In this document: positions 1 to 64,000 of the stretch, piece after piece
How the letters are laid out: each line of letters starts with the position of its first letter
How positions within the stretch are numbered: the first letter of the stretch is position 1
Source of the DNA: Bacteroidota bacterium
Lineage (GTDB): Bacteria > Bacteroidota > Bacteroidia > Bacteroidales > UBA7960
DNA length: 64,000 nt
Assembly: GCA_007694165.1 (NCBI GenBank)
Contig: RECE01000245.1
Span: forward strand, 4,962 to 68,961
Reading direction: 5' to 3'
Translations under genes and position numbers: made by a program
Notes under the pieces: generated by a model
Seen by the model: only the letters and a program-made list of their open reading frames with translations
Database searches by the model: none
Told to the model about the DNA's origin: nothing

Positions 1-2369
1 GGAGCATCTTCACCGGTTATTGTTACAGAATTGATGATAATGACACCTTCACCAGAATTGGACACTGTAAAGTTAACAGGAGAAGATTGTTCATCAATAT
101 TGACATTGCCAAAATCAAGTTCACCATCTACAGGATCGGGATTGATGGAGAAAACGGGTTCGGTGGGAACCTCCTCTACTTTTACATTATCAATAACATT
201 GGCACGTCCAAAGTTATTAATACCTTCAAAAGCAATCTGATAAGTATCCGATGTATTTGGAAGACTTATAACCTCTTGAGTCCAGACAGTAATATTATCG
301 GTGAAATGAGCCAGTTCAACCCATGGATCTGTTTCACTTACACGGTAATAGACTTTGGTTTCATTCTGATCACCAAACCACACCTCCTGTGCATAATAAA
401 ATACCAATCTGTATTCAGTCTTAGCTGATAAATCGAGAGGAGGAGTAACCAATTTTGTAACAGGATTGTTGGTTCCTGATTGCGATACAAAGCGCGCATT
501 CAATTCACCTTCAAAGGCACTGGTGATTGCACCACCTGAAGAGCCTGCTGCAAATGTCCAGGATACTGTTCCTACTTCATTTATTTGCGTCCATCCTGCT
601 CTGGAGGGTGAGTCATCCTCAAAAGTTTCAGTCCAGGGGAAAGAAGAAATTGTTGGATCAGTCATGGTGGTAAACGACCATACCTCGCAGTCTTCAGCCG
701 GTCCAAATTCATTGTAAGGTAACACTTTCCATTGGTATGTAGTGTTATACTCCAGATTTGCCTGGAAAGAGGCAACATTACCCACATCAACGCCCGTTGC
801 CGGCAGGGTTTGGCCAATAAACAACTCATAACCGTCAGTATTTGGGCTGGCCTGCCAGGTCAAATTAACGTTCCTGGGAATGTTTACAGCTTCATCCGCA
901 GGTGTAAGGTATGTCACACATTCGGGAACAATTTCCAAACTTGAACCCCAAACCTCAAGCATGAAATCGTAGGCAAGGTTATTATTTGGGTCTCCATCGG
1001 GGTTTACTACCCTTTGCCAGGCATTTCCATCACCTGTGCCTTCATCAGCCCGCAACCAGAAGAAAGAGCCTGCAGTGCTTTGAACAGAAACCCATCCTTG
1101 CTGAAGATCGACAGCTTCAGGCAGGTCAAGCTCAAATTTGAATACACTGAAACCGGGGTTCCATGACAATATTTCAACAAAATAGGCATTTGCATCAACA
1201 GTTTGCACTGAAACCGGATTTGCCCAGTCGGGTTCTCCGGTTGTATGCTCATAAAACTTTACAATAAAAGGATGCGTGCTTCCTGGTACATAACCTGATG
1301 GAAGACCCTGAACCATAATTTTGGTGATTTCATCAATTGCTGAATTCGAAAAATTATCGGCAACCTCGAATTCAGTAGTTTCGTCAATAACGGCACTGTT
1401 ATTGGCACTGCCACCATAGCTGAACTTATGCCACAGCAGGTCCTGATTTATTTCTGTAAAAGTTGCCTGTAAAGTCTTATCACTATCCATTATAATGGTA
1501 GTACGGCCAAAGGCAGGATCTGCAACATCACCCAGGTTCCATGCATCAAATGTGTAACCAAAGGCCGGGTTGGCATTAAGGATAACAGTTGCATCGATTG
1601 TAAAGTCATGAATGCCAGGTGCAGGAATAACTTCACCATTACCAATGGGATCAAGCATGGTTAAGCTAAATGTAGATGCTTCAAAAATAGTTACATCATC
1701 AACCAGCCACCAATAGTCGTATTCACCAATCCAGTTAAATTTGATTTTCACATTGCTTTGTCCCTGGGCAATGGATGTAATGTCAAATAATGAAAATACC
1801 GGATTAGGGCCGTTGCTTGAATTAACAGCTCCACCTGACCAGTTGTAAAGCAATGTTTTCGTAGCAAAGTCATCAGTACTTATATAAATACTGATATCTG
1901 CAGCTCCAAAAGTTCTTGCCCAGTGCTCAACACTAAAAAAAATACTTTCCGTTGCATCACTGCAGTCAATGGCAGGACTGATAAGATTGGCTTCTTCCGG
2001 AACGCCATCGACTCCGTATGCATCAGAATCCAGAATCATGTAGCCATTACCGGCAGTTGTGGAAAGTAATTGTCCTCCAAAGGCACCACCGGTATCTGTC
2101 CATTCCCATCCGGGGAATACCGCAGGTCCTGAAACAACAATATTCTGCCATCCTTCCGGGAAGGCACCATCGAAATCTTCGGAAAAAAGAACATTTTTGA
2201 AGTTAACGTTCTTTATTACTTCAGAGGAGGGTAATGGAAAAATTGATTTCCTTATTTCTGTTTTATGCTTCTGATTGGCATCCAATTGGCTTATGGCCTT
2301 TTGTTGCCCAAAAATCAAAGCAGGTATTAAACCGAAACATACCATAAATAGTAATTTTTTTCTCTTCAT
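1..2369 (-). CDS. Large secreted multidomain protein (signal peptide; cleaved-adhesin/MAM-like beta-sandwich domains, B-repeat-like module, FN3-like domain); 3' end runs off the window; probable T9SS cargo
   Basis: Absent from the ORF track because there is no stop in the window. Hand translation from the ATG at 2369: MKRKKLLFMVCFGLIPALIFGQ...LFSEDFDGAFPEGW...LISPAIDCS...WWLVDDVTI...YNTTYQWKVLPYNEFG...FPWTETFEDD...LVTPPLDLS...IDNVKV. The frame is consistent down to position 3. Confidence 0.85.
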   Translation of the reverse strand, partial: MKRKKLLFMVCFGLIPALIFGQQKAISQLDANQKHKTEIRKSIFPLPSSEVIKNVNFKNVLFSEDFDGAFPEGWQNIVVSGPAVFPGWEWTDTGGAFGGQLLSTTAGNGYMILDSDAYGVDGVPEEANLISPAIDCSDATESIFFSVEHWARTFGAADISIYISTDDFATKTLLYNWSGGAVNSSNGPNPVFSLFDITSIAQGQSNVKIKFNWIGEYDYWWLVDDVTIFEASTFSLTMLDPIGNGEVIPAPGIHDFTIDATVILNANPAFGYTFDAWNLGDVADPAFGRTTIIMDSDKTLQATFTEINQDLLWHKFSYGGSANNSAVIDETTEFEVADNFSNSAIDEITKIMVQGLPSGYVPGSTHPFIVKFYEHTTGEPDWANPVSVQTVDANAYFVEILSWNPGFSVFKFELDLPEAVDLQQGWVSVQSTAGSFFWLRADEGTGDGNAWQRVVNPDGDPNNNLAYDFMLEVWGSSLEIVPECVTYLTPADEAVNIPRNVNLTWQASPNTDGYELFIGQTLPATGVDVGNVASFQANLEYNTTYQWKVLPYNEFGPAEDCEVWSFTTMTDPTISSFPWTETFEDDSPSRAGWTQINEVGTVSWTFAAGSSGGAITSAFEGELNARFVSQSGTNNPVTKLVTPPLDLSAKTEYRLVFYYAQEVWFGDQNETKVYYRVSETDPWVELAHFTDNITVWTQEVISLPNTSDTYQIAFEGINNFGRANVIDNVKVEEVPTEPVFSINPDPVDGELDFGNVNIDEQSSPVNFTVSNSGEGVIIINSVTITGEDA

Positions 2370-3166
2370 AACTTCAATTTTTCATGAATAAATTGTTTGA
2401 ATTAATGAATTGGATTTATGATGGGTTTGTTGAGAAATAAAATGCCGGCAGAAAGGAGAAATACCCGACATTGTGAGGGAGAGAGGTTGTTTTGTCTTGT
2501 CAGACAATGTAAACTGAACGATGTGATCATTGATTTTACACATACTGTAATGTATTGTAAAGTTGAACTTTTAATAAATCATGAAGAAGCATTATGCAAA
2601 ATGCAGATACATCAATTAAACAAGGAAGGTTTCTCTTTTTTGAAAAACAAGAGAAAGCATCCTGTCTGTGAGAGTATTCCCGGGAGGCGGAGAATAAAAG
2701 ATTTCAAATAGTAAGTCTTCAGGTTAAGAAGAAGACCTATTTCTACAGTTTCAAAAAATCTCTTTGGGGGGGCAAAGATGTTGTTGAATTAGTTTCGGCT
2801 TAATAGGGGGGATTAAGCCTGGATCATTTTTTTTATCTAAAGTATTTTGTTCGTATGATAAAACATGTTATTGATAGGCCAAATTTAAATAATATTTTGT
2901 TAATACCAAAAAAAAATGTTTAAAATGATGAATTATTATGTTGAATTCATAAAATGCAGGCTTTGTGTTGATTAAAAATGGTTGTGGTTTAGAAAAACCT
3001 CAGAACTCTCTGTAGTCTTAATATGAGTATTAAAAAAAGATGTTTTCCGGTTGGATCAAAAAATATTTATTCTGTTTATTTTTATCCTGAATTTTTGACT
3101 ATTTTTATTGCATGTAAACCGGAGCAATGCAACGACTTTTAATTGTTCATCATAAAATGTGCGGCC

Positions 3167-4006
3167 ATGTCTGATTTTAGTCAAAGTAACAGCAAGTCAT
3201 CCAACACCAAAAGGATGGAAGATTTAATTGACAAAGCTTTTAATGCAACAGATTATTATGATCGTGTTGATGCAATAAAAGAAATTGATGATCAGGAGGT
3301 ATTAAGAAAAGTTGCAGCCAATGATCCGGATTATTATGTGCGACAAACTGCCACAGAGAAGATTGAAGATCAGGATGTATTGATGCAGATAGCCCTTAAT
3401 GACAGTGATTATTATGTAAGGGTTGCCGCCGTTAAAAGAATTTCTGATGCAAAAATCCTTGCGCATATTGTTCTTAAAAGCCAGGAAGATTATTATATCT
3501 GTAAAGATGCCCTTGCCAAAATCAAAGATGATGATGTGCTGGAGAAACTGATAGATGAAATCTCAGACAGGGACATAATGAAAACTGCTGTTGAAGCCAT
3601 AGAAAGACAAAGTACTTTGAAGAAAATTGCCGTTGGTCATGAAGATTTTTACGTAAGATCGGATGCATTGAAGAAAATAGAAGATCAACAGCTGCTCATT
3701 GAAATCGCTTTGAATGATGAAGATTATTATGTGCGGGCTCTTGCACTGGAAAAGGTTTTAGATCCTGAGATAATTGTAAAGGTAGCATTTGAAGATCAGG
3801 ACTATTATGTGCGAAATAAGGCCGTTGCCAAAATCGATGATCCTGCCATTTTAGCAGAACTGGTAAAAAAAGATGCTGATTTTGAAGTGAGAAAAAAAGC
3901 TATCTCTAAAATTCACGACAGAGGCTTGCTGGAACAATTGCTCATAGACGTTGAGGACCATTATATCCTCCGTAAAATTAAAAATAAACTCAGCGAGCTT
4001 GAATAG
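3167..4006 (+). CDS. HEAT/LRV-like helical repeat protein (about ten ~25-aa repeats)
   Basis: ORF 3143..4006, first ATG at 3167. Repeats of the form I-D-x-x-L-x-x-IA-x-x-D-x-DYYVR-x-x-A-x-x-K. Confidence 0.8.
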   Translation: MSDFSQSNSKSSNTKRMEDLIDKAFNATDYYDRVDAIKEIDDQEVLRKVAANDPDYYVRQTATEKIEDQDVLMQIALNDSDYYVRVAAVKRISDAKILAHIVLKSQEDYYICKDALAKIKDDDVLEKLIDEISDRDIMKTAVEAIERQSTLKKIAVGHEDFYVRSDALKKIEDQQLLIEIALNDEDYYVRALALEKVLDPEIIVKVAFEDQDYYVRNKAVAKIDDPAILAELVKKDADFEVRKKAISKIHDRGLLEQLLIDVEDHYILRKIKNKLSELE

Positions 4007-4041
4007 AATGTTGGCTGAATCGAAAACGGAGTAAAACAACC

Positions 4042-5019
4042 ATGCTATTTGTAGAAAACGATTCCCTCGACCCCTACTTTAATATCGCCGCAGAAGAATA
4101 CCTGCTCAAAAATTTTGAAAGTGACGTTATCATGCTGTGGCGAAGCAATCCATCTGTGATTGTAGGCAAACACCAAAACACCCTTGCCGAAATCAATTTA
4201 GGTTTTGTAAGAAAAAACAACATTCCTGTAATCCGGAGATTAACAGGGGGAGGCACAGTGTTTCATGATCCCGGAAATATCAACTTTACCTTTATCAAGC
4301 AAGCCGAAAAGGAAAAACTGGTGGATTTTAAAGCCCATACAGCCCCGGTGATTGATTTTTTGAACAACATTGGGGTAGACGCACGTTTTGAGGGGAAGAA
4401 CGACTTGAGGGTAAATGGACTCAAGATTTCGGGCAATGCAGAGCATATATTTAAAAATAAAGTATTGCATCATGGCACCCTTCTTTTCGATGCAAATTTG
4501 CAAACTCTCAGCGAGTCTATCAAATCAAGAGAACCCAATTTTACAAGCAAAGCTGTAAAATCTGTAAGAAGTACGGTTGTAAATATAGCTTCACTGCCGG
4601 GAGTTTCTATGGGAAGAGAAGAATTTATGGAGAAACTGGGGACTTATTTGCAGGGTTACTTTAAAAATATCAATACCTATCAGTTTAATGATGATGACAG
4701 GAGGAATGTTGAAAAGCTTAAACAGGAAAAGTATACCCAGTGGATTTGGAATTATGGCTACTCGCCCCAATACACATTCAAAAATTCCGCAAGTATTCTC
4801 AACAGAAATATTCTGGTCGAACTGACGGTAAAAAAAGGGATTATAGAAAACCTGAGGCTTTGTATTGATCTCATCAATCAGGATAACAATCCCCTGGTAC
4901 AGGCCCTCAATGGTCAGGCACACAACCCTGAGACCGTGGAGAGTGCTCTGAGCAATCAGAATTTTATGGGTTATAACCAGATTGCCGATAAATGGTTATT
5001 GACGGGCTTGTTTTTTTAG
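4042..5019 (+). CDS. lplA: Lipoate-protein ligase A
   Basis: Motifs NIAAEEYL, RRLTGGGTVFHDPGNINFTF, KISGNA, LHHGTLL, W-WNYG-SP. Confidence 0.92.
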   Translation: MLFVENDSLDPYFNIAAEEYLLKNFESDVIMLWRSNPSVIVGKHQNTLAEINLGFVRKNNIPVIRRLTGGGTVFHDPGNINFTFIKQAEKEKLVDFKAHTAPVIDFLNNIGVDARFEGKNDLRVNGLKISGNAEHIFKNKVLHHGTLLFDANLQTLSESIKSREPNFTSKAVKSVRSTVVNIASLPGVSMGREEFMEKLGTYLQGYFKNINTYQFNDDDRRNVEKLKQEKYTQWIWNYGYSPQYTFKNSASILNRNILVELTVKKGIIENLRLCIDLINQDNNPLVQALNGQAHNPETVESALSNQNFMGYNQIADKWLLTGLFF

Positions 5020-5957
5020 GTTTCGTTGTCTGGTTTCACCTGTTCTATTTCTACAACCAGCCCTTCTTCTGCAAGAATGGTATTTTCAAATAAAGTTTGA
5101 GCCTCGTCAACAAATAAGGATAATTCATCGTAACGGGCTGAATAGTGCCCCATCATTAACTTTTTTACATTTGCCTTGCTGGCAATGGTAGCTGCCTCCA
5201 AGGCAGTGCAGTGTGTTTTTTCCTTTGCAATGTCGGCTTTATCGTTAAGAAAAGTTGCTTCATGGTAGAGAAGATCGGCATTGGCTATTTCCGTGATATA
5301 GTTTTCTGTATAACCAGTATCAGAGCAACATGCATAAACGCGGGGTGGTGAAGGGGGCAATGTCATTTTTTCATTGGGAATGATTTCCCCACTGGCGGTT
5401 CGGTAATCAGCACCATTTTTAATTGCAGGGATACTACTTACAGGAATATCGAACTGTTCAATGGCCTCCTTTCTTATATTCCTTTCTGAGGGTTTTTCTT
5501 TTATCAGAAATCCATAAGCCGGCAGCCGGTGCATCATTTCAATGGTTTCGATACTGATATGGTTATCAGAATACAGCAGTTGCTTTCCTTTGGTAATAAC
5601 ATGATACTGAATATCAAAACCGGGTTCAAGTTTTGATATACGGTATTGTACTTCTATAATTTCCTGTATTCCCGAAGGAGAATACACATGCAATTTTTTC
5701 TTTCTTCCCAGCAGATGCATCGAGAAAATCAACCCTGGAAGACCCAGATAATGGTCTCCATGTAAATGAGAAATAAAAATATGGTTGATCTTCATCAAGG
5801 GCAGGCGAAACCGCCTTATCTGCATCTGTGCCCCTTCAGCACAATCAATCAGCATGTATTTGTTGTGGTAGTTTACCAGTTGTGAAGAGGTAAGCCGGGT
5901 AGAAGTAGGTATAGCCGCAGACGAGCCCAGGATATGGACCTTGAAGTTATTGCTCAT
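5016..5957 (-). CDS. rnz: Ribonuclease Z (MBL fold)
   Basis: LGSSAAIPT, DCAEG, HLHGDH, exosite insertion, HEATF, GHYSARY. Confidence 0.93.
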   Translation of the reverse strand: MSNNFKVHILGSSAAIPTSTRLTSSQLVNYHNKYMLIDCAEGAQMQIRRFRLPLMKINHIFISHLHGDHYLGLPGLIFSMHLLGRKKKLHVYSPSGIQEIIEVQYRISKLEPGFDIQYHVITKGKQLLYSDNHISIETIEMMHRLPAYGFLIKEKPSERNIRKEAIEQFDIPVSSIPAIKNGADYRTASGEIIPNEKMTLPPSPPRVYACCSDTGYTENYITEIANADLLYHEATFLNDKADIAKEKTHCTALEAATIASKANVKKLMMGHYSARYDELSLFVDEAQTLFENTILAEEGLVVEIEQVKPDNET

Positions 5958-6004
5958 AGTAGATGGATAAAAAAACGGTAAAGGAGTTTGAGGAATAAAG
6001 ATGG

Positions 6005-7165
6005 TTATTGTTCATAACTTCCTTTCTTGAGCATCTTTGAGTTTTCAACCATCAGTTTACCCATGGCAACAAGGTGAATGATATTGAAATCCTGATCCAG
6101 TACCACCAGGTCAGCATCTTTCGCAACTTCTATTCTACCCTTATTTTTTAACCAGAGGATATCGGCAATGTTACTGGTGGCAACCGTTAAAGCAAGTTCA
6201 AGATCTATTTTCTCTTCCCTTACTGTATCAGCGATTTCGTCGAATACTGATTTTGGATAACCCATTTTAAGGCTTACCAGTTTGCCATTTTCATCAAAAT
6301 CGGGCAGGGAGCCACAAGCATCACTGGTCATGGTTATATGTTTAAGGGGTACCCCTGATTTGAGCAGGCCTGCAATGGCTTTGGATGGTTTTACTTCGTA
6401 TTGAGGAAAGTAAGGGTAGGAGCTCGCCGTTATATCAATATATCCTTTTTTGCCATAGGTTTTGGCATCTTCAAAAATATAAGAGTTGCGGTTGATATGA
6501 GTAGGAAGAAACTGTTTAAAGCTCAGTTCACTCATGGCCACAATTTCATAGAGGGGTTTAAAGGGGCTTTTGGCATCGCCCATATGAATATTTACTATAC
6601 CGCATTTCCCTCCAAGCATACCGCCTACCCGGGCATGGCCTGCCAGTCTGATGAGCTCGTGAGCAGACGGGAATGAACTTCTGTGGTCAGAAATGGCTAT
6701 TTCTCCCACACCTATTATTTCCTCAATCAGTGCAATGTCTTTACCAACATCTCCCATAATGGTGGGGGTGGGCACCTGGTAGGATCCGGTATACATCCAG
6801 GCACTCACACCTTCTTGTCTCAGTGCTTTAACTTTCATCAGCACAGACTCAAGATTTCGGGTCATGCCATCAGTTCCCAGGCAACCAATTACCGTAGTAA
6901 CCCCTGCTTCCAGCATGTGGCTGAGTTGCATTTCGGGTGTTCGGCTGGCCGGGCCCCCTTCTCCGCCTGCTCCTGCAATGTGTACATGCGCATCAATGAG
7001 GCCGGGAATAACCCTGAATCCCTTTAAGTCCATTACCTTCACTTCCAGCCCCTGAGGCACAGGGATACTTTCTTCTACAGCAATAATCTGGTTTCCAGCA
7101 ATAAGGATGTCTTTAATGCCCGATTTTTCCGGCGCGTACAGTTCGCAGTTTTTTAATAATAGCAT
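6005..7165 (-). CDS. iadA: Isoaspartyl dipeptidase (beta-aspartyl peptidase, IadA, amidohydrolase fold)
   Basis: IDAHVHIAGAGGEGG, GCLGTDG, GEIAISDHRSS, HMGD, PTHINR, TSDACGSLP. Confidence 0.93.
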   Translation of the reverse strand: MLLLKNCELYAPEKSGIKDILIAGNQIIAVEESIPVPQGLEVKVMDLKGFRVIPGLIDAHVHIAGAGGEGGPASRTPEMQLSHMLEAGVTTVIGCLGTDGMTRNLESVLMKVKALRQEGVSAWMYTGSYQVPTPTIMGDVGKDIALIEEIIGVGEIAISDHRSSFPSAHELIRLAGHARVGGMLGGKCGIVNIHMGDAKSPFKPLYEIVAMSELSFKQFLPTHINRNSYIFEDAKTYGKKGYIDITASSYPYFPQYEVKPSKAIAGLLKSGVPLKHITMTSDACGSLPDFDENGKLVSLKMGYPKSVFDEIADTVREEKIDLELALTVATSNIADILWLKNKGRIEVAKDADLVVLDQDFNIIHLVAMGKLMVENSKMLKKGSYEQ

Positions 7166-7281
7166 AGTTATCGAAATGTTTTAATAGTATTTTGTTGATT
7201 TTATAAAAGATCAAAACCTCTGCAGTTCTCTCCTTAAACTCAATGGAGGATAACCAAAAGGAGGTTCTGTCAATTACCTTA

Positions 7282-9192
7282 TTATTCTGATGAATATTTA
7301 TTGATCAAGTCCCTGAGAAATGGTTTGATCATGTTTAGCAAGATGTTTTCTTTCTCATTTTCAATATAGCTAACAGTTTTCAGGGTATGGCTGTTCATAC
7401 TTAATTTTATTTGGGCATCGGATACTTCAATGAGGTATCCGCCGGGAAGCAACATGTTTTTCATGCTTTCCTCTGCCCAATTGGGGTGGTCCAGGATAAT
7501 AAGATCAGCTCCTTCATGAAAAAAACCGTAATCATATATATTTTCTCTGCTATGGTTAAAAATGGCGAAGGCAGTTTCAGGGTGTCTGAGTATAATTTTT
7601 ACATTCTGGTCATGGCTGGTGTTTTTGAAAAAATACTTTCCGTTGAAAAAAACACCTTCAGGAGCCAATGCACCCACAAATGTATCCGAATCGATCTTTT
7701 TTAGTTCCCCTAAGATTTCCGTCATCATATATTGGGTTATCTGGTTCCCTGCAATTATGGGTATTCTTGCCAGTTCGGGCTTTTTAAAATGAGACAGCAG
7801 AATCATCTCTGGTACGTCGATACTCCCGCCATAGGCAGGGGCAAGATGCATAAAGACTCCTGGTCCGGCATTGATCTCTATGATGCCAAAAATCCCCTCC
7901 CCCCAGGGTGTTGATATATCAGCTGCAAGAACATCAATACCCAGGCACTTAACTTTAAAAAAGCCTGCAATAGACTCTGCCAGTTCAATGTTTTGGGGAT
8001 GTATTTCATGGGTAACATTTACAGATACTCCGCCGGCAGAAATATTGGCAACTCTTCGCAGGAAAATGCGTTCACCATCAGCGGGTATACTGTTTAGCTG
8101 AAGATTCTGGAGCAACAGGTAGTCTAAAAGTTCTTTATCAATATGTATTTTAGCCAACGGAGAACGGGCATTGTCGAGCCGGATTTCTTTTTTGTTTTCC
8201 TCCTCAATGAGTTTTTCTATCGTATCCTGTCCATTGCCATCCACATAGGCGGGTATTCTCTTGAGTGCTGCGGCAAATTTTCCGTCAATGGTAAGAATCC
8301 GGTGATCATGACCTGCAATATGCTCTTGTACTATGGCTCCGTCAAAGTAAATATCTTCTTTCTCCGAAATGTCCATGATATTCTGGAAAGCAATTTTTAC
8401 CTCCGACTCATTTTTGATACCGGTAGTAACACCAATGCCCTTGTGGCCGGACACGGGTTTTACAACGACAGGAAAACCCAGCTTTCGGGCTTCCGAAAGA
8501 GCTTCTGTTTCTGTAAAGCAATTGCGGCCGGCAGGGGTGGGAAAACCGCACATGAGCAAAAATTCTGTCACCATATCTTTGTACATGGTAAATTCGGTAT
8601 CTTTTATTCCATCGGTGTGCATAGTGGTTGAGCGGCCGCGAAGTTGTTTAACCCCATAGCCCCATTGGTACTGATTTTCTTCTTCAAGAAAAAATACCGG
8701 GATTTCGTTTTTCATGCCCGCTTCTACAAGAGCATAAAGGGTAGGACCGCCCAAAACGGACTTGTCAAATATTCTTTTTAAAAGCTCAAACTTTTTCAAG
8801 AAATTGAACTCTTCAGTTTTACCATCATTGATAGACTTGAACCAATCACTTACCAAAACAGCGGCATCTTCAGCGGTATAATCATCGAGAAATTCAATGG
8901 CTATAACATAATCATCACCATCTTCAGTAATTGATAATTCATTGATATGAAGGTCTATGTCCATCCTTAAAACCTCCAGAAGTGTATGGGCAAATAAATC
9001 TGCCACCGTTTGTAAATTAAAGGGTTTTAACTTTGGGAATGCCTCAAAAACATAAGGTTTGTAAAAATCTACCTCCGGGCCGTCAGTTGCAATATGGAGG
9101 TTAAACACCAGCGCTTTTACAGCCAGATAATGGCTTGGGCCATAATAGAAGTAAAACTTCCTGACATCAAAATCATTCTCTTGTGTTCTCAT
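7282..9192 (-). CDS. cphA2: Cyanophycin synthetase, CphA2-like (N domain + ATP-grasp domain + short degenerate C-terminal domain), 636 aa
   Basis: ORF 7282..9261, probable ATG at 9192 (MRTQENDFDV). Motifs GGPTLYAL, QWGYGVKQLRG, PVVVKPVSGHKGIGVT, ANISAGG, GIDV, EINAGPG, RIPII. There is no Mur-ligase GTNGKTT P-loop, and the protein is much shorter than a typical CphA1 (about 870 aa). Flanked by cphB and iadA. Confidence 0.8.
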   Translation of the reverse strand: MRTQENDFDVRKFYFYYGPSHYLAVKALVFNLHIATDGPEVDFYKPYVFEAFPKLKPFNLQTVADLFAHTLLEVLRMDIDLHINELSITEDGDDYVIAIEFLDDYTAEDAAVLVSDWFKSINDGKTEEFNFLKKFELLKRIFDKSVLGGPTLYALVEAGMKNEIPVFFLEEENQYQWGYGVKQLRGRSTTMHTDGIKDTEFTMYKDMVTEFLLMCGFPTPAGRNCFTETEALSEARKLGFPVVVKPVSGHKGIGVTTGIKNESEVKIAFQNIMDISEKEDIYFDGAIVQEHIAGHDHRILTIDGKFAAALKRIPAYVDGNGQDTIEKLIEEENKKEIRLDNARSPLAKIHIDKELLDYLLLQNLQLNSIPADGERIFLRRVANISAGGVSVNVTHEIHPQNIELAESIAGFFKVKCLGIDVLAADISTPWGEGIFGIIEINAGPGVFMHLAPAYGGSIDVPEMILLSHFKKPELARIPIIAGNQITQYMMTEILGELKKIDSDTFVGALAPEGVFFNGKYFFKNTSHDQNVKIILRHPETAFAIFNHSRENIYDYGFFHEGADLIILDHPNWAEESMKNMLLPGGYLIEVSDAQIKLSMNSHTLKTVSYIENEKENILLNMIKPFLRDLINKYSSE

Positions 9193-9258
9193 AGGGCCTG
9201 GGTTTATTTGATAATGGAAAATACTACAGAAGTAAACCTGGATGATCCCGGCAGTATT

Positions 9259-9266
9259 CAAACCTA
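9259..9266 (-). promoter_or_regulatory. Possible Bacteroidota -7 box (TAGGTTTG) of an internal promoter for the cphA2-like gene
   Basis: Matches TAnnTTTG on the minus strand, about 65 bp upstream of the ATG at 9192, inside the 221-bp cphB-cphA2 gap. Confidence 0.3.
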
Positions 9267-9413
9267 CGGAAAAAATGCGAATTGTGAGCCAATTGTCTTC
9301 AAAAAAGTTGTTGAATATGCTTTTTCTTTTTCCGGCTTGCGATCCAATGGCCGCTTATGTATAGTTTAAATGTACATCTGCATTCATTAAGATTAATGGT
9401 GGAGGTTTACCTG

Positions 9414-10313
9414 TTAAGCAGTAGTATCAGTCATGGGGATTGTGCGGGAATTATCTTGAGAAGAAACAAATTTCAGGGTTTTCCAGGAGTTAAGATTGAA
9501 AAATGCCCCATGTTGCAAAAAGCCAAGTTGTATGCCGTCAATAGATATTCTTTCATTCTCCCGGATTTGGTCAAAATTGGAAAAGGTAAGATTTTCGGTG
9601 GAGACCACCGTAACAATCCCTGTACCTTTCACATACATCGTATTGTCAGGCAATATGGTTATGGAAGTGTTTTCGCCGATACCAATTCCCCTTTGGGTAT
9701 ATCCATTGCAAAGGAATTGAGTCAGCCGTCCCAGCCGGCCTCTGGCAACAAAGTGGGTGTCGATGGTAATTTTCTCAATAAAACCAAAACCTTTATCATA
9801 TTTAACCGAACCTTTCATCAGCCCCTGGTTGTCACCATCATATGTCATGGGGTCTGCGGCTGCGGACGCACCGGCTGAAGTACCTGCCACAGTAAGTCTT
9901 TCGTTCAAAAACCTGTATTTGATTTGGTCAATGAGCTTTGAGCCGAGCAAAATCCTGGTGAGTCTTACCTGATCGCCACCGGTAAAAAATACCATATCAG
10001 CCTTTTGAAGCTTTTCGAAATAATGGTTCTTATCCGCTTCCCGTGAGTTACGTATGTCGAAAATATCAATATTCTTTACTCCCAGTTCACGGAATACATA
10101 ATAATAATCCTCTCCACACTCAATAGGGTATAGGGTTGCAGTTGGAATGATGATAACATTTTCAGCTTTGTTGATTCCAATGAGATCACCCAGGACAATT
10201 CTCTCGTCTTTGCGGTCTTCAGCCCCACCTATTAATACAAGGTTTCCTTTTTCAGCGGATGTTGCAGGTGTTCTCATTCGCATTATCTTTTTTGGGACGA
10301 TTACATGGTGCAA
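9414..10313 (-). CDS. cphB: Cyanophycinase (peptidase S51), no signal peptide
   Basis: LIGGAED, IIPTA, FFTGGDQ, GTSAGA (Ser nucleophile), DTHF-x-x-RGRLGRL (His), GIGIGENT (Glu). Confidence 0.92.
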   Translation of the reverse strand: MHHVIVPKKIMRMRTPATSAEKGNLVLIGGAEDRKDERIVLGDLIGINKAENVIIIPTATLYPIECGEDYYYVFRELGVKNIDIFDIRNSREADKNHYFEKLQKADMVFFTGGDQVRLTRILLGSKLIDQIKYRFLNERLTVAGTSAGASAAADPMTYDGDNQGLMKGSVKYDKGFGFIEKITIDTHFVARGRLGRLTQFLCNGYTQRGIGIGENTSITILPDNTMYVKGTGIVTVVSTENLTFSNFDQIRENERISIDGIQLGFLQHGAFFNLNSWKTLKFVSSQDNSRTIPMTDTTA

Positions 10314-10344
10314 AAGGGTGTGTTTTTTTAATAACCCTTTCCTG

Positions 10345-10352
10345 CAAATTTA
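10345..10352 (-). promoter_or_regulatory. Bacteroidota sigma-A -7 box (TAAATTTG) upstream of cphB
   Basis: TAnnTTTG on the minus strand, about 30 bp upstream of the cphB start. Confidence 0.5.
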
Positions 10353-10530
10353 ACGATTTTATTATTTCTTTTTGGATTTGTCAGCAGAGTTGCTGGCAAA
10401 TCTCCAGGAGCGCATATGTTATATTATTGTCCCTACATTAATTTGTAAAGTGCGCTGCACTTTTATACTCGTTCCGGGGCGTGCAATTTTAATTCTCAAC
10501 GGGGGCGGTTTCCTGATTCTTTTTATATGG

Positions 10531-10562
10531 AAAAGGCCTCAACTTATAGCAAGTGAGGCCTT
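10531..10562 (-). terminator. Rho-independent terminator of the DUF6580 gene
   Basis: Minus strand reads AAGGCCTCA-cttgctataagt-TGAGGCCTT-TT, about 27 bp downstream of the stop at 10589. Confidence 0.7.
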
Positions 10563-10588
10563 CTTATTCAAAAGGGTTAAAGGTTTAT

Positions 10589-11122
10589 TCAGACTTTGAT
10601 ATGCGACAGAGAAGGATATTTTTGTTGTACAAGATAGAATCCACCAAAGAATACTCCTGAGTAGAACAAATCGCCCAAAACAGAAGAGTGGAAAAAGGGG
10701 ATTGCCATGGTGTATGACTGCATCAAACCGGCGAAGGTTTGCGGGTAAAAGGGGCTACCTGCCCATACGGCAAAATTGGTAATAAGGAAAAAGAGGACAG
10801 AAGATGCAAGAGCGCCACCCAAAACGGTAGACACCCGTACATTGTTTTTCATCAATTGTCCAAGGAGCACTACCAGTGCAAAACTTACATAAACCGGAAT
10901 CATGAAACCGTGAAAGCCAATAATCATATCGCTTACAAAAAGCGCGAATAAAGGAATGAAGAATGCCAGCCACTTTCTGCCAAGATGAGCTCCTCCAAAA
11001 AGTGCTATAGCTGCAATGGGGGTAAAGTTGGGATAATGAGGTACAAGGCGCATGACGGCGGCAAATATTATGATTCCGGCAATTACAAGCACTTTGGGGC
11101 TTACTATTTCTTTCAGATTCAT
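10589..11122 (-). CDS. DUF6580-family putative transport membrane protein (resembles an ECF S-component)
   Basis: ORF 10589..11167, probable ATG at 11122. RLVPHYPNFTPIAAIALFGGA, SSVLFFLITNFAVW, Y-MAIPFF, GDLFYS; about 5-6 TM helices. Confidence 0.75.
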   Translation of the reverse strand: MNLKEIVSPKVLVIAGIIIFAAVMRLVPHYPNFTPIAAIALFGGAHLGRKWLAFFIPLFALFVSDMIIGFHGFMIPVYVSFALVVLLGQLMKNNVRVSTVLGGALASSVLFFLITNFAVWAGSPFYPQTFAGLMQSYTMAIPFFHSSVLGDLFYSGVFFGGFYLVQQKYPSLSHIKV

Positions 11123-11164
11123 TTTTATAATTATTAGATTTACAATTCGATTGGGATTTACGGG

Positions 11165-11172
11165 CAAAAGTA
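11165..11172 (-). promoter_or_regulatory. -7 box (TACTTTTG) upstream of the DUF6580 gene
   Basis: TAnnTTTG about 43 bp upstream of the ATG at 11122. Confidence 0.45.
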
Positions 11173-11244
11173 AAAAATCCTTTTCATTTTAAACAGCATA
11201 AAAATACTTTTGTTTCCCTTTTACTAATTATTATCTCGTGGGGG

Positions 11245-11703
11245 ATGACAACCTTTTGTTATCACTCACATCAATTATCGACAATATTTATGATGAACTG
11301 GCTTCACATCATCGACTGGATTCTGTTTATTTTCCATTTTTTGTTTGTCCTGTTTAATCTTACAGGCTGGATTTGGAGAGCTACGCGCAAACTTCACCTG
11401 GTGAGTATCTTGCTCACTTTTGGATCGTGGTTTATCCTGGGCATATTTTATGGCTGGGGTTATTGCCCTTTAACCGACTGGCACTGGTCTGTTTTGAATA
11501 AGATGGGAAAATATGGATTGCCTAATTCTTATGTATCTTATCTTATTGAACGGACTACTGGCTTTTCTTTGCCTGATATGCTGGTGGACTTCCTTACCCT
11601 TCTATTTGCCCTGGTTGCCCTGGCTCTTTCTGTCAGATACAACTTTTTCAAAAAAAACAAACATACCTTTGTGCGAAAAAAAATCATTGACAGGACTGAT
11701 TAA
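11245..11703 (+). CDS. DUF2784-family membrane protein
   Basis: H-x-x-FVLFNLTGW, GWGYCPLTDWHW; the true start may be the internal MMNWL. Confidence 0.75.
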   Translation: MTTFCYHSHQLSTIFMMNWLHIIDWILFIFHFLFVLFNLTGWIWRATRKLHLVSILLTFGSWFILGIFYGWGYCPLTDWHWSVLNKMGKYGLPNSYVSYLIERTTGFSLPDMLVDFLTLLFALVALALSVRYNFFKKNKHTFVRKKIIDRTD

Positions 11704-11928
11704 AAAAGCAATAGAAATTTTTAATCATAAACCGGTTTTTATTCTATATTTTTGAAAGGTAAAGTAAGCCTTGAGAGAAATTGGGCCAAAGAACAGTCAT
11801 TTCGCCGTAGTTTCCAAACATAAAATATTTTAACTACATTAGTAAAAATTGCAAAATACAACCAGGCAATCAGAAGATGAATCCTTTCCTCTCCTGAATT
11901 AACAATATAAAGATAAAAATTATCAGTT

Positions 11929-13923
11929 ATGACATATCCTGAATATCTTGAAAATGATAAATACCTGCAGCCCTTTGCAGAGGCCATTACCGGACGTATA
12001 AAGCGTGCTGAAGAAAGAGAGAAGCAGCTGGTGGGAAATTCATCACTTTCTGATTTTGCCGTAGGCTATATGTATTATGGCCTGCACAAACAAAAAGATA
12101 CCTGGATCATGCGCGAGTGGGCACCCAATGCAACTAAAATATATCTGACAGGCGATTTTTCTGCCTGGCAGCTGAGGGAGGAATTTGTATTTCAGAATAT
12201 TGGCAACGGAAACTGGAGTATTGAGTTACCTCTCAAAACCCTGAAACATGGAGATTTGTACAAACTGCATGTATGTTGGAACGGAGATAGTGGCGACAGG
12301 ATTCCTGCATGGGCCCGCCGGGTAGTGCAGGATGAACATACCAATAATTTCAGCACCCAGGTGTGGGACCCCCAAAAAACCTACCAATGGAAACACAAAG
12401 CCCCCAAAAAGAAGGCATCTTTTTCCCCATTGGTTTATGAGGCGCATATTGGCATGGCTACTGAGGAATATGGAGTGGGAACTTATGAGAATTTCAGGAA
12501 AAACATTTTACCCGGAATCAAAAATTCCGGATACAATACCATCCAGTTTATGGCCATCCAGGAACATCCGTACTATGGGTCCTTTGGTTATCATGTGAGC
12601 AGTTTTTTTGCAGCAACCTCACGTTTTGGAACGCCCGAAGAGCTAAAGGCACTCATTGATGATGCCCACGGAATGGGAATACATGTCATTATGGATATTG
12701 TGCATTCACATGCGGTAAAAAATGAAGTGGAGGGGATAAGCAGATATGATGGCTCCCTTTACCAGTTTTTTCATGACGGCCCGAGAGGCGACCATCCTGC
12801 GTGGGACAGCCGTTGCTTTGATTATGGAAAAAATGAAGTATTGCATTTTCTTCTTTCCAACTGTAAATTCTGGCTGGATGAATATCGTTTTGACGGTTAT
12901 CGCTTTGATGGAATCACCAGTATGTTGTTCAAAGATCATGGACTGGGCAGTGCTTTTAGTGAATACAAGCAATACTATGATGGCAACCAGGATGACGACG
13001 CCATTGTATATCTGAAACTGGCCAATAAGCTGATTCACCAGGTAAATCCCGATGCAATAACCATTGCAGAGGAGATGAGCGGTATGCCCGGTCTGGCAAC
13101 ACCTCAGGCAAAAGGAGGGTACGGATTTAACTATCGCCTTGCCATGGGCATACCTGATTTCTGGATAAAAACCATTAAAGAGAAAAAAATCGAATTCTGG
13201 CATGTAGGAGATTTATTCCATAATCTTTCCAATAAACGTGCGGATGAACAAACCATTCATTACGCGGAGTCGCATGATCAGGCGCTGGTAGGGGATAAAA
13301 CCATCATTTTCTGGCTTCTGGATAAGGAGATGTATTATAATATGCATGTAAGCCATCAGAGTATTGTTGTGGAAAACGGTATTGCCCTTCATAAAATGAT
13401 TCGTTTGGTTACTCTTGCCACCGCCGGCGATGGCTATCTGAATTTCATGGGCAATGAATTCGGCCACCCCGAATGGATAGACTTTCCGGGAAGACACAAT
13501 AACTGGTCTTATCATTATGCCCGCAGGCAATGGAGCCTGGCAAAAAATAAAGAGCTACGATATCAGTTTCTTAATCGTTTTGATCAGGAAATGATAAAAC
13601 TTTTCAGTGACCACAAATTGCTGCAAAAAGATTTACAGTATCCACGGGTGCAAAATGCAAATGATCAGGTGCTGATTTTTGAAAGAGGGAAGTATTTGTT
13701 TGTATTCAATTTCAACCCTTTCAACTCTTATACGGATTATTCATTTGAAGCCGGTGCCGGAAAGTATTCAGTTGTTCTGGATAGCGATAGTAAAGAATTG
13801 GGAGGTTTTGGAAGGCAACAGCAGGATCAGATTCATCATGCCTTTAAAAACCCGGAGGGAAAAACTGTACTCAGTCTTTATATTCCTTCTCTTTGTTCAT
13901 TTGTATTGGAGAGAAGTAAATAG
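11929..13923 (+). CDS. glgB: 1,4-alpha-glucan branching enzyme (GH13_8 type)
   Basis: REWAPNA, YEAHIGMA, GSFGYHV, FDGYRFDGITSM (nucleophile), IAEEMSG, YAESHDQ, FMGNEFGHPEWIDFP. Confidence 0.95.
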   Translation: MTYPEYLENDKYLQPFAEAITGRIKRAEEREKQLVGNSSLSDFAVGYMYYGLHKQKDTWIMREWAPNATKIYLTGDFSAWQLREEFVFQNIGNGNWSIELPLKTLKHGDLYKLHVCWNGDSGDRIPAWARRVVQDEHTNNFSTQVWDPQKTYQWKHKAPKKKASFSPLVYEAHIGMATEEYGVGTYENFRKNILPGIKNSGYNTIQFMAIQEHPYYGSFGYHVSSFFAATSRFGTPEELKALIDDAHGMGIHVIMDIVHSHAVKNEVEGISRYDGSLYQFFHDGPRGDHPAWDSRCFDYGKNEVLHFLLSNCKFWLDEYRFDGYRFDGITSMLFKDHGLGSAFSEYKQYYDGNQDDDAIVYLKLANKLIHQVNPDAITIAEEMSGMPGLATPQAKGGYGFNYRLAMGIPDFWIKTIKEKKIEFWHVGDLFHNLSNKRADEQTIHYAESHDQALVGDKTIIFWLLDKEMYYNMHVSHQSIVVENGIALHKMIRLVTLATAGDGYLNFMGNEFGHPEWIDFPGRHNNWSYHYARRQWSLAKNKELRYQFLNRFDQEMIKLFSDHKLLQKDLQYPRVQNANDQVLIFERGKYLFVFNFNPFNSYTDYSFEAGAGKYSVVLDSDSKELGGFGRQQQDQIHHAFKNPEGKTVLSLYIPSLCSFVLERSK

Positions 13924-13965
13924 TGTTGCTTAACAATTAATCCTTTACGGTATAGTTATTTTAAT

Positions 13966-13973
13966 TAATTTTG
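13966..13973 (+). promoter_or_regulatory. -7 box (TAATTTTG) upstream of the 14026 lipoprotein gene
   Basis: TAnnTTTG about 50 bp upstream of the ATG. Confidence 0.45.
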
Positions 13974-14025
13974 TACTCACAATTATTATAGCTAACCAAT
14001 ACATTTATTTCTTAAAAAAGTATCC

Positions 14026-14577
14026 ATGATTAAAAGATTTGTAATTATTGCCCTGGTAGGTTTAGTGATGATTTCCTGCGGCCAGGTAAAAGAGCAACAA
14101 AGCGAAGTTGCTGAGTCAAAACTGATATCAGAACTGGTTTCACAACCCCTCGAATACGAAGGTAAAGAAGTAAGTTTTGACGGTGTTATTTCTCACATCT
14201 GCAGGCACAGTGGCGACAAAATGCGTGTAAACCAGCTTGACGACGCAGATTTTAGTATTATGGTAATGCTGGAAGAGTTTCAGTCTCAGTTTAGTGCTGA
14301 ATTTGAAGGCAAACGTGTGAAAGTTACCGGATTGCTGAAAACGGTTGTTCGCAACATGGAAGAACTTGAGCATTCTCATGACCACGCGCACGACGGAGAA
14401 GAAGGACACGATTGTTCATCTACTGAAGAAGCCGTTAAACTAATGGCAGAGAGAGGCATTACGCCCGATATCAGAGCCTATGTAGAACTCAGGGGTTTTG
14501 AAATTGTAGAAGAAGAGCTAATAGAAGAAGAGGTTGTAGAAGTTGCTGAGGTTGCTAAGGCCGGAGAGGGTTGCTAA
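14026..14577 (+). CDS. Lipoprotein with probable OB-fold, HxCxH motif and His-rich loop
   Basis: Lipobox MISC; YEGKEVSFDGVISHICRHSG; EHSHDHAHDGEEGHDC; acidic C-terminus. Confidence 0.75.
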   Translation: MIKRFVIIALVGLVMISCGQVKEQQSEVAESKLISELVSQPLEYEGKEVSFDGVISHICRHSGDKMRVNQLDDADFSIMVMLEEFQSQFSAEFEGKRVKVTGLLKTVVRNMEELEHSHDHAHDGEEGHDCSSTEEAVKLMAERGITPDIRAYVELRGFEIVEEELIEEEVVEVAEVAKAGEGC

Positions 14578-14658
14578 ACAGCTTTCATGATATTTATTGA
14601 AAAGGATGTTTCTGCTTTAGGAAATGTCCTTTTCTTATTTTTATGTTTTAAGGGATTT

Positions 14659-15285
14659 ATGACGATCACAGAAAAACTTCAGAAATGCTTCAAAGCCCCA
14701 CTTCCGGGTTTTACAGCTCAACTGCAGATGGCACCTACCTACAGGATGAATGATTTGCTCAATGCAGACAACCATATCAATGCAGTGAAGAGTAGTGTGC
14801 TGATTCTGTTTTATGAAAAGGGAGGAGAATACTACCTGCCGTTTATCAAAAGACCTCATTACGATGGTGTTCACAGTGGTCAGATAGCATTTCCAGGGGG
14901 ACGATGGGAGGCTACTGATAAAAGCATGTATCATACAGCCTTGCGTGAAGCCAGGGAGGAGATCGGTATTTATTCTGAAAAAGTAAGTTATATGGGCAAA
15001 CTTACAGATTTATACATTCCCCCCAGCAACTATATTGTGAGTCCGTTTACCGGCATATACCACTCCACAAAAACATTTGTGGCAGATCCAACCGAAGTAG
15101 CCGCAATCATTGAGGTTCCCCTCTCATTTTTTCTTCGCCCGGAAGCGCGCACAGAAGCGCAGTTGAAACTTTCAAGCGGACAAGAGATCACCACACCCTG
15201 CTTTAATTATAACAACCATATTATTTGGGGAGCCACAGCAATGATATTGAATGAACTCATTGTACTGTGGAAAACTACGGTATAA
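14659..15285 (+). CDS. Nudix hydrolase, CoA pyrophosphatase type
   Basis: ORF 14587..15285, probable ATG at 14659. HSGQIAFPGG...TALREAREEIG (NuCoA/Nudix box), IWGATA. Confidence 0.9.
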   Translation: MTITEKLQKCFKAPLPGFTAQLQMAPTYRMNDLLNADNHINAVKSSVLILFYEKGGEYYLPFIKRPHYDGVHSGQIAFPGGRWEATDKSMYHTALREAREEIGIYSEKVSYMGKLTDLYIPPSNYIVSPFTGIYHSTKTFVADPTEVAAIIEVPLSFFLRPEARTEAQLKLSSGQEITTPCFNYNNHIIWGATAMILNELIVLWKTTV

Positions 15286-15411
15286 TACAGGTAATTTATC
15301 GGGTAAGCCCATTAACTTCAAAGGGCTAATTTTGAAGAAGTGTTTAATTAAGAGTTTAATAGTAGTTTGTTATCAATAAACCTGCTAAAAATACTTATAA
15401 CTTTTATCTGA

Positions 15412-15451
15412 AAAACAGTTCTCAAACCTATAAAACAGTTCTCAAACCCAT
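15412..15451 (+). repeat. Tandem 20-bp direct repeat (two copies, 1 mismatch)
   Basis: AAAACAGTTCTCAAACCTAT (15412-15431) followed by AAAACAGTTCTCAAACCCAT (15432-15451), ending 14 bp before the ATG at 15466. Confidence 0.9.
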
Positions 15452-15465
15452 AAAAAAGAATAGTT

Positions 15466-15990
15466 ATGAAAAAGTTAAATTACCTTCTATTGTCTATTGT
15501 ATTGATGGTGCTTTGTATCGGCAACACCCAGGCACAGTCAGATTTCCGAATGCAATCTGTATTTATATACAACTTTACCCGTCTTATCGCATGGCCTGCA
15601 GATTACCAGAGTGGTGATTTTATTATCGCTGTGTACGGCAACTCGGGCATGAGTCAGGAGATTGAAGAAATGGCAAGGACTAAAAGAGCCGGGAACCAAA
15701 GTATTGTAGCTGCAAACTTTAGTTCGGTGGAGGATATTTCCAAATGCCATATTCTGTATATTCCCTCTAATCAAAGCAGGAGGATTTCGGAGATTGTAGC
15801 TGCATTAAAGGCGAAAAACATCAATGCTTTGGTGATTACGGATTCACGCAATGCGATTAACAATGGCTCGGTAATTAATTTTACCATTGTTGATAACCGT
15901 CACCGATTCGAATTAAGCCAGGATAATGCACGTGCCATGGGACTCAACCCTGGTGGGGAAATAGCACGACTGGCGATTCTAACTGATTAA
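15466..15990 (+). CDS. YfiR/HmsC-like (DUF4154) periplasmic protein
   Basis: Signal peptide; FIYNFTRLIAWP, CHILYI, INF, RFELS...GL...LA pattern of the YfiR family. Confidence 0.85.
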   Translation: MKKLNYLLLSIVLMVLCIGNTQAQSDFRMQSVFIYNFTRLIAWPADYQSGDFIIAVYGNSGMSQEIEEMARTKRAGNQSIVAANFSSVEDISKCHILYIPSNQSRRISEIVAALKAKNINALVITDSRNAINNGSVINFTIVDNRHRFELSQDNARAMGLNPGGEIARLAILTD

Positions 15991-16117
15991 AATGGTGAAG
16001 TCTTTTGTTCTTCAGGTTGTTGGAGTTGCTATTTTTTTTTCATCAGTGTGATACAATTTTCGTAATTTTAGCCCGAAAAACAATTCATATAGTATTATAT
16101 AATTAAAATGTCTTTAA

Positions 16118-18052
16118 ATGAGGCTAACCATTGGAAGAAAACTTAGCATTGGTTTTACACTCCTGATTCTGTTTTTTCTAATCAGTATTACCACGATTTA
16201 TATTACGCTCACCAGGGTTCAAAATGTAAACGAACGCAACAGTGAGGTCTATGTGCCATCAATGAACCTCTTGATGGAGCTGAAGAGCCAGATAGTAGAA
16301 TCGGAAAAACTTATCGGAACCTGGATTTTCATCCAGAGTATTGATGATACCCCTGATAAGAACCGTCTCAGAGAGCTTATTAATAATGATTATCCGACTC
16401 TGCGCGATGAACTGCTTGGAATATCTCAGCAATGGAATGCAGAGCAGGCAGAAGAGTTGCAGGAGGTTTTGCGCCAGATTGGCGAATTATTTATTACCTA
16501 CGGCTTTGTAATGGATGAGCTTTCGGATTTCATGAGTTACGATGATGTAATGGTCATTTTTGAAATCAGACCCATGATGGAAGAAGGCGGCACCATTGTA
16601 AGAAATACCAGGCAATTGATTCAAGGTCTTGATAATCTCCTTGATGTGCAGCGCGCTGTCGTTGCCGCAGGACAGTCGGATATGGAGGTAACCCTGGAAC
16701 GATTCAGAAGCCTGAGTTTCCTGTTGGGTATAATTATCGTAGTGGGAGGTATTATTATCGCTTCTGTTTTTGTAAGGATGATTACCAAACCGGTTCTTTA
16801 TCTTCGCAATATTCTTAATGAAATGGGTGAAGGTAAACTTCCCCAGCACAGCCTGAAGGGGAGGGAAGATGAAATTGGCGATATGAGCAAGGCCCTTAAT
16901 TTTTTAATTGAAGGGCTGAAAGAGAAAGTAACTTTTGCTTCAGAGATTGGCAATGGCAACTTCGAACATGAGTTTAAGCCATTGAGCGATGAAGATACCC
17001 TGGGGATCTCACTTGTTGAAATGCGCGGAAGCCTTCAACAGGCAAAAACAGAGGAAGACAAAAGAAAAATTGAAGATACCAAACGAAACTGGTCTACCCA
17101 GGGAGTTGCAAGGTTTGCTGAATTGCTCAGACAAAACAATGATAATCTTCACGAGCTTTCTTTCAATATTATCAGAAACCTTGTGGGCTATCTTGAAGCC
17201 AACCAGGGAGGGGTGTTTATCCTGAGTGAAGATACAGAAGAACCCAGTGTTGAGCTCTTTGCCTGCTATGCTTATGAGCGACGCAAGTTCTTGAAGAAAA
17301 TTATTACCAAAGGTGAAGGGCTTGTAGGAACCTGCTTGCAGGAGGGTGATACCATTTATCTTACGGATGTTCCTGATAGTTACATCAATATTACCTCCGG
17401 CCTGGGCGACTCCAATCCCAGATGTATTCTTATCGTACCTCTTAAATTAAACGATGAAATATTTGGAGTTATTGAAATTGCTTCTTTCAAGGTGCTGGAA
17501 CCTCACCAGATTGAGTTTGTTGAGAAAGTAGCAGAATCCATTGCTTCGACTATCTCCAGTGTTAAGATCAATATTCGTACAACCGAACTGCTGCACCAGT
17601 CGCAGGAGCAAAGTGAAGAAATGAGAGCACAGGAAGAGGAAATGCGTCAGAACATGGAAGAAATGCATGCTACACAGGAGGAAATGGAAAGAAAAGAAAT
17701 TGAAAGTGAAGGCTTTTTTGCTGCCATGAACAATTCAATTGCTTTTATGGAACTATCGGTTGACTGTAAAGTAAAGAAGATAAACCCGATATTCGCAGGC
17801 ATTGTAAATTATTCAGAAAACGAGGTGGATTCACTCAGTTTCTTTAAAATGTTTGATAAAGCCTTTATGGAAAGCCAGGGAATGCTTAACGTGACAGATA
17901 CCCTGAGCAATGGCACCAGCCTGGATGGAGATTTCATGCTTCTCAGAAGAGATGGAAAGACTGTTCATGTGAAAGGAGCTTTCAAACATGTTCTTAATAA
18001 GTATGGAGCACCGCTGAAAATCTTATTTGTGGTTCAGAAGATAAAAGAATAA
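16118..18052 (+). CDS. Membrane sensor: TM - four-helix-bundle-like periplasmic domain - TM - HAMP - GAF - coiled coil - PAS; no catalytic output domain
   Basis: Two TM helices, REDEIGDMS (HAMP), ANQGGVF...GEGLVG...LIVPL...FGVIEIAS (GAF), QEEEMRQNMEEMHATQEE, C-terminal PAS-like domain. Confidence 0.85.
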   Translation: MRLTIGRKLSIGFTLLILFFLISITTIYITLTRVQNVNERNSEVYVPSMNLLMELKSQIVESEKLIGTWIFIQSIDDTPDKNRLRELINNDYPTLRDELLGISQQWNAEQAEELQEVLRQIGELFITYGFVMDELSDFMSYDDVMVIFEIRPMMEEGGTIVRNTRQLIQGLDNLLDVQRAVVAAGQSDMEVTLERFRSLSFLLGIIIVVGGIIIASVFVRMITKPVLYLRNILNEMGEGKLPQHSLKGREDEIGDMSKALNFLIEGLKEKVTFASEIGNGNFEHEFKPLSDEDTLGISLVEMRGSLQQAKTEEDKRKIEDTKRNWSTQGVARFAELLRQNNDNLHELSFNIIRNLVGYLEANQGGVFILSEDTEEPSVELFACYAYERRKFLKKIITKGEGLVGTCLQEGDTIYLTDVPDSYINITSGLGDSNPRCILIVPLKLNDEIFGVIEIASFKVLEPHQIEFVEKVAESIASTISSVKINIRTTELLHQSQEQSEEMRAQEEEMRQNMEEMHATQEEMERKEIESEGFFAAMNNSIAFMELSVDCKVKKINPIFAGIVNYSENEVDSLSFFKMFDKAFMESQGMLNVTDTLSNGTSLDGDFMLLRRDGKTVHVKGAFKHVLNKYGAPLKILFVVQKIKE

Positions 18053-18088
18053 ACTAAAAAACCGGAAGATTCCGGTTTTTTAGTTTAT
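18049..18088. terminator. Perfect 19-bp inverted repeat; bidirectional terminator-like hairpin
   Basis: ATAAACTAAAAAACCGGAA-ga-TTCCGGTTTTTTAGTTTAT, overlapping the stop codon of the 16118 gene. Confidence 0.8.
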
Positions 18089-18281
18089 GGGCTGTCTGTT
18101 AAATAGGTTGTTTGCTCTGAAAATAATACATGTAAGGCAAATAATACAGGGTGTTGTTTTATCGAATCGAAAAGTAAGTTATTATAACCCTTATTGTTTG
18201 AGAGTAGCAGTAAAAGGCAATATACCCGGTTCAGGGCAAACTGCCTGAATACAAATCAAAACTATTGTAAACAAATCCATT

Positions 18282-20630
18282 GTGATGATTTCTTTCAGAA
18301 ACTTGCGGATACGTCAAAAGATGTTGTTGCTGATAATGTCAATAACATCAATTATCTACCTTCTCTCATTTGGGTACATCACGCTTAGAATGAGTGAAAA
18401 AGCTCACAGGGACGCAGGAGAAATGGCAAATATGCAAGCCCGTGAATACGCAAATCATATGACCCATGAGCTCAACAAAGATTTCAACCTTTCGCGGGGA
18501 ATAGGATGGGCACTGCAAAACTTTCCTGATTATCCCCTTGAAATGACTGAGGATATTGTTTCACCTGTTTTGTATGAGTTCCTGGATCGCAACCCCGGAT
18601 TTTATTCTACCTGGGTTAGCCTGGAGTTAAACACATTGTTGCCTGATTACTATCTTCCCTACGGGCGGGTAAGGTATACCTGGCTAAGGCAAAACGGGCA
18701 GCTGATTTTTCAAAGGGATACATTAAACCTGGAGGGAGACGATGAAGGTAGTCTGTACGCTCAAATTAAAAGCCAAAAGGCAGAAGCCATTACCAATCCC
18801 TATTGGTACAGCTATTCCGGCAATGTAGAAGACCAGATCCTGGAAGTGAGCCCATGCATCCCTATTATTATCAACGGTCATTTTGCCGGTCTTGCAGGAA
18901 CTGATATCATTCTCGATCGGTTCCAGGAGCTTGTTCTCTCCATCAAACCTTTTGATGTGGGCTATACGTATTTGCTTTCCAATGATGGCACCTACGTGGG
19001 ACACCCCAACCCGCATTTTCTCGGAGAAAAGATTTCTGAAATAAGAGAAACCTATTTTCACAATTTTGGTCTGGATAAATCCATCAGGCAGGGTGAGTTT
19101 ATTTCTCATTTTGCCTTTAGTGAAAATCTGGATGAAGAAGCGTTGATTACTTATGCTCCTATACATATCGGTGATACCAGCACACCATGGTCTTTTGCTG
19201 TAGTTATACCGCGAAGTTTTATTACTGCCGAAGCCAACCACATATTTTACCGTTCCCTGATAGTTGCGGTGCTGGGGTTACTCGTACTCACATGGGCTAC
19301 TTTTATAATTGCCAACAATGTCACCAGACCCTTGATGAAAACTACAGCCGTAATCAGTACAATTGCAACCGGTGACATTAATAACATTAAAGAGCTAAGG
19401 GTAGAAGGCAAGGACGAAAACGCTCAAATGGCTCTCAGTTTGAATAAATTACTATCCGGATTAAAAGCAACGGCAGGGTTTGCAGAGAAGATTGGCCGGG
19501 GCGAATTAAGTGCGTTGTTCCATAAACTTGGAGAAAATGATGTTTTGGGTACAGCACTTCTCAATATGCGCGACAGCCTTGAAAAAGCAAAAGAAGAAGA
19601 GGAAAAGCGCAAGGCAGAAGATACCATCAGAAATTGGGCTACCAACGGAATGGCCCGATTTGCAGATATCCTCAGGTTTAACAACGATAATCTGGAAGAA
19701 CTCAGTTTTAACGTCTTGAAAAATCTTGTCAAATATCTGGACGCAAACCAGGGAGGTTTGTTCGTATTCAATGATGAGGACAAAAATGAACCTTTTCTTG
19801 AAATGACGGCATGTTATGCCTATGACAGGAAAAAGTATATTACCAGGAAAATTGCTATCGGTGAGGGGTTAACAGGTGCCTGTTTTCTGGAGAAAAAGCC
19901 TATTCTCATGACCGACATTCCGCAGGATTATGTAAAGATAACTTCGGGCCTGGGTGATGAAAACCCAAACAGCCTCTTAATCATTCCCTTATTGCTCAAT
20001 GAAAAGGTTTATGGGGTAATCGAGCTTGCTTCCTTTAAAAAATTTGAGCCCTATCATGTAGAGTTCATCGAAAAAGTAGCAGAGAATATTGCGAGCACAT
20101 TATCAGCGGTAAAAATCAATATCCGGACTGCCTACCTGTTGGAACAATCGCAACAGCAGGCTGAAGAAATGCGTGCACAGGAAGAAGAAATGAGGCAAAA
20201 TATGGAAGAAATGCATGCTACCCAGGAAGAGATGTCGCGCAAAGACAAGGAACTTCATTCTCTTGTTGAAACCTCCGAATCCTTATTTTGTGTAATGGAG
20301 TATAACAAAGAGGGAGTGATTCTTAAAGTAAATCATAATTTTGAGAAAATCTGCGGATACACTGATTCGGAGCTGTCAGGCAAGCATCATAGTATCTTGT
20401 TTGATAAAGCTAACTGGGAGCAGTCGGCAAATTATCGGAAATTCTGGGAACTACTCAGAAGAGGGCAGGCTGTTAAAGGGATGCTCAAAAGAAAGCACAA
20501 AGAAGGAACCGATTTTTTTATCAAAGGAGTTACCAAAGCACATCTGGATGAAAACGGCCAGATTGAAAAGGTGGTTGAGATTACCATTGATATAACGAAA
20601 GAAGTTTCAGCTTCGGAAAAAAGCGCATAA
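18282..20630 (+). CDS. Membrane sensor: TM - dCache-like domain - TM - HAMP - GAF - coiled coil - PAS; paralog of the 16118 gene
   Basis: AITNPYWYSY, GHFAGLAGTDI, YLLSNDGTYVGHP, TPWSFAVVIP (dCache); GAF and QEEEMRQNMEEMHATQEE shared with 16118; PAS with GY-x-x-ELSGKHH...FW. Confidence 0.87.
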   Translation: MMISFRNLRIRQKMLLLIMSITSIIYLLSFGYITLRMSEKAHRDAGEMANMQAREYANHMTHELNKDFNLSRGIGWALQNFPDYPLEMTEDIVSPVLYEFLDRNPGFYSTWVSLELNTLLPDYYLPYGRVRYTWLRQNGQLIFQRDTLNLEGDDEGSLYAQIKSQKAEAITNPYWYSYSGNVEDQILEVSPCIPIIINGHFAGLAGTDIILDRFQELVLSIKPFDVGYTYLLSNDGTYVGHPNPHFLGEKISEIRETYFHNFGLDKSIRQGEFISHFAFSENLDEEALITYAPIHIGDTSTPWSFAVVIPRSFITAEANHIFYRSLIVAVLGLLVLTWATFIIANNVTRPLMKTTAVISTIATGDINNIKELRVEGKDENAQMALSLNKLLSGLKATAGFAEKIGRGELSALFHKLGENDVLGTALLNMRDSLEKAKEEEEKRKAEDTIRNWATNGMARFADILRFNNDNLEELSFNVLKNLVKYLDANQGGLFVFNDEDKNEPFLEMTACYAYDRKKYITRKIAIGEGLTGACFLEKKPILMTDIPQDYVKITSGLGDENPNSLLIIPLLLNEKVYGVIELASFKKFEPYHVEFIEKVAENIASTLSAVKINIRTAYLLEQSQQQAEEMRAQEEEMRQNMEEMHATQEEMSRKDKELHSLVETSESLFCVMEYNKEGVILKVNHNFEKICGYTDSELSGKHHSILFDKANWEQSANYRKFWELLRRGQAVKGMLKRKHKEGTDFFIKGVTKAHLDENGQIEKVVEITIDITKEVSASEKSA

Positions 20631-20867
20631 TTGAGAATAAATGTTGATATTTGAGTTTAGAAATTAAACGCGGTTTGCCAATACAATCTGACAAGCAAAA
20701 ATGTAAGGCTCTGATAAAACAGTGCATTTGCTTGATGCACATATGATTTGCTGAAAAAAATCAACCGGGCATTACAGACTTGTAATTGCCTTGAAATAAA
20801 GGATTTAAATACATTATGCTTCGTGCAATTTCCATCATTTTAATGAATTAACTAAATTATATTCAAA

Positions 20868-21320
20868 ATGAAAGTAATAAAAATATTGCTGGTTACATGG
20901 GCTGTGTCTCTTTTGTTTACTGCCTGTAAGCAAGAAGAAACCCCTGAAAAGGTTATGATGAAATTTGCCAACCACTTTGCTGCCGGCGAGTATACTGAAG
21001 CTGCAAAGTATGGAACACCCTCTACCGTTCAGTTGCTGGAAATGATGGAGGCCCTTGCTTCTGTTGGCTTTTATTTGCCTGAAGATGATCAAATAGAAAA
21101 GTACTCTCTGGATGATTTTGATTGCACTGTCAGCGGCACTACAGCCCTTTGCAGCTATCTGGAATATGGCGAAATTGCTGAAGTGAGCCTGGTGAAGACT
21201 GAGGGTCAATGGCTGGTAGATATACCTCTGGATGACCTTTATGATGAAGATGACTGGTTTGAGGATGAGGATGAGGACGATGACTGGTTTTCTGAGGGCC
21301 TGCTAAATCCAGCCAATTGA
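20868..21320 (+). CDS. Lipoprotein (DUF4878/NTF2-like) with acidic Asp/Glu/Trp tail
   Basis: Lipobox FTAC; TPEKV-x-x-F, LVKTEGQWLV; tail DDLYDEDDWFEDEDEDDDWF. Confidence 0.7.
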   Translation: MKVIKILLVTWAVSLLFTACKQEETPEKVMMKFANHFAAGEYTEAAKYGTPSTVQLLEMMEALASVGFYLPEDDQIEKYSLDDFDCTVSGTTALCSYLEYGEIAEVSLVKTEGQWLVDIPLDDLYDEDDWFEDEDEDDDWFSEGLLNPAN

Positions 21321-21328
21321 TCAAATAG

Positions 21329-22627
21329 CTATCCGTTGAGGGCTTTCTTAAAAGTCGAAAGGCATCTTTCTCTGGCAAATTTATGATCTACCATAGGTTG
21401 GATGTATTTGTCAGTATTGTATTCCGGAAGCCAATTGTTGATATATTCTGCTTTTGGGTCAAACTTCTTTTGTTGCTCCGAAGGATTAAAAATCCTGAAA
21501 TAAGGAGCTGCATCACATCCGCTTCCGGCACTCCATTGCCAGCCACCGTTATTGCTTGAAAGTTCATAGTCAAGGAGTTTTTCTGCAAACCATGCTTCAC
21601 CCCATCGCCAGTCGATCAACAGGTGTTTGGTAAGAAAGCTTGCCGTTATCATCCTTACACGATTGTGCATATAGCCAGTTGCTGACAGCTCTCTCATTCC
21701 GGCATCAACAATGGGAAACCCTGTTTTGCCTTCTTTCCATTTTTCGAATTCATCCTTATCATTGCGCCAGGGTATTTTGTCGTACTTTGGTTTGAAAGAG
21801 TCATTTACTACCTTAGGGTAATGCCATAATATCATGGCATAAAACTCTCTCCAGAAAAGTTCATTGAGAAAAGTATCATTCATTTCCCGGGCTTTCCTGG
21901 CAAGGGATCTCAAACTTACTGTGCCAAATCTCAAATGCACTCCCAACTTGGAGGTTCCTTTTCTGGCCGGATAATCGCGGGTTTTATGATACTGTTCCAT
22001 CAAGGTATCTCCAACGTTTTTACCCGGGAAATCAATGCCGGGAGATGCAAATCCAAGATCTTTTTGCCGGGGAAGTTTTGTGTTTTCCAGTTTAGCAAAA
22101 GCGTTTAGATGCTCTTCCGATTGGTAATGTGTTAAATGTTCGGAGGTTAATTTTTCGCTGCATTTTTTTCCATAAGGTGTAAATACATTATACGGGGTAT
22201 CATCACTTTTGAGCACCTCGTTTTTATCGAAGAGCAAATGGTCAAGGTAGCTTTTAAACTCAACTCCTTTCTCTTTGAGTATTCGGGCTATCTCATTGTC
22301 ACGCTTTATTCCGTATGGCTCATGATCCTTGTTGGTATAGACGGATTGAATAGCATAATCCTTCAACAGCTTTTGAAAAATTTCAGTTGGTTTTCCTTTC
22401 AGCACCATCAGATGTTTCCCTTTTTTCTTCAGGTCTTCGTCCATTTTCCTGATACTTTGATAGATAAAGTCAACCCGTGCATCATTTTCAGGCAAACTTT
22501 CGGTGATATCTGTATCGAAAATAAACAGAGGAATGATGTTCTTTTCCTCTGTCAGGGCATAATAGAGCCCTTTGTTATCCTCGAGGCGTAAATCGCGTCG
22601 AAACCAAAATATTGAATATTGTTTCAT
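21329..22627 (-). CDS. phrB: Deoxyribodipyrimidine photolyase (cryptochrome/photolyase family)
   Basis: ORF 21329..22684, probable ATG at 22627. WFRRDLRLEDN, ELFWREFY, GKTGFPIVDAGMR, MHNRVRM, NNGGWQW, APYFRIFNP. Confidence 0.93.
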   Translation of the reverse strand: MKQYSIFWFRRDLRLEDNKGLYYALTEEKNIIPLFIFDTDITESLPENDARVDFIYQSIRKMDEDLKKKGKHLMVLKGKPTEIFQKLLKDYAIQSVYTNKDHEPYGIKRDNEIARILKEKGVEFKSYLDHLLFDKNEVLKSDDTPYNVFTPYGKKCSEKLTSEHLTHYQSEEHLNAFAKLENTKLPRQKDLGFASPGIDFPGKNVGDTLMEQYHKTRDYPARKGTSKLGVHLRFGTVSLRSLARKAREMNDTFLNELFWREFYAMILWHYPKVVNDSFKPKYDKIPWRNDKDEFEKWKEGKTGFPIVDAGMRELSATGYMHNRVRMITASFLTKHLLIDWRWGEAWFAEKLLDYELSSNNGGWQWSAGSGCDAAPYFRIFNPSEQQKKFDPKAEYINNWLPEYNTDKYIQPMVDHKFARERCLSTFKKALNG

Positions 22628-22925
22628 GAAACCTTTTTTCCATAAACAACATACCTGATGGAATAGTTCGCCGCGGTGAGCCAATATATACTATGCAATC
22701 CTGTTTTTTCAGAGTTAGCCATTTCTGAGTGAGGCTATGGTGTTCGTTTTATGATAGATTTTGGTTAACTGTATGTTATTTTTGAAGTGTTAAACTGCCG
22801 ATGCATTTATTGTATTTGTAGTTTTTTTATGATTGGCATAAAACTTGAAGAATAATTAATCTGATTTACCGTTATGTGTGAAATTAATTTGCATCTTTGC
22901 ACAAAATTTACCAACCCATTCATGT

Positions 22926-25328
22926 ATGCTACAAAATAAGGATTTAAAGCTACCAGCGCTGTTAGTCTTGTTGCTATTAATCAGCCTTACCTGTTTGCAG
23001 GGACAAACCACCCGATACACCATCAGCGGATATGTTTATGAAAAAGGAAGTCGCGAAACCCTTGTGGGTGCCAATATCTTTGAGCCTAACCTGCGAGTGG
23101 GTTCCACCTCCAATACTTACGGGTTTTACTCAATCACGGTTTCAGCAGATAGCGTGGAATTGATTTTTTCCTATGTAGGTTATGTGCCGGTTATCAAAGA
23201 ACTGGTCTTAACCCAAAACCTGCGGCTTGATATTGAACTTGACCCCAGCATAGATTTGCAGGAGGTGGTAGTTACCGATGAAAGAATGACCCGTATATCT
23301 CAAACTGCCCAGATGTCGCGACTGGATGTTCCTATCCAGCAAGCACGAAACATTCCTTCCCTTTTGGGAGAAAAAGATATGTTTAAGGTGCTTCAGTTGA
23401 TGCCGGGGGTCCAGTCTGGTACGGAAGGTACCAGCGGTTTTTACGTGAGGGGAGGGGGCCCCGATCAAAATCTTATCATCCTTGACGATGCCATAGTCTA
23501 TAACGCCAGCCACTTATTTGGTTTCTTTTCTGTATTTAATGGTGACGCAGTTAAGAGTATGCAGCTTTATAAAGGAGGGTTCCCTGCAAGGTATGGTGGA
23601 AGACTTTCGTCAGTTTTGGATATCCAGATGAAGGATGGCAACAAGCAAAAGTTTGCCGGTGAAGGTGGGATAGGAATTATCAGCAGCCGTCTTACCCTGG
23701 AAGGGCCCATCATCAAAGACAAGGCTTCTTTCCTGGTTTCTGGCAGACGAACCTATCTTGATGCACTTACCCGGCCTTTTATGTCCGATGAAGGGTATGG
23801 AGGGTATTTTTTCTATGACCTCAACGTAAAGCTCAACTATGATATTGATCGCAATAATCGAATCTTTGTAAGTAGCTACATGGGAAGAGATAAGTTTTTC
23901 TTTAGAGATGACTACAGAAGCTCTGATTATGAATATAGTTCTGAAGGAGGGATGTACTGGCAGAATATAACCACTACCGTGAGGTGGAATCATATTTTCA
24001 ATGACCGCTTGTTTGCTAATGCTTCTTTCGTGTTTTCAGATTATTTACTGGAAATCTATGCCAAAGATAGAGACAGAAATCTGAATTCAAATGAAATACG
24101 TGCTTTTGACCTTCGCTACAATTCAGGAATACAGGATGTAGGTTTTAAGTATGATGTAAGCTGGCATCCCTTGCAAAATCATCATGTCAGGGCGGGAGTG
24201 CAGTCCATTCGGCATAAATTCACACCCACCGCAGTTGTGTTTCGCGATGATGACATAGGAAAGTTTGAAACCACTCAGGAAATCCATTATAGTCAAGAGT
24301 CGGGCATATACGTGGAAGATGAGATCAGTTTTGGAGATTTCCTGAAAATCAACCCAGGCCTCCGTTTTAGTCATTTCTATGCTGATAATAAGTCTTATCA
24401 GTACCTTGAGCCACGGTTCAATTCCAACCTGATACTTTACCCGCAACTCAGCTGGAAAGCATCCTTTGCCTCCATGAACCAGTATGTTCACCTTTTAAGC
24501 ACTACCGGCATAGGTTTACCCACCGATTTATGGGTTCCATCCACAAACCGGATTGCTCCCCAAAGAACCTGGCAGGTGGCTACCGGTTTTGCCTACGATT
24601 GGCTGGCAAGGAACCTGGAACTTTCTGTTGAGGGGTATTACAAAAAAGCTGACGATATTGTAGGTTACAAAGAAGGTGCATCGTTTCTTGTAATAGGTGA
24701 TCCCGAAGGAGCGGGCGAATTTTCATGGCAGGATAACATCACCAGCGGTCAGGCCTGGGCATATGGTTTGGAATTTTTAGTTCAGAGAAAAGTGGGCAAA
24801 TTTTCCGGTTGGGCAGGTTATACCCTTTCCTGGATTCAGCATCAGTTTGATGATCTGAATTTTGGTGAGAAGTTCTGGGCACGTTACGACCGCAGACACG
24901 ATCTCTCGCTGGTAGGAATCTATGAATTTTCGCCCCGTACAACTTTTAGTGCAACCTGGGTGTATGCTACAGGAAACGCTTATGATTTGGGAACCGGTCG
25001 CTTCCCGGTTATTACCCATCCCGTATCTGGAAACGATAACCAAAACTACTATGGTGATCGCTGGTGGAACTCTGCCAACGTGTATGACAAGAAGAACAGT
25101 TTCAGGGCCGCTTCTTACCAGCGACTCGATGTGGGAGTACAGTTTCACAAAGATATTACCCGCTTTGGAGTTCCCGTAGAGCGAACCATTGAAATTGGCG
25201 CGTATAATGCTTACAGCCGAAAGAATCCCTTCTTTTACTATTGGGACGAAAGGGCTCATGGCTCGCGGTTGATGCAGGTGAGTATTTTTCCTATTGTGCC
25301 ATCCATTAGTGTTAACTTTAAGTTCTAG
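22926..25328 (+). CDS. TonB-dependent receptor with N-terminal CarboxypepD_reg-like domain
   Basis: ORF 22878..25328, probable ATG at 22926. YTISGYV, SNTYGFYSI, plug VRGGGPDQNLIILD, KGGFPARYGGRLSSV; C-terminal Phe (NFKF). Confidence 0.92.
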   Translation: MLQNKDLKLPALLVLLLLISLTCLQGQTTRYTISGYVYEKGSRETLVGANIFEPNLRVGSTSNTYGFYSITVSADSVELIFSYVGYVPVIKELVLTQNLRLDIELDPSIDLQEVVVTDERMTRISQTAQMSRLDVPIQQARNIPSLLGEKDMFKVLQLMPGVQSGTEGTSGFYVRGGGPDQNLIILDDAIVYNASHLFGFFSVFNGDAVKSMQLYKGGFPARYGGRLSSVLDIQMKDGNKQKFAGEGGIGIISSRLTLEGPIIKDKASFLVSGRRTYLDALTRPFMSDEGYGGYFFYDLNVKLNYDIDRNNRIFVSSYMGRDKFFFRDDYRSSDYEYSSEGGMYWQNITTTVRWNHIFNDRLFANASFVFSDYLLEIYAKDRDRNLNSNEIRAFDLRYNSGIQDVGFKYDVSWHPLQNHHVRAGVQSIRHKFTPTAVVFRDDDIGKFETTQEIHYSQESGIYVEDEISFGDFLKINPGLRFSHFYADNKSYQYLEPRFNSNLILYPQLSWKASFASMNQYVHLLSTTGIGLPTDLWVPSTNRIAPQRTWQVATGFAYDWLARNLELSVEGYYKKADDIVGYKEGASFLVIGDPEGAGEFSWQDNITSGQAWAYGLEFLVQRKVGKFSGWAGYTLSWIQHQFDDLNFGEKFWARYDRRHDLSLVGIYEFSPRTTFSATWVYATGNAYDLGTGRFPVITHPVSGNDNQNYYGDRWWNSANVYDKKNSFRAASYQRLDVGVQFHKDITRFGVPVERTIEIGAYNAYSRKNPFFYYWDERAHGSRLMQVSIFPIVPSISVNFKF

Positions 25329-25443
25329 TGGTCCGTGAGAAAAAGGTTTTTTACTCGTTTGCTAAAACTTTGGTCTGATTCTTTACTTATTGATAGCTTT
25401 AGTATTGCAGCAAACCCAGAATTTACATCAAAATATACACAAG

Positions 25444-26415
25444 ATGCATAAAAGAAATATTTCAGCTTTGTTGTCTCCATATGCCTGTTGCAAGCATATC
25501 TTCATTGTTTTTGCTCTGCTGATAACAATGACAGGATGCGAGGATTTTTTTATCAGTGAGGTGGATAATGTAAAAATTCCGGGAAGTGAACCCCAGCTGG
25601 TGGTAAATTCCTATATCTCGCCCCAGGATACTTTGATTAAGGTTTATGTTCACCGAAGCAGGCCCCATGGAATGACTCACGTGGAAGTATCGCCGGTGAA
25701 TGAAAATGCTGAGGTGTATATGGCCCCCAAAGGAGGTGAATTTAAAAAGTTGTCCTATGACTTCAACCTGAGAGCGTTTATAATCCCCGCAACCGAATTT
25801 CCTGTGGCACCAGGAAAGGATTATCAGCTCAAAGTGGAAACACCCAACGGTGAGTCTGTTGAAGCAGAATGTCACGTACCTGAACATGCCGTTGAAGATG
25901 TTTCATTTGTTGATCTAAGGGTTGTATATGATACCTGGGGCGGTATGGAAGTACTGATTGGCTGGTCTGTGAAACCGCTTAAAACCGCTGAAACCAACTA
26001 TTTTCGCACCGGAGGATTTGTACGCTCCTATAGGGTTCGTAATTATGGTGATAATGATACCATATATGCAGGTTCTCAGGATCTTTGGCTTGACCGTGGT
26101 AATGAATTATTTTCTGATGCAGCAGGAGCAAGGTACAATTTCAGGGGAGAGTTTTTTGGCTGGATTGACATCGATGGCACACAGGGTCAGGATGAATACT
26201 ATCAGAATATCGATTCTGTCTTTGTTACTGTGATTCAGAGCGATTTTTCTTATTTCCGTTTTCATCAAAGTGTAGAAAATTATTTCTATTATGATGATGA
26301 CTTTCCCTTTGCTGAACCCGTGCATATTTACAGCAACATAAAGGGAGGGTTGGGTGCCTTTGGTGGTTATAGCAGGAGAGATTATTTGTTGCGGGTCTTC
26401 CCACCTGCCAACTAA
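25444..26415 (+). CDS. DUF4249-family lipoprotein (partner of the upstream TonB-dependent receptor)
   Basis: Lipobox MTGC; PQLVVNSYI; FAEPVHIYSNIKGGLGAFGG; typical position downstream of this receptor class. Confidence 0.8.
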   Translation: MHKRNISALLSPYACCKHIFIVFALLITMTGCEDFFISEVDNVKIPGSEPQLVVNSYISPQDTLIKVYVHRSRPHGMTHVEVSPVNENAEVYMAPKGGEFKKLSYDFNLRAFIIPATEFPVAPGKDYQLKVETPNGESVEAECHVPEHAVEDVSFVDLRVVYDTWGGMEVLIGWSVKPLKTAETNYFRTGGFVRSYRVRNYGDNDTIYAGSQDLWLDRGNELFSDAAGARYNFRGEFFGWIDIDGTQGQDEYYQNIDSVFVTVIQSDFSYFRFHQSVENYFYYDDDFPFAEPVHIYSNIKGGLGAFGGYSRRDYLLRVFPPAN

Positions 26416-26459
26416 AATTGAGACTTAAAGTCTTTGATGAAGTTGTAAAAAACTTTCCC

Positions 26460-26467
26460 TATTTTTG
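26460..26467 (+). promoter_or_regulatory. -7 box (TATTTTTG) upstream of the sodium:solute symporter
   Basis: TAnnTTTG 26 bp upstream of the ATG at 26493. Confidence 0.5.
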
Positions 26468-26492
26468 CCGCTTCTAATTTAATGCTCCAACC

Positions 26493-27953
26493 ATGACTTC
26501 TAATGTAATATTATTTAGTTTTCTCATATATACCCTGCTGATTTTTTCCATTTCGCGTTTTACTTCGCGAAAGGCGAACAATGAATCCTATTTTCTGGGC
26601 AACCGAAATTCTCCATGGTATGTGGTAGCCTACGGCATGATTGGTGCATCTTTGAGTGGTGTGACTTTTATGTCGGTTCCCGGGCTGGTGGAAGCTGAAA
26701 GCTTTTCTTACATGGTGCTGGTGATGGGCTACCTGGCAGGCTATTTTGTCATTGCCCTGGTGCTGCTGCCCATGTACTACAAGATGAACCTAACTTCCAT
26801 TTATACTTACCTGGAAAAACGGTTTGGATTCTCATCCTACAAAACCGGAGCTTTTTATTTTATCATTTCCCGTTTGATAGGTACTTCGTTTCGAATGTTC
26901 CTGGTAGTAAATGTATTGCAGTTGTTCGTTTTTGACCATTGGGGAATTCCTTTCTGGGTTACTGTAGGGTTGTTTATGGTGCTGATATTGCTCTACACTT
27001 TCCAGGGTGGAATCAAAACCATTGTATGGACCGATACTTTGCAAACAACTTTCATGATTTCGGCTGTAGTGATTACCATATTTATCATTGCCAATTCATT
27101 GGGTATGAGCCTGGGAGATTTATGGGGAGAAGCCTCATCCAGGGGATACACCAAAATGTTTGTTACTGATTATACTGATCCACGATTCTTTCTGAAACAG
27201 TTTTTTGCCGGGATGTTTATTACCATTGTAATGACCGGACTTGATCAGGATATGATGCAAAAAAACCTCAGTTGCCGCAACCTGAGAGATGCACAAAAAA
27301 ATATTTTCACCTTTGGATTTATTTTGATTCCGGTCAATCTTATGTTTCTGTTCCTGGGAGCTGTTCTTTGGATTTATGCCGGCCAATTTGATATTGAATT
27401 TCTGCAAAATTCCGACGATCTGTTTCCCACGCTTGCCCTTCAATATCTGAGTGTTGTTGCAGGACTTACTTTCTTCTTTGGATTGATATCCGCAGCCTAC
27501 TCCAGTGCCGATGGCACCCTTACTGCCCTTACCACTGTTTTTTGCATCGATTTTCTGGGCCTTAAACGCAAGGCAGGTATTACTGAAGAAAGAATCAAAA
27601 AAATCAGGTATATAGTGCATATCACATTTTCTGTCATTGTATTGTTCATCATTATTGGATACCGTGCCATCAACGACACGGCCCTTATCAGTAAACTGTT
27701 CACCATCGCAGGCTATACTTACGGGCCTTTGCTGGGTTTATACTTTTTCGGACTGTATACCAAATTGCAGGTGCGCGACAAATGGGTGCCCATTTTGTGC
27801 ATTGCATCACCCATTCTTAGTTACTTGCTCAGTATTAACTCCGAGCAGTTGCTCTGGGGGTATAAGTTCGGGTTTGAAATCCTGATTGTCAACGGTGGAA
27901 TTACCGCATTGGGTCTATGGGCTTTGTCTAGAAAAAAACAAACACAACAATAA
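26493..27953 (+). CDS. Sodium:solute symporter (SSS family)
   Basis: YFLGNRNSPW, SLSGVTFMSVPG, SIYTYLEKRFG, GGIKTIVWTD, GLDQDMMQK; about 13 TM helices. Confidence 0.92.
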   Translation: MTSNVILFSFLIYTLLIFSISRFTSRKANNESYFLGNRNSPWYVVAYGMIGASLSGVTFMSVPGLVEAESFSYMVLVMGYLAGYFVIALVLLPMYYKMNLTSIYTYLEKRFGFSSYKTGAFYFIISRLIGTSFRMFLVVNVLQLFVFDHWGIPFWVTVGLFMVLILLYTFQGGIKTIVWTDTLQTTFMISAVVITIFIIANSLGMSLGDLWGEASSRGYTKMFVTDYTDPRFFLKQFFAGMFITIVMTGLDQDMMQKNLSCRNLRDAQKNIFTFGFILIPVNLMFLFLGAVLWIYAGQFDIEFLQNSDDLFPTLALQYLSVVAGLTFFFGLISAAYSSADGTLTALTTVFCIDFLGLKRKAGITEERIKKIRYIVHITFSVIVLFIIIGYRAINDTALISKLFTIAGYTYGPLLGLYFFGLYTKLQVRDKWVPILCIASPILSYLLSINSEQLLWGYKFGFEILIVNGGITALGLWALSRKKQTQQ

Positions 27954-27988
27954 ACACAAAGGTTACTGGGTATTGAATTCCCGTTGCT

Positions 27989-28201
27989 TTAGCTCTCATC
28001 TTGTAGCACAATTCTTACACACAAGGATTCCATTCCTTCGTGGCATGCCTGTATATAAGTTTCCACTTCTTTTCGTTTTACCAACTTCGATATTTCAATT
28101 TTGAATTCATTGTGGTTTTCCCTGTTGTAAAGCGAACATAACTGTTCGTAATCGGTCACTATTTCCCGTTGGTCTTCCATGGATTTTTTTTGCAATTCCA
28201 T
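27989..28201 (-). CDS. Possible small hypothetical protein (70 aa)
   Basis: ATG-started ORF filling an intergenic gap; helical, acidic composition; no recognisable motif. Confidence 0.35.
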   Translation of the reverse strand: MELQKKSMEDQREIVTDYEQLCSLYNRENHNEFKIEISKLVKRKEVETYIQACHEGMESLCVRIVLQDES

Positions 28202-28312
28202 GGGAAAATATGTTAAGTATCACATTGATAGTTTCTTAATGGTCATGGTACGTAAATTGTTAATGGGTTTGGGAAATAATCAATTAATTCTAATCATTAT
28301 TAGCAATCAACA

Positions 28313-29596
28313 ATGAAAACAAAAGAAAAAATCATTATCACTTTAATTCTGGCCCTGGTAACCGTTTTTCAACTGAATGGCCAATCTCCTGAAGATAAGC
28401 CTTTACGGGATTTTCAGCTAAGTATGTTTCCTCTGGTGGGTACCGATGGGTATCAGACACGTGATTATCGTTATCAGTTTAGCCTTAATATGTTTATGGG
28501 ACTTACCGGTGGGATACAGGGCCTGGAAGCAGGTGGTTTCTTAAATATTACTGAGGGTCGTGTTGAAGGAGTGCAGCTTTCCGGTTTTGGAAATGTGGTG
28601 AGGGGAGACGTGAAAGGTTTTCAGGGAGCCGGGTTTATGAATGTTGTTGCCGGCTCCACAGAAGCGATTCATTTTGCCGGATTCATTAACAACATACGGG
28701 GAGACCATGAGGGTGTAAAAGGAGCTGGGTTTATGAATGTAGTGGGTGGCAATAGCCGGTCAGTTACAGGAGCTGGCTTTATGAATGTCACCCGTGGTGA
28801 TTTTGAAGGAGTAAGTGGTGCAGGTTTTATGAATGTTACAGCGGGCAGCTCCCAGGGTGTGATGGGTGCCGGATTTATGAATGTAACAGCGGGAGAGACC
28901 CAGGGAGTATATGGAGCTGGTTTCGGAAACTTTTCTGCCGGCACGATGCAGGGTGCACAACTGGCAGGGTTTATGAATGTGGCAGGCGATGTGCAGGGGA
29001 TGCAGATTGCCGGATTTCTTAATGCTGCTTCAAAAGTTGAAGGCTTTCAGTTTGGTTTTATCAATGTAAGTGATACCATTTCAGGTGTTCCTATTGGTTT
29101 TCTGAGCGTAACCCGCAAGGGTGGTTTGAGACAACTGGAGCTGGCAACAAGTGATATTATGTATACTAATCTTTCGTTTAAAATAGGGGTGCCTGCTTTT
29201 TACAATATTTTCTCGGTGGGTGCAAGGCCTTTTCACGACAAGTTGTTTACTGCTACAGGATACGGTATTGGTACCCGTATAACTCTTTCTCCCGAAGTGT
29301 CATTCCTCCAGCTGGAGGGTCATTCTTACCAGATTCATCATGACTGGAAATGGTGGGGCAATCAAAAAACAAACCTCCTCAATGAATTTCGTACCCTGTA
29401 TTCCCATTCTTTAAATGATAGGATTCAGCTCTTTGGAGGTGCGGTTCTTTACAATCATATTTTCAATACTTCAGGTGATTATACTGCAGATGAGCTGGAG
29501 CTTACTTCCAGAAGCTTTTATGAACGCGAGTGGAAAAGCTATACCTCACAATGGTGGGTAGGTGCACGGGCGGGTGTAACCTTTGTTATCCGCTAA
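28313..29596 (+). CDS. Secreted or outer-membrane protein with tandem 15-aa Gly-rich repeats (LA_2272-like surface repeat) and a beta-rich C-terminus
   Basis: Signal peptide; about 11-12 repeats of G-V-x-G-A-G-F-M-N-V-x-x-G-x-x; C-terminal WWVGARAGVTF. Confidence 0.8.
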   Translation: MKTKEKIIITLILALVTVFQLNGQSPEDKPLRDFQLSMFPLVGTDGYQTRDYRYQFSLNMFMGLTGGIQGLEAGGFLNITEGRVEGVQLSGFGNVVRGDVKGFQGAGFMNVVAGSTEAIHFAGFINNIRGDHEGVKGAGFMNVVGGNSRSVTGAGFMNVTRGDFEGVSGAGFMNVTAGSSQGVMGAGFMNVTAGETQGVYGAGFGNFSAGTMQGAQLAGFMNVAGDVQGMQIAGFLNAASKVEGFQFGFINVSDTISGVPIGFLSVTRKGGLRQLELATSDIMYTNLSFKIGVPAFYNIFSVGARPFHDKLFTATGYGIGTRITLSPEVSFLQLEGHSYQIHHDWKWWGNQKTNLLNEFRTLYSHSLNDRIQLFGGAVLYNHIFNTSGDYTADELELTSRSFYEREWKSYTSQWWVGARAGVTFVIR

Positions 29597-29627
29597 GCAG
29601 TTCGTTCAGAATATAATTTAATAAGTT

Positions 29628-29668
29628 ACGGGCCCGAAAGACTGTTCTCTATAGTCTTTCGGGCCCGT
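29628..29668. terminator. Hairpin between convergent genes (16-bp perfect arms)
   Basis: ACGGGCCCGAAAGACT-N9-AGTCTTTCGGGCCCGT between the stops at 29596 and 29708. Confidence 0.75.
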
Positions 29669-29707
29669 TCTCACTTACCCTGTCAGTTATTTGACTGTGC
29701 AAAATGT

Positions 29708-31468
29708 TTAATCGTTCTTTAATATCCTGCCCACAGGATAAATATTATGCTTCTGGTCATAGTAAGGAGTTTGTTCATAAAACCAGGAAAGAATAGCATA
29801 GGGATTATTGGCCATTGAAGGATTCTCCTTCAGTGCATTGTCAAGACCCTGTCTGAGCGAGGGATCGCTGGCCAGCATCTCGCGGGCCATAGTCTCCATC
29901 ACATAGCTTTCAAAATACTCAACCCTTTCAAAAACAGCATTGAAAAATCCCCAGTACACAAAAGAACCCGGAGCCATGGGCTCCAATGCGTGGGCAATGA
30001 GGCGTGCACGGGATTGGTTCATAGGTATTACAGCTGAACCTTTCAGGTATTCTCTCTCCTGGTGGATAAGCTCTGTGGTGAAAGCAGCAGTTTGTCTCCC
30101 TTCATTGGATCGGGATGCCAGCTGAACATCCCTGAAACGGTAAGTCTCCACGGGAATGGTCCGGTTTTCCTCCAGGATGGTCATCTCTATGCCATGAAGC
30201 TGAAGTCTTTCAATAATTTCAGCATATTCCACTGGCACAACATATGCCTCGGGCAACATAACACTGTAAGCAGGTTTGTTTTGGTTAAACCAGGGTATCT
30301 GATAGGTTACCGGCTTATCAGGTTCATAAATAAACCAGTTTCCTCCGGAGAGTGTGCTTTTCTTTTTGGTGTATTCAACCCCAAGAAAGTCAACTATTAC
30401 TGAATCTGATGTAAGCTCCCATCGCAATGGAAACTTTTCCTGACGAAAGGCTTCTGAAGCTGTATATTCATCGGCTTTGCTTATAACCTCTCTCAGCTTC
30501 TTATCCTGATGAAGGAAATGCAAGGTGTTTACAATCATCAGATAGGTTGACTCTACTCTTTTGGGATAGGGTTTTAGCATGTGAGTTTCCAATAACAGGC
30601 CGGGCCTGTTGAGCTCTGAGGCATAACTGTTGGAAAACATGGGATGTCCAACCCGGCTTTGCAATCCACTACGTGGGTCATGCCATGAACGATAGGTGAC
30701 ATAGGGAAAAATGGGGTAATTGTCCGCTTCCATTGATTTTTCCATGTGGGGCAAATAGTTTTCATTGATCCAACCCATAAGGCCGGGGTCGGCACCCCCG
30801 AAAATATCCATGGCATAGGTCATGGTATACTGATAATCTCCTCCATTGGTAGAATGCGTATCGATAAAGAAGTCTGGCTCCCAGTGATGCCAGAGTTTAA
30901 GCAAGGCCTGCATCTCCTCAGAATCAGCTTTTAGATAGTCCCGGTTCAGGTTAAGGTTGCGGGCATTGGTGCGCCATCCCATCTCCTCGGGCCCGTCCTG
31001 ATTGATCCGGTTATAGGGTCCGAACCGTTCATGTCCGTCAGCGTTGAGTATGGGAATAAAAAGAAGGGTAATATTGTCAAGGTATTCAAGATGTTTTCCG
31101 TGAATTGCTATATCACGCAACAGCTGCAGGCCGGCATCTTTGCCAACGGGTTCACCCGGATGAATCGACGCCTGGACAAGAACCACCAGGTGTTCAGAAT
31201 CATGAACATTTCCCGGTGCAAAGTTTTCCTGTTTATTGACAATAAGTACCCCTAAATCTCTGTTTTGATGACTGCTGCCAAAAACTTCATAATGAATTAT
31301 GGGCGAACTATCGGCAAGTTGCCGGCTGAATGCCATGGTTTCCTCATAAGAGGGAGTGCTGTTGTGTTCGTGCTTTTCATACCAGGTCAGCCATGAATTT
31401 TCTGCATCTGCAATAAAAATCCCAGTAGTAAAAATAAAGAATATAATGAATGTGAGTCTGTTTAGCAT
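29708..31468 (-). CDS. M14-family zinc metallopeptidase, secreted
   Basis: ORF 29708..31558, probable ATG at 31468 (TATTTTTG -7 box at 31502-31509). IHPGE, NADG, GWRTNARNLNLNRD, IDTH, LLETH. Confidence 0.88.
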   Translation of the reverse strand: MLNRLTFIIFFIFTTGIFIADAENSWLTWYEKHEHNSTPSYEETMAFSRQLADSSPIIHYEVFGSSHQNRDLGVLIVNKQENFAPGNVHDSEHLVVLVQASIHPGEPVGKDAGLQLLRDIAIHGKHLEYLDNITLLFIPILNADGHERFGPYNRINQDGPEEMGWRTNARNLNLNRDYLKADSEEMQALLKLWHHWEPDFFIDTHSTNGGDYQYTMTYAMDIFGGADPGLMGWINENYLPHMEKSMEADNYPIFPYVTYRSWHDPRSGLQSRVGHPMFSNSYASELNRPGLLLETHMLKPYPKRVESTYLMIVNTLHFLHQDKKLREVISKADEYTASEAFRQEKFPLRWELTSDSVIVDFLGVEYTKKKSTLSGGNWFIYEPDKPVTYQIPWFNQNKPAYSVMLPEAYVVPVEYAEIIERLQLHGIEMTILEENRTIPVETYRFRDVQLASRSNEGRQTAAFTTELIHQEREYLKGSAVIPMNQSRARLIAHALEPMAPGSFVYWGFFNAVFERVEYFESYVMETMAREMLASDPSLRQGLDNALKENPSMANNPYAILSWFYEQTPYYDQKHNIYPVGRILKND

Positions 31469-31797
31469 GATTTGTTTTTTTATTTGAGAAAAGCTTGCCG
31501 GCAAAAATATTGAAATACAGCGAAGCAGGAAGCTTTGTTTTTGCTTGAATAGTGCCAAAAAAAGTGAAAGTTCACCGGTTGCTTTATTAAACCAGCTTCA
31601 ATAACCCTTCTCTGGAATTAACTATGCAGGGTTTCGCTTTGGTTCGTGGATAATTGAAATTCCTTCACAGACTCTTAACTATATGTTTTTTCTTTGAAAT
31701 GAAGGCATTGGATGCTTGTGAATAAGTAGTATTTTCCGTATATTTAAGGCGTCTTAAGTTATAGTTGATAGTATGAATTCTTAAATATATCAGTGTT

Positions 31798-32907
31798 ATG
31801 AAAGATCGTTTGGTAACCTTAGCTACAGACCATTATACCGCAGCCGAAATCTTAAAAGCCCGTCTTGAAAGTGCAGGTATAGAATGTTTTCTGAAAAATG
31901 TAAACCTCTTACAGGGGGCTGTATCTGAAGGGGTGAAGGTGCAAATCAGGGAGTCTGATGTTGAAAAAGCACTGCGAATAATCATGGAATTAAAAAGTCT
32001 TCAGGAGCAGAAGGAAGCCAAAGATATGAAGGAGATACGGCGTATTCTTGTTCCGGTTGATTTTTCCGGGTTTTCAAAAACCGCCTGCAGATATGCCATC
32101 AAACTGGCAGAAAAATATGATGCAGACATAAAGATCCTTCATGTATTTTATGCCCCCATCGTAGATCTTGTGCCCATTACAGATGCTTATTCCATCCAGG
32201 TGGATATGGACATTAACCTTAGAGAAATGGAAGATCAGGCCCGGAATAAACTGGTTGATTTTGTAACAGAAATAAGGCAAATTGCTGCCGACGAAGGGCT
32301 TGAGCAAATCAAGATAAGTTATTCGCTAAGAGAGGGAATTGTGGAAGATGAAATTGCCATTATGGCCAAAGCCTATAAACCAGGGATTATTGTGCTGGGC
32401 ACCAAAGGCAAAGGAGAGAAACAAAGCGATATAATCGGCAGTGTGGTATACAGAGTGCTTGACAAAGCAAAAATACCAGTGCTGGCCATCCCCGATAAAG
32501 CAAGCCTTGAAGACTTTACCAATGTAAAAAATATTGTTTACGTAACTGATTTTGATGAATCTGATTATGTTGCTATCCGGAGACTTATTTACATTGTTTC
32601 TGCCTTTGACGTGAAAATTCATTGTGTGCATGTTTCCAAAGACAAAGAAGACAAGTGGGATTCGGCAAAGATGGATAACCTGAGAGATTACTTTAAAAGG
32701 ATCAATAAAAATGTAAAAGTGGAATGCAGTTTTATCAAAGGCGATAATCCGGTGGATAACCTTGAAGCATTCTGCGAGCTCAATGAAATTGATATTATTG
32801 CCCTCAGCAACAAGAAAAGAGGTCTGCTGCAAAGAATTTTCAATCCCGGGCTTACACGCAAGTTGATCCATTCGGGCAATCTGCCTCTGTTATTGTTCAG
32901 AGCCTGA
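31798..32907 (+). CDS. Universal stress protein (tandem Usp domains) with N-terminal DUF2007-like domain
   Basis: AEILKARLESAGIECF; RILVPVDFS, GTKG...IGSV; second domain NIVYVTDF. Confidence 0.88.
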   Translation: MKDRLVTLATDHYTAAEILKARLESAGIECFLKNVNLLQGAVSEGVKVQIRESDVEKALRIIMELKSLQEQKEAKDMKEIRRILVPVDFSGFSKTACRYAIKLAEKYDADIKILHVFYAPIVDLVPITDAYSIQVDMDINLREMEDQARNKLVDFVTEIRQIAADEGLEQIKISYSLREGIVEDEIAIMAKAYKPGIIVLGTKGKGEKQSDIIGSVVYRVLDKAKIPVLAIPDKASLEDFTNVKNIVYVTDFDESDYVAIRRLIYIVSAFDVKIHCVHVSKDKEDKWDSAKMDNLRDYFKRINKNVKVECSFIKGDNPVDNLEAFCELNEIDIIALSNKKRGLLQRIFNPGLTRKLIHSGNLPLLLFRA

Positions 32908-33020
32908 TTGCATAATATTTGTAAAATATAAAAATGGTTGTTCAGTTTTTTTTCTATCAAGATAAACAAGACCCTGTTTGGCTGGTTAATCCATTAGGTA
33001 CATTTTAACCCGGAGGGTCT

Positions 33021-33458
33021 ATGAGGATTCGATTGATTACAACTGTTAACGCGCCATTTGAAAGGGTTCATCAGGACTTTAACCAAAAACTCTTTGATTA
33101 CCTGATGCCTCCTTTTTCTTTGGCTTCTTTGGAACGATACGATGGGCAAAACCCAGGTGATCTCATTGATCTGAAATTCAATATTCCTTTTCTGGGCCAC
33201 TGGACGGTTATCATCAAAGAGGCCTGGCTTTCCCACAGAGAATATGGCTTTGTAGATCGCGGCCTTAGAGTTCCTTTTGGTATTTCATACTGGCAACATA
33301 TACACAGAGTAGTCGCCCGCAACAACCACTCCTGTTTTATTATTGATGATATTGAATACGAAACCTCATGGAAGTTTCTTGATTATTTGTTATACCTGCC
33401 ATTGATGACCATTTTTTATCCCCGCAAATTTCAATACCGCAAATTCTACAAACAATAA
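33021..33458 (+). CDS. SRPBCC (START-like) family protein
   Basis: LF-x-L-PPF, FVD-G-x-PF...W-H-H, I-DDIEY. Confidence 0.75.
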   Translation: MRIRLITTVNAPFERVHQDFNQKLFDYLMPPFSLASLERYDGQNPGDLIDLKFNIPFLGHWTVIIKEAWLSHREYGFVDRGLRVPFGISYWQHIHRVVARNNHSCFIIDDIEYETSWKFLDYLLYLPLMTIFYPRKFQYRKFYKQ

Positions 33459-33712
33459 GTCCCTGGGTTTTCAGGGTAAATTGTTTTTTTCGGAATCGAA
33501 TCTTTTTCTCTTGAACAGGTGCGTCGCTGCATGAGAAGAACCCGGAATGGCATCGCTTGATTAAAAAACTCCAAAAACAACCCCGCACCTTTTCCCTGGT
33601 TGCCATCCGGAAATGCAGACTAAAAATTATTTGCCTTTAAATTCGCTTCAGAACAGGGCTTTTTTTGTAATTTCGGACTTTTAATAGGGTTATTAATATT
33701 GTAAAACGTACT

Positions 33713-35365
33713 ATGCGCAAACCAGGTTTATATTTTTTAGTCTTTCTTTTATTTGCTTTTACGTTTTCCTGTAAAGGCCCTTATGAGGATTATTCGCATC
33801 TATCACTCTTTCGCTACAATGAAGATGGAAGTATTACCTCGCTGGATCCGGTATATGCACGTAATCAGGCAAATATATGGGCTACATCACAAATTTTCAA
33901 CGGGCTGGTGCAGCTCGACACCCTGTTAATTGTGAAACCTGCCATTGCCCATAGCTGGGATATTTCAGATGATGGAACTGTTTATACTTTTTACCTGCGC
34001 AATGATGTATATTTTCATGATGATGAATCCTTTGAAGACTTTAAGGGCAGAAGGGTAGTGGCTGAGGATTTTATTTTCAGCTTTGCACGGCTAACAGACC
34101 CCACGCTAAACTCACCAGGCAGTTGGGTAATGAACCCCGTAGCACGAAGAAATGATGGAACGCTGGATATTGAAGCATTGTCCGACACTGTTTTGCAAAT
34201 ACGGCTCAAAGAACCTTTTCCTCCCATGGCCGGATTGCTATGCATGCAATATTGTTCGGTGGTGCCCCGTGAGGCTGTTGAAGCCAGGGGGCAGGATTTT
34301 CGGAAATCTCCCGTGGGTACCGGCCCTTTTCATTTTCAGTACTGGAAAGAAGGGGTGAAACTGGTATTCCGAAAAAATGAGAAATATTTTGAGTTTGACG
34401 GTAGTGATCGATTGCCATACCTGGATGCTGTTGCCATTACTTTTATCCAGGACCGGCAAACAGCCTTTCTTGAGTTTATCAAGGGGAATCTTGACATTCT
34501 TACCCGAATTGATGCCAGCTATAAGGATGAATTGCTTACCCCCCACGGAGAGCTTCAGGAGAAACATCAGGAACGTTTCTACAAACGTACCGGACCGTTT
34601 CTCAATACAGAATATCTGGGCATTCTGGTGGATAATAATGCTCCCAACAGTTTGTCTGCACTGCAGAAAAGAAAAGTAAGGCAGGCCATTAACTATGGTT
34701 TTGACAGGGAAAAAATGCTCAAGTATCTTCGTAATAACCTGGGAACACCCGCTCATGCGGGATTTGTTCCCGTGGGAATGCCCGGCTTTGACAAAAATGA
34801 AGGAGGATTTACCTACCAACCCGACAAGGCAAGGAGATTGCTTGCTGAGGCCGGCTTTCCCAATGGTGAAGGTTTGCCTGCCATCGAACTTTCAACCACC
34901 TCTCTGTACATGGATATCGGGCAATATATTCAGCACGAACTGGCGCGTATTGGAATCCGGATGCAAATCAATGTAATGCCTCCTGCCACATTGCGCGAAA
35001 TGATGGCCAAAGCAGATGCCCCCTTTTTCAGAGGATCCTGGATTGCCGATTATCCCGATGCAGAAAACTACCTCGCTCTTTTTTATTCAAAAAATCACAC
35101 TCCCGCAGGACCTAATTACACGCGCTTTACCAGCCATGAGTTTGACAGGCTTTACGAAAAATCCAGCTCTGTTGTTGATGATTCCCTTAGATTTGAATAT
35201 TATAGAAAACTAGACCGAATTATTATTGAAGAAGCACCGGTAGTGCCCCTGTTTTATGATCAGTCTGTAAGATTCCTGCCCCATTATGTGCAAGGACTTG
35301 AAACCAATCCCTTAAATCATATGCTTTTGAAAAGAGTGAGAATAGAAAACAGCACAGACCGATAG
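33713..35365 (+). CDS. ABC transporter substrate-binding lipoprotein, family 5 (peptide/nickel)
   Basis: Lipobox TFSC; ITSLDP, IFNGLV, SWDISDDG-VYTF-LR, PVGTGPF, VRQAINY, WIADYPD. Confidence 0.92.
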   Translation: MRKPGLYFLVFLLFAFTFSCKGPYEDYSHLSLFRYNEDGSITSLDPVYARNQANIWATSQIFNGLVQLDTLLIVKPAIAHSWDISDDGTVYTFYLRNDVYFHDDESFEDFKGRRVVAEDFIFSFARLTDPTLNSPGSWVMNPVARRNDGTLDIEALSDTVLQIRLKEPFPPMAGLLCMQYCSVVPREAVEARGQDFRKSPVGTGPFHFQYWKEGVKLVFRKNEKYFEFDGSDRLPYLDAVAITFIQDRQTAFLEFIKGNLDILTRIDASYKDELLTPHGELQEKHQERFYKRTGPFLNTEYLGILVDNNAPNSLSALQKRKVRQAINYGFDREKMLKYLRNNLGTPAHAGFVPVGMPGFDKNEGGFTYQPDKARRLLAEAGFPNGEGLPAIELSTTSLYMDIGQYIQHELARIGIRMQINVMPPATLREMMAKADAPFFRGSWIADYPDAENYLALFYSKNHTPAGPNYTRFTSHEFDRLYEKSSSVVDDSLRFEYYRKLDRIIIEEAPVVPLFYDQSVRFLPHYVQGLETNPLNHMLLKRVRIENSTDR

Positions 35366-35382
35366 TCTTTGCTTCATTCATC

Positions 35383-36147
35383 TTACAGGCTTATTTGCAG
35401 TCCATCGTAACTTAACTCAATACCCGAAGGCAGCAAATTGTTTATTTCGTGATGAAAGCCCATTTGGTGGCTTATGTGAGTTATGTATCCCTTTTCTGGT
35501 TGCAGCTCCTGCAGTATTTCTGTTGCCTGCTGAAGGTTGAAATGTGAATGGTGTTGTTCTTTCCTTAGAGCGTTTATAATTACCACTTTACTTCCTCTTA
35601 ATTTGTCAAATTCTTCAGGTTCAATATAGCTGGCATCTGTAAGGTATGAAAAACCTCCGATGCGAAAACCCAGAACAGGCATACTGCCATGCAAAGCCGC
35701 AATGGGTATTATTGAATCGTTATTGACATGGAAAGGCTCACCGGAAATGGTATACAGGTTGATTTGGGGTACACCGGGATATTTATCTTCTCCAAAGGCA
35801 TAAGCAAAGTCTTTCCGGATGGTCTTCAGCGAGCTTTCACTTCCGTATATATCCATTGGTTTTTTTTGTATCCAGTTGAAAGCTCTTACATCATCAATCC
35901 CTCCAATATGGTCTTTGTGATTATGGGTTATAAGAATGGCATCGAGCCTGGTAACCTTTTCGCGAAGCATTTGCTGGCGAAAATCAGGACCGGCATCGAT
36001 AACAATTACATTCTGAGGGGTTTCAACCATTACCGAAGTTCTGAGTCGCTGATCTTTTTGATCTCTGCTCTGGCATACATTACACTCACATGCTACAACA
36101 GGTACTCCCTGAGAGGTTCCGGTTCCAAGCACTTTTACAGTTATCAT
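35383..36147 (-). CDS. MBL-fold metallo-hydrolase, PhnP-like
   Basis: LGTGTSQGVP-CxCxVC, IDAGPDFRQQ, THNHKDH, YLTD, THISH. Confidence 0.9.
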   Translation of the reverse strand: MITVKVLGTGTSQGVPVVACECNVCQSRDQKDQRLRTSVMVETPQNVIVIDAGPDFRQQMLREKVTRLDAILITHNHKDHIGGIDDVRAFNWIQKKPMDIYGSESSLKTIRKDFAYAFGEDKYPGVPQINLYTISGEPFHVNNDSIIPIAALHGSMPVLGFRIGGFSYLTDASYIEPEEFDKLRGSKVVIINALRKEQHHSHFNLQQATEILQELQPEKGYITHISHQMGFHHEINNLLPSGIELSYDGLQISL

Positions 36148-36447
36148 AGGGCTTTACGATGGTTTGTTTAGGGTGATTTTCAATCTTCTGCTGTTATTTG
36201 TCATGGTATGATGATTCCCTGATTTGCTTTTACGAAGTTAACTAATTATTAAAACCTTTATCAAAGCCTATGGTTCAGCGAAAATTTAGTAAAAGCGCAA
36301 ACAGCACAATCCAAAAAATCTTTAAATAGGAAAAGGGGAAAACATTTGCTGTATCATGATATTTTTTTTTACGTCAAATTTGGCTACATTCGCAAGTTGA
36401 AGGAAAAGTTTAAGATAGGGTATTCAATGTTGTATTAAAGCTTTGGT

Positions 36448-36969
36448 ATGCAGAAAGATTTTGAGAATATAGATCCTTACCATTTGAGTGAAAGTATTTT
36501 TAAACTTATTGGTAAGGACTGGATGTTGATTGCCTCCGGTGGCAAAAACAATTTTAATATGATGACAGCCAGCTGGGGCACTTGCGGTATTCTTTGGAAT
36601 AAACCTATTGCGGTTATCTTTGTGCGTCCCCAGCGGTATACTTATGATTTTCTGGAAAAAAACGATCATTTTTCCCTCAACTTTTTTGATATGTCTTACC
36701 GGGAGACATTGAATCTTTTGGGGACCCAATCAGGACGTGATATTGATAAAATGGCTATTGAAGAGCTTCATGCTGATGAACTGGAATCAGGCACTGTTTA
36801 TTTTCAGCAGGCAAGAATGGTAATGGAGTGCAAAAAGATTTACTACGACGATATTAAGCCTGAATTTTTTACAGACCCTTCCATACACAATATGTATCCT
36901 GCAAAAGACTATCACCGCATGTATATTGGAGAGTTGAAAAGCTGTTGGGAAAGAAAACAGGTACAATAA
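36448..36969 (+). CDS. Flavin reductase-like (flavoredoxin family) protein
   Basis: NMMTASWG, FVRPQRYT, GTQSGRDIDK, YHRMYIGE. Confidence 0.88.
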   Translation: MQKDFENIDPYHLSESIFKLIGKDWMLIASGGKNNFNMMTASWGTCGILWNKPIAVIFVRPQRYTYDFLEKNDHFSLNFFDMSYRETLNLLGTQSGRDIDKMAIEELHADELESGTVYFQQARMVMECKKIYYDDIKPEFFTDPSIHNMYPAKDYHRMYIGELKSCWERKQVQ

Positions 36970-37025
36970 TCCTTATTTTGAAGTTTACAAATCCAACTAT
37001 ATATTGATTCATTCAGTAACAACCA

Positions 37026-37589
37026 TTGAAAGCACTAAGGAAAATAAAAGACAGTTTTAGATTGTGGTTGCTCAAACGCGCCCACAAAAAACTACAGAGA
37101 AAACGCAAGATGATGGGTTATCATCAGGCTGTTAGTTTTGGAATTATATATGATGCAACTTCAGAAGATAATTACAGGCATGTTACCCACCTGGTTCGGG
37201 ATTTGCAGCAGGATCAAAGAAAAGTGAAAACACTGGGCTTTGTAACCATGAAAAAAATGCCTGAACATTGTTTTCCCAAGCTTACGTTTGAGTTTTGCAA
37301 TGCATCGGGTTTTGCATGGAACCAGCAGCCGATGGCGCAAAGTGTAAAAGATTTTCTTTCTCATTCGTTTGATGTGCTGATCGATCTTACACCCTCTACC
37401 TTTCATCAGGTAAAGTTTGTTTGCGCTATCTCTGATGCAAATATGAAAGTTGGAAGGTATGTTGAAAAATACATAGACATTTATGACCTGATGCTTCAGG
37501 TTGACGACAGTAATTCTATTGTGGAAACCAGCGGCCAAGTTATGCACTATTTAAAAATGATTAATAATGATGGAAACAAACAGGAATAG
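37026..37589 (+). CDS. Conserved Bacteroidota protein (DUF6913-like), overlapping the start of dapA
   Basis: FDVLIDL...S-A-MKVG...YDLM...YLKMIN; TTG start; 23-bp overlap with dapA. Confidence 0.75.
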   Translation: MKALRKIKDSFRLWLLKRAHKKLQRKRKMMGYHQAVSFGIIYDATSEDNYRHVTHLVRDLQQDQRKVKTLGFVTMKKMPEHCFPKLTFEFCNASGFAWNQQPMAQSVKDFLSHSFDVLIDLTPSTFHQVKFVCAISDANMKVGRYVEKYIDIYDLMLQVDDSNSIVETSGQVMHYLKMINNDGNKQE

Positions 37590-38460
37590 TTTCCGGGGTA
37601 CCGGAGTAGCAATTGTTACACCCTTTCATCGTGAGGGGAGTATTGACTTTAAATCGTTTGAAAAACTTATTGAATATCAAATCAAGGAAGGTGTTGAATA
37701 TATCGTTTTTATGGGTACCACCGGAGAGTCGGTTACTTTAAATAATGATGAAAAGATTGCCATACAGAATTTCGGATTGGAGATAGTAGATAAAAGAGTG
37801 CCAGTAGTGGTAGGGGTAGGAGGAAACAACACCCGACAGGTTGCCTATCAGCTGAAAGAAACTGATTTTTCAGGTGTATCCGCCATTCTCTCAGTAAGTC
37901 CGTATTATAGCAAGCCCCAGCCCAAAGGCATTTACAACCATTACAAGATCATAGCTGGCGAAAGCCCGGTGCCTGTAATAATGTATAATGTCCCTTCCCG
38001 CACCGGCTCCAATATGGATGCTGATACAGTTTTGAAAATTGCTCATGAGGTTCCTAACATTATTGCAATTAAGGAAGCATCAGGTAATTTGGCCCAATGC
38101 TCACGAATTATGCAGAATAAACCGGATGACTTTCTGGTTATTTCAGGAGATGATGCTTTGACACTCCCTTTTATGGCCATTGGCGGCGATGGCGTAATTT
38201 CTGTAATTGCCAATGCATTTCCCAATCAATTTTCGCAAATGGTGAGATATTGCCTGGATAATAATTATGTCAAAGCCAGGGAATTGCATTTTAAGTTGTT
38301 TGATATAATTGAAACCATTTATGCAGATGGAAGCCCCTCTGGTGTCAAAGCTTTGCTTGAAATAATGGGATTATCGAAAAACTATGTAAGACTTCCTCTT
38401 GTAAAGGTTAATAAGGCAATTTACAATCAATTGTCGGCTCTTCACGAAAAACTCAATTAA
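37567..38460 (+). CDS. dapA: 4-hydroxy-tetrahydrodipicolinate synthase
   Basis: AIVTPF, GTTGES, YNVPSRTG, IKEASG (Schiff-base Lys), SGDD, GVISV. Confidence 0.96.
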   Translation: MMETNRNSFRGTGVAIVTPFHREGSIDFKSFEKLIEYQIKEGVEYIVFMGTTGESVTLNNDEKIAIQNFGLEIVDKRVPVVVGVGGNNTRQVAYQLKETDFSGVSAILSVSPYYSKPQPKGIYNHYKIIAGESPVPVIMYNVPSRTGSNMDADTVLKIAHEVPNIIAIKEASGNLAQCSRIMQNKPDDFLVISGDDALTLPFMAIGGDGVISVIANAFPNQFSQMVRYCLDNNYVKARELHFKLFDIIETIYADGSPSGVKALLEIMGLSKNYVRLPLVKVNKAIYNQLSALHEKLN

Positions 38461-38506
38461 TAGAAAAAGAAATCACTATATAGAGAATCACCCAAATTTA
38501 GCTTTT

Positions 38507-40231
38507 ATGTTGCTCCCCAGGATTTTAACGGTTTACCTTTTTTTTGTTTTGGCATACTCAGATGCCATGGCTCAAAATCTACACAGTCATAATGAGGCCT
38601 ACCAGGTGCTCGGGAACAGGGGAGAAGTATATTTCACATTCAGGGTTGATGATCATCAGCTTTTGAATGAATTCAGCGCTGTAATCTCTATTGACCGTTA
38701 CGACCCGCTTACCGGTTATGTCTATGCCTATGCCAACCAAAAAGGTTTTGAATCTTTCATTGACTATAATGTTGTTTATGAGATTCTTACAGCCCCATCG
38801 CTTACCACTGAAAAAAGTCAAATCAATATGCTTTCTTCTGTAGATGTGGCCAACATCAGTTCATGGGATTTTTACCCCACCTATCCGGCATATGAAAGCA
38901 TGATGTTACAGTTTGAAAACCTGTTTCCCGATTTGTATGAAAGCATTGAGTTGTCAACCCTCCCTTCGGGGCGCAAGCTGATTTTTGGCAGAATTACCTC
39001 CAATGTTAATCAGGAGCATGAAAAGCCCAGGTTTATGTACACATCAACTATGCATGGTGATGAAACAGCAGGGTTTAATCTGATGTTGAGAATGATACAT
39101 TATCTGCTGAATAACTATGGCGAAGATGAAGCAGTAACCCATCTGCTCGATAATCTTGAGATCTGGATATGCCCCAACGAAAATCCTGACGGAACATACA
39201 CTACCAATAATGCAACAATTAGTGGGGCCACCCGGGGTAATGCCAATTTTGTTGACTTAAACCGTAATTACCCAAACCCCATTACAGTGCCTGAGCCTGT
39301 TATTCAGCCTGAAACAAATGCAATGATCAGCCTTGTGCAAGATTATGATTACGTTATGTCATCAAATATGCATGGGGGTATTGAATGCGTAAACTATCCA
39401 TGGGATAGCTGGACCTCGGGCGAAAAAATACATGCCGATCATTACTGGTGGCAACTGGTTATGCATGAATACGCTGATACAGCGCGATATTTCAGTCCTG
39501 CCGGATATATGGACCCCTGGGGACCCTCTTTCAACAATGGCGTAACCCACGGAGGTGACTGGTACGTTATATACGGCAGCAGGCAGGATTACATGAATTA
39601 CTACGCCAGTTTAAGAGAGTTTACCCTTGAGCTGTCTGATATAAAGTTGTTGCCCACCAGCTTGCTCGAAGACCACTGGCAATACAACTACCGTTCCATG
39701 CTCAATTATATGCAACAAAGTTTATACGGTATCAGGGGCAAAGTGACAGATATAAATACTGGTGAACCTGTAAGAGCAATCATAGAACTTGCAGGACATG
39801 ATAAAGATAATATCTTTGTATACTCTTCTGCTGAGCACGGAGGGTTTAACAGGCCGGTGCTTGAAGGAACCTATACCATGAGGATTCAGGCAGAAGGATA
39901 TCCAATGAAAACCATTCAGAACATTTCTGCCCAAAACTATCAAACAACCTGGCTTGATATTCAATTGGGTATTTACCTTTCATCTCCATCCTTTCAGTTG
40001 CAAACCAATCAACTGATTTACCCCAATCCGGCCAGGGATGAAGTTTCGGTGATGGGCTTACCCGAAGCAGAATCCATCATGATTATTGATGTAAGTGGAC
40101 GGTTGCTTTTAGAGCAACAGCTATCGGGCAGCCCAACCCAATTCAATATTTCTCACTTGCCTGCCGGTATTTACCTGGTCCGGGTTTTTACCAGGGAAGC
40201 TGTTTACCAGCAAAAGCTGATAAAAAAATAG
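38507..40231 (+). CDS. M14 zinc carboxypeptidase with T9SS C-terminal domain (Cpg70-like)
   Basis: MHGDE, NPDG, DLNRNY, NMHGG, FTLELS; transthyretin-like domain; CTD IYPNPA...GIYLVRV...QKLIKK. Confidence 0.9.
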   Translation: MLLPRILTVYLFFVLAYSDAMAQNLHSHNEAYQVLGNRGEVYFTFRVDDHQLLNEFSAVISIDRYDPLTGYVYAYANQKGFESFIDYNVVYEILTAPSLTTEKSQINMLSSVDVANISSWDFYPTYPAYESMMLQFENLFPDLYESIELSTLPSGRKLIFGRITSNVNQEHEKPRFMYTSTMHGDETAGFNLMLRMIHYLLNNYGEDEAVTHLLDNLEIWICPNENPDGTYTTNNATISGATRGNANFVDLNRNYPNPITVPEPVIQPETNAMISLVQDYDYVMSSNMHGGIECVNYPWDSWTSGEKIHADHYWWQLVMHEYADTARYFSPAGYMDPWGPSFNNGVTHGGDWYVIYGSRQDYMNYYASLREFTLELSDIKLLPTSLLEDHWQYNYRSMLNYMQQSLYGIRGKVTDINTGEPVRAIIELAGHDKDNIFVYSSAEHGGFNRPVLEGTYTMRIQAEGYPMKTIQNISAQNYQTTWLDIQLGIYLSSPSFQLQTNQLIYPNPARDEVSVMGLPEAESIMIIDVSGRLLLEQQLSGSPTQFNISHLPAGIYLVRVFTREAVYQQKLIKK

Positions 40232-40280
40232 TTCCCCGGAAAAACTCTTGTTTAGTGGTTATTGTATAGCTGGCTCTATG

Positions 40281-43022
40281 TCACCCTGTACTTTTCAGCC
40301 CTGCTGACAGGGCAGTAGTGAGCATCAAAAGTCTGTCGAGCATGTAATCTTTGGTTGCTTTTTCTGCCTCACTCATCGCACGCCATTCTTTGAGCTGCCC
40401 GATGTGTAGCTTGTGAAGGATATGCAATGCGTTTTTGCGTCTGTCAATATTGTCCAGCAAGCTATGCCGTCTGTTCTCTGATTCTTCTCCCATTAGCTCA
40501 ATCAATTCATCCTTGGCTGTATGAAACTCGTCCATTATCATGGAAGTAAATTCCTCCTTCAGTTTTGGGTCTTCTACCAGGTTGGCATATTGCTGCATCA
40601 GAGATTCATCAGCATTGAGCAAATTGGTTTCTATATGGATGAGGGTATAGCGCAAGAAAGGCCATTTATGGGTAAACTCTTTAAACTGGCTGAAAAGCTC
40701 AGGGTGGTCATTTCTCATGCTCTTCAATGCATAGCCAGCGCCAAACCAGGCAGTCAGGTTGAACCTTGACTGGTTCCAGCTAAAGACCCAGGGGATAGCC
40801 CTTAAATCGTCCAGTGTGCGCTGACCAGTCCTGCGGGCAGGTCGCGAACCAATCCTGCTGCGTTCCAGCAAATCGATAGGGGTGGCCTGTCCGTAAAAAT
40901 CAATAAACCCTGGTTTTTTAATCAACTCCTGGTACTTATTCATGGATAACTCTGCCAGTTTCTTTAGTGCGTTGTAAGGGTATTCGGGGCGCTTTTCAAT
41001 CGCATAGGTATAAGCTGTTTGAAGGGCAGTGCCCGAAAGTAACATCTCAAGATTATAGGTGGCATTCAAAAGGTTGGCAAACTGCTGTGCAATGGTTTCA
41101 CCCTGAACCGTGAGCTTGATTTCACCACTCATAGTTCCCCGAGGCATGCTTTCAAGGAAACGATGATACTTTCCTCCTCCGCGGCTTATGGTGCCTCCGA
41201 TACCATGGAAGAATTTCAGTTTTACATTGTGCTTTTGAGCAACAGCGGTTAACTTTTCCTCAACCTGGTATATATTCCAGCGGCTTGCAAGAATACCCCC
41301 ATCTTTATTGCTGTCGCTGTATCCAAGCATAACCTCCTGCACGTTGCGGCCATGCGCTTTGCGTGCTTGTGTCATGGGATGGGAAAGAAATGCATCAAGC
41401 ACCTTATCGGATTGCTGAAGGTCTTCGATGGTTTCGAATAAGGGTACCACCTGTAGGGGTACATTCAACATTCCTACTTCACGCATAAAAAGGTAAACAA
41501 CCAGCAAATCGCTCAAATCTCTGGTCATACTCACGATAAGAGAGCCGATCCCCTGGTGTCCGTATTTATCTGAATGCTCTTTCAGCACTGAAAAGCAGGA
41601 GATTATTTTATCAGCTTCAGGCCCCACGCAGGTACCTGAAACCACAAACGGACGATTGGTCTGAAGTTCTGCAGACAAAAACTCTACTCTTTTCGCTTCA
41701 CTCCAACTGCTGTATTCCCAGTCTTCAACCGATGCTGCTTTAAGCATTTGCTCCAGGGCTTTTTCATGGAAGGTGCTGTTCTGGCGAATATCCAGCCTCA
41801 CCAGGTGAAAACCAAAGCATTGCACCTGTCTTTCCAGCGCAAACAAAAGGTCTTCAGCAATTCTGTGGGCACCAATCTCAATAAGACTGTTTCTGAGAAT
41901 CTCCAGATCCAGTTGTAGTTGCTCTGCTGATTTGTAATGGGCATCGTTTTCGGTCTGGCTTTCGTCCAGTGTATTTTTCAACTTTACCAGCATCAGGTTT
42001 ACATACTGTCGCCAGGGTTCACGAGGGTTTCTTCTTATAGCTTTTCCTCCTTTTTCACCCAATGCATTTTGCAACTGGCCTATGGCATTGTGAAAAAAAG
42101 AAGGAACAGGGTTTTGCGCATCAGAGAAAGTAATTTTGGCTGCAAGTTCTTTCAGGCTGTCTACAATAATATTCAGAGCTGCTTTTCGGTGTATCTGCAA
42201 GGTAGATTGGGTAACATATGCACTCACAAAAGGATGGCCGTCGCGGTCTCCACCAACCCAGCTGCCAAATTGCAGCAAAGGAAAGTCTGAGGGCTTGCTT
42301 AAGGTGGATGAATTAAAACCCATTGACTTCCAGGTATACTTCAGTCTTTGATCAGTAAGCTGCAGTGCTCTGGGAAATACCTTTGTATAAAAGTGAAGCA
42401 CATTTTTTCGTTCAGCCTCAAGATCCGGTTTTGCCAGATGCACCTCCCGGGTACGCCACCATCGCTCCAGCAATGACTTTACATCATCATCGATAGCTTC
42501 CTGTTCGGAAGAAGACCACATCTGGTTTTCTTTTTTTACCAGTTGCAGGTAGACATCTCTGTGAAGGTCCAGTATCGAGGTTCTTTTGGCTTCTGTGGGA
42601 TGGGCCGTAAGTACAGGTGTAACACGCACCCTGGCGAGAATTTTCGCAATCTGCTCTTCATTCAGACCTTCCTTCTTCATCCTGCCAAAAGTTTCTGCCC
42701 ATGAACCTCGAATAGCTTCCATTCCCATGGTATTCTCCAGGTTCCTTCGAAACTGCACAGTTGCATTTTCTTCTACCAGATTCATTAGCTGGAAGCCAAT
42801 ACTTGAAACCTGTATAAGTTTTTCCTGTGAGCCTTCAGGGGGTAATTCAGTTTCGGCTTTATTGTTCGGTTCAGGCAACATCTCTGCTATCTTTTCTTCT
42901 TTCAGCTCTTTTAGCACTTCTTTGAAGGTTGTTGTAATGGCCTGAAGATCCTTATGTATTTTTTGAAGTCCATTCTTTTCAATTTCTCTTTGCCTTGCTG
43001 CCTTGTTTTCCATATCTGACAT
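40281..43022 (-). CDS. ppc: Phosphoenolpyruvate carboxylase
   Basis: VLTAHPTE, GSWVGGDRDG, PLFETI, QEVMLGYSDSNKDGG, LRAIPWVFSW, C-terminal GLKSTG; TATCTTTG -7 box at 43139-43146. Confidence 0.95.
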   Translation of the reverse strand: MSDMENKAARQREIEKNGLQKIHKDLQAITTTFKEVLKELKEEKIAEMLPEPNNKAETELPPEGSQEKLIQVSSIGFQLMNLVEENATVQFRRNLENTMGMEAIRGSWAETFGRMKKEGLNEEQIAKILARVRVTPVLTAHPTEAKRTSILDLHRDVYLQLVKKENQMWSSSEQEAIDDDVKSLLERWWRTREVHLAKPDLEAERKNVLHFYTKVFPRALQLTDQRLKYTWKSMGFNSSTLSKPSDFPLLQFGSWVGGDRDGHPFVSAYVTQSTLQIHRKAALNIIVDSLKELAAKITFSDAQNPVPSFFHNAIGQLQNALGEKGGKAIRRNPREPWRQYVNLMLVKLKNTLDESQTENDAHYKSAEQLQLDLEILRNSLIEIGAHRIAEDLLFALERQVQCFGFHLVRLDIRQNSTFHEKALEQMLKAASVEDWEYSSWSEAKRVEFLSAELQTNRPFVVSGTCVGPEADKIISCFSVLKEHSDKYGHQGIGSLIVSMTRDLSDLLVVYLFMREVGMLNVPLQVVPLFETIEDLQQSDKVLDAFLSHPMTQARKAHGRNVQEVMLGYSDSNKDGGILASRWNIYQVEEKLTAVAQKHNVKLKFFHGIGGTISRGGGKYHRFLESMPRGTMSGEIKLTVQGETIAQQFANLLNATYNLEMLLSGTALQTAYTYAIEKRPEYPYNALKKLAELSMNKYQELIKKPGFIDFYGQATPIDLLERSRIGSRPARRTGQRTLDDLRAIPWVFSWNQSRFNLTAWFGAGYALKSMRNDHPELFSQFKEFTHKWPFLRYTLIHIETNLLNADESLMQQYANLVEDPKLKEEFTSMIMDEFHTAKDELIELMGEESENRRHSLLDNIDRRKNALHILHKLHIGQLKEWRAMSEAEKATKDYMLDRLLMLTTALSAGLKSTG

Positions 43023-43357
43023 TAATTTGAAGTTTGTTGGATTCGAAACTATTCTCCCCTTTTCTGTAAAAGTAGTTAACTACCAATGAGAAATATTTCA
43101 GGGAATGAGCCTTTTGGGTAAGATTAGTATTATCCTTGCAAAGATATCCAAAGGAGAATTAAAAACATAATGTCAGAATTTGTCATTTGGTGGTTTTAGT
43201 TTTTGTTAATACAATATCTTCCGACGAAGATACAATGGCAAGGTTGGGTGAATACTTATCGGGATGGTTTAGCGTTATTGGTTTGTCTGCAAACAAATGT
43301 ATATTTGTATAGGCAAGTTATGTATTGTCAACCAGCCACCACTTATTGAATTTGAAA

Positions 43358-44506
43358 ATGTTTAAGAAGAAGGTTTATTTCCCGATAATTTTTCTCTTTT
43401 GGGCCCTGTCAGCGTTCACTTCAGAAAATCGCTCTCAGGGAGACAACTGCAGGCAATACGCTCCTTCCTACGCTGATAGTGTTGCTGATTTGCTTCGGAA
43501 GGAATTAACTGACAGGCTTCCTGCTGTGTTGCTTGACTGGGAGCATAGTTGCGGTTTAAGCGAACCGTTGTTCAGGATAAGGATGTTGCAGTTGATATCA
43601 GAAGGGCAGTTTCCCGGGTATCTGAGCGAGAAGGACATGCTTGACTATGCAGTTGCTTTTGACATAAGGGATGCAATAACAGCGCGTGAAAATTTAGAAG
43701 AAAGGGAGGAGTATTATGAATTGTACGCCGGATACTTTGGCTATATCCCTTTAAACAGTGGTTTCGACAGACAAACAGAAAGGTGGGCCAGTCGTATGCT
43801 TGCCAGGTTTTCGCCCGAAGATCCTGAATGGGCATGGCTGAGTTTGTATAGTGGAGATACCCAATCCTTTTTCTTGATACTTCGGGAGGACAAATACAAG
43901 GGGGCTGAATTGTCAGAGGTTTATAAGGAACGGGTTGCCTATTTTCAGAAAAAACCTGAACTAAATATGGGAATTGGCACTGGAATTTGGATACCTACTG
44001 CTGATTTGGAAATTATTGGGATGAAGCCAATTCTTGAGATTTTTGCCGGAATAAAAACCCAAAATACTTTTTACGATTTGGTTTTCTCCATGCGTTTTGG
44101 CCAAACCAAAAATCCCTTTGAGCTTGTTGCCAGGGATAGTATTGTGGAAACCAGAAACTATCAGGGTGGCTTTATAGGAATAGAAATTACACGGATGTTT
44201 TTTAAATCGGGCCGTTATGAGACAGGTTTGTATGTTTCAGGTGGGTACGATTTGATGGATATTATAGAGGACCGACAGGATCCGGTAAGAGAAACCTTTG
44301 CTGCTGCAGCCCTGCAACTTGGGCCTGTAATTACTTATAATTTCCACAACCGCAGTCGTATAAGCTTAAAAGCTGGCTATTCGCTGATGAATCATAAAAG
44401 TACCGGAGGTTCCTCCCTACAGGGCAATGCGTGGAATTTGAGAATTCTTTTCGGATTCTCAGACAATGCCAGAAAAACCGAAAACCTCCGAAGGCTGGGA
44501 TATTAA
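43358..44506 (+). CDS. Hypothetical exported protein (helical N-half, probable 8-stranded beta-barrel C-half)
   Basis: ORF 43325..44506, probable ATG at 43358; signal peptide; alternating amphipathic strands in the C-half; TATATTTG box at 43300-43307. Confidence 0.7.
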   Translation: MFKKKVYFPIIFLFWALSAFTSENRSQGDNCRQYAPSYADSVADLLRKELTDRLPAVLLDWEHSCGLSEPLFRIRMLQLISEGQFPGYLSEKDMLDYAVAFDIRDAITARENLEEREEYYELYAGYFGYIPLNSGFDRQTERWASRMLARFSPEDPEWAWLSLYSGDTQSFFLILREDKYKGAELSEVYKERVAYFQKKPELNMGIGTGIWIPTADLEIIGMKPILEIFAGIKTQNTFYDLVFSMRFGQTKNPFELVARDSIVETRNYQGGFIGIEITRMFFKSGRYETGLYVSGGYDLMDIIEDRQDPVRETFAAAALQLGPVITYNFHNRSRISLKAGYSLMNHKSTGGSSLQGNAWNLRILFGFSDNARKTENLRRLGY

Positions 44507-46863
44507 AGTTCTATTCCTCTAACAGCTAAATAACGGATTTTACCATTATTGCCTACCTGCTTTTTCAAATCCTTGTCTATATATTCTCCCTGAAGGCTGA
44601 TTTCTATATTTTGGTGGCTATCGATGAAACGAACAACTTCGTGGTGCAGCTTTATATGGGATTCTGTTTCTTCTCCTTCTGAGAGCTGCTTTTCGGGATT
44701 GATAAGATAGAGACGGTCTGAAGGTTTTAGTTTAAACTCATAAATACCCGAAAAAGAATTGGTAATACCGGGATTGTCAAAAATCCGGGACGTTGGATCT
44801 ATCAGCTGCAATTCCTGGTAATCAAACATAGGCCTGAATATACTACCGGGATTTCTGGCTATGGCAAGCCCGAGAATAGTAGCTTCAGAGGTGAATCTTA
44901 CTTTGTAATCTGTTTTATTGAGATGCAACATGGCAAAGTTCAGGTTGAAGGCATCTTCGCCTGTTGTAAAGCTGGATGTGATAGTACGAAAATATTCCTT
45001 GAGCTGGATGAGATACTCGTTTGGTTTTTTTATGAAGTCAATCTTCAAATGATTGTCAACAAAAGAGCCAAGTGCAATATTCAGCAATTTTTTATCTACC
45101 GGAAGAAGATGGGTATCTGCAATCAAAATAAGTGCATGATCGTTCCATTGTCTTACCGTGCATATGTCAGGTAGTTTCTGTTCTTCACCTAAATGAACTT
45201 CAAAGTATTTATTGGCAAATATTTGTTTTAATTCATCGGGGCACTTATTGTGCTTTTCAGAAATAATTTGTGCCAGTTGCAAAGTTTGTGCTGCTTGTTG
45301 CAGCTGCAAAATATTTTCATTCTCCAGCTGGCCAATATTTCTGCTTGCCTCTACCAGCTGATCTTCCTGTTTTTTTATCATTTCTACATTGTCCGAAATG
45401 ATGCTCTTTTGCTTTCCAATTTCCATATTGGTGATTTTCTTTTGATTGAAATGCACCAGGGTAGCAATGGTAAGAATGATAACAAAGGCAAGTACAATGA
45501 AAATTGTATTCACCATTTGATTCTTTCTTTTCAGTTCAATTTTGTTTTTTTCAATTTGCAGGCTCTGCAGATCAATCATCTGTTGTTTCTGCTCTGATTG
45601 AAAATAAGCATCCATTTCATTAATTTGCCTCTGATTTGCAATGTTTAGCAATGAATCACTGTATTGCTTGTATTCCTGAAAATAGTTTAGTGCATTTCTA
45701 TACCTTTCCTGACCTTCGCTGATACTGGATAAAACTTTGAGCGATTGTGCCTGATCTTCCAGCGATTCTACTTCTCTGGCAAGCTGCAAACTCTTTTGCG
45801 CCAATTCAATTGCCTGGTTGAAATTTCTAAGCCTCATTAAGCTGATAGCCTTATTTCTGAGTACAGATGCTTCCGTGTGCTTGTGTCCTGCCTGCTGAGA
45901 AATGGCCAGTGCTTTCTCATAATGTTCCAGTGCTTTAGGGCTATTGCCTTCCTTTGAATAAAGAATGCCCATATTAAGCAGTGCTTGTCCCTGAATTCTC
46001 ATGTCGTTGGCAGTAACTGCATGATAAAGAGCTTTCTGGTAATGCTTGTCTGCATTGTTGGAATCATTGTGCTGATAGTAGAGTGCTCCCAGGCTAAGAT
46101 TAATGGATGCAATACTAGAGTGGTCTTCCAGTTCATCCAGAAGATCGAGGGCGGTAAGGTAGTTTTCTTTTGCTTTAGAAAAGTTCCCCATTGAATTATA
46201 AATATTCCCTATTCCCAGATAGGCCAGGCCTTCGTCTCTGAAATTTTCAAATTCCCTGAAATAGCCTAATGCCGTCTGGTAATAATCGAGGCTCTTTAGA
46301 TAATTGCCTCTTACATAGTGTATGGTGGCCAGATTGGTGTTTAATGAAGCGATATTATCCTGAATGTTATGCTCTTCAGCGATTTCAAGCGCTTTAACAA
46401 AATGTTCTGCTGCTGCGGTAAGATCGCCAAGGTAGTAGTAATTGCTACCGATGCTGAGTTTGATCCTTATTTTTTGACTGTATTGTTTGAGTTCAGAGAG
46501 CATCTCCAGCACTTTCATGCTGTTGTCAATACCTTCCTGGTATTTGCCCCATGCATTGTTTAAATGAATAATGTACCTGAGAGATTTGATTTCCAGCAAC
46601 TGCAGCTTTTCCTTGTGCTTTTTATTGGAAATATTACCCGGATTTCGGCTTAGTTCGAGCGCTTGCAGGTAAAAATGAAGGGCTGAGTCATAGTTTGTGT
46701 TTTCAAAGTAATCTCCCATCTGAAGGAGCAGCTCAATTTTCACAGTATCTACCCGTGTATTTTTAATTCTCGACTCCAAAACACCGATAGATTCATTCCC
46801 GATAGCGGCTATGTGGTTAATCAGAACAATAGAGGTCAGAAAGATTACTTTTCGCAGATACAT
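44503..46863 (-). CDS. TPR-repeat membrane sensor with coiled coil and degenerate SpoIIE/PP2C-like C-terminal domain
   Basis: About 7-8 TPRs (NLATIHY...ALxYY), TM helix IFIVLAFVIILTIATLV, coiled coil, then a C-terminal pattern that parallels SpoIIE but lacks the catalytic motifs. Confidence 0.8.
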   Translation of the reverse strand: MYLRKVIFLTSIVLINHIAAIGNESIGVLESRIKNTRVDTVKIELLLQMGDYFENTNYDSALHFYLQALELSRNPGNISNKKHKEKLQLLEIKSLRYIIHLNNAWGKYQEGIDNSMKVLEMLSELKQYSQKIRIKLSIGSNYYYLGDLTAAAEHFVKALEIAEEHNIQDNIASLNTNLATIHYVRGNYLKSLDYYQTALGYFREFENFRDEGLAYLGIGNIYNSMGNFSKAKENYLTALDLLDELEDHSSIASINLSLGALYYQHNDSNNADKHYQKALYHAVTANDMRIQGQALLNMGILYSKEGNSPKALEHYEKALAISQQAGHKHTEASVLRNKAISLMRLRNFNQAIELAQKSLQLAREVESLEDQAQSLKVLSSISEGQERYRNALNYFQEYKQYSDSLLNIANQRQINEMDAYFQSEQKQQMIDLQSLQIEKNKIELKRKNQMVNTIFIVLAFVIILTIATLVHFNQKKITNMEIGKQKSIISDNVEMIKKQEDQLVEASRNIGQLENENILQLQQAAQTLQLAQIISEKHNKCPDELKQIFANKYFEVHLGEEQKLPDICTVRQWNDHALILIADTHLLPVDKKLLNIALGSFVDNHLKIDFIKKPNEYLIQLKEYFRTITSSFTTGEDAFNLNFAMLHLNKTDYKVRFTSEATILGLAIARNPGSIFRPMFDYQELQLIDPTSRIFDNPGITNSFSGIYEFKLKPSDRLYLINPEKQLSEGEETESHIKLHHEVVRFIDSHQNIEISLQGEYIDKDLKKQVGNNGKIRYLAVRGIEL

Positions 46864-46981
46864 GTCAATTATTCGTTATACTATTTCCCATCCAACAAAA
46901 ATATATTTTTATTCTGAATGTGCAGAGTTTTTGTGAGAATATTTATTCGTTTTGACAGCAGATTTGTTTGCTTTGTGTTTT

Positions 46982-47213
46982 TAGTGGCGGGGTGAGTGGT
47001 AGTCACCCCGTAACTTTTGGGTTTTACCGCTGGTGACGGGGCCACTCCAAGTGACCCCGCCACTATCTCCAGCACCGTGGTCAGATGATTTCCAACTCGT
47101 GCGACCACTAATCTCACGCTTTAGCGCACTAAACCCTGGAGGATTTTGGAAACCTCCAAGGTTTTATGGTGCACCCATAGTGACGGGGCCACTTCAAGTG
47201 ACCCCGCCACTAT
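46982..47213. repeat. Cluster of five GC-rich palindromic (REP-like) hairpins
   Basis: A 34-bp unit GTGACGGGGCCACT(C/T)CAAGTGACCCCGCCACTAT at 47033-47066 and 47180-47213; an inverted related copy at 46982-47015; unrelated hairpins at 47077-47108 and 47131-47164. Confidence 0.85.
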
Positions 47214-47280
47214 TTTCAAGTGCGCAGTGCTTATTCAAGTTTCATAACAGAAAAGTAATATGACTTACCACAGGAAAAAC

Positions 47281-47288
47281 TATATTTG
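47281..47288 (+). promoter_or_regulatory. -7 box (TATATTTG) upstream of the NPP gene
   Basis: TAnnTTTG 45 bp upstream of the ATG at 47333. Confidence 0.5.
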
Positions 47289-47332
47289 CATTTTCTCAGT
47301 AAATAATGTTTTATTCAATAAAAACCAACAAT

Positions 47333-48550
47333 ATGTATAGAGTAATTTTGATTGTATTTGTATCGATTGGGTTTGTGTTTTCTTCCTGCGGAAGTGAAGG
47401 CAGAATACCCGCTCAAGAGCAATATGTGGTAATGTTGTCCATGGATGGGTTCCGGTGGGACTATGCCTCCAGGGTAGAAACACCCTGGCTGGATTATATC
47501 GCCTCTAACGGGGTGATTGCGGAATATGTTAAGCCTGCTTTTCCCTCCAAAACATTTCCCAACCACTACAGCATGGCAACCGGCCTGTATCCTGATAATC
47601 ATGGAATAGTCGATAATAATTTTACATGCCCGGTGCATGGAACTTTTAGATTGGGTGATAGGGAATCTGTAGAAAATAGCGTTTTTTACTTAGGTGAACC
47701 CATTTGGGTTACTGCCGAAAAGCAAGATGTTACAACAGCCTCTTTTTTCTGGGTGGGTTCCGAAGCTCCTGTGCAGGGTATTCAGCCAACCTACTGGAAA
47801 AGATTTGATGGCAGGGTTCCTTTTACCAACCGAATGGATACTGTAATCAGCTGGTTGCAACTGGAAGAAGAGGTAAGGCCAAGGCTTGTTACATTTTATT
47901 TCCAGGAGCCTGACAGCCAGGGACATCGCACTGGACCTGACAGTCCCGAAATTGATGCACTTGTCATGGAACTTGATTCCCTGTTGGGGAACTTTATCGG
48001 TATGCTTAAAGAATTACCCATTTATGATAAAATCAATTTTATCGTAACCTCTGACCATGGCATGACAGAGGTAAGTCCGGACAGATATGTGAATATAGCC
48101 TCTTTTACACCTCGCGATTGGTATGAACGCAGCCATGGTGGCAATCCCATGCTGCACGTAACACCGAAAGAAGGAATGATGGATTCTGTATGGAATATCC
48201 TTCAAACCATTGAAAACGTAAGTGTCTGGAAAAAAGAAGATGTACCTGCAAGACTTAATTATGGTACAAACCCGCGTATTGAGGAGATTATAATACTTGC
48301 AGACAGCACCTGGAGTATTGGCTGGGGAAAGCCACGTTCGAATTATTATACCGGTGGAGCACACGGCTGGGACAATGCCAAAAAGGATATGCATACCATT
48401 TTTTATGCTATGGGGCCCTCTTTCAAGAAGGGACACAGACACTCTTCCATTGAAGTTGTGGACCTCTATCCTCTTATCACCAAAATTATGGGACTCGAAC
48501 CCGCTGAGGTGGATGGAAAACTGGAAAGGGTAGAGGGTATGCTCAGATAG
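47333..48550 (+). CDS. Ectonucleotide pyrophosphatase/phosphodiesterase (alkaline phosphatase superfamily) lipoprotein
   Basis: ORF 47306..48550, probable ATG at 47333; lipobox FSSC; SMDGFR, PSKTFPNH (Thr nucleophile), EPDSQGH, SDHGM, GAHG. Confidence 0.92.
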   Translation: MYRVILIVFVSIGFVFSSCGSEGRIPAQEQYVVMLSMDGFRWDYASRVETPWLDYIASNGVIAEYVKPAFPSKTFPNHYSMATGLYPDNHGIVDNNFTCPVHGTFRLGDRESVENSVFYLGEPIWVTAEKQDVTTASFFWVGSEAPVQGIQPTYWKRFDGRVPFTNRMDTVISWLQLEEEVRPRLVTFYFQEPDSQGHRTGPDSPEIDALVMELDSLLGNFIGMLKELPIYDKINFIVTSDHGMTEVSPDRYVNIASFTPRDWYERSHGGNPMLHVTPKEGMMDSVWNILQTIENVSVWKKEDVPARLNYGTNPRIEEIIILADSTWSIGWGKPRSNYYTGGAHGWDNAKKDMHTIFYAMGPSFKKGHRHSSIEVVDLYPLITKIMGLEPAEVDGKLERVEGMLR

Positions 48551-48580
48551 TACCTCTGACTACTTCACGCCATGTACAAC

Positions 48581-48605
48581 AAAAGGCCCGGATTTCGGGC
48601 CTTTT
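48581..48605. terminator. Bidirectional rho-independent terminator
   Basis: AAAAGGCCCG-gattt-CGGGCCTTTT between convergent genes. Confidence 0.85.
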
Positions 48606-48634
48606 GCTGTTTTAGTTAGATGTACTGGTGTATT

Positions 48635-49222
48635 TTACAAAGGGTTGGTAAGGTCAAAATCAGCCCTGAAAACAATTTCTCCATGATATTGCAACTGATA
48701 GCTGAAGTTGGTCATATCTTCGCTGAGTACCACATTCCACTGACGATTTAAGGTATCCACAAGTAGCTCTATGGTATAATCATCGGCAGGAAAGTGCTGT
48801 TTAAAGGCAGTCCCTGTACCATCAGCATAACCTCCGTAAAGTGTTTGTTCTTCAGGAGTTCCGTCGGGATAGCGGTGATCATGGCGGAAACGAAGTCTTC
48901 CATCTTCTGCCAGAAACATCCAGGTACGCGATGTATCCTCATCCATGTGAAAAGGAATGTGCACATGAGTATCTTCACAAACTGTAACATGCATAACCAT
49001 GACTTTGTCTGCCCAGCTTTCTCTGCCTTCCTGCATATATACCTCACGGCCGAGGAATGATTGGCCGCAAAGACTTGCCAGGTTGTTTAAAAAAGCCTGC
49101 TCTGTTTCTGAAATGGTAACTTCATCAGCACTGGTTCTTTCCTCTGTTTCGCGGGGAGCACCGCCGCAAGATGCCAGTAAAATTGCGATAACAGGCAGAA
49201 TCCATAAAATTTTTCTCTTCAT
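48635..49222 (-). CDS. Hypothetical lipoprotein (conserved LRFRHDHRxPDG motif)
   Basis: Lipobox LASC; L-LCG-F-G, IPFH...SRTW, HDHR-PDG, TLYGG, FDLT-P. Confidence 0.8.
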   Translation of the reverse strand: MKRKILWILPVIAILLASCGGAPRETEERTSADEVTISETEQAFLNNLASLCGQSFLGREVYMQEGRESWADKVMVMHVTVCEDTHVHIPFHMDEDTSRTWMFLAEDGRLRFRHDHRYPDGTPEEQTLYGGYADGTGTAFKQHFPADDYTIELLVDTLNRQWNVVLSEDMTNFSYQLQYHGEIVFRADFDLTNPL

Positions 49223-49281
49223 GATTTTCGGGGTTTAGTAATTATTAAAAAAAAATGTTGGTTACAAATATAACCATTTTC

Positions 49282-50502
49282 TTAAATATTCCTAATTGCG
49301 ATATTCTCTCTGAAAACTCTCATAAAATTCCCAGACCAAACCTTCTCAATATCTTCTTCCGAATAGCCTCTTCTGAGCATTTCGACAGTCAGGTTATGCA
49401 TTTCGCTTACATCATAGCAATCTTCAAGTTGTCCTCCACCATCAAAATCACTCCCAATTCCTACGTAGTCAATGCCAATGAGATTAACAATATGATCCAG
49501 GTGGTCTATGATATCTGCTACAGTGGGTAATTCAGAGGGGAAATTCTGATCTATGGCATACCATTCAGTGCGGGCCATTTCCATCTCTTCATCCGACAGG
49601 TTCTGAAAATCATTGTATTTTCTGCGCAATTCGGCACGTGCCGAATCTCTCGGAGGGTTAGCAGGCATTTGCTTTACATATAGAAAGCAAAGCTGAACCA
49701 CACCGCCGTTTTCTGCCAGTGCAATAAGCATGTCATCATCAAGATTCCGCGGGTCATCATGTATTGCACGCGCATTGGAGTGAGAGGCAATTACAGGGGC
49801 TTTGGCAACACTTAAAACATCGTGAAATGCCTGGTCGGAGATGTGACTTACATCCACCATCATCCCCAGTCTGTTCATTTCTTCAATGAGTTGGTAACCC
49901 ATGTCCGAAAGCCCGCCGTGAACTGCTCCTTCAGGGTCGTTGGAGCTGTCACTGAAATGATTGTTTCGGGTATGCGAGAGGGTAATATACCGGGCTCCCA
50001 GATCATAAAACTTCTCCACAAGAGAAAGATCTTCACCAATGGGGTAAGCATTTTCCAGTCCTAAATACACTGCACGTTTGCCTTCATCGCGGAGCTTGTA
50101 TCCATCTTCGGGAGTAAGAGCAAGACCCGCCAGATGGTAGTTCTGTTCAATACTTTCATGAATAATCCCGAAAATAGTAACAGCACGCTCTCTTGCAATT
50201 TCCCAGGCTTCAGGAGAACTTTCCCCCTGTCCGAGAAATACAGCGAAAAAAGCTGCATCCAAACCCCCTTCTTCCATTCTGGGGAAATCCAGTTTCCCGC
50301 CACCCTTGTGGGGGTCGTTTCTTTTTCCCAGGTCAACACCTCTTCGACCCAGCATCAATGGAGTATCTGTATGACTGTCAAGGGTAAATATCCGCTGGTG
50401 TATTTCCCGGGCTTGTTGTTCAAGTTGTTGGTCATCGGCAGTGGCTGCATTAATGAGTAAGAATGCAGGTAATAGAAATACAAAAATCTTTTTAAAAATC
50501 AT
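49282..50502 (-). CDS. Membrane dipeptidase (peptidase M19), exported
   Basis: DSHTD, GLEN, DVSHIS, ASHSN, GIGSDFDGG, GNF-RV; signal peptide. Confidence 0.92.
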   Translation of the reverse strand: MIFKKIFVFLLPAFLLINAATADDQQLEQQAREIHQRIFTLDSHTDTPLMLGRRGVDLGKRNDPHKGGGKLDFPRMEEGGLDAAFFAVFLGQGESSPEAWEIARERAVTIFGIIHESIEQNYHLAGLALTPEDGYKLRDEGKRAVYLGLENAYPIGEDLSLVEKFYDLGARYITLSHTRNNHFSDSSNDPEGAVHGGLSDMGYQLIEEMNRLGMMVDVSHISDQAFHDVLSVAKAPVIASHSNARAIHDDPRNLDDDMLIALAENGGVVQLCFLYVKQMPANPPRDSARAELRRKYNDFQNLSDEEMEMARTEWYAIDQNFPSELPTVADIIDHLDHIVNLIGIDYVGIGSDFDGGGQLEDCYDVSEMHNLTVEMLRRGYSEEDIEKVWSGNFMRVFRENIAIRNI

Positions 50503-50528
50503 TATTACAGGTTTTATTATTGAATAAA

Positions 50529-52637
50529 TTATTTGATCAAATCAAGCATAAATGCATATTGTAATGCTGTTTCCTTCAGGCGTTGAAATCTTCCTGATGC
50601 ACCGCTGTGCCCGGCCTCCATATTGGTATACAGATAGATCCGGCTGTCGCCTGTATTGTGCGTTCGAAGTTTTGCAGTCCACTTGGTAGGTTCCCAGTAT
50701 TGCACCTGTGAATCATAGAGTCCGGATGTAATCAGCATGTTGGGATAGGATTGCTTTTGTACCTGGTCGTAGGGTGAATATGACAACATGTAATGATAGT
50801 AGAGGGAATCGTTGGGGTTTCCCCACTCATCATATTCAGAAGTTGTAAGGGGAATGGTTTCATCCAGCATGGTGGTAACCACATCCACAAACGGAACTCC
50901 GGCAATAATACCTTTGTAAAGTTCAGGACGCATATTGACAATGGCACCCATGAGCAACCCTCCTGCGCTTCCGCCTTGTGCAAACAGCATATCGGGTGAG
51001 GTGTAATTTTCCCGGATCAAAAACTCCGAAACATCAATAAAATCATTGAATGTATTGATTTTTTGAAGAAGCTTTCCTTCTTCATACCAGACCCTTCCCA
51101 TTTCCTGACCACCCCTGATGTGCGCCATGGCATACACAAAACCTCTGTCGAGCAGGCTGATAAGGTTTGAATTGAACCTGGGATCCGCACTACTACCATA
51201 TGAGCCATAAGCATATTGGAGCAATGGGTTTTGGCCATCTTGTCTCACCCCCTTTTTATATACCAAAGTAACGGGAACCCGGGCGCCATCGCGGGCAGCA
51301 GCAAAAAGTCTTCTGGTTTCATATGCATTGGCATCAAAATCTCCCAATACCGCTTGTTGCCATATGGTGTTTTGCTCCCTTGTATTCATGTTGTAATCAA
51401 TGATGGTAGCCGGTGTAGTAAGCGAGGTATAACTGTACCTGAAGGTATCAGTGTCTGTTTCCAGGTTGATGTTGATGGCTGCCGTGTAGGCTTCTTCTTC
51501 AAATTCAAGATAGTGTTCGCTGTTATTTCGGGTATTGATTATCCGCATTTGCCTGAGGGCATTGCTGCGCTCCTGTAAAACAAGAAAGTCGTTGAATACT
51601 GAAAAGTTTTCCAGCAAAACATCATTGCGATGGGGGATAACCTCTTTCCAGTTATTGATATTTGTGCGCGATGCCATTGTTTCCATCAGACGAAAGTTTT
51701 GAGCCTGATAATTGGTCAGGATGTAGAATTTGCCATTCAGATGTTCAACCGAGTAAATTAAATCTCGCCGCCTGGGCTGAAAAACCCTGAAATTGCCTGA
51801 AGGATTATCTGCTTCAAGTATGAGTGTTTCGGAGCTTAATGTTGTTGAAGCATTGATGGTAAGATACTTTCCATCAGTAGTTTTAGAAACACCCATGTAA
51901 TAATAGGTATCGTCTTTCTCATAATAAACCTCAATGGGTCTTTTTTGCTGAATATTATATCGGAATACCCTTATATACCTCAGTGTAACCGGATCGATAG
52001 TAGTGAAGAAGAACGTTTTGTTATCAGCGGCCCATTCCACATCACCTGCAGCCAGTTCAACGGCAGTAGGGGTGACTTTTTGTGTTGCCAGGTCTTTGTA
52101 ATAAATTGTATTCTGACGTCTGCCTAAAGTGTCTACAGTATAAGCAATCATGGTATTATCCGGACTGATGCTGAAGCTTCCCACCCTGAAATAACGATAA
52201 CCTTCAGCCATTTCCGGCACATTGAGCAATATTTCTTCTTTTGCATCCATGCTGCTTTTTTTCCGGCAGTAAATGGGGTACTCTCCCCCTTCCTCATATC
52301 TTGTATAGTAATAATAACCGTTAAAGAAATAAGGAGCACTGCTTTCATCCTGTTTCAATCTGCCAAGCATTTCATTGAACAATTCTTCCCGATGGTTTTC
52401 CACGTGGCTTAAGCTTTGCTTTAAGTAATTGTTTTCAGCTTCCAGGTAGGCAATTACTTCAGGATTTTCCGGGTCATTCATCCAATAGTAAAAATCAATG
52501 CGCGTATCACCGTGCATAATAAGTTGTTTTTCGTGTTGGGGGGCTATAGGAGCTTTTGCTTCTTCCTGGCCGGGTTGTCCGCATGCTAAAAGTAAAAATG
52601 CAGGCAGGATCCAAATGATTGATTTTTTAAACATCAT
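50529..52637 (-). CDS. ptrB: Oligopeptidase B (S9A), lipoprotein
   Basis: Lipobox LLAC; HGDTRID-YYW, YGSYG, HIRGG-EMG, GGSAGG, DSQVQYWEP, AGH. Confidence 0.93.
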   Translation of the reverse strand: MMFKKSIIWILPAFLLLACGQPGQEEAKAPIAPQHEKQLIMHGDTRIDFYYWMNDPENPEVIAYLEAENNYLKQSLSHVENHREELFNEMLGRLKQDESSAPYFFNGYYYYTRYEEGGEYPIYCRKKSSMDAKEEILLNVPEMAEGYRYFRVGSFSISPDNTMIAYTVDTLGRRQNTIYYKDLATQKVTPTAVELAAGDVEWAADNKTFFFTTIDPVTLRYIRVFRYNIQQKRPIEVYYEKDDTYYYMGVSKTTDGKYLTINASTTLSSETLILEADNPSGNFRVFQPRRRDLIYSVEHLNGKFYILTNYQAQNFRLMETMASRTNINNWKEVIPHRNDVLLENFSVFNDFLVLQERSNALRQMRIINTRNNSEHYLEFEEEAYTAAININLETDTDTFRYSYTSLTTPATIIDYNMNTREQNTIWQQAVLGDFDANAYETRRLFAAARDGARVPVTLVYKKGVRQDGQNPLLQYAYGSYGSSADPRFNSNLISLLDRGFVYAMAHIRGGQEMGRVWYEEGKLLQKINTFNDFIDVSEFLIRENYTSPDMLFAQGGSAGGLLMGAIVNMRPELYKGIIAGVPFVDVVTTMLDETIPLTTSEYDEWGNPNDSLYYHYMLSYSPYDQVQKQSYPNMLITSGLYDSQVQYWEPTKWTAKLRTHNTGDSRIYLYTNMEAGHSGASGRFQRLKETALQYAFMLDLIK

Positions 52638-52899
52638 GGTTAGTGGTAAAAATGAATGATTGCTTGTTTAGTGTTTAAGATGACTTTTTGACTTGGAATG
52701 CATGTAACTGTAATGCAGTAACATGCGATTTGTTTATTTTATTGGAAATGATTCTAATACACAAACATATGGTTAAATCAGTAAATAATTTGCAATTTTA
52801 CTCATTTAAACCCTTAACCCGGATTTTTTAATCAAAAAATTGTTTTATTTTTAGAAAATGATAAAAAACTCAATTCACATATATTAAAAGGGGGAGTCC

Positions 52900-55800
52900 A
52901 TGTTGACCGAAAAAGTAGTGAAGGAGCATCAGAGCCGGCTTAATAGCCTGTTAAACAAACATTTTACACCTCTCTCAGCAGAGTCCTATTACAAACTCAG
53001 CCAGTATACAGAACAATACCTGGCAGAGGCGGATAAGTTTTTCCTGAAAATCAGCAAGTCCGGTGAAAAGCAGGATATAATAAGAAACCTGCACGAACAT
53101 ATCCTTTTCAGGAAAAGCATCCTTGTTCAGCTCAATAGTTGGATCAATCAAAAACAAATGTCAGAGTGGGATACAATTTATCCAGGCTACAGGTCTGATC
53201 TGGATGAGTTCCTGGCTACACAGCCACTTTACTGGTATCAATATCAAAATAAGGAAAGATTTATTTCACAGCAGAATGACTCATTGCGGGTCAGGGTTTT
53301 TAAGTTCTTAAAAAGAGTGGGGTATGGGATATGGGTTGCACCAGTGAAAATGGCAAACTATATGCTGAGGTTAAGGAAAAAACCGGAGAGAGATTACCCT
53401 CTCTGGAAACAGAAAATTCCGGTGGAAAAACTAACACGCTGGTATTATGAAAATGAGTTTGTCAGGAGTTTTGCCGAATTAAAAAGTGAAAATCTGAAAG
53501 AAACGGCTCTGCTGGCCAATGAAATCTGGAAAAGGGATCATCAGTTGTTTTCCCTGTTCAATGCCTATGCTTCTGAAGATTATGATAAGGCAGCTTTACT
53601 GGAAAGCTGGAAGGATGAAATAAGACCTGCAATTATTGCTACCAAAGCCCAGGCTGAGAAAGCTGCCGGGAAGTGTGACGAGAAGATGAACCGTATTTTT
53701 GAAATATTGGATCAGCTTTTTGCCGGGCAAATGGAAATTGCAGGCACACTTGAATTTAAGCGTTTTGCCCACAGAAAAGGAAGAAGGAAGTCTCAGCTCA
53801 AAAAGCTGAAGAAAAAATGTATACACAGAGAAAACCGGCGTTACAATACGATTTATGCCCTGGTAGACGACTGGAAGTTTAACCAGGAAATATATATCCT
53901 GAAAGGAAATGCATTGAAAAGCTTCCTGATGTTTAAAAACCGGCTTGTATCGAGGGCCGGCATTGTAGAAAGCGCATTGGAGAAAATACCTGTAGTGCTT
54001 ACCGATACCCTGAACGAAATTGAAGAAGTCGATTATGAAAGTTTTCGTAAAAATCTTCAGCAATTGAAATACAGCACCTCCAAAACCTTAAATGGCCAGC
54101 TCATCCCTGAAGTTTCCGATTTAATGCTTGAGCAAGGGTTTCCCCTGGTGGTAGATGAAATTGAACAGGCACTTCACAGCGAGCTACAGTTGATGACCCG
54201 TAAAAGGATTCTTATTGATGGATTTGATGCCTCAAAAGAGTACAGCGATGGCTCCATGCAATCGATAATTCCGCTTGAGCTGATTGAGTTTGAAATGATG
54301 GCAGAGGTAAAAAAGACGCTTTTGCAGTCTAAATCAAAAACCATAGAACAACTTGAAAGAATTAAAACCGAATTAGAAAACCTGGGTCGAATGGTGGTTT
54401 TTAACCTCGACTCTGCCATTGCCATGCTTGATGAGCAGGGGGAGGCAGGTTTAAAGGACAGCTTTATTGATTCGAAAGCCGCCATGGAAAGGGCCAAACA
54501 GAATTATGGCAATTTAAAAACGCTGTTTGATACCTACATTTTTGAACTCCAGCAAACTATCCATGACAGCCTGGTTACGTTCTCCTCCCGGCTAACCGAT
54601 TTAACAGACAACAGCAGGGTTGCAGATATTCGTTACCGCATAGCCCGTGCAAAAGCCATTAAGAAAAGTGAACAAATTGGGTTGTATCTGAAGACCGGGT
54701 TGCGCAATAACTTGCATAAAACAACCCTGTATTACAGGCTATCGCGCAAGAAAATTGACAGTGGCATAGACCTTATAAAAGGGCAGCTGGGTATACAATC
54801 TATTTCCGGTGATATTACTTCTGAGATAAGTGAGTATCTGTTAACTGGAGATACGATTGTGCAAAAACTGCCTTTTGTATACAGACGCCTGTTTGTAAAC
54901 GAACCTCTTAAGGATGCCACTTTTTATATGAAAAGGCAAAATGAGTCAGGCATGCTTGAGAAAGCCTGGGAAAGGTGGAAACAGGGAGTGTTTACTCCAG
55001 CTCTGATCTATGGAGAAAAGGGTAGTGGCATCAGCTCCTTTGTAAACATGTTTGTGAAAGAGAAAATCCGGCAAAGTCCACCTGTATTCTCTGTTGTGCC
55101 TGCCAAACGGGTTAATACAGAAGAAGATTTGCTGGCGTTGCTGGGTTTGAGTTTTCGTGCTGAAGCGTTTTTAAAGTTGCACGATTTGTATGACTATGTT
55201 GAAAAACAGGCACCATTTGTGGTTTATGCAGATAAGCTTCATATGATGTATCTCCGATTGCCCGGTGGGTTTACCATCTTAAAAAGGTTCTTTGAAATCA
55301 TCAGCAATACCAGTCGCAAAATATTCTGGATTTGCACCTGTGGCCTTTATTCATCTCAATACCTGCATAAAGCCATAGGGCTGTATGACTACTTCCCGGT
55401 TTTGATTCCCATGAGAAAACTCAACAGCGAAGAGGTTCGTAATGTGATCATGATGAGGCATAAAACCAGTGGGTATGATCTGTATTTTAAGCCATCACCT
55501 GAAGATTTGAAAGAAAGGATGTATGTGAAAAAAGATGACAGCGCAAAGCAGGAATATTTAAAAACCAAGTATTTCAATGCACTCAACAGGCATACACAAT
55601 CCAATATAGCTTTTGCACTGCAATTGTGGCTTCGCAGTGCAGAAAAAGCGGAAGACAACCGTATCCATCTCAACTCGCTTGATATGCTTGACTTCAGTTT
55701 TGTTTTCAACCTGCCGGCTGAGGTTATTTTTGGTTTGCACGCTTTGATCCTGCACGAACGCCTGGATTTATTCCAGCTTTCACAGGTTTTGAATATCAGC

Positions 55801-55935
55801 AAAAGACAGGCTGTTCTGTTGCTTATGCGCCTGGCAGACAGAGGTATTGTATCAGAAGAAAAAGGGCTGTATGGTATACACCCCTTACTTTACAGGCAAA
55901 CGATTATGCTATTGAATGACAGAAACCTGATTTGA
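52900..55935 (+). CDS. Large helical protein with C-terminal degenerate P-loop NTPase (AAA+/STAND-like) domain and probable winged-helix tail
   Basis: About 640-aa helical N-terminal part; LPFVYRRLF-x-x-PL; ALIYGEKGSGISS (Walker A lacks Lys); VVYADKLH (Walker-B position); C-terminal helix-turn-helix-like end. Confidence 0.75.
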   Translation: MLTEKVVKEHQSRLNSLLNKHFTPLSAESYYKLSQYTEQYLAEADKFFLKISKSGEKQDIIRNLHEHILFRKSILVQLNSWINQKQMSEWDTIYPGYRSDLDEFLATQPLYWYQYQNKERFISQQNDSLRVRVFKFLKRVGYGIWVAPVKMANYMLRLRKKPERDYPLWKQKIPVEKLTRWYYENEFVRSFAELKSENLKETALLANEIWKRDHQLFSLFNAYASEDYDKAALLESWKDEIRPAIIATKAQAEKAAGKCDEKMNRIFEILDQLFAGQMEIAGTLEFKRFAHRKGRRKSQLKKLKKKCIHRENRRYNTIYALVDDWKFNQEIYILKGNALKSFLMFKNRLVSRAGIVESALEKIPVVLTDTLNEIEEVDYESFRKNLQQLKYSTSKTLNGQLIPEVSDLMLEQGFPLVVDEIEQALHSELQLMTRKRILIDGFDASKEYSDGSMQSIIPLELIEFEMMAEVKKTLLQSKSKTIEQLERIKTELENLGRMVVFNLDSAIAMLDEQGEAGLKDSFIDSKAAMERAKQNYGNLKTLFDTYIFELQQTIHDSLVTFSSRLTDLTDNSRVADIRYRIARAKAIKKSEQIGLYLKTGLRNNLHKTTLYYRLSRKKIDSGIDLIKGQLGIQSISGDITSEISEYLLTGDTIVQKLPFVYRRLFVNEPLKDATFYMKRQNESGMLEKAWERWKQGVFTPALIYGEKGSGISSFVNMFVKEKIRQSPPVFSVVPAKRVNTEEDLLALLGLSFRAEAFLKLHDLYDYVEKQAPFVVYADKLHMMYLRLPGGFTILKRFFEIISNTSRKIFWICTCGLYSSQYLHKAIGLYDYFPVLIPMRKLNSEEVRNVIMMRHKTSGYDLYFKPSPEDLKERMYVKKDDSAKQEYLKTKYFNALNRHTQSNIAFALQLWLRSAEKAEDNRIHLNSLDMLDFSFVFNLPAEVIFGLHALILHERLDLFQLSQVLNISKRQAVLLLMRLADRGIVSEEKGLYGIHPLLYRQTIMLLNDRNLI

Positions 55936-56045
55936 AGACAACCAAAATGCATTCATTAACAAACCGGCTAACCTGGTTTTATGCTGCGGGGGAGGATTGC
56001 TTTTGATGAGAGGAAAATTGAAGATTCATACTTACTAAGATACAG

Positions 56046-57146
56046 ATGATTATGGCAAAGAATATTGTATATAAAATGAGTGCAACAGCAGTTATTTTGA
56101 TTTTTCTGCTTGGCTTTTTGCCTTCACTTTTCGCGTTGCAACCCGGTAGCGAACCGGATACGATGCCAGGTATAGTCTTTTCAGAAGAAAACAGGCAGAG
56201 TGAAGTTAGCGTAGATCAAGAGACAGAACTACCCCTTGAAACCCGTGAAGTTGCTACAGGCAATGAGACAAAAGAGATGCAAGAACCAGTTTCACCCGTT
56301 GCCGCACCCGCGAAAGAGCCTGCTGAACCTGCAGGGGAAGTAAGCAGGCTCAGAGAGGAATTGACACAGGCTCCTGACGTACGAAATCTGATTTCAATCG
56401 GTAAAATTTTCTGGGCTACAATTTTCATCCTGATAGGGTATTTCATTTTCAAAGCTCTAACGGGTTTGTTGTCTGTCATTTCTGAACGGAATGCGCGTTA
56501 TAAGGCTGGCATTAGAAGAATTTTGCCCATAGTAAAAATCGCAGGATGGGCATTCATATTTTATATCATCATAAATGGAATATTTCAGCCACCTCCGGAA
56601 ACGATATTTGCCTTTTTTGCATCGGTGGGTGTTGCCATTGGCTTTGCATCGCAGGATTTGCTGAAAAACATTTTTGGAGGGTTGATGATTTTGTTTGACA
56701 AACCTTTCCAGATTGGGGATAAAATTGAATCGGGCAAATATTATGGAGAAGTGAAGGAAGTAGGTTTGCGCTCCACGCGGGTTGTGACTCCTGATGACAG
56801 TATCGTTACCATTCCCAACTCTGAAATGATGAATCAGTCCATCTCCAATGCCAATTCAAGTGAAAACAATTGCCAGGTAGTGGCTGAATTTTTTCTCCCG
56901 GTAACCACCGATACAAGGCGTGTAAGGCAGATTGCAACAGAGGCCGCGCAGGTTTCACGCTATGTGTACCTTAAAAAGCCCATATTTGTTGAATATACCA
57001 ACGTGCTGGTTCCCAAAGGGTCTTTCCTTAAGATGCGCCTGAAAGCTTATGTGATGGATGTAAGGTACGAGTTCCCTTTTCAGAGTGAAATGACGGAAAT
57101 TGTGTTGCACGAGCTCAAAAAAGAAGGATTCCTTGAGGGGCTTTAG
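56046..57146 (+). CDS. MscS-family mechanosensitive ion channel with periplasmic N-terminal extension
   Basis: GVAIGFASQDLLKNIFGG, KPFQIGDKI, GEVKEVGLRST, VTIPNS; signal-like N-terminus and Pro/Glu-rich linker. Confidence 0.92.
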   Translation: MIMAKNIVYKMSATAVILIFLLGFLPSLFALQPGSEPDTMPGIVFSEENRQSEVSVDQETELPLETREVATGNETKEMQEPVSPVAAPAKEPAEPAGEVSRLREELTQAPDVRNLISIGKIFWATIFILIGYFIFKALTGLLSVISERNARYKAGIRRILPIVKIAGWAFIFYIIINGIFQPPPETIFAFFASVGVAIGFASQDLLKNIFGGLMILFDKPFQIGDKIESGKYYGEVKEVGLRSTRVVTPDDSIVTIPNSEMMNQSISNANSSENNCQVVAEFFLPVTTDTRRVRQIATEAAQVSRYVYLKKPIFVEYTNVLVPKGSFLKMRLKAYVMDVRYEFPFQSEMTEIVLHELKKEGFLEGL

Positions 57147-57973
57147 ACTTTTTCGAAAACAAGTATATCCTGAAAATCAATATCCTTGTTTTTCTCCAAT
57201 CCTTGCCAGTAACCCGGCACAAACTTCTTAATCCTCAGTTTGTTGTCATGCGCCAGTTCCTTTTCAATGTAATCATATTTAAATGCTACATTCGCTGATT
57301 TAACCCTGGGATCCATCAATTTATAATATCCGTGATCTACCGGAAATCCGAAAGAGGGTTTAATGGGGGTAGAGGGGAGCTGATAGTCAAAGACAAAAAA
57401 TGTAGCTAAGCATTTGCCTGATGGTTTGAGTACCCTGCTGATTTCCTTCATATAGTTTTTGGTTTCGGAAGGTACCATATGGGTGAAAACAGATGTGAGA
57501 AATACGAAATCAAATTCTTCATTATTATAAGGAAATTTAAGCTCTGCAGCTTCATCGCCTTCAGAAGAATAGAGATCATTTTTCAGGGCAATCAGTTTGA
57601 AATTAAAGTTGGGATGGTGGGTCGAAATGTTTTTCTGACACCATTTAACACCGGTGTTTACAATGTCAAACCCTTCATAACTTCCTTCTTCGGAGAGAAA
57701 AGTGGTAAGAGGCAAGGCCATTCTTCCTATTCCACTGCCTACATCCAGCACGCGATGATGAGGCTTTAGCTCACCGTATTGGCGAAAAAATTCAAGAAAT
57801 AGCTTTCCTGCGTTAATAAAATCACCTGCACCGGTAAAAATCATTCCTCTGGGGGGGATGTTGTTATTCCTTTTGCCTGTGAGTGAATCCCAGATATCAT
57901 AAGGCAAAAATGCCAGGCGCCTAACCATAAGACGTTGTGAGGGGCTAAACAAATAGTATAGTTTTCTTAACAT
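57143..57973 (-). CDS. Class I SAM-dependent methyltransferase
   Basis: VLDVGSGIGR, YEGFDI, FDFVFLTSVFTH, RVLKPSG. Confidence 0.9.
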   Translation of the reverse strand: MLRKLYYLFSPSQRLMVRRLAFLPYDIWDSLTGKRNNNIPPRGMIFTGAGDFINAGKLFLEFFRQYGELKPHHRVLDVGSGIGRMALPLTTFLSEEGSYEGFDIVNTGVKWCQKNISTHHPNFNFKLIALKNDLYSSEGDEAAELKFPYNNEEFDFVFLTSVFTHMVPSETKNYMKEISRVLKPSGKCLATFFVFDYQLPSTPIKPSFGFPVDHGYYKLMDPRVKSANVAFKYDYIEKELAHDNKLRIKKFVPGYWQGLEKNKDIDFQDILVFEKV

Positions 57974-58006
57974 TTTGCAAAATTAGAAAGTTTGGCGATA
58001 CATACG

Positions 58007-58044
58007 AAAAAAACACCGGAAAACTACTAAGGCCTCCGGTGTTT
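58007..58044 (-). terminator. Rho-independent terminator of the deiminase gene
   Basis: Arms AAACACCGGA (58011-58020) and TCCGGTGTTT (58035-58044), followed on the minus strand by a U-tract. Confidence 0.7.
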
Positions 58045-58068
58045 AATAGTATGCTGATATTTCTGAAA

Positions 58069-60261
58069 TTATTGCATAACCACTTTCCGTGTTTTGCTTC
58101 CCGTATCCCAGGATACTTTTACAAAATACAATCCTTTGCTTTCATTGCTCATATCAACTGTAAACTGCTGGTCCCAGTATTCTGCCAGCACAGTATCGTG
58201 GTAAACCCGCTGGCCGGTAATGCTGAAAACTTCAATGCTGACCGGTCCGGTTGTTGGGGTCATAACCAAATTGAAACGGTTTTGTGCAGGATTGGGGAAT
58301 ATGTCAAATACAAACTGGTTTTGCCAGTCAGAAACGGATGTTGTGGATTCACTGAATACAGCTTTGGCAATCATATTTGTATTCATGGTAACATCAATTT
58401 CTGCCTGATCATAGTTCATAACTTCACCTGAAGTAATTTGCCACTCTTCAAATTTCCAGCCTGTTGCCGGTTGAGCCGAAAGTGTAATTTCTGAACCTTC
58501 TTCATAGCTGTAAACACCCGGAGCAGGTAAGGTTTGGCCTTCTCCCGCCACAGAAATGGTGAGCTGATAGGTTTGTGCTTCAGTAATCAGGATATATGCA
58601 TCCCTTACCAGTTCTTCTCCATCAATGGAAAGCGTAACGGTTTTATGACCCGGGGTGTTATAGACCACTGTAATGTCTTCAATACCGGAGGCTGTTTCCG
58701 GGTTGGCTCCTTCACCAAAATTCCACACTGCTTCACTAAAATCATCAGTTTCCAGGCAGCCAAGATAATGAAAAGTGATCTCTTCTTCCAAACCGGCTAC
58801 GGTTTGGCTGGCATTGAAATTTACTGCTTCACCTCCCAGTTCAAAGGTCCAGGGACCTGAAGCTCCCGGAAAAGGCTTGGTAATGGTTTTATTGGGGTTG
58901 GTCGCGCTGATATAATACTGAACTGTGGCATTGCATACCTGTGCAGGGATTTGTGCAGAATACTTATCCCCATTCTGAGTCATTTCAATTTCACTGAATT
59001 CGCCCTGGGTGCCGGTCCTGTAAAAAACACTGGCAGAGGTTAATCCGGTTACATTTTTGATGGTAGCTTCCACCTGGTAGTTTTGGTAATAATTGTCTAT
59101 TTCACGAATGGTGGCATGAGAAATAAAGATAGGATCGGTGGCTGCAATTTCTCGTGTTATGCAATGAATAGCACCACTGGCACTGATTACATTATCCATA
59201 TCAATTCCCAGAATTTCGTATCCGGGCATGGCTTGCTGATAAATTTGCAGTGCTTGCTGGTTGAGGGCTGAATTGTAATAATTGGGAACCAGCACCAGAT
59301 CGTTGATGATTATGGAGTTGGTGAAAGTACGGTAGTGAGCGTTGGGAGGGTAGTTACCGCTGGGGCTGGGAACCATAGGGATTCGTACTACCTGGTATTC
59401 TCTGTCATAGCAGGTTGGATGATTGGTTAACAGGTAATTGAGGTTGTATTCAATATGGGGCCCATCGGATACACCCGAAGGGAATTCAGCAACAAGCAGG
59501 GTTTCTTCATCCAGCAACTTCATGTGCATATCCAGGTGACTGATGAGGTCATAGGGAAGTTCATTCATTTTAATGTAGCGGTCTATCCCTTTAAAGCTAT
59601 ACATGATATTGTCGATCTGGGTTTCTGTGAGGCTTGCGTTTTCAGTCAGAATAAGCTTTGAAGAGAAAGCAGCACCGTGCCCATCTGTCATAAAGTTACC
59701 CCCTGTGGCTATCAGACGATTCGGATTATTGGTCATTTGAAAAACCGGGATGTCAAGATAGTTGGACATGTTTACCGGAATCATGTTGTCTGCAGGACGG
59801 GGGCGGTTGTAAACCCAGTCAACAAAAGCCAGTTCATCTGTTCCGTTGAGATAGATGCTCTGCGGTCCATAATCTCTCACCCAAACGGAATTGGAGTTTA
59901 ACTGAACAATGGTAACATTGTCCATGGAAACACCACCCTGATTGAGAAATGATTGCACACTGGAAGGATTGTTGGATATTATATAAACCGGTACGCGAAG
60001 TTTTGCATGTCTTACAATTTCACGCAACTCTGTTGAATAAGCCTGCCACGTAACTATGAGCCCTCCTGCCTCTTCAAATTCAGCAGGGGTGCGGGGTGGA
60101 ACAGCCGGTGGCTGCGTACTTTTTTCTTCGGATTCAAGATTTTGAAGGTAGTCCTCATAAATGGTCTTTTCAAATTCGGTCATGGTTTTTGGAAGATGGC
60201 CCTGACCAAAAGCAGCTATTCCCAACAGGAATAACAAAAGAGTAGTTTGGATGGATTTCAT
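58069..60261 (-). CDS. Agmatine/peptidylarginine deiminase-family enzyme with PKD-like and B-repeat-like domains and T9SS C-terminal domain
   Basis: ORF 58069..60396, probable ATG at 60261 (MKSIQTT; TATCTTTG box at 60394-60401). PAEFE, WVRDYGP, GGNF-DG-G, HLDM, GAIHCIT (catalytic Cys); CTD IFPNPA...GLYFVKV. Confidence 0.9.
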   Translation of the reverse strand: MKSIQTTLLLFLLGIAAFGQGHLPKTMTEFEKTIYEDYLQNLESEEKSTQPPAVPPRTPAEFEEAGGLIVTWQAYSTELREIVRHAKLRVPVYIISNNPSSVQSFLNQGGVSMDNVTIVQLNSNSVWVRDYGPQSIYLNGTDELAFVDWVYNRPRPADNMIPVNMSNYLDIPVFQMTNNPNRLIATGGNFMTDGHGAAFSSKLILTENASLTETQIDNIMYSFKGIDRYIKMNELPYDLISHLDMHMKLLDEETLLVAEFPSGVSDGPHIEYNLNYLLTNHPTCYDREYQVVRIPMVPSPSGNYPPNAHYRTFTNSIIINDLVLVPNYYNSALNQQALQIYQQAMPGYEILGIDMDNVISASGAIHCITREIAATDPIFISHATIREIDNYYQNYQVEATIKNVTGLTSASVFYRTGTQGEFSEIEMTQNGDKYSAQIPAQVCNATVQYYISATNPNKTITKPFPGASGPWTFELGGEAVNFNASQTVAGLEEEITFHYLGCLETDDFSEAVWNFGEGANPETASGIEDITVVYNTPGHKTVTLSIDGEELVRDAYILITEAQTYQLTISVAGEGQTLPAPGVYSYEEGSEITLSAQPATGWKFEEWQITSGEVMNYDQAEIDVTMNTNMIAKAVFSESTTSVSDWQNQFVFDIFPNPAQNRFNLVMTPTTGPVSIEVFSITGQRVYHDTVLAEYWDQQFTVDMSNESKGLYFVKVSWDTGSKTRKVVMQ

Positions 60262-60746
60262 AAATGGGTAAAGTTTTTTAATCGGAAAGTGGTTTGTAAG
60301 TTTTGACTTATATGTAATAGAATTTAGGTTAAAGGCTTTGAAACAGAAAAGAATCTGCAATTTGAAGTTAAATAAGTTTTCTCCGGATACAGGCAAAGAT
60401 AAAATATTATTTCCTTTAATACGTAAACGATCTTTAAAATTGATTTGTTTGATCCTGCAAAGAATACATAGAAATTTTCATTGTCAACCTTTTGCTTATA
60501 GAGTTTATGCAATTTAATTCATGTGGTAAATACTTAATTAGTAATCCGTGAAAGTGGCAAATCAAATAAGGATATACCCGAATTGATTAATTAGAAAATC
60601 AGCTGTAATTTTCGACAAGTTATGGATTACTTACGACGACTTTGTATTTGCCTGAAAGTTAACATCTAAGAGCATGTAAATTCAGGACTAACTGCATGTA
60701 AATATCTATAATTAACACTGCAATCAATATATCAAACAACTTGCGA

Positions 60747-61793
60747 ATGAAAAAAACTTTACTTTTTATACTTTTTCTGATTTCTTTCCATCACCTGTCT
60801 TTTGGGGCTTTTCACGTAGTTTCCAATCAAAATGGGACTGAAAGAGATTTTCGGAGTATACAATCGGCCATTGAACAAGCAGCACCCTATGATACTATTT
60901 TTGTGAAAGGTTCTCCCGTGAATTACGGAAATGTATTGCTGGAGAAACCCCTGGTATTAATAGGAGAGGGGTTTTCTGATGAGTTTTATGTGGGGCATAC
61001 TGCCAAAATTACCCGGATACTATTCACAGCCAATCCTTACCGGCGTACCATATCTTCAGGAAGTGTCATTATGGGTTTTGAATTTCCCTATTTCCCGGGG
61101 CAGCGACCCAATATCATTACCGTTGCCAATGAGCGAATGAATATTGAAAATATTACCCTTGAGCGAAATTGGTTGTGGTTTGTAGAAGTTGTTGGCAATG
61201 CAGAAAACTGGGTTTTTCGCAACAATATTATCAGAGGATGGATAAAAGGGGGAAGCACAGGTGGAAATGAAACCCAGGGGGCATCAGGCTTTGTATTGCA
61301 AAACAATATTATAAATTCGCTGATGGGATTCCACCGGGGAGAAGTTTATATTGAGAATAATGTGATACTGGGCAGGTTAAAAGATATCAGTGGAGCTGTT
61401 GTACAAAACAATATTTTTACCCGGGAAGAATACATTATGGAGGAAGTCTATGGCAGCAGATTTGAAAATAATGTAGCATCAGCAAACCTTATTGGCATTG
61501 AACAGTGTTATGGAAATCCTTCCGGTTTTGAATCAACCTACCTTTGTGAAGGAGCAAACAATACAGGTAAGGGCAACCGGGTAGGGGTAGATCCGGAGTT
61601 TGTTATGTGGCCGGGAGACGATATTATGGGAGGAACTGCTTTTAAACTTTCAGAAAGCTCTCCGGGACGCGGCAACAGGACCAACGGCAATCAGGCAGGA
61701 ATCTTTGGTGGCAAGTATCCTTTTCCTGCCAGTGTCTTCAAAAACCCGGAAATAGATGATCCTTTTCCCTCTTTTGTAACAAGTATTTATTAG
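60747..61793 (+). CDS. Secreted right-handed beta-helix-like protein
   Basis: Signal peptide; FRSIQSAIEQA-x-x-DTIFV-GSP-Y; repeated NNII stacks; C-terminal DP-F...F-L-x-x-SP...GIFGG-YP. Confidence 0.75.
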   Translation: MKKTLLFILFLISFHHLSFGAFHVVSNQNGTERDFRSIQSAIEQAAPYDTIFVKGSPVNYGNVLLEKPLVLIGEGFSDEFYVGHTAKITRILFTANPYRRTISSGSVIMGFEFPYFPGQRPNIITVANERMNIENITLERNWLWFVEVVGNAENWVFRNNIIRGWIKGGSTGGNETQGASGFVLQNNIINSLMGFHRGEVYIENNVILGRLKDISGAVVQNNIFTREEYIMEEVYGSRFENNVASANLIGIEQCYGNPSGFESTYLCEGANNTGKGNRVGVDPEFVMWPGDDIMGGTAFKLSESSPGRGNRTNGNQAGIFGGKYPFPASVFKNPEIDDPFPSFVTSIY

Positions 61794-61869
61794 CTCAGGC
61801 CCTCTTTCTTTGTGCCCTTGATTGGTTGTTAATGATTGCAAGCATGGAGACGATGGCGAGGGTTTACCA

Positions 61870-63237
61870 TCAGAACACAATCCTTTTCCCTGTTCTTTTG
61901 TTGCGCAGAAAACCAGAAATTATCTGTCTTGTGTCCCGGTTATCCTCTGCCGGAGAGAGCAAAATCTTAAAATCATCAGCATTTGCAAGGGGGTGATCGT
62001 TTTGGGCGTAACCATAGCCCATGTATTTTCCATTTTCAATCATAATGAATGAGGTTTCCGACGCTGTGCGTCCGTGGTCAAGAACAATCAGGTTGTCTTT
62101 CATAAAGCCTGCAAATTCAATGGCTTCCTGCGACCTTGTATTGTAGCTTTCGGGCCCTTCCTCTCCTACGCATGCTCCTTTGCATTGTTTAATAGCATAC
62201 TGAAAGCAGGCCGATTTGGTTGCATACAATCCTGTCAGGTTCTGGCAAAGATTGAATTTCTCGGTAAGATTAAACAAAAACTCCTTGCCCTTGTCAAGCG
62301 ACGCAAAACTTGTGTGGGAAACAGCCCCGTTGTTGGTTTTATCAACCTTCAGGCACAGGTATCCATTTTCATCTTTATAGCTAAACAAACCATAATTGAA
62401 AAGACATCTTTTCTGACTCCTGTTGTAAAACGGCTGATGGTGCTTAATCTCCTCCGATTCGCGTAAAAGGGCCAGAAGCTCACTCCCGGTAATTTCAAAC
62501 TCTATTCCGCCTACCTTTTGCACCATTTCAAGGGCTCGCTTTGTCCGGGCTCCACTCAGGTGGGTCAAAACTCTTTTCTTTATGTCCTTGCTTTTTCCTA
62601 TATACAGAACCTTGCCCTCCTCGTCCATGAGATAATAGATACCCGTTTTTGAGGGCAGCTGTTCTATCATCTGTTTGGTAATGACCGGGTTGACAGGATT
62701 GTTGTTAAACTTCATATCAAGTGTTTCACTAAACACACCGGTAGGATTTTGCTGTACCAGTAGCTCAAAAAGTTTTACAGTAGCCATGGCGTCACCTTTG
62801 GCCCGGTGCCTGTCCTCTATTTGTATGTCAAGTTCCTGGCAAAGCTTGCCAAGGCTGTAGGACTTTTTTCCCGGAATGATCTTCCTGCTGAGTTTCACCG
62901 TACATAAACTTTCGCGCTGGTAAAAGTACCCCAGGTTTTTAAACTCTGTTTTTAAAAAATTGTAATCAAAACTTGCATTGTGGGCTACAAAAATGGTGTT
63001 TTCGGTAACTTCTACAATACTTTTGGCGATCTCGTAAAATTTGGGAGCCCTGGCCACCATCTCGTCGGTAATGCCTGTCATACGGGAGATGAAATAGGGA
63101 ATTTTGCGCTCAGGGTTAATCAGTGAATGAAATTCTTTCACAACTTTTCTTCCATCATGCACAAATATTGCTATTTCGGTAATTTTGTCCCGGTAAGGGT
63201 TGCCTCCCGTTGTTTCTATGTCGATTATGGAATACAT
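61870..63237 (-). CDS. DEDDh 3'-5' exonuclease (DnaQ-like) fused to a GIY-YIG (UvrC-like) nuclease domain
   Basis: DIETTG, AHNASFD, HRAKGDA; GIYYL...LYIGKS...KRV-H, ALLRES-EIK; C-x-x-x-x-IKQCKGAC. Confidence 0.92.
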   Translation of the reverse strand: MYSIIDIETTGGNPYRDKITEIAIFVHDGRKVVKEFHSLINPERKIPYFISRMTGITDEMVARAPKFYEIAKSIVEVTENTIFVAHNASFDYNFLKTEFKNLGYFYQRESLCTVKLSRKIIPGKKSYSLGKLCQELDIQIEDRHRAKGDAMATVKLFELLVQQNPTGVFSETLDMKFNNNPVNPVITKQMIEQLPSKTGIYYLMDEEGKVLYIGKSKDIKKRVLTHLSGARTKRALEMVQKVGGIEFEITGSELLALLRESEEIKHHQPFYNRSQKRCLFNYGLFSYKDENGYLCLKVDKTNNGAVSHTSFASLDKGKEFLFNLTEKFNLCQNLTGLYATKSACFQYAIKQCKGACVGEEGPESYNTRSQEAIEFAGFMKDNLIVLDHGRTASETSFIMIENGKYMGYGYAQNDHPLANADDFKILLSPAEDNRDTRQIISGFLRNKRTGKRIVF

Positions 63238-63273
63238 TTTCTCGATTCTCGGGTATAAAGTCTGATTGCGTAT

Positions 63274-63344
63274 TACTTTTGCTACAGCAGCAATGCTGAA
63301 TGCCTGTTATAATTTAAATCCCTGAAGGGTATGAGGCAAAAGTA
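63274..63344. promoter_or_regulatory. Pair of oppositely oriented -7 boxes (TACTTTTG) between divergent genes
   Basis: TACTTTTG on + at 63274-63281 and on - at 63337-63344. Confidence 0.4.
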
Positions 63345-63461
63345 AAGTTTTCATTTTTAAAGTGAGAGAAAAAATCCTTTTCCCAATAAAAAAAAGTGTT
63401 AGCCATTGGTGAAATGATTTAACTTTATCATTTTAAATCCATACCCATTAATCCTATTATC

Positions 63462-64000
63462 ATGAGACGTATTTTTACCCTTGTGCTGCTGAGTTCCCTT
63501 ATCGGTAATCCTGTGTTTTCGGCACCCGACAGCTTATCCGTTGCTCCAGTGAAAACAGGCTGGACCTTTGGCGCACTTCCTGCCGTGGCGTTTAACAGTG
63601 ACGAAGGCTTTCGCTACGGAGCACTGGCCAACTTTTTTTACTATGGAGATGGCAGCACTTTTCCCAATTATATGCATTCTCTTTATTTTGAGTGGTCGCG
63701 CACAACCAAAGGAAACGGACTCAACAACTTTTTCTATGATTCGCCTTTCCTCATTCCCGATACCCGCACTACGTTCGATTTGATGTATCTGACCGAGCAG
63801 GCCCTTGATTTTTATGGATTCAATGGCTATGAAGCCAGTTATGACAGAGATTTGGAAGATCAGGATATGGACGGTGGTTCGCGTATGTTTTACCGATACG
63901 ACCGCAAACTACTGCGTATTACTGCTGATTTTCAAAGACGTTTCATGCACGATGACTGGAAATGGCTCGGGGGAGCAGGTTTTTTTGGTGTGAAAGTGGG
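63462..64000 (+). CDS. Omp85/BamA-TamA-like outer-membrane beta-barrel protein, partial (runs off the window)
   Basis: Hand translation from the ATG at 63462: MRRIFTLVLLSSLIGNPVFS...KTGWTFGALPAVAFNSDEGFRYG...YGDGSTFPNY...SRTTKG...DFYGFNGY; open to the end of the window. Confidence 0.8.
   Translation, partial: MRRIFTLVLLSSLIGNPVFSAPDSLSVAPVKTGWTFGALPAVAFNSDEGFRYGALANFFYYGDGSTFPNYMHSLYFEWSRTTKGNGLNNFFYDSPFLIPDTRTTFDLMYLTEQALDFYGFNGYEASYDRDLEDQDMDGGSRMFYRYDRKLLRITADFQRRFMHDDWKWLGGAGFFGVKV

Follow-up and report, generated by a model that had tools for sequence, protein, structure and literature searches.

A cluster of three co-oriented genes on contig C92 of a metagenome-assembled genome (MAG) from a sediment Bacteroidales bacterium encodes a cyanophycinase (CphB), a predicted cyanophycin synthetase 2 (CphA2) and an isoaspartyl dipeptidase (IadA). 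The combination raises the question of where beta-Asp-Arg, the dipeptide unit of the nitrogen reserve cyanophycin, comes from in this organism, and whether it is stored or degraded. The minus-strand genes, named in an earlier note on this DNA, are real, and their open reading frames agree exactly with the limits reported before (Table 1; positions are those of the window, the whole 64,000-nucleotide stretch that was analysed).

Table 1. Features of the cphB-cphA2-iadA cluster and its upstream flank.
Feature	Position	Strand	Remark
iadA, isoaspartyl (beta-aspartyl) dipeptidase	6005..7165	-	profile score and structure match
cphA2, 636 aa, predicted beta-Asp-Arg polymerase type (cyanophycin synthetase 2)	7282..9192	-	ORF 9261..7282; probable start ATG 9192
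-7 box TAGGTTTG upstream of cphA2, second promoter within the cluster	9259..9266	-	octamer recurs in relatives
cphB, cytoplasmic cyanophycinase	9414..10283	-	ORF 10313..9414, open from TTG 10313; probable start ATG 10283
Bacteroidetes-type -7 box TAAATTTG upstream of cphB	10345..10352	-	octamer recurs in relatives
Terminator-like hairpin, then TTTT	10535..10560	-	direct reading; 29 nt past the stop codon of DUF6580, the gene upstream

The order cphB-cphA2-iadA, followed by an RNase Z gene, is conserved in five of six related Bacteroidales loci, and the contig of the sixth starts within cphA2. The nearest public records are likewise titled as Bacteroidales MAGs. In one member of the lineage (G003, locus L015), the reading frame of cphA2 changes near codon 45. 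The hairpin separates the cluster from the upstream DUF6580 gene; its loop and bulge lie outside the rules of the terminator scan, and it is therefore absent from the scan list. Bacteroidetes -7 boxes follow the consensus TAnnTTTG. The box claimed before for cphB is present, with the same octamer at the equivalent place in 3/4 related loci, and so is the one suggested as possible for cphA2, where an identical octamer lies 65–82 nt before the gene in 5/5 related loci. Such octamers are not enriched in the window as a whole (74 observed, 68.2 ± 7.6 in shuffles). With a conserved promoter of its own for each of cphB and cphA2, release and re-storage could be regulated separately.

CphB scores 194.9 bits against the cyanophycinase model TIGR02069 (cut-off 126.6) and matches the solved enzymes 7uqv (167.7 bits) and 3en0 (128.6 bits). 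Its GTSAG, D-T-H-F (DTHF) and G-E-N-T (GENT) stretches align with the corresponding stretches of both structures, and we take them to hold the Ser-His-Glu triad of peptidase S51. The N-terminus, MRMRTPATSAEKGNLVLIGGAED, is followed directly by strand 1 of the S51 fold (alignment from 7uqv residue 5); direct reading finds no hydrophobic segment there, which bears out the cytoplasmic, signal-free enzyme described earlier. By family score, active site and lack of an export signal, the product is assigned to CphB (peptidase S51). IadA scores 474.9 bits against TIGR01975 (cut-off 331.25) and matches the E. coli IadA structure 1onw over its full length (333.2 bits, residues 3–385). Its gene is the sole IadA-type gene in the assembly. 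The dN/dS values are 0.10 for cphB (against genome G001) and 0.035 for iadA.

The middle gene encodes, as judged from its sequence, a true CphA2, predicted to polymerise beta-Asp-Arg. Its best solved relatives are two CphA2 structures (7ta5, 458.5 bits over residues 6–597; 8fxh, 422.4 bits); CphA1 structures reach at most 209 bits, and an 862-position CphA1 model is matched only at positions 80–568 (313.7 bits). The protein is built from an N domain, an ATP-grasp G domain and a vestigial M domain. The ATP-grasp motifs VVVKP, GHKGIGV, ANISAGG and IEINAGPG are intact, the Mur P-loop is absent (IIAGNQITQ stands where TGTNGKT is expected), and no Cx19HxxEH motif occurs within the first 200 residues. 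Residues P162, T163, T202, R308, D362, R389, N393, S395 and G455 of StCphA2 are kept, and the cyanophycin- and dipeptide-binding residues defined by mutagenesis in StCphA2 are retained in all 20 clade members, as are the Lys, glycine loop and Glu/Asn of the ATP-grasp site. D212 is replaced by Glu in the window protein and in 20/20 clade members, H208 is Ile, and neither Q416 nor R528 of the hexamer is conserved. In a tree with CphA1 as outgroup, the protein falls within the CphA2-like clade (SH-aLRT 100), where it belongs to a 27-row clade (SH-aLRT 96) separate from the cyanobacterial one; the latter (21 rows, SH-aLRT 100) contains all 15 named cyanobacterial rows. The dN/dS of cphA2 is 0.146. 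The available part of PMC9974463 describes CphA2 as confined to cyanobacteria possessing CphA1. The restriction to cyanobacteria, a matter of distribution rather than of function, does not hold: of 301 Bacteroidales genomes, 25 carry CphA2. A second CphA2 paralogue of roughly 670 aa is also carried by Bacteroidales in unrelated contexts.

The window contains no cphA1, as noted before: on contig C92, TIGR02068 matches cphA2 and nothing else. Taken literally, the further premise of a genome without cphA1 is false, since a full-length homologue of 911 aa is found on contig C87. It stands between pepE and a DUF4831 gene, and the same gene in the same setting occurs in 5/5 related MAGs tested. At E <= 1e-20 and leaving MurE-like ligases aside, neither its own genome nor the five related MAGs contain a second CphA homologue. 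A full-length cphA1 had been named as evidence against a scavenged dipeptide; the homologue does exist, but the residues that both synthetic sites require are lost. It scores 726.8 bits against TIGR02068, under the 850-bit equivalog cut-off, and retains 27/44 G-domain and 26/46 M-domain columns that are near-invariant among 29 CphA1 representatives. In the G domain, the glycine loop GNQGKGV has become NSKTRKV, ANLSTGG has become HTSPAVGA, the Mg-binding Glu/Asn are gone (IEVNAAPG to IINVLAAPD), and the Arg equivalent to StCphA2 R308 is Leu. In the M domain, EDHLG reads ESYIP, and the C-terminal Mur motifs DYxHNP (DYGHNP to DKPSGN), GDR and RGR are lost. The losses take differing forms in all five full-length lineage members; of the M-domain Asp-His pair, Asp is lost in 5/5 and His kept in 2/5. 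On SuCphA1 numbering, H267 is Thr and D585/H586 are Ser/Tyr. In SuCphA1, H267A is the published G-minus mutant and D585A/H586A the M-minus mutant that kills the site, according to the accessible text of PMC9262961.

Other parts of the C87 homologue are preserved. The N-site motif Cx19HxxEH is intact at residues 74–98 and in 5/5 lineage members, and SuCphA1 residues H57, C59, F67, R70, H79, E82, H83 and E87 are aligned and retained. The M-domain P-loop GSAGKS is kept in 5/5 lineage homologues, and the LET, NADD and HGR motifs are kept as well. Identity within the lineage is 0.59 for the N domain, 0.55 for G and 0.59 for the M core. The dN/dS values of 0.07 and 0.13 indicate purifying selection, so the gene is not a pseudogene; with the G and M folds under selection and the P-loop, LET, NADD and HGR kept, some catalytic or ATP-dependent role would be possible. 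From these motifs, the sole CphA1 homologue of the genome looks catalytically dead, and in this lineage CphA2 alone appears to have an intact polymerising site. The claim that the organism cannot make beta-Asp-Arg de novo, put as a probability, thus survives for a different reason: a CphA1 homologue is present, but its catalytic residues are lost.

This claim receives added support from contig C78, where a genome search suggested earlier finds an exported-type cyanophycinase (152.7 bits) adjoining a DcuC-family transporter (PF03606, 335.2 bits). The transporter gene, the single DcuC of the genome, begins 24 nt beyond the cyanophycinase gene. The latter is cut by the contig end, and its export signal is deduced from orthologues: direct reading finds a hydrophobic N-terminus ending in Cys in full-length orthologues at 16/19 loci. 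Across the order, DcuC adjoins the exported-type enzyme in 9/19 loci, and iadA lies within 7/19; the organism's own C78 locus has no iadA. The exported type occurs in just 4/6 lineage genomes and in three of the five related MAGs, two of which have DcuC beside it. Three family-level relatives (G037, G178 and G294) carry it without CphA1 or CphA2, which makes scavenging the older trait.

Scavenging, banking and burning of beta-Asp-Arg is the leading reading, to which we give about an even chance. The exported cyanophycinase, for which orthologues carry a lipoprotein signal, would digest environmental cyanophycin, perhaps together with a T9SS-secreted S51 peptidase encoded on contig C56, and the adjacent DcuC/YfcC-family transporter would import the dipeptide. 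The three window genes would then form a cytoplasmic node that decides its fate: CphA2 would re-polymerise it at the cost of one ATP per dipeptide ("store"), CphB would free it from the stored polymer, and IadA would cleave it to Asp and Arg ("burn"). With the Asp-adding and Arg-adding catalytic residues of the C87 homologue gone, the dipeptide is most likely external, and the organism may bank what it takes from outside. The CphA1 relic might help by supplying primers or binding polymer. Of the undescribed strategy claimed before, only the banking step stands as new; that heterotrophs scavenge cyanophycin and beta-Asp-Arg has already been published (the available parts of PMC9974463 and PMC10206079).

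An ordinary endogenous cycle as in cyanobacteria is unlikely. In such a cycle the C87 protein would make cyanophycin de novo, by itself or jointly with CphA2, the window cluster would solely degrade the cell's own polymer and recycle part of the dipeptide, and the exported locus would be a separate catabolic trait. A cphA1 homologue indeed accompanies cphA2 in 23 of the 25 genomes with CphA2 in the order sample and in all six lineage genomes, and PMC9974463, as far as its text is available, states that CphA2 occurs only with CphA1. In other Bacteroidales, CphA2 stands alongside a motif-intact CphA1 in five genomes, and cphA1 lies within the same cluster in three, a pattern that fits the recycling role known from cyanobacteria. 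The C87 homologue itself is under purifying selection and retains its P-loop; against its synthetic activity stand a G site without Mg ligands, glycine loop and conserved Arg, an M site without the Asp-His pair, DYxHNP, GDR and RGR, and the score under the cut-off. Moreover, the lost positions differ among lineage members, as relaxed constraint predicts.

A mainly catabolic cluster is doubtful to a similar degree. Here CphB and IadA would digest imported cyanophycin oligomers or dipeptides, and the CphA2-like protein would act on another beta-aspartyl substrate or in transient sequestration or buffering rather than true storage. The iadA-cphE-dcuC "utilisation" arrangement is often met in the order with no CphA beside it, 59 of 301 genomes encode a cyanophycinase compared with about 31 that have any CphA, the longer CphA2 paralogue lies in unrelated contexts, and the IadA enzymes of cyanophycin clusters are promiscuous (PMC10206079, in its available part). 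However, the binding residues of StCphA2 are retained throughout the clade, a cytoplasmic cyanophycinase is sensible only with intracellular polymer, and the place of cphA2 between cphB and iadA is conserved, together with a promoter of its own. Very unlikely is a binning artefact, in which the C87 relic or the C78 contig came from another organism and the inventory were mixed. The MAG does consist of 395 contigs with 8.3% estimated contamination, but C87 (207 kb, GC 0.420) and C92 (GC 0.417) are similar in GC, and C87, C92, C78 and C56 lie near the tetranucleotide centroid (ranks 27, 44, 33 and 24 of 285). In each of five separately deposited related MAGs, the cphA2 cluster and the pepE-cphA1 locus are both present with unchanged flanks, and the recurrence of the exported type in three of them, twice beside DcuC, also argues against mixing.

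Several known systems come close to this one. Cyanobacterial CphA2 (Gloeothece citriformis, 7ta5; Stanieria sp. NIES-3757, 8fxh/8fxi) shares with the window protein the three domains and a length of about 636 aa, the intact ATP-grasp site, an M domain without P-loop, an N domain without peptidase motif, the mutagenesis-defined residues and a linked cyanophycinase gene, as in the cph2 pair cphB2/cphA2 of Anabaena (Picossi 2004 and Klemke 2016, as cited in the available part of PMC10273328). The differences are the heterotrophic Bacteroidales host, the separate clade, the changes of D212 to Glu and H208 to Ile, the clustering with iadA (the cyanobacterial gene is unlinked to a dipeptidase) and a partner CphA1 that looks inactive from its motifs. 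Outside cyanobacteria, clusters of cphA1, cyanophycinase and iadA were reported in 37 of 231 genomes with all three genes (PMC10206079). They likewise encode cyanophycinase and IadA with a cyanophycin synthetase, but their synthetase is CphA1 and not CphA2. The available text of that survey calls CphA2 cyanobacterial, leaves it out, and states that the Bacteroidota dipeptidase is undiscovered.

The utilisation locus of scavengers comprises cyanophycinase, iadA and a transporter (Ben Hania et al., cited in the same part of PMC10206079), and Pseudomonas scavenges beta-Asp-Arg via AotJQMP/CphZ (PMC9974463, available part). The exported-type cyanophycinase beside a transporter on C78 and the presence of a dipeptidase resemble such loci, and the order has many orthologous iadA-cphE-dcuC loci. 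Unlike known scavengers, in which the dipeptide is only catabolised, this organism adds a predicted dipeptide polymerase and a cytoplasmic cyanophycinase, and iadA has moved to the cphB-cphA2 cluster. The C87 protein itself recalls the engineered SuCphA1 N+G-M- protomer (E82 wild type, H267A, D585A/H586A), whose N domain gave primers in trans (accessible text of PMC9262961): its N-site motif is intact, and the residues mutated in the G-minus and M-minus variants are absent. In contrast to that construct, it is natural, conserved and under purifying selection, its gene lies beside pepE, and its putative partner would be CphA2 rather than a CphA1.

Three minus-strand ORFs fill positions 6005-10313 of the window, which bears out the single orientation and the limits that an earlier note on this DNA had claimed for cphB, cphA2, and iadA. 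The first ORF is matched by the cyanophycinase equivalog TIGR02069 (194.9 bits, cut-off 126.6) and the third by the isoaspartyl dipeptidase equivalog TIGR01975 (474.9 bits, cut-off 331.25); of the 862 positions in the cyanophycin synthetase model, the middle ORF covers 80-568 and no others. The genes are separated by 221 nt (cphB-cphA2) and 116 nt (cphA2-iadA), and an RNase Z gene follows iadA after 47 nt. The N-terminus of CphB, MRMRTPATSAEKGNLVLIGGAED, aligns with the solved cyanophycinase 7uqv from residue 5 and therefore leaves no room for a signal peptide, in agreement with the cytoplasmic enzyme proposed in the note. The E. coli IadA structure (1onw, 333.2 bits) is matched by the window's IadA over the full length, and the window gene is the sole IadA-type gene of the assembly.

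Positions of the cluster genes, promoter boxes, and other features (window positions, or locus and positions)
Feature	Position	Strand	Remark
cphB	10283..9414	minus	likely start ATG 10283
cphA2	9192..7282	minus	likely start ATG 9192
iadA	7165..6005	minus	
box before cphB	10352-10345	minus	62 nt before probable start
box before cphA2	9266-9259	minus	67 nt before probable start
DUF6580 membrane protein gene	11167..10589	minus	202.8 bits
664-aa ORF	11929-13923	plus	begins ~1.6 kb from cphB
pepE-cphA1 homologue, contig C87	L001:632-4179		
S51 protein gene, contig C56	L011:1210-2547		
cphA2 of relative G003	L015:413-2319		two frames

The octamers TAAATTTG before cphB and TAGGTTTG before cphA2 are read here as Bacteroidetes -7 boxes. 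Both of the boxes suggested in the note are thus present, and identical octamers recur in relatives before cphB (3/4) and before cphA2 (5/5), in loci whose proteins are 68-94% identical; across the window, octamers of this class show no enrichment. Because of this recurrence at both places, separate transcription of cphB and cphA2 is plausible. Before iadA, a box is found in three relatives and not in the window. A terminator scan gave no terminator-like sites in the gaps between the three genes, and a sigma-70 scan of the window used a model that is uninformative for Bacteroidetes promoters. The DUF6580 gene was considered as the cluster's transporter and rejected; it adjoins cphB in only two of the four related loci with upstream sequence, is parted from cphB by a terminator-like hairpin, and is probably unrelated. 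The 664-aa ORF resembles a glycogen branching enzyme by eye and is syntenic in a related locus (L014); if it is one, the nitrogen-storage cluster has a gene for carbon storage in its neighborhood.

The sequence of the middle gene identifies it as a genuine CphA2. The closest solved structures are two CphA2 enzymes (7ta5, 458.5 bits over residues 6-597, and 8fxh, 422.4 bits), with CphA1 structures reaching at most 209 bits, and the substrate residues are kept, in line with the CphA2-like identity given in the note. In Stanieria numbering (taken from PMC10273328; the sequence was recovered as P0314, with 14/14 numbered residues agreeing), the window protein and 20/20 clade members retain P162, T163, T202, R308, D362, R389, N393, S395, and G455; D212 is replaced by Glu in 20/20 clade members, and H208 by Ile. 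The ATP-grasp signatures VVVKP, GHKGIGV, ANISAGG, and IEINAGPG are all present. The Mur-type P-loop is missing, as it is in cyanobacterial CphA2, and so is the Cx19HxxEH motif of the N domain. Unlike the Stanieria enzyme, whose hexamer needs Q416 and R528, the window protein has neither residue. In relative G003, cphA2 is broken near codon 45 by a frameshift or an assembly error; the remainder is unbroken and shares 68% identity with the window protein.

The gene order cphB-cphA2-iadA-RNase Z-LplA-HEAT, whose conservation the note had left to be checked, recurs in five of the six nearest public loci, which are contigs titled Bacteroidales MAGs; the sixth contig starts inside cphA2. A word-indexed search with CphA2 yielded 1226 proteins at E <= 1e-50. 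The best 120 of these are 56-100% identical and carry Bacteroidales, Bacteroidota, or Cloacimonetes MAG source names. Of those that have an NCBI name, many are labelled "acetate--CoA ligase family protein", others "cyanophycin synthetase" or "hypothetical protein"; the first label hides CphA2 from annotation-based cyanophycin surveys. The order was sampled evenly with 301 genomes, and 25 of these (~8%, own genome counted) contain a full-length CphA2-type match (>=49% identity, E <= 1.4e-198), in two cases with one in-frame stop. Context was surveyed at 27 CphA2 loci in 24 other genomes of the order, several of them cut by contig ends. There, iadA directly follows cphA2 in 11 loci (3.5 kb off in one more), cphB directly precedes it in six (1.8 kb off in one more), all three genes occur together in six, and cphA1 is part of the cluster in three.

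A quick maximum-likelihood tree of 61 rows (19 of the best 120 matches, 12 representatives, 20 sequences from a second homology search, and 9 CphA1 as outgroup) places all CphA2-like proteins in one clade (SH-aLRT 100). All 15 named cyanobacterial rows fall into a 21-row clade (SH-aLRT 100), 27 rows of the Bacteroidales/Cloacimonetes type make up another clade (SH-aLRT 96), and four more deep CphA2-like lineages emerge from an unresolved backbone. CphA2 is a broad, old family. A recent transfer of cphA2 from cyanobacteria is not supported, as the cyanobacterial clade does not enclose the Bacteroidales-type sequences; given the quick tree and its unresolved backbone, no direction is claimed. 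Three genomes carry two CphA2 paralogues (L052, L053, and L056 on G063:C1, G071:C29, and G277:C27 versus L055, L050, and L046). One paralogue of each pair is iadA-linked with open frames of 637-641 aa, the other has open frames of ~674-708 aa and no cphB or iadA within 6 kb, and the Bacteroidales clade splits into these two subclades.

The note's premise of a genome without cphA1 does not hold. A 911-aa homologue with cyanophycin-synthase N, ATP-grasp, and Mur-ligase middle domains is encoded on the 207-kb contig C87 and scores 726.8 bits on the CphA1 model TIGR02068 (cut-off 850). It lies between pepE (309.3 bits, cut-off 156) and a DUF4831 gene. The assembly (5.27 Mb, 395 contigs, 98.4% complete) has an estimated contamination of 8.3%; mis-binning of C87 is nevertheless unlikely, because its GC content (0.420) agrees with that of the window contig (0.417), both contigs lie near the tetranucleotide centroid, and CphA1-type gene and CphA2 are both carried by 5/5 related MAGs tested, with common GroES-like/pepE/cphA1/DUF4831 flanks. 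The CphA1-type gene scores 701-716 bits in four of them and is split over two contig ends in G001. All genomes behind these comparisons are MAGs. A search for further CphA-like genes in the own genome and the five relatives found none but MurE-like ligases. The pepE gene, an alpha-aspartyl dipeptidase equivalog, lies directly upstream of the degenerate cphA1 in six lineage genomes (loci of relatives, L019-L022) and does not adjoin cphA1 in three other clusters that contain it (L046, L068, and L069).

A full-length cphA1 elsewhere in the genome was to count as refuting dipeptide banking; this was revised after motif losses emerged in the C87 homologue. In a comparison with a diverse set of 29 CphA1 representatives (840-940 aa), it retains 27/44 near-invariant columns in the ATP-grasp (G) domain and 26/46 in the Mur-ligase (M) domain, and the losses coincide with catalytic signatures.

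Catalytic signatures of canonical CphA1 and their counterparts in the C87 homologue
Site	Canonical	C87 homologue
G glycine-rich loop	GNQGKGV	NSKTRKV
G Mg-binding Glu and Asn	IEVNAAPG	IINVLAAPD
G large-loop motif	ANLSTGG	HTSPAVGA
G Arg equivalent to StCphA2 (Stanieria) R308	Arg	Leu
M Asp-His pair	EDHLG	ESYIP
M C-terminal motif	DYGHNP	DKPSGN
M C-terminal motifs	GDR, RGR	lost

The signature positions vary among the five full-length lineage members, as is expected once constraint is gone. In the alignment with SuCphA1 (structure 7lg5; native numbering verified on C59, H79, E82, and H83), H267 is replaced by Thr and D585/H586 by Ser/Tyr. In PMC9262961, H267A is the G-minus and D585A/H586A the M-minus CphA1 mutant. 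The homologue thus looks catalytically dead at both synthetic sites, and on present evidence CphA2 appears to carry the only intact polymerizing site. The primer-generating metallopeptidase motif Cx19HxxEH of the peptidase-like N domain is kept in 5/5 lineage members, as are its neighbors H57, F67, R70, and E87 in the C87 homologue. In the M domain, the P-loop GSAGKS is invariant in the lineage. The LET, NADD, and HGR motifs are kept. Compared with the close relative G001, codons 1-277 give a dN/dS of 0.071 and codons 287-910 one of 0.127, next to 0.146 for cphA2, 0.103 for cphB, 0.072 for pepE, and 0.035 for iadA. The gene is not decaying. Within the lineage, conservation amounts to 0.59 in N, 0.55 in G, and 0.59 in the M core, with a looser C-terminal part (0.35).

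Across the order, CphA1-type matches (>=667 bits) occur in 27/301 genomes, 21 of which also have CphA2; on re-examination, a CphA1-type gene or fragment is present in 23 of the 25 genomes with CphA2, and G160 (90% complete) and G286 (87%) yielded none. G284 and G211 were dropped as cases of CphA2 without CphA1, as the former has a contig-end fragment and the latter a divergent 700-aa form. In this order, CphA2 is the usual companion of cyanophycin genes, and the accompanying CphA1 takes on several states.

States of CphA1-type proteins in the order
State	Genomes	Features
A	5, without CphA2	canonical CphA1, >1100 bits, motifs all intact
B	5, with CphA2	full-length, catalytic motifs intact; Arg -> Leu, ANLSTGG -> SGNxRLGG, APG -> APD
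C	16-17	~740 aa; G catalytic motifs present, no Asp-His pair, no C-terminal Mur subdomain
D	window's lineage	both sites lost

In a quick LG+G4 tree, a single clade (SH-aLRT 100) unites states B, C, and D to the exclusion of A and the references; state D is itself monophyletic (100). By their motifs, the states represent successive natural grades of CphA1 decay in the company of CphA2, the last being a protein predicted to retain the primer-making site only. State C genomes may be without any Arg-adding site. We know of no active CphA1 of ~740 aa. The Desulfitobacterium hafniense CphA is listed with 885 aa in PMC8050183. The state C loci (L087-L100, L068, and L069, from G170, G169, G115, and others) have an intact N-site motif, and all of these genomes but G059 also have CphA2.

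A whole-genome search for an extracellular cyanophycinase and a transporter, an idea of the earlier note, turned up candidates for both side by side on contig C78. The contig starts inside a second cyanophycinase gene, which scores above the cut-off (152.7 bits) despite being cut by the contig end, and 24 nt after it begins a DcuC/YfcC-family transporter gene (PF03606, 335.2 bits), the sole DcuC-family gene in the assembly. Full-length orthologues in relatives have lipoprotein-like signals (…LLSGC, …SLAYC) and the same transporter downstream. Of 19 exported-type loci across the order, 16 have a hydrophobic N-terminus ending in Cys by direct reading, nine an adjacent DcuC gene, and seven iadA; they match the pattern of the published "cyanophycin utilisation locus" (PMC10206079). 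In the three sampled genomes of the window's own family, the exported type is present and CphA1 and CphA2 are both missing. Contig C56 encodes an S51 protein of 445 aa that carries a signal peptide and a T9SS type A sorting domain (46.7 bits). Its match to the cyanophycinase model (62.8 bits) stays below cut-off, and it is possibly a secreted cyanophycinase; larger S51 proteins (520-792-aa frames) occur in relatives. An Asparaginase_2 (IaaA-like) gene lies on C66 (375.8 bits), and a search of the genome for AstE/AspA (CphZ-type) genes gave no match. Contigs of a soda lake metagenome (run X2) match the window stretch at >=99%, and a sediment metagenome from another study (X3) contains a relative at 90-95%. 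In ~6% of a metatranscriptome run (X10) from the same study as X2, 0 reads fell on 4900-11300.

Beta-Asp-Arg can either be hydrolyzed by IadA or re-polymerized by CphA2, as set out in PMC10273328, and the window would encode this fork together with the enzyme that supplies it from stored polymer. An external source of the dipeptide is the best-supported reading, because the C87 relic is without both synthetic sites and the genome has an exported-type cyanophycinase with a neighboring putative importer. The relic might bind polymer or supply primers, since CphA2 assays use a (beta-Asp-Arg)3 primer (PMC10273328) and the CphA1 N domain works in trans (PMC9262961). As a whole, a second-hand economy is put forward tentatively, and we would sooner bet against it than for it. 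In it, a lineage of sediment Bacteroidales unable to form the Asp-Arg isopeptide bond would harvest beta-Asp-Arg from foreign cyanophycin with an exported cyanophycinase and a DcuC-type importer, CphA2 would bank it as the sole polymerase, and CphA1 would be a natural N+G-M- pseudo-synthetase (only the N site active) that binds polymer and cuts primers for CphA2 in trans. If the Arg-adding sites of the ~740-aa CphA1 in ~16 further genomes are also inactive, anaerobic Bacteroidales may often bank the dipeptide through CphA2 and have no de novo synthesis.

Several observations count against an external source. The G and M folds of the relic are still under selection and its P-loop is kept. Elsewhere in the order, CphA2 stands beside an apparently active CphA1, which fits plain recycling. 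Uptake of beta-Asp-Arg by the importer is putative, the own exported-type cyanophycinase is cut by a contig end, cphA2 changes frame in G003, and all the genomes are MAGs.

If the dipeptide polymerase can stand alone, cyanophycin would be a transferable nitrogen currency that passes from producers to scavengers in mats and sediments. In metagenomes, "cphA present" could then no longer be equated with a cyanophycin maker, which would alter the reading of nitrogen-storage potential, and bioproduction would gain a one-ATP, single-site polymerase from anaerobes along with a natural primer-supplying subunit. In PMC9974463, PMC10206079, and PMC10273328, CphA2 is called a cyanobacterial enzyme, and in PMC9974463 it is said to occur only alongside CphA1. 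A search of the main texts of open-access papers found no description of CphA2 in Bacteroidota. Beyond these prior papers go the breadth of the CphA2 family, its role as a usual companion in a heterotrophic order, and the graded series of CphA1 decay.

Follow-up and report, generated by a model that had tools for sequence, protein, structure and literature searches.

[quoted passage not shown]

Passages of three papers from the main laboratory of the field confine the cyanophycin synthetase CphA2 to cyanobacteria. Excerpts of two publications describe CphA2 as lacking the primer-generating Cx19HxxEH motif of the N domain (PMC9262961) and as having an M domain that lacks both the P-loop and the lid module (PMC9427784). 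In StCphA2, according to published excerpts, alanine mutants of D362, R389, N393, and S395, which lie near the putative dipeptide site, had lowered or abolished activity, D212 is salt-bridged to the first dipeptide's Arg, and A453 makes a backbone contact; the dipeptide site itself is visible in no structure. Putative CphAs with CphA2-like composition were described, in the excerpt of PMC5532821, from Bacillus horikoshii 20a, in which the Asp-addition residues are kept and the Arg-addition residues are missing; these likewise have a non-cyanobacterial host, and they are likened to the present protein by published description, not by sequence. A literature search, with supplements that may list taxa outside its scope, yielded no report of CphA2 from Bacteroidota.

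The window (the whole stretch of 64,000 nucleotides analysed, from contig RECE01000245.1 of assembly GCA_007694165.1) belongs to a Bacteroidales MAG from sediment, a non-photosynthetic host in whose genome nifH was not found. Three neighbouring genes on one strand are central to the comparison.

9414..10283, minus strand: cyanophycinase gene (S51 peptidase, CphB-type), upstream; TIGR02069 194.9 bits against a cut-off of 126.6
7282..9192, minus strand: cphA2-type cyanophycin synthetase gene, 636 aa plus stop, from the ORF and its translation
6005..7165, minus strand: iadA, isoaspartyl (beta-aspartyl) dipeptidase gene, downstream; TIGR01975 474.9 against a cut-off of 331.25, full length

The central ORF runs from an ATG at 9192 to a stop at 7282-7284, so that the coordinates 7282-9192 and the length of 636 aa given in the first-pass annotation were correct; the strand, which it left unstated, is minus, and the plus-strand frame at 7282-9192 is full of stops. 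A longer frame started by TTG extends to 9261, and it is at the ATG corresponding to 9192 that the orthologues in L009, L010, L012, and L014 begin, with M-(R/Q/K)-T-(Q/K)-(E/D). The segments quoted earlier as CphA2-like, namely FDVRKFYFYYGPSHYL..ALVF, GGPTLYAL, KPVSGHKGIGVT, and NVKIILRHP...GFFHEGADLIILDHP, were all found in the translation, as was EEENQYQWGYGVKQLRGRSTTMHTD, for which the x-spacing had been one residue out at two points. RIPII occupies residues 476-480 and is followed by 156 residues, close to the tail of about 160 aa first estimated.

The protein was compared by phmmer with the PDB, where the best match was CphA2 of Gloeothece citriformis (7ta5; 458.5 bits, E 3.4e-136, residues 6-597), followed by that of Stanieria sp. 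(8fxh; 422.4 bits, residues 7-575). CphA1 structures scored 190-209 bits and GshAB (3ln6/3ln7) 97 bits. Judged by sequence score, the likeness to 7ta5 is far above chance. Its length is also like that of the two cyanobacterial enzymes (629 and 642 aa), and it has the full CphA2 architecture of about 630 aa. The domains, with the N-domain boundary transferred by alignment from StCphA2 (1-158), are as follows.

8755..9192, minus strand: N domain, approximately residues 1-146
7765..8754, minus strand: G domain with the ATP-grasp active site, approximately residues 147-476
7285..7764, minus strand: vestigial M domain, approximately residues 477-636, a Mur-ligase-like core without the ATP site and without the lid module
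7732..7752, minus strand: position of the lost Mur-ligase P-loop, residues 481-487, AGNQITQ

The absence of the Mur-ligase P-loop, proposed at the outset, was borne out by the alignment, in which A-G-N-Q-I-T-Q and a two-residue deletion stand where CphA1 rows have G-x-x-G-K-[ST]. In the aligned block, GxxGK[ST] was absent at this position from all 38 short-form rows, whereas CphA1 rows read GTNGK[TS] and the CphA1 of the same genome reads GSAGKS. A regex scan for Cx19HxxEH gave no match in any of the same 38 rows, the window protein included, and found the motif in 12 of the 20 CphA1-like rows. Together with the 156-aa tail and the end of TIGR02068 coverage at 568 of 862, the M domain agrees with the published CphA2 form, having neither P-loop nor lid. 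The known CphA2 share with the 636-aa protein the N domain, the ATP-grasp G domain, the vestigial M domain, and the absence of the P-loop and the N-domain motif. CphA1 (7lg5, 7lgm, 7lgn, 7wac) is alike in its homologous N and G domains and in R298, D352, N383, S385, and G445, but differs from the window protein in having the M-domain P-loop, the lid part, and Cx19HxxEH.

Two other identities were considered and rejected. CphA1 was rejected on the missing M-domain P-loop and a TIGR02068 score of 313.9 bits against a cut-off of 850, with only model positions 80-568 of 862 matched. GshAB or another ATP-grasp ligase was rejected because NF002688 reached 158 bits, far under its cut-off of 425, and matched no more than residues 203-470, and because the architecture is different; GshAB has a related ATP-grasp fold, but the match is limited to residues ~150-470 and there is no likeness to the N or M domain. 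Pfam ATP-grasp families matched residues 206-318, and PF18921 gave no match in the protein.

An AF2 model (pLDDT 93.2, pTM 0.89; M domain above 90) superposed on the CphA2 structures, as the first-pass annotation had proposed checking. The closest in Foldseek was 7ta5 (TMq 0.86, TMt 0.93, rmsd 2.6), and 8fxi, from Stanieria sp., gave 0.86/0.86; identity to the known CphA2 was 33-40% in these alignments. CphA1 chains gave TMq of 0.72-0.79, with a reverse cover by the model of only 0.55-0.71.

Twelve StCphA2 residues reported as cyanophycin contacts or as needed for activity were mapped onto the protein. Nine are identical (P150, T151, T190, R298, D352, R379, N383, S385, and G445), among them the counterparts of the mutant-tested D362, R389, N393, and S395 (D352, R379, N383, and S385), and the glycine-rich loop G249-H-K-G-I-G-V255, aligned to 7ta5 and 8fxh, is intact. 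T190 (St T202) is matched by T in all 13 cyanobacterial rows and in 15 of 18 rows of the window's clade, but in only 2 of 20 CphA1-like rows. Since the majority of the mapped residues are common to CphA1, they show cyanophycin binding and not a preference for the dipeptide. The remaining three differ consistently across the window's clade, with I196 for H208, E200 for D212, and G443 for A453; the change of D212 to E is conservative and keeps the charge.

Trees were built by 'quick' IQ-TREE searches with SH-aLRT as the only support measure, from 631 columns and from the N and G domains alone (466 columns), and the rows included three named CphA1 from the plasmid collection. In both trees the short forms fell on one side of a branch with SH-aLRT of 100, apart from CphA1, and the window protein was thus placed on the side of the characterised CphA2. 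It lies in a 19-row clade (SH-aLRT 99-100) with Bacteroidales, Cloacimonetes, and KSB1 labels, outside the separate 13-row clade of cyanobacterial CphA2 (support 100). The two are sister or parallel within the short forms, the order among short-form lineages being poorly supported. For 10 short-form cluster representatives, KSB1 was the only organism label returned, and P0125, P0126, P0130, P0132, P0133, and P0135 were without a label. Rows P0160, P0170, and P0190, in which the P-loop has decayed, grouped with CphA1-like proteins and outside the CphA2 clade, so that a lost Arg site is not in itself enough to make a protein a CphA2. With the PDB scores, both lost motifs, and the fold, this placement upheld the original choice of CphA2 over CphA1 or another ATP-grasp ligase.

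Relatives of the protein number in the hundreds in metagenomes, where they now go under the names 'acetate--CoA ligase family protein' or 'cyanophycin synthetase', and in Pseudomonadota and Planctomycetota the Atlas lists many clusters of ~600-640 aa that share such features. By our reading of the table, a CphA2-type gene is carried by 24 of the 300 other genomes sampled from the order, and a CphA1-like match occurs in 20 of these 24 as against 6 of the 276 others; the genomes are kin, and these counts are not independent. The phylum sample gave a CphA2-type match in none of 400 genomes, and the plasmid collection contained CphA1 and GshAB only, with no CphA2-like record. Co-occurrence with CphA1, a published trait of CphA2, extends to the host, whose genome encodes a 911-aa CphA1 (G000:C87; TIGR02068 726.8 bits) with both Cx19HxxEH and GSAGKS.

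The same records bear on whether the gene is foreign, that is, a cyanobacterial gene misbinned or misassembled in a Bacteroidales MAG or acquired by very recent cyanobacterial transfer. The bin has an estimated contamination of 8.3%, and the published confinement of CphA2 to cyanobacteria would fit such an origin. Nevertheless, five other Bacteroidales MAGs have the same six-gene order (cphB, cphA2, iadA, rnz, lplA, and a HEAT-repeat gene), the identities of the neighbours there tracking that of cphA2 (92-98% for L009), one contig from the X1 run spans 4900-9994, and a contig from the X3 run of another study bridges iadA and cphA2. The cluster has a GC of 0.40-0.45, like its surroundings, the protein stands outside the cyanobacterial clade, and no cyanobacterial name is among the 14 organism labels of the best 120 relatives. 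All six loci found were on genome contigs titled Bacteroidales MAG, in agreement with the Bacteroidota host first named. Synteny, contigs, GC, and tree position thus reject a chimera or recent cyanobacterial transfer, an origin that is scarcely credible. Between the two explanations first offered, horizontal transfer or an unrecognised clade, the 19-row clade and the flank-like GC favour the latter: the gene belongs to an unrecognised non-cyanobacterial CphA2 clade and is neither a recent transfer nor a chimera.

Within the window, the gene context is that of cyanophycin turnover. The cyanophycinase has a Pfam Peptidase_S51 match and the GTSAGA serine motif, and inspection of its translation by eye found no hydrophobic signal-like stretch at the N-terminus; its start was taken as the first ATG, and a TTG-started frame extends to 10313. 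The iadA gene is the sole isoaspartyl dipeptidase gene found in the genome. A cyanophycinase in the cluster is shared with the known CphA2, whereas IadA in the same cluster and the non-photosynthetic Bacteroidales host without a detected nifH set this locus apart from them. Of 6 related Bacteroidales MAG loci, 5 show the same cphB-cphA2-iadA order. More widely, 27 CphA2-like loci in the 24 other genomes of the order adjoin iadA (12), cphB (7), or a CphA1-like gene (3), and 14 of the 27 have no cyanophycin gene beside them, 5 of these being on contigs <8 kb; no conserved neighbours of the stand-alone genes were found among the order-level loci. Support from context is accordingly stronger for the window's subgroup than for the clade as a whole.

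The Bacteroides -7 consensus is TAnnTTTG. Matches in the window numbered 74 against 68 expected and carry no weight overall; single matches at 9259-9266 (67 nt upstream of the cphA2 ATG) and 10345-10352 (62 nt upstream of the cphB ATG) are noted as leads only. Terminator-like sites were at chance level, and the sigma-70 promoter model used is ill-suited to Bacteroidota. The only metatranscriptome from the same study (X10) gave 0 reads on the stretch, from ~6% of the run.

We consider it probable that the gene product is a functional cyanophycin synthetase of the CphA2 type, in a cphB-cphA2-iadA turnover module, with its substrate, product, and balancing role read from homology and context. The cytoplasmic-type cyanophycinase would release beta-Asp-Arg from the polymer, and IadA would split the dipeptide into Asp and Arg. 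The 636-aa protein, as its sequence suggests, would polymerise beta-Asp-Arg: the single ATP-grasp site of the G domain would phosphorylate the C-terminal backbone carboxylate of the cyanophycin chain, and the amino group of preformed beta-Asp-Arg would then be joined to the chain, at a cost of one ATP for each dipeptide. The M domain, third in order, would be a structural remnant incapable of adding arginine, and initiation of the polymer would fall to the CphA1 that the genome encodes at another locus. The three-gene module may thereby set the fate of the dipeptide, as return to polymer or as free amino acids.

A ligase of the same shape might instead act on another substrate or form another product, such as beta-Asp-Lys-type dipeptides, Asp-only chain extension, or a non-cyanophycin peptide. 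The clade-wide changes at I196, E200, and G443, the half of order-level loci without cyanophycin neighbours, and the abundance of similar Atlas clusters in Pseudomonadota and Planctomycetota would be in keeping with this, but the four mutant-tested residues are all kept, as is the charge at D212, the gene's neighbours in the window encode precisely the enzymes that make and use up beta-Asp-Arg, and solved CphA2 structures are matched with a very high score. Such a substrate is improbable. That the protein is without catalysis of its own and serves CphA1 or the cyanophycinase as a partner or regulator is very unlikely: this would account for the strong co-occurrence with CphA1-like genes, and published excerpts describe CphA2 enzymes as forming oligomers, yet both the glycine-rich loop for ATP and the residues of the G domain are intact, and the solved homologues, at 40% identity in the Foldseek alignment, are active enzymes. 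The full-length enzyme is also under purifying selection, with a dN/dS of 0.146 against the L009 orthologue (94% identical); dS was saturated against those of L010, L012, and L014.

The assignment as a CphA2-type synthetase reveals no new mechanism. It widens the range of CphA2 beyond cyanobacteria to a well-populated Bacteroidales clade, contradicting the statements that confine it to that group, and uncouples it from nitrogen fixation and photosynthesis. It also offers new enzymes for dipeptide-based cyanophycin production and places IadA within a cyanophycin cluster of a phylum in which, according to a published excerpt, the dipeptidase step is largely unidentified. A more speculative reading, to which we give only limited credence, is that CphA2 is an old family of which a large branch has gone unnoticed in anaerobic, non-diazotrophic Bacteroidales and their Cloacimonetes- and KSB1-labelled relatives, in which cphB-cphA2-iadA would serve heterotrophs to re-store beta-Asp-Arg at one ATP per unit. 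If this were true, beta-Asp-Arg might be scavenged from the cyanophycin of other organisms, and cyanophycin dipeptides would be a traded nitrogen currency in sediments.

The reading frame at 7282-9192 is open on the minus strand only, and its start methionine is common to the window protein and its orthologues in four related loci. All segments quoted in the first-pass annotation were found in the minus-strand translation, in which RIPII spans residues 476-480 and a further 156 residues complete the protein. The gene lies in the following cluster:

6005-7165, minus strand, IadA isoaspartyl dipeptidase gene (iadA), downstream of cphA2 (TIGR01975, 474.9 bits; cut-off 331.25)
7282-9192, minus strand, cphA2-type ORF, 636 residues from the ATG at 9192
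9414-10283, minus strand, cyanophycinase gene (cphB), upstream of cphA2 (TIGR02069, 194.9 bits; cut-off 126.6)

An RNase Z gene follows iadA on the downstream side, and no signal-like stretch was seen by eye at the N-terminus of the cyanophycinase. The motif TAnnTTTG, a Bacteroides -7 promoter consensus, occurs at chance frequency across the window; minus-strand copies are present at 9259-9266 and 10345-10352, preceding the start codons of cphA2 and cphB by 67 and 62 nt, respectively, and none lies between cphA2 and iadA.

PDB sequence matches carried generic chain names and were identified from entry titles. The best was 7ta5, CphA2 of Gloeothece citriformis (GcCphA2; 458.5 bits, E 3.4e-136, query 6-597), followed by 8fxh, which with 8fxi is CphA2 of Stanieria (StCphA2; 422.4 bits), versus 190-209 bits for four CphA1 sequences, which bears out the proposed closer likeness to CphA2. 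GshAB reached only about 97 bits, which argues against a GshAB-like ligase. The match to the NCBIfam CphA model TIGR02068 (313.9 bits) was far under the cut-off of 850 and spanned only model positions 80-568 of 862; Pfam matches were to ATP-grasp families only, with none to the Cyanophycin_syn N domain. An AlphaFold2 model built from a 46-row alignment (mean pLDDT 93.2, pTM 0.89) was superposed using Foldseek, as the first-pass annotation had suggested. It was closest to 7ta5 (TMq 0.86, TMt 0.93, rmsd 2.6, 40% identity), then to the 8fxi/8fxh chains and then to CphA1 chains, of which only 0.55-0.71 was covered.

The absence of a Mur-ligase P-loop after RIPII was likewise confirmed: its place in the alignment is taken by AGNQITQ with a two-residue deletion, versus GTNGK[TS] in CphA1 rows. 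The P-loop is lost in all 38 short-form rows (CphA2-like, without a full M domain), cyanobacterial CphA2 among them. The CphA1 motif Cx19HxxEH, missing from CphA2 according to PMC9262961, occurred in none of the 38 short-form rows and in 12 of 20 CphA1-like rows. StCphA2 contact residues given in PMC10273328 were mapped through P0134, in which all 12 keep their published numbering and whose score to 8fxh is 900 bits. The window protein shares nine of the 12 (P150, T151, T190, R298, D352, R379, N383, S385, and G445), and three are changed in a clade-consistent manner (StCphA2 to window protein: H208 to I196, D212 to E200, A453 to G443). Its glycine-rich loop is intact in the alignment to 7ta5 and 8fxh. 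Because contact residues are mostly kept in CphA1 too, they argue for cyanophycin binding and not for dipeptide choice. Position 190, the sole tested position telling CphA2 from CphA1, is T in 13/13 cyanobacterial CphA2 rows, 15/18 rows of the window clade, and 2/20 CphA1-like rows.

A tree was built from 58 rows picked by hand from lists, leaving other listed matches unused: the window protein, 13 labelled relatives, 12 representatives of a 50%-identity library, a cyanobacterial CphA2 group of 12 (P0134 and 11 labelled relatives, one labelled Sericytochromatia), the CphA1 of the window's own genome (G000), three named plasmid CphA1, and 16 longer representatives. On 631 columns, the short forms, with the window protein, were separated from CphA1 by one branch (SH-aLRT 100). 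Between the two origins offered earlier, horizontal transfer or an unrecognised clade, the tree favours an unrecognised clade: the window protein grouped in a 19-row clade with Bacteroidales, Cloacimonetes, and KSB1-labelled rows (SH-aLRT 99), and the cyanobacterial rows plus P0131 formed a separate 13-row clade (SH-aLRT 100). Other short lineages formed a polytomy. The N and G domains alone (466 columns) gave the same three groupings with supports of 100, 100, and 100; both trees were quick searches, several rows had deviant composition, and P0138 and P0144 had long branches.

Sericytochromatia are non-photosynthetic relatives of cyanobacteria; P0341, labelled 'Candidatus Sericytochromatia bacterium', falls inside the cyanobacterial clade near Microcoleus and Allocoleopsis rows, so its label may reflect binning. 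The match of P0133, a 916-aa protein of the short-form clade, spans residues 7-622, and its roughly 290 additional residues at the C-terminus have no Pfam match. Three proteins with a decayed P-loop (P0190, P0160, and P0170) were placed among CphA1 rows.

Regarding the host, the titles of all six related contig loci (55-94% identity) read 'MAG: Bacteroidales bacterium' or 'uncultured Bacteroidales bacterium', in keeping with the assigned taxonomy. The order cphB-cphA2-iadA-rnz-lplA-HEAT was kept in five, where neighbour-gene identities follow that of cphA2; the sixth (L013, 55% identity) is a 6.2-kb contig with none of these neighbours. Cluster GC (0.40-0.45) was similar to the flanks. Positions 4900-9994 were covered by a single contig of sequencing run X1, a possible source of the window DNA, and the iadA-cphA2 junction was bridged by a contig from run X3 of another study. 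The dN/dS of cphA2 against the 94%-identical orthologue was 0.146.

A different contig (C87) of G000 (5.27 Mb, 98.4% complete, 8.3% contamination) carries a CphA1 gene; the 911-aa product scored 726.8 bits to TIGR02068, under the cut-off of 850, and has the P-loop variant GSAGKS. The 237-aa S51 peptidase before it (both genes within L015:9342-12889) is a dipeptidase PepE by score (309 bits; cut-off 156), not a cyanophycinase. A possible second cyanophycinase of this genome, above cut-off at 152 bits, is a contig-edge fragment (C78:21-620) in this bin with 8.3% contamination. In G000, no IadA besides the window copy and no nifH (best match 45.9 bits; cut-off 394) were found.

The best 120 of 1603 database relatives (56-100% identity, 628-706 aa) were named 'cyanophycin synthetase', 'acetate--CoA ligase family protein', or 'hypothetical protein'; the 14 with organism labels comprised 11 Bacteroidales/Bacteroidota/Bacteroidetes, one Cloacimonetes, and two 'bacterium'. 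Full-length matches of at least 660 bits (49-64% identity) occurred in 24 of 300 other sampled genomes of the order; none of the three same-family genomes had a match, and a phylum sample of 400 genomes (seven listed rows of the same order) had none at E <=1e-80. CphA1-like matches were present in 20 of the 24 versus 6 of the remaining 276; the genomes are kin and the counts not independent. Among 27 order-level CphA2-like genes, iadA adjoins 12, cphB 7, and a CphA1-like gene 3; 14 lack a cyanophycin neighbour (five on contigs <8 kb), with no other conserved neighbour found around them. Four genomes (G272, G066, G058, and G155) seem to carry two copies, one copy being split over two contig ends; G272 and G058 have one copy of each context type. 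Single in-frame TAA codons in G205:C723:15154-17076 and G038:C55:4273-6177 may mark pseudogenes or sequencing errors. A subgroup in frames of about 645-705 aa (L025, L026, L027, L029, L030, L032, L036, L043, and L044) consists of solitary genes without cyanophycin genes or other conserved neighbours; the P0079 match starts at residue 42, pointing to an N-terminal extension. Of the 20 genomes with both types, 15 have a CphA1-like frame of just 732-785 aa (e.g. L041:2218-4284, L042:4205-6271), ordinary CphA1 being about 880-920 aa; P0177 (741 aa) retains Cyanophycin_syn, RimK, and Mur_ligase_M, with P-loop GSLGKT. These genes, with P0190, P0160, and P0170, may represent further independent M-domain reductions.

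If the window protein works like its homologues StCphA2 and GcCphA2, its G domain would add beta-Asp-Arg to cyanophycin after phosphorylating the backbone carboxylate at the chain end, and the M remnant would serve in structure and oligomerisation. From gene context, the module of cphA2, cyanophycinase, and IadA, with CphA1 elsewhere, would set the fate of the dipeptide, re-storage or hydrolysis. CphA2 is described as a cyanobacterial enzyme in PMC10206079, PMC10273328, and PMC9262961, PMC5532821 ascribes a CphA2-like residue composition to Bacillus horikoshii CphAs, and literature searches found no published report of CphA2 in Bacteroidota. The window protein, which is probably functional, reveals no new mechanism. 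It is a genuine CphA2-type enzyme of a non-cyanobacterial clade, a taxonomic extension of CphA2 that corrects the textbook-style statement of cyanobacterial restriction.
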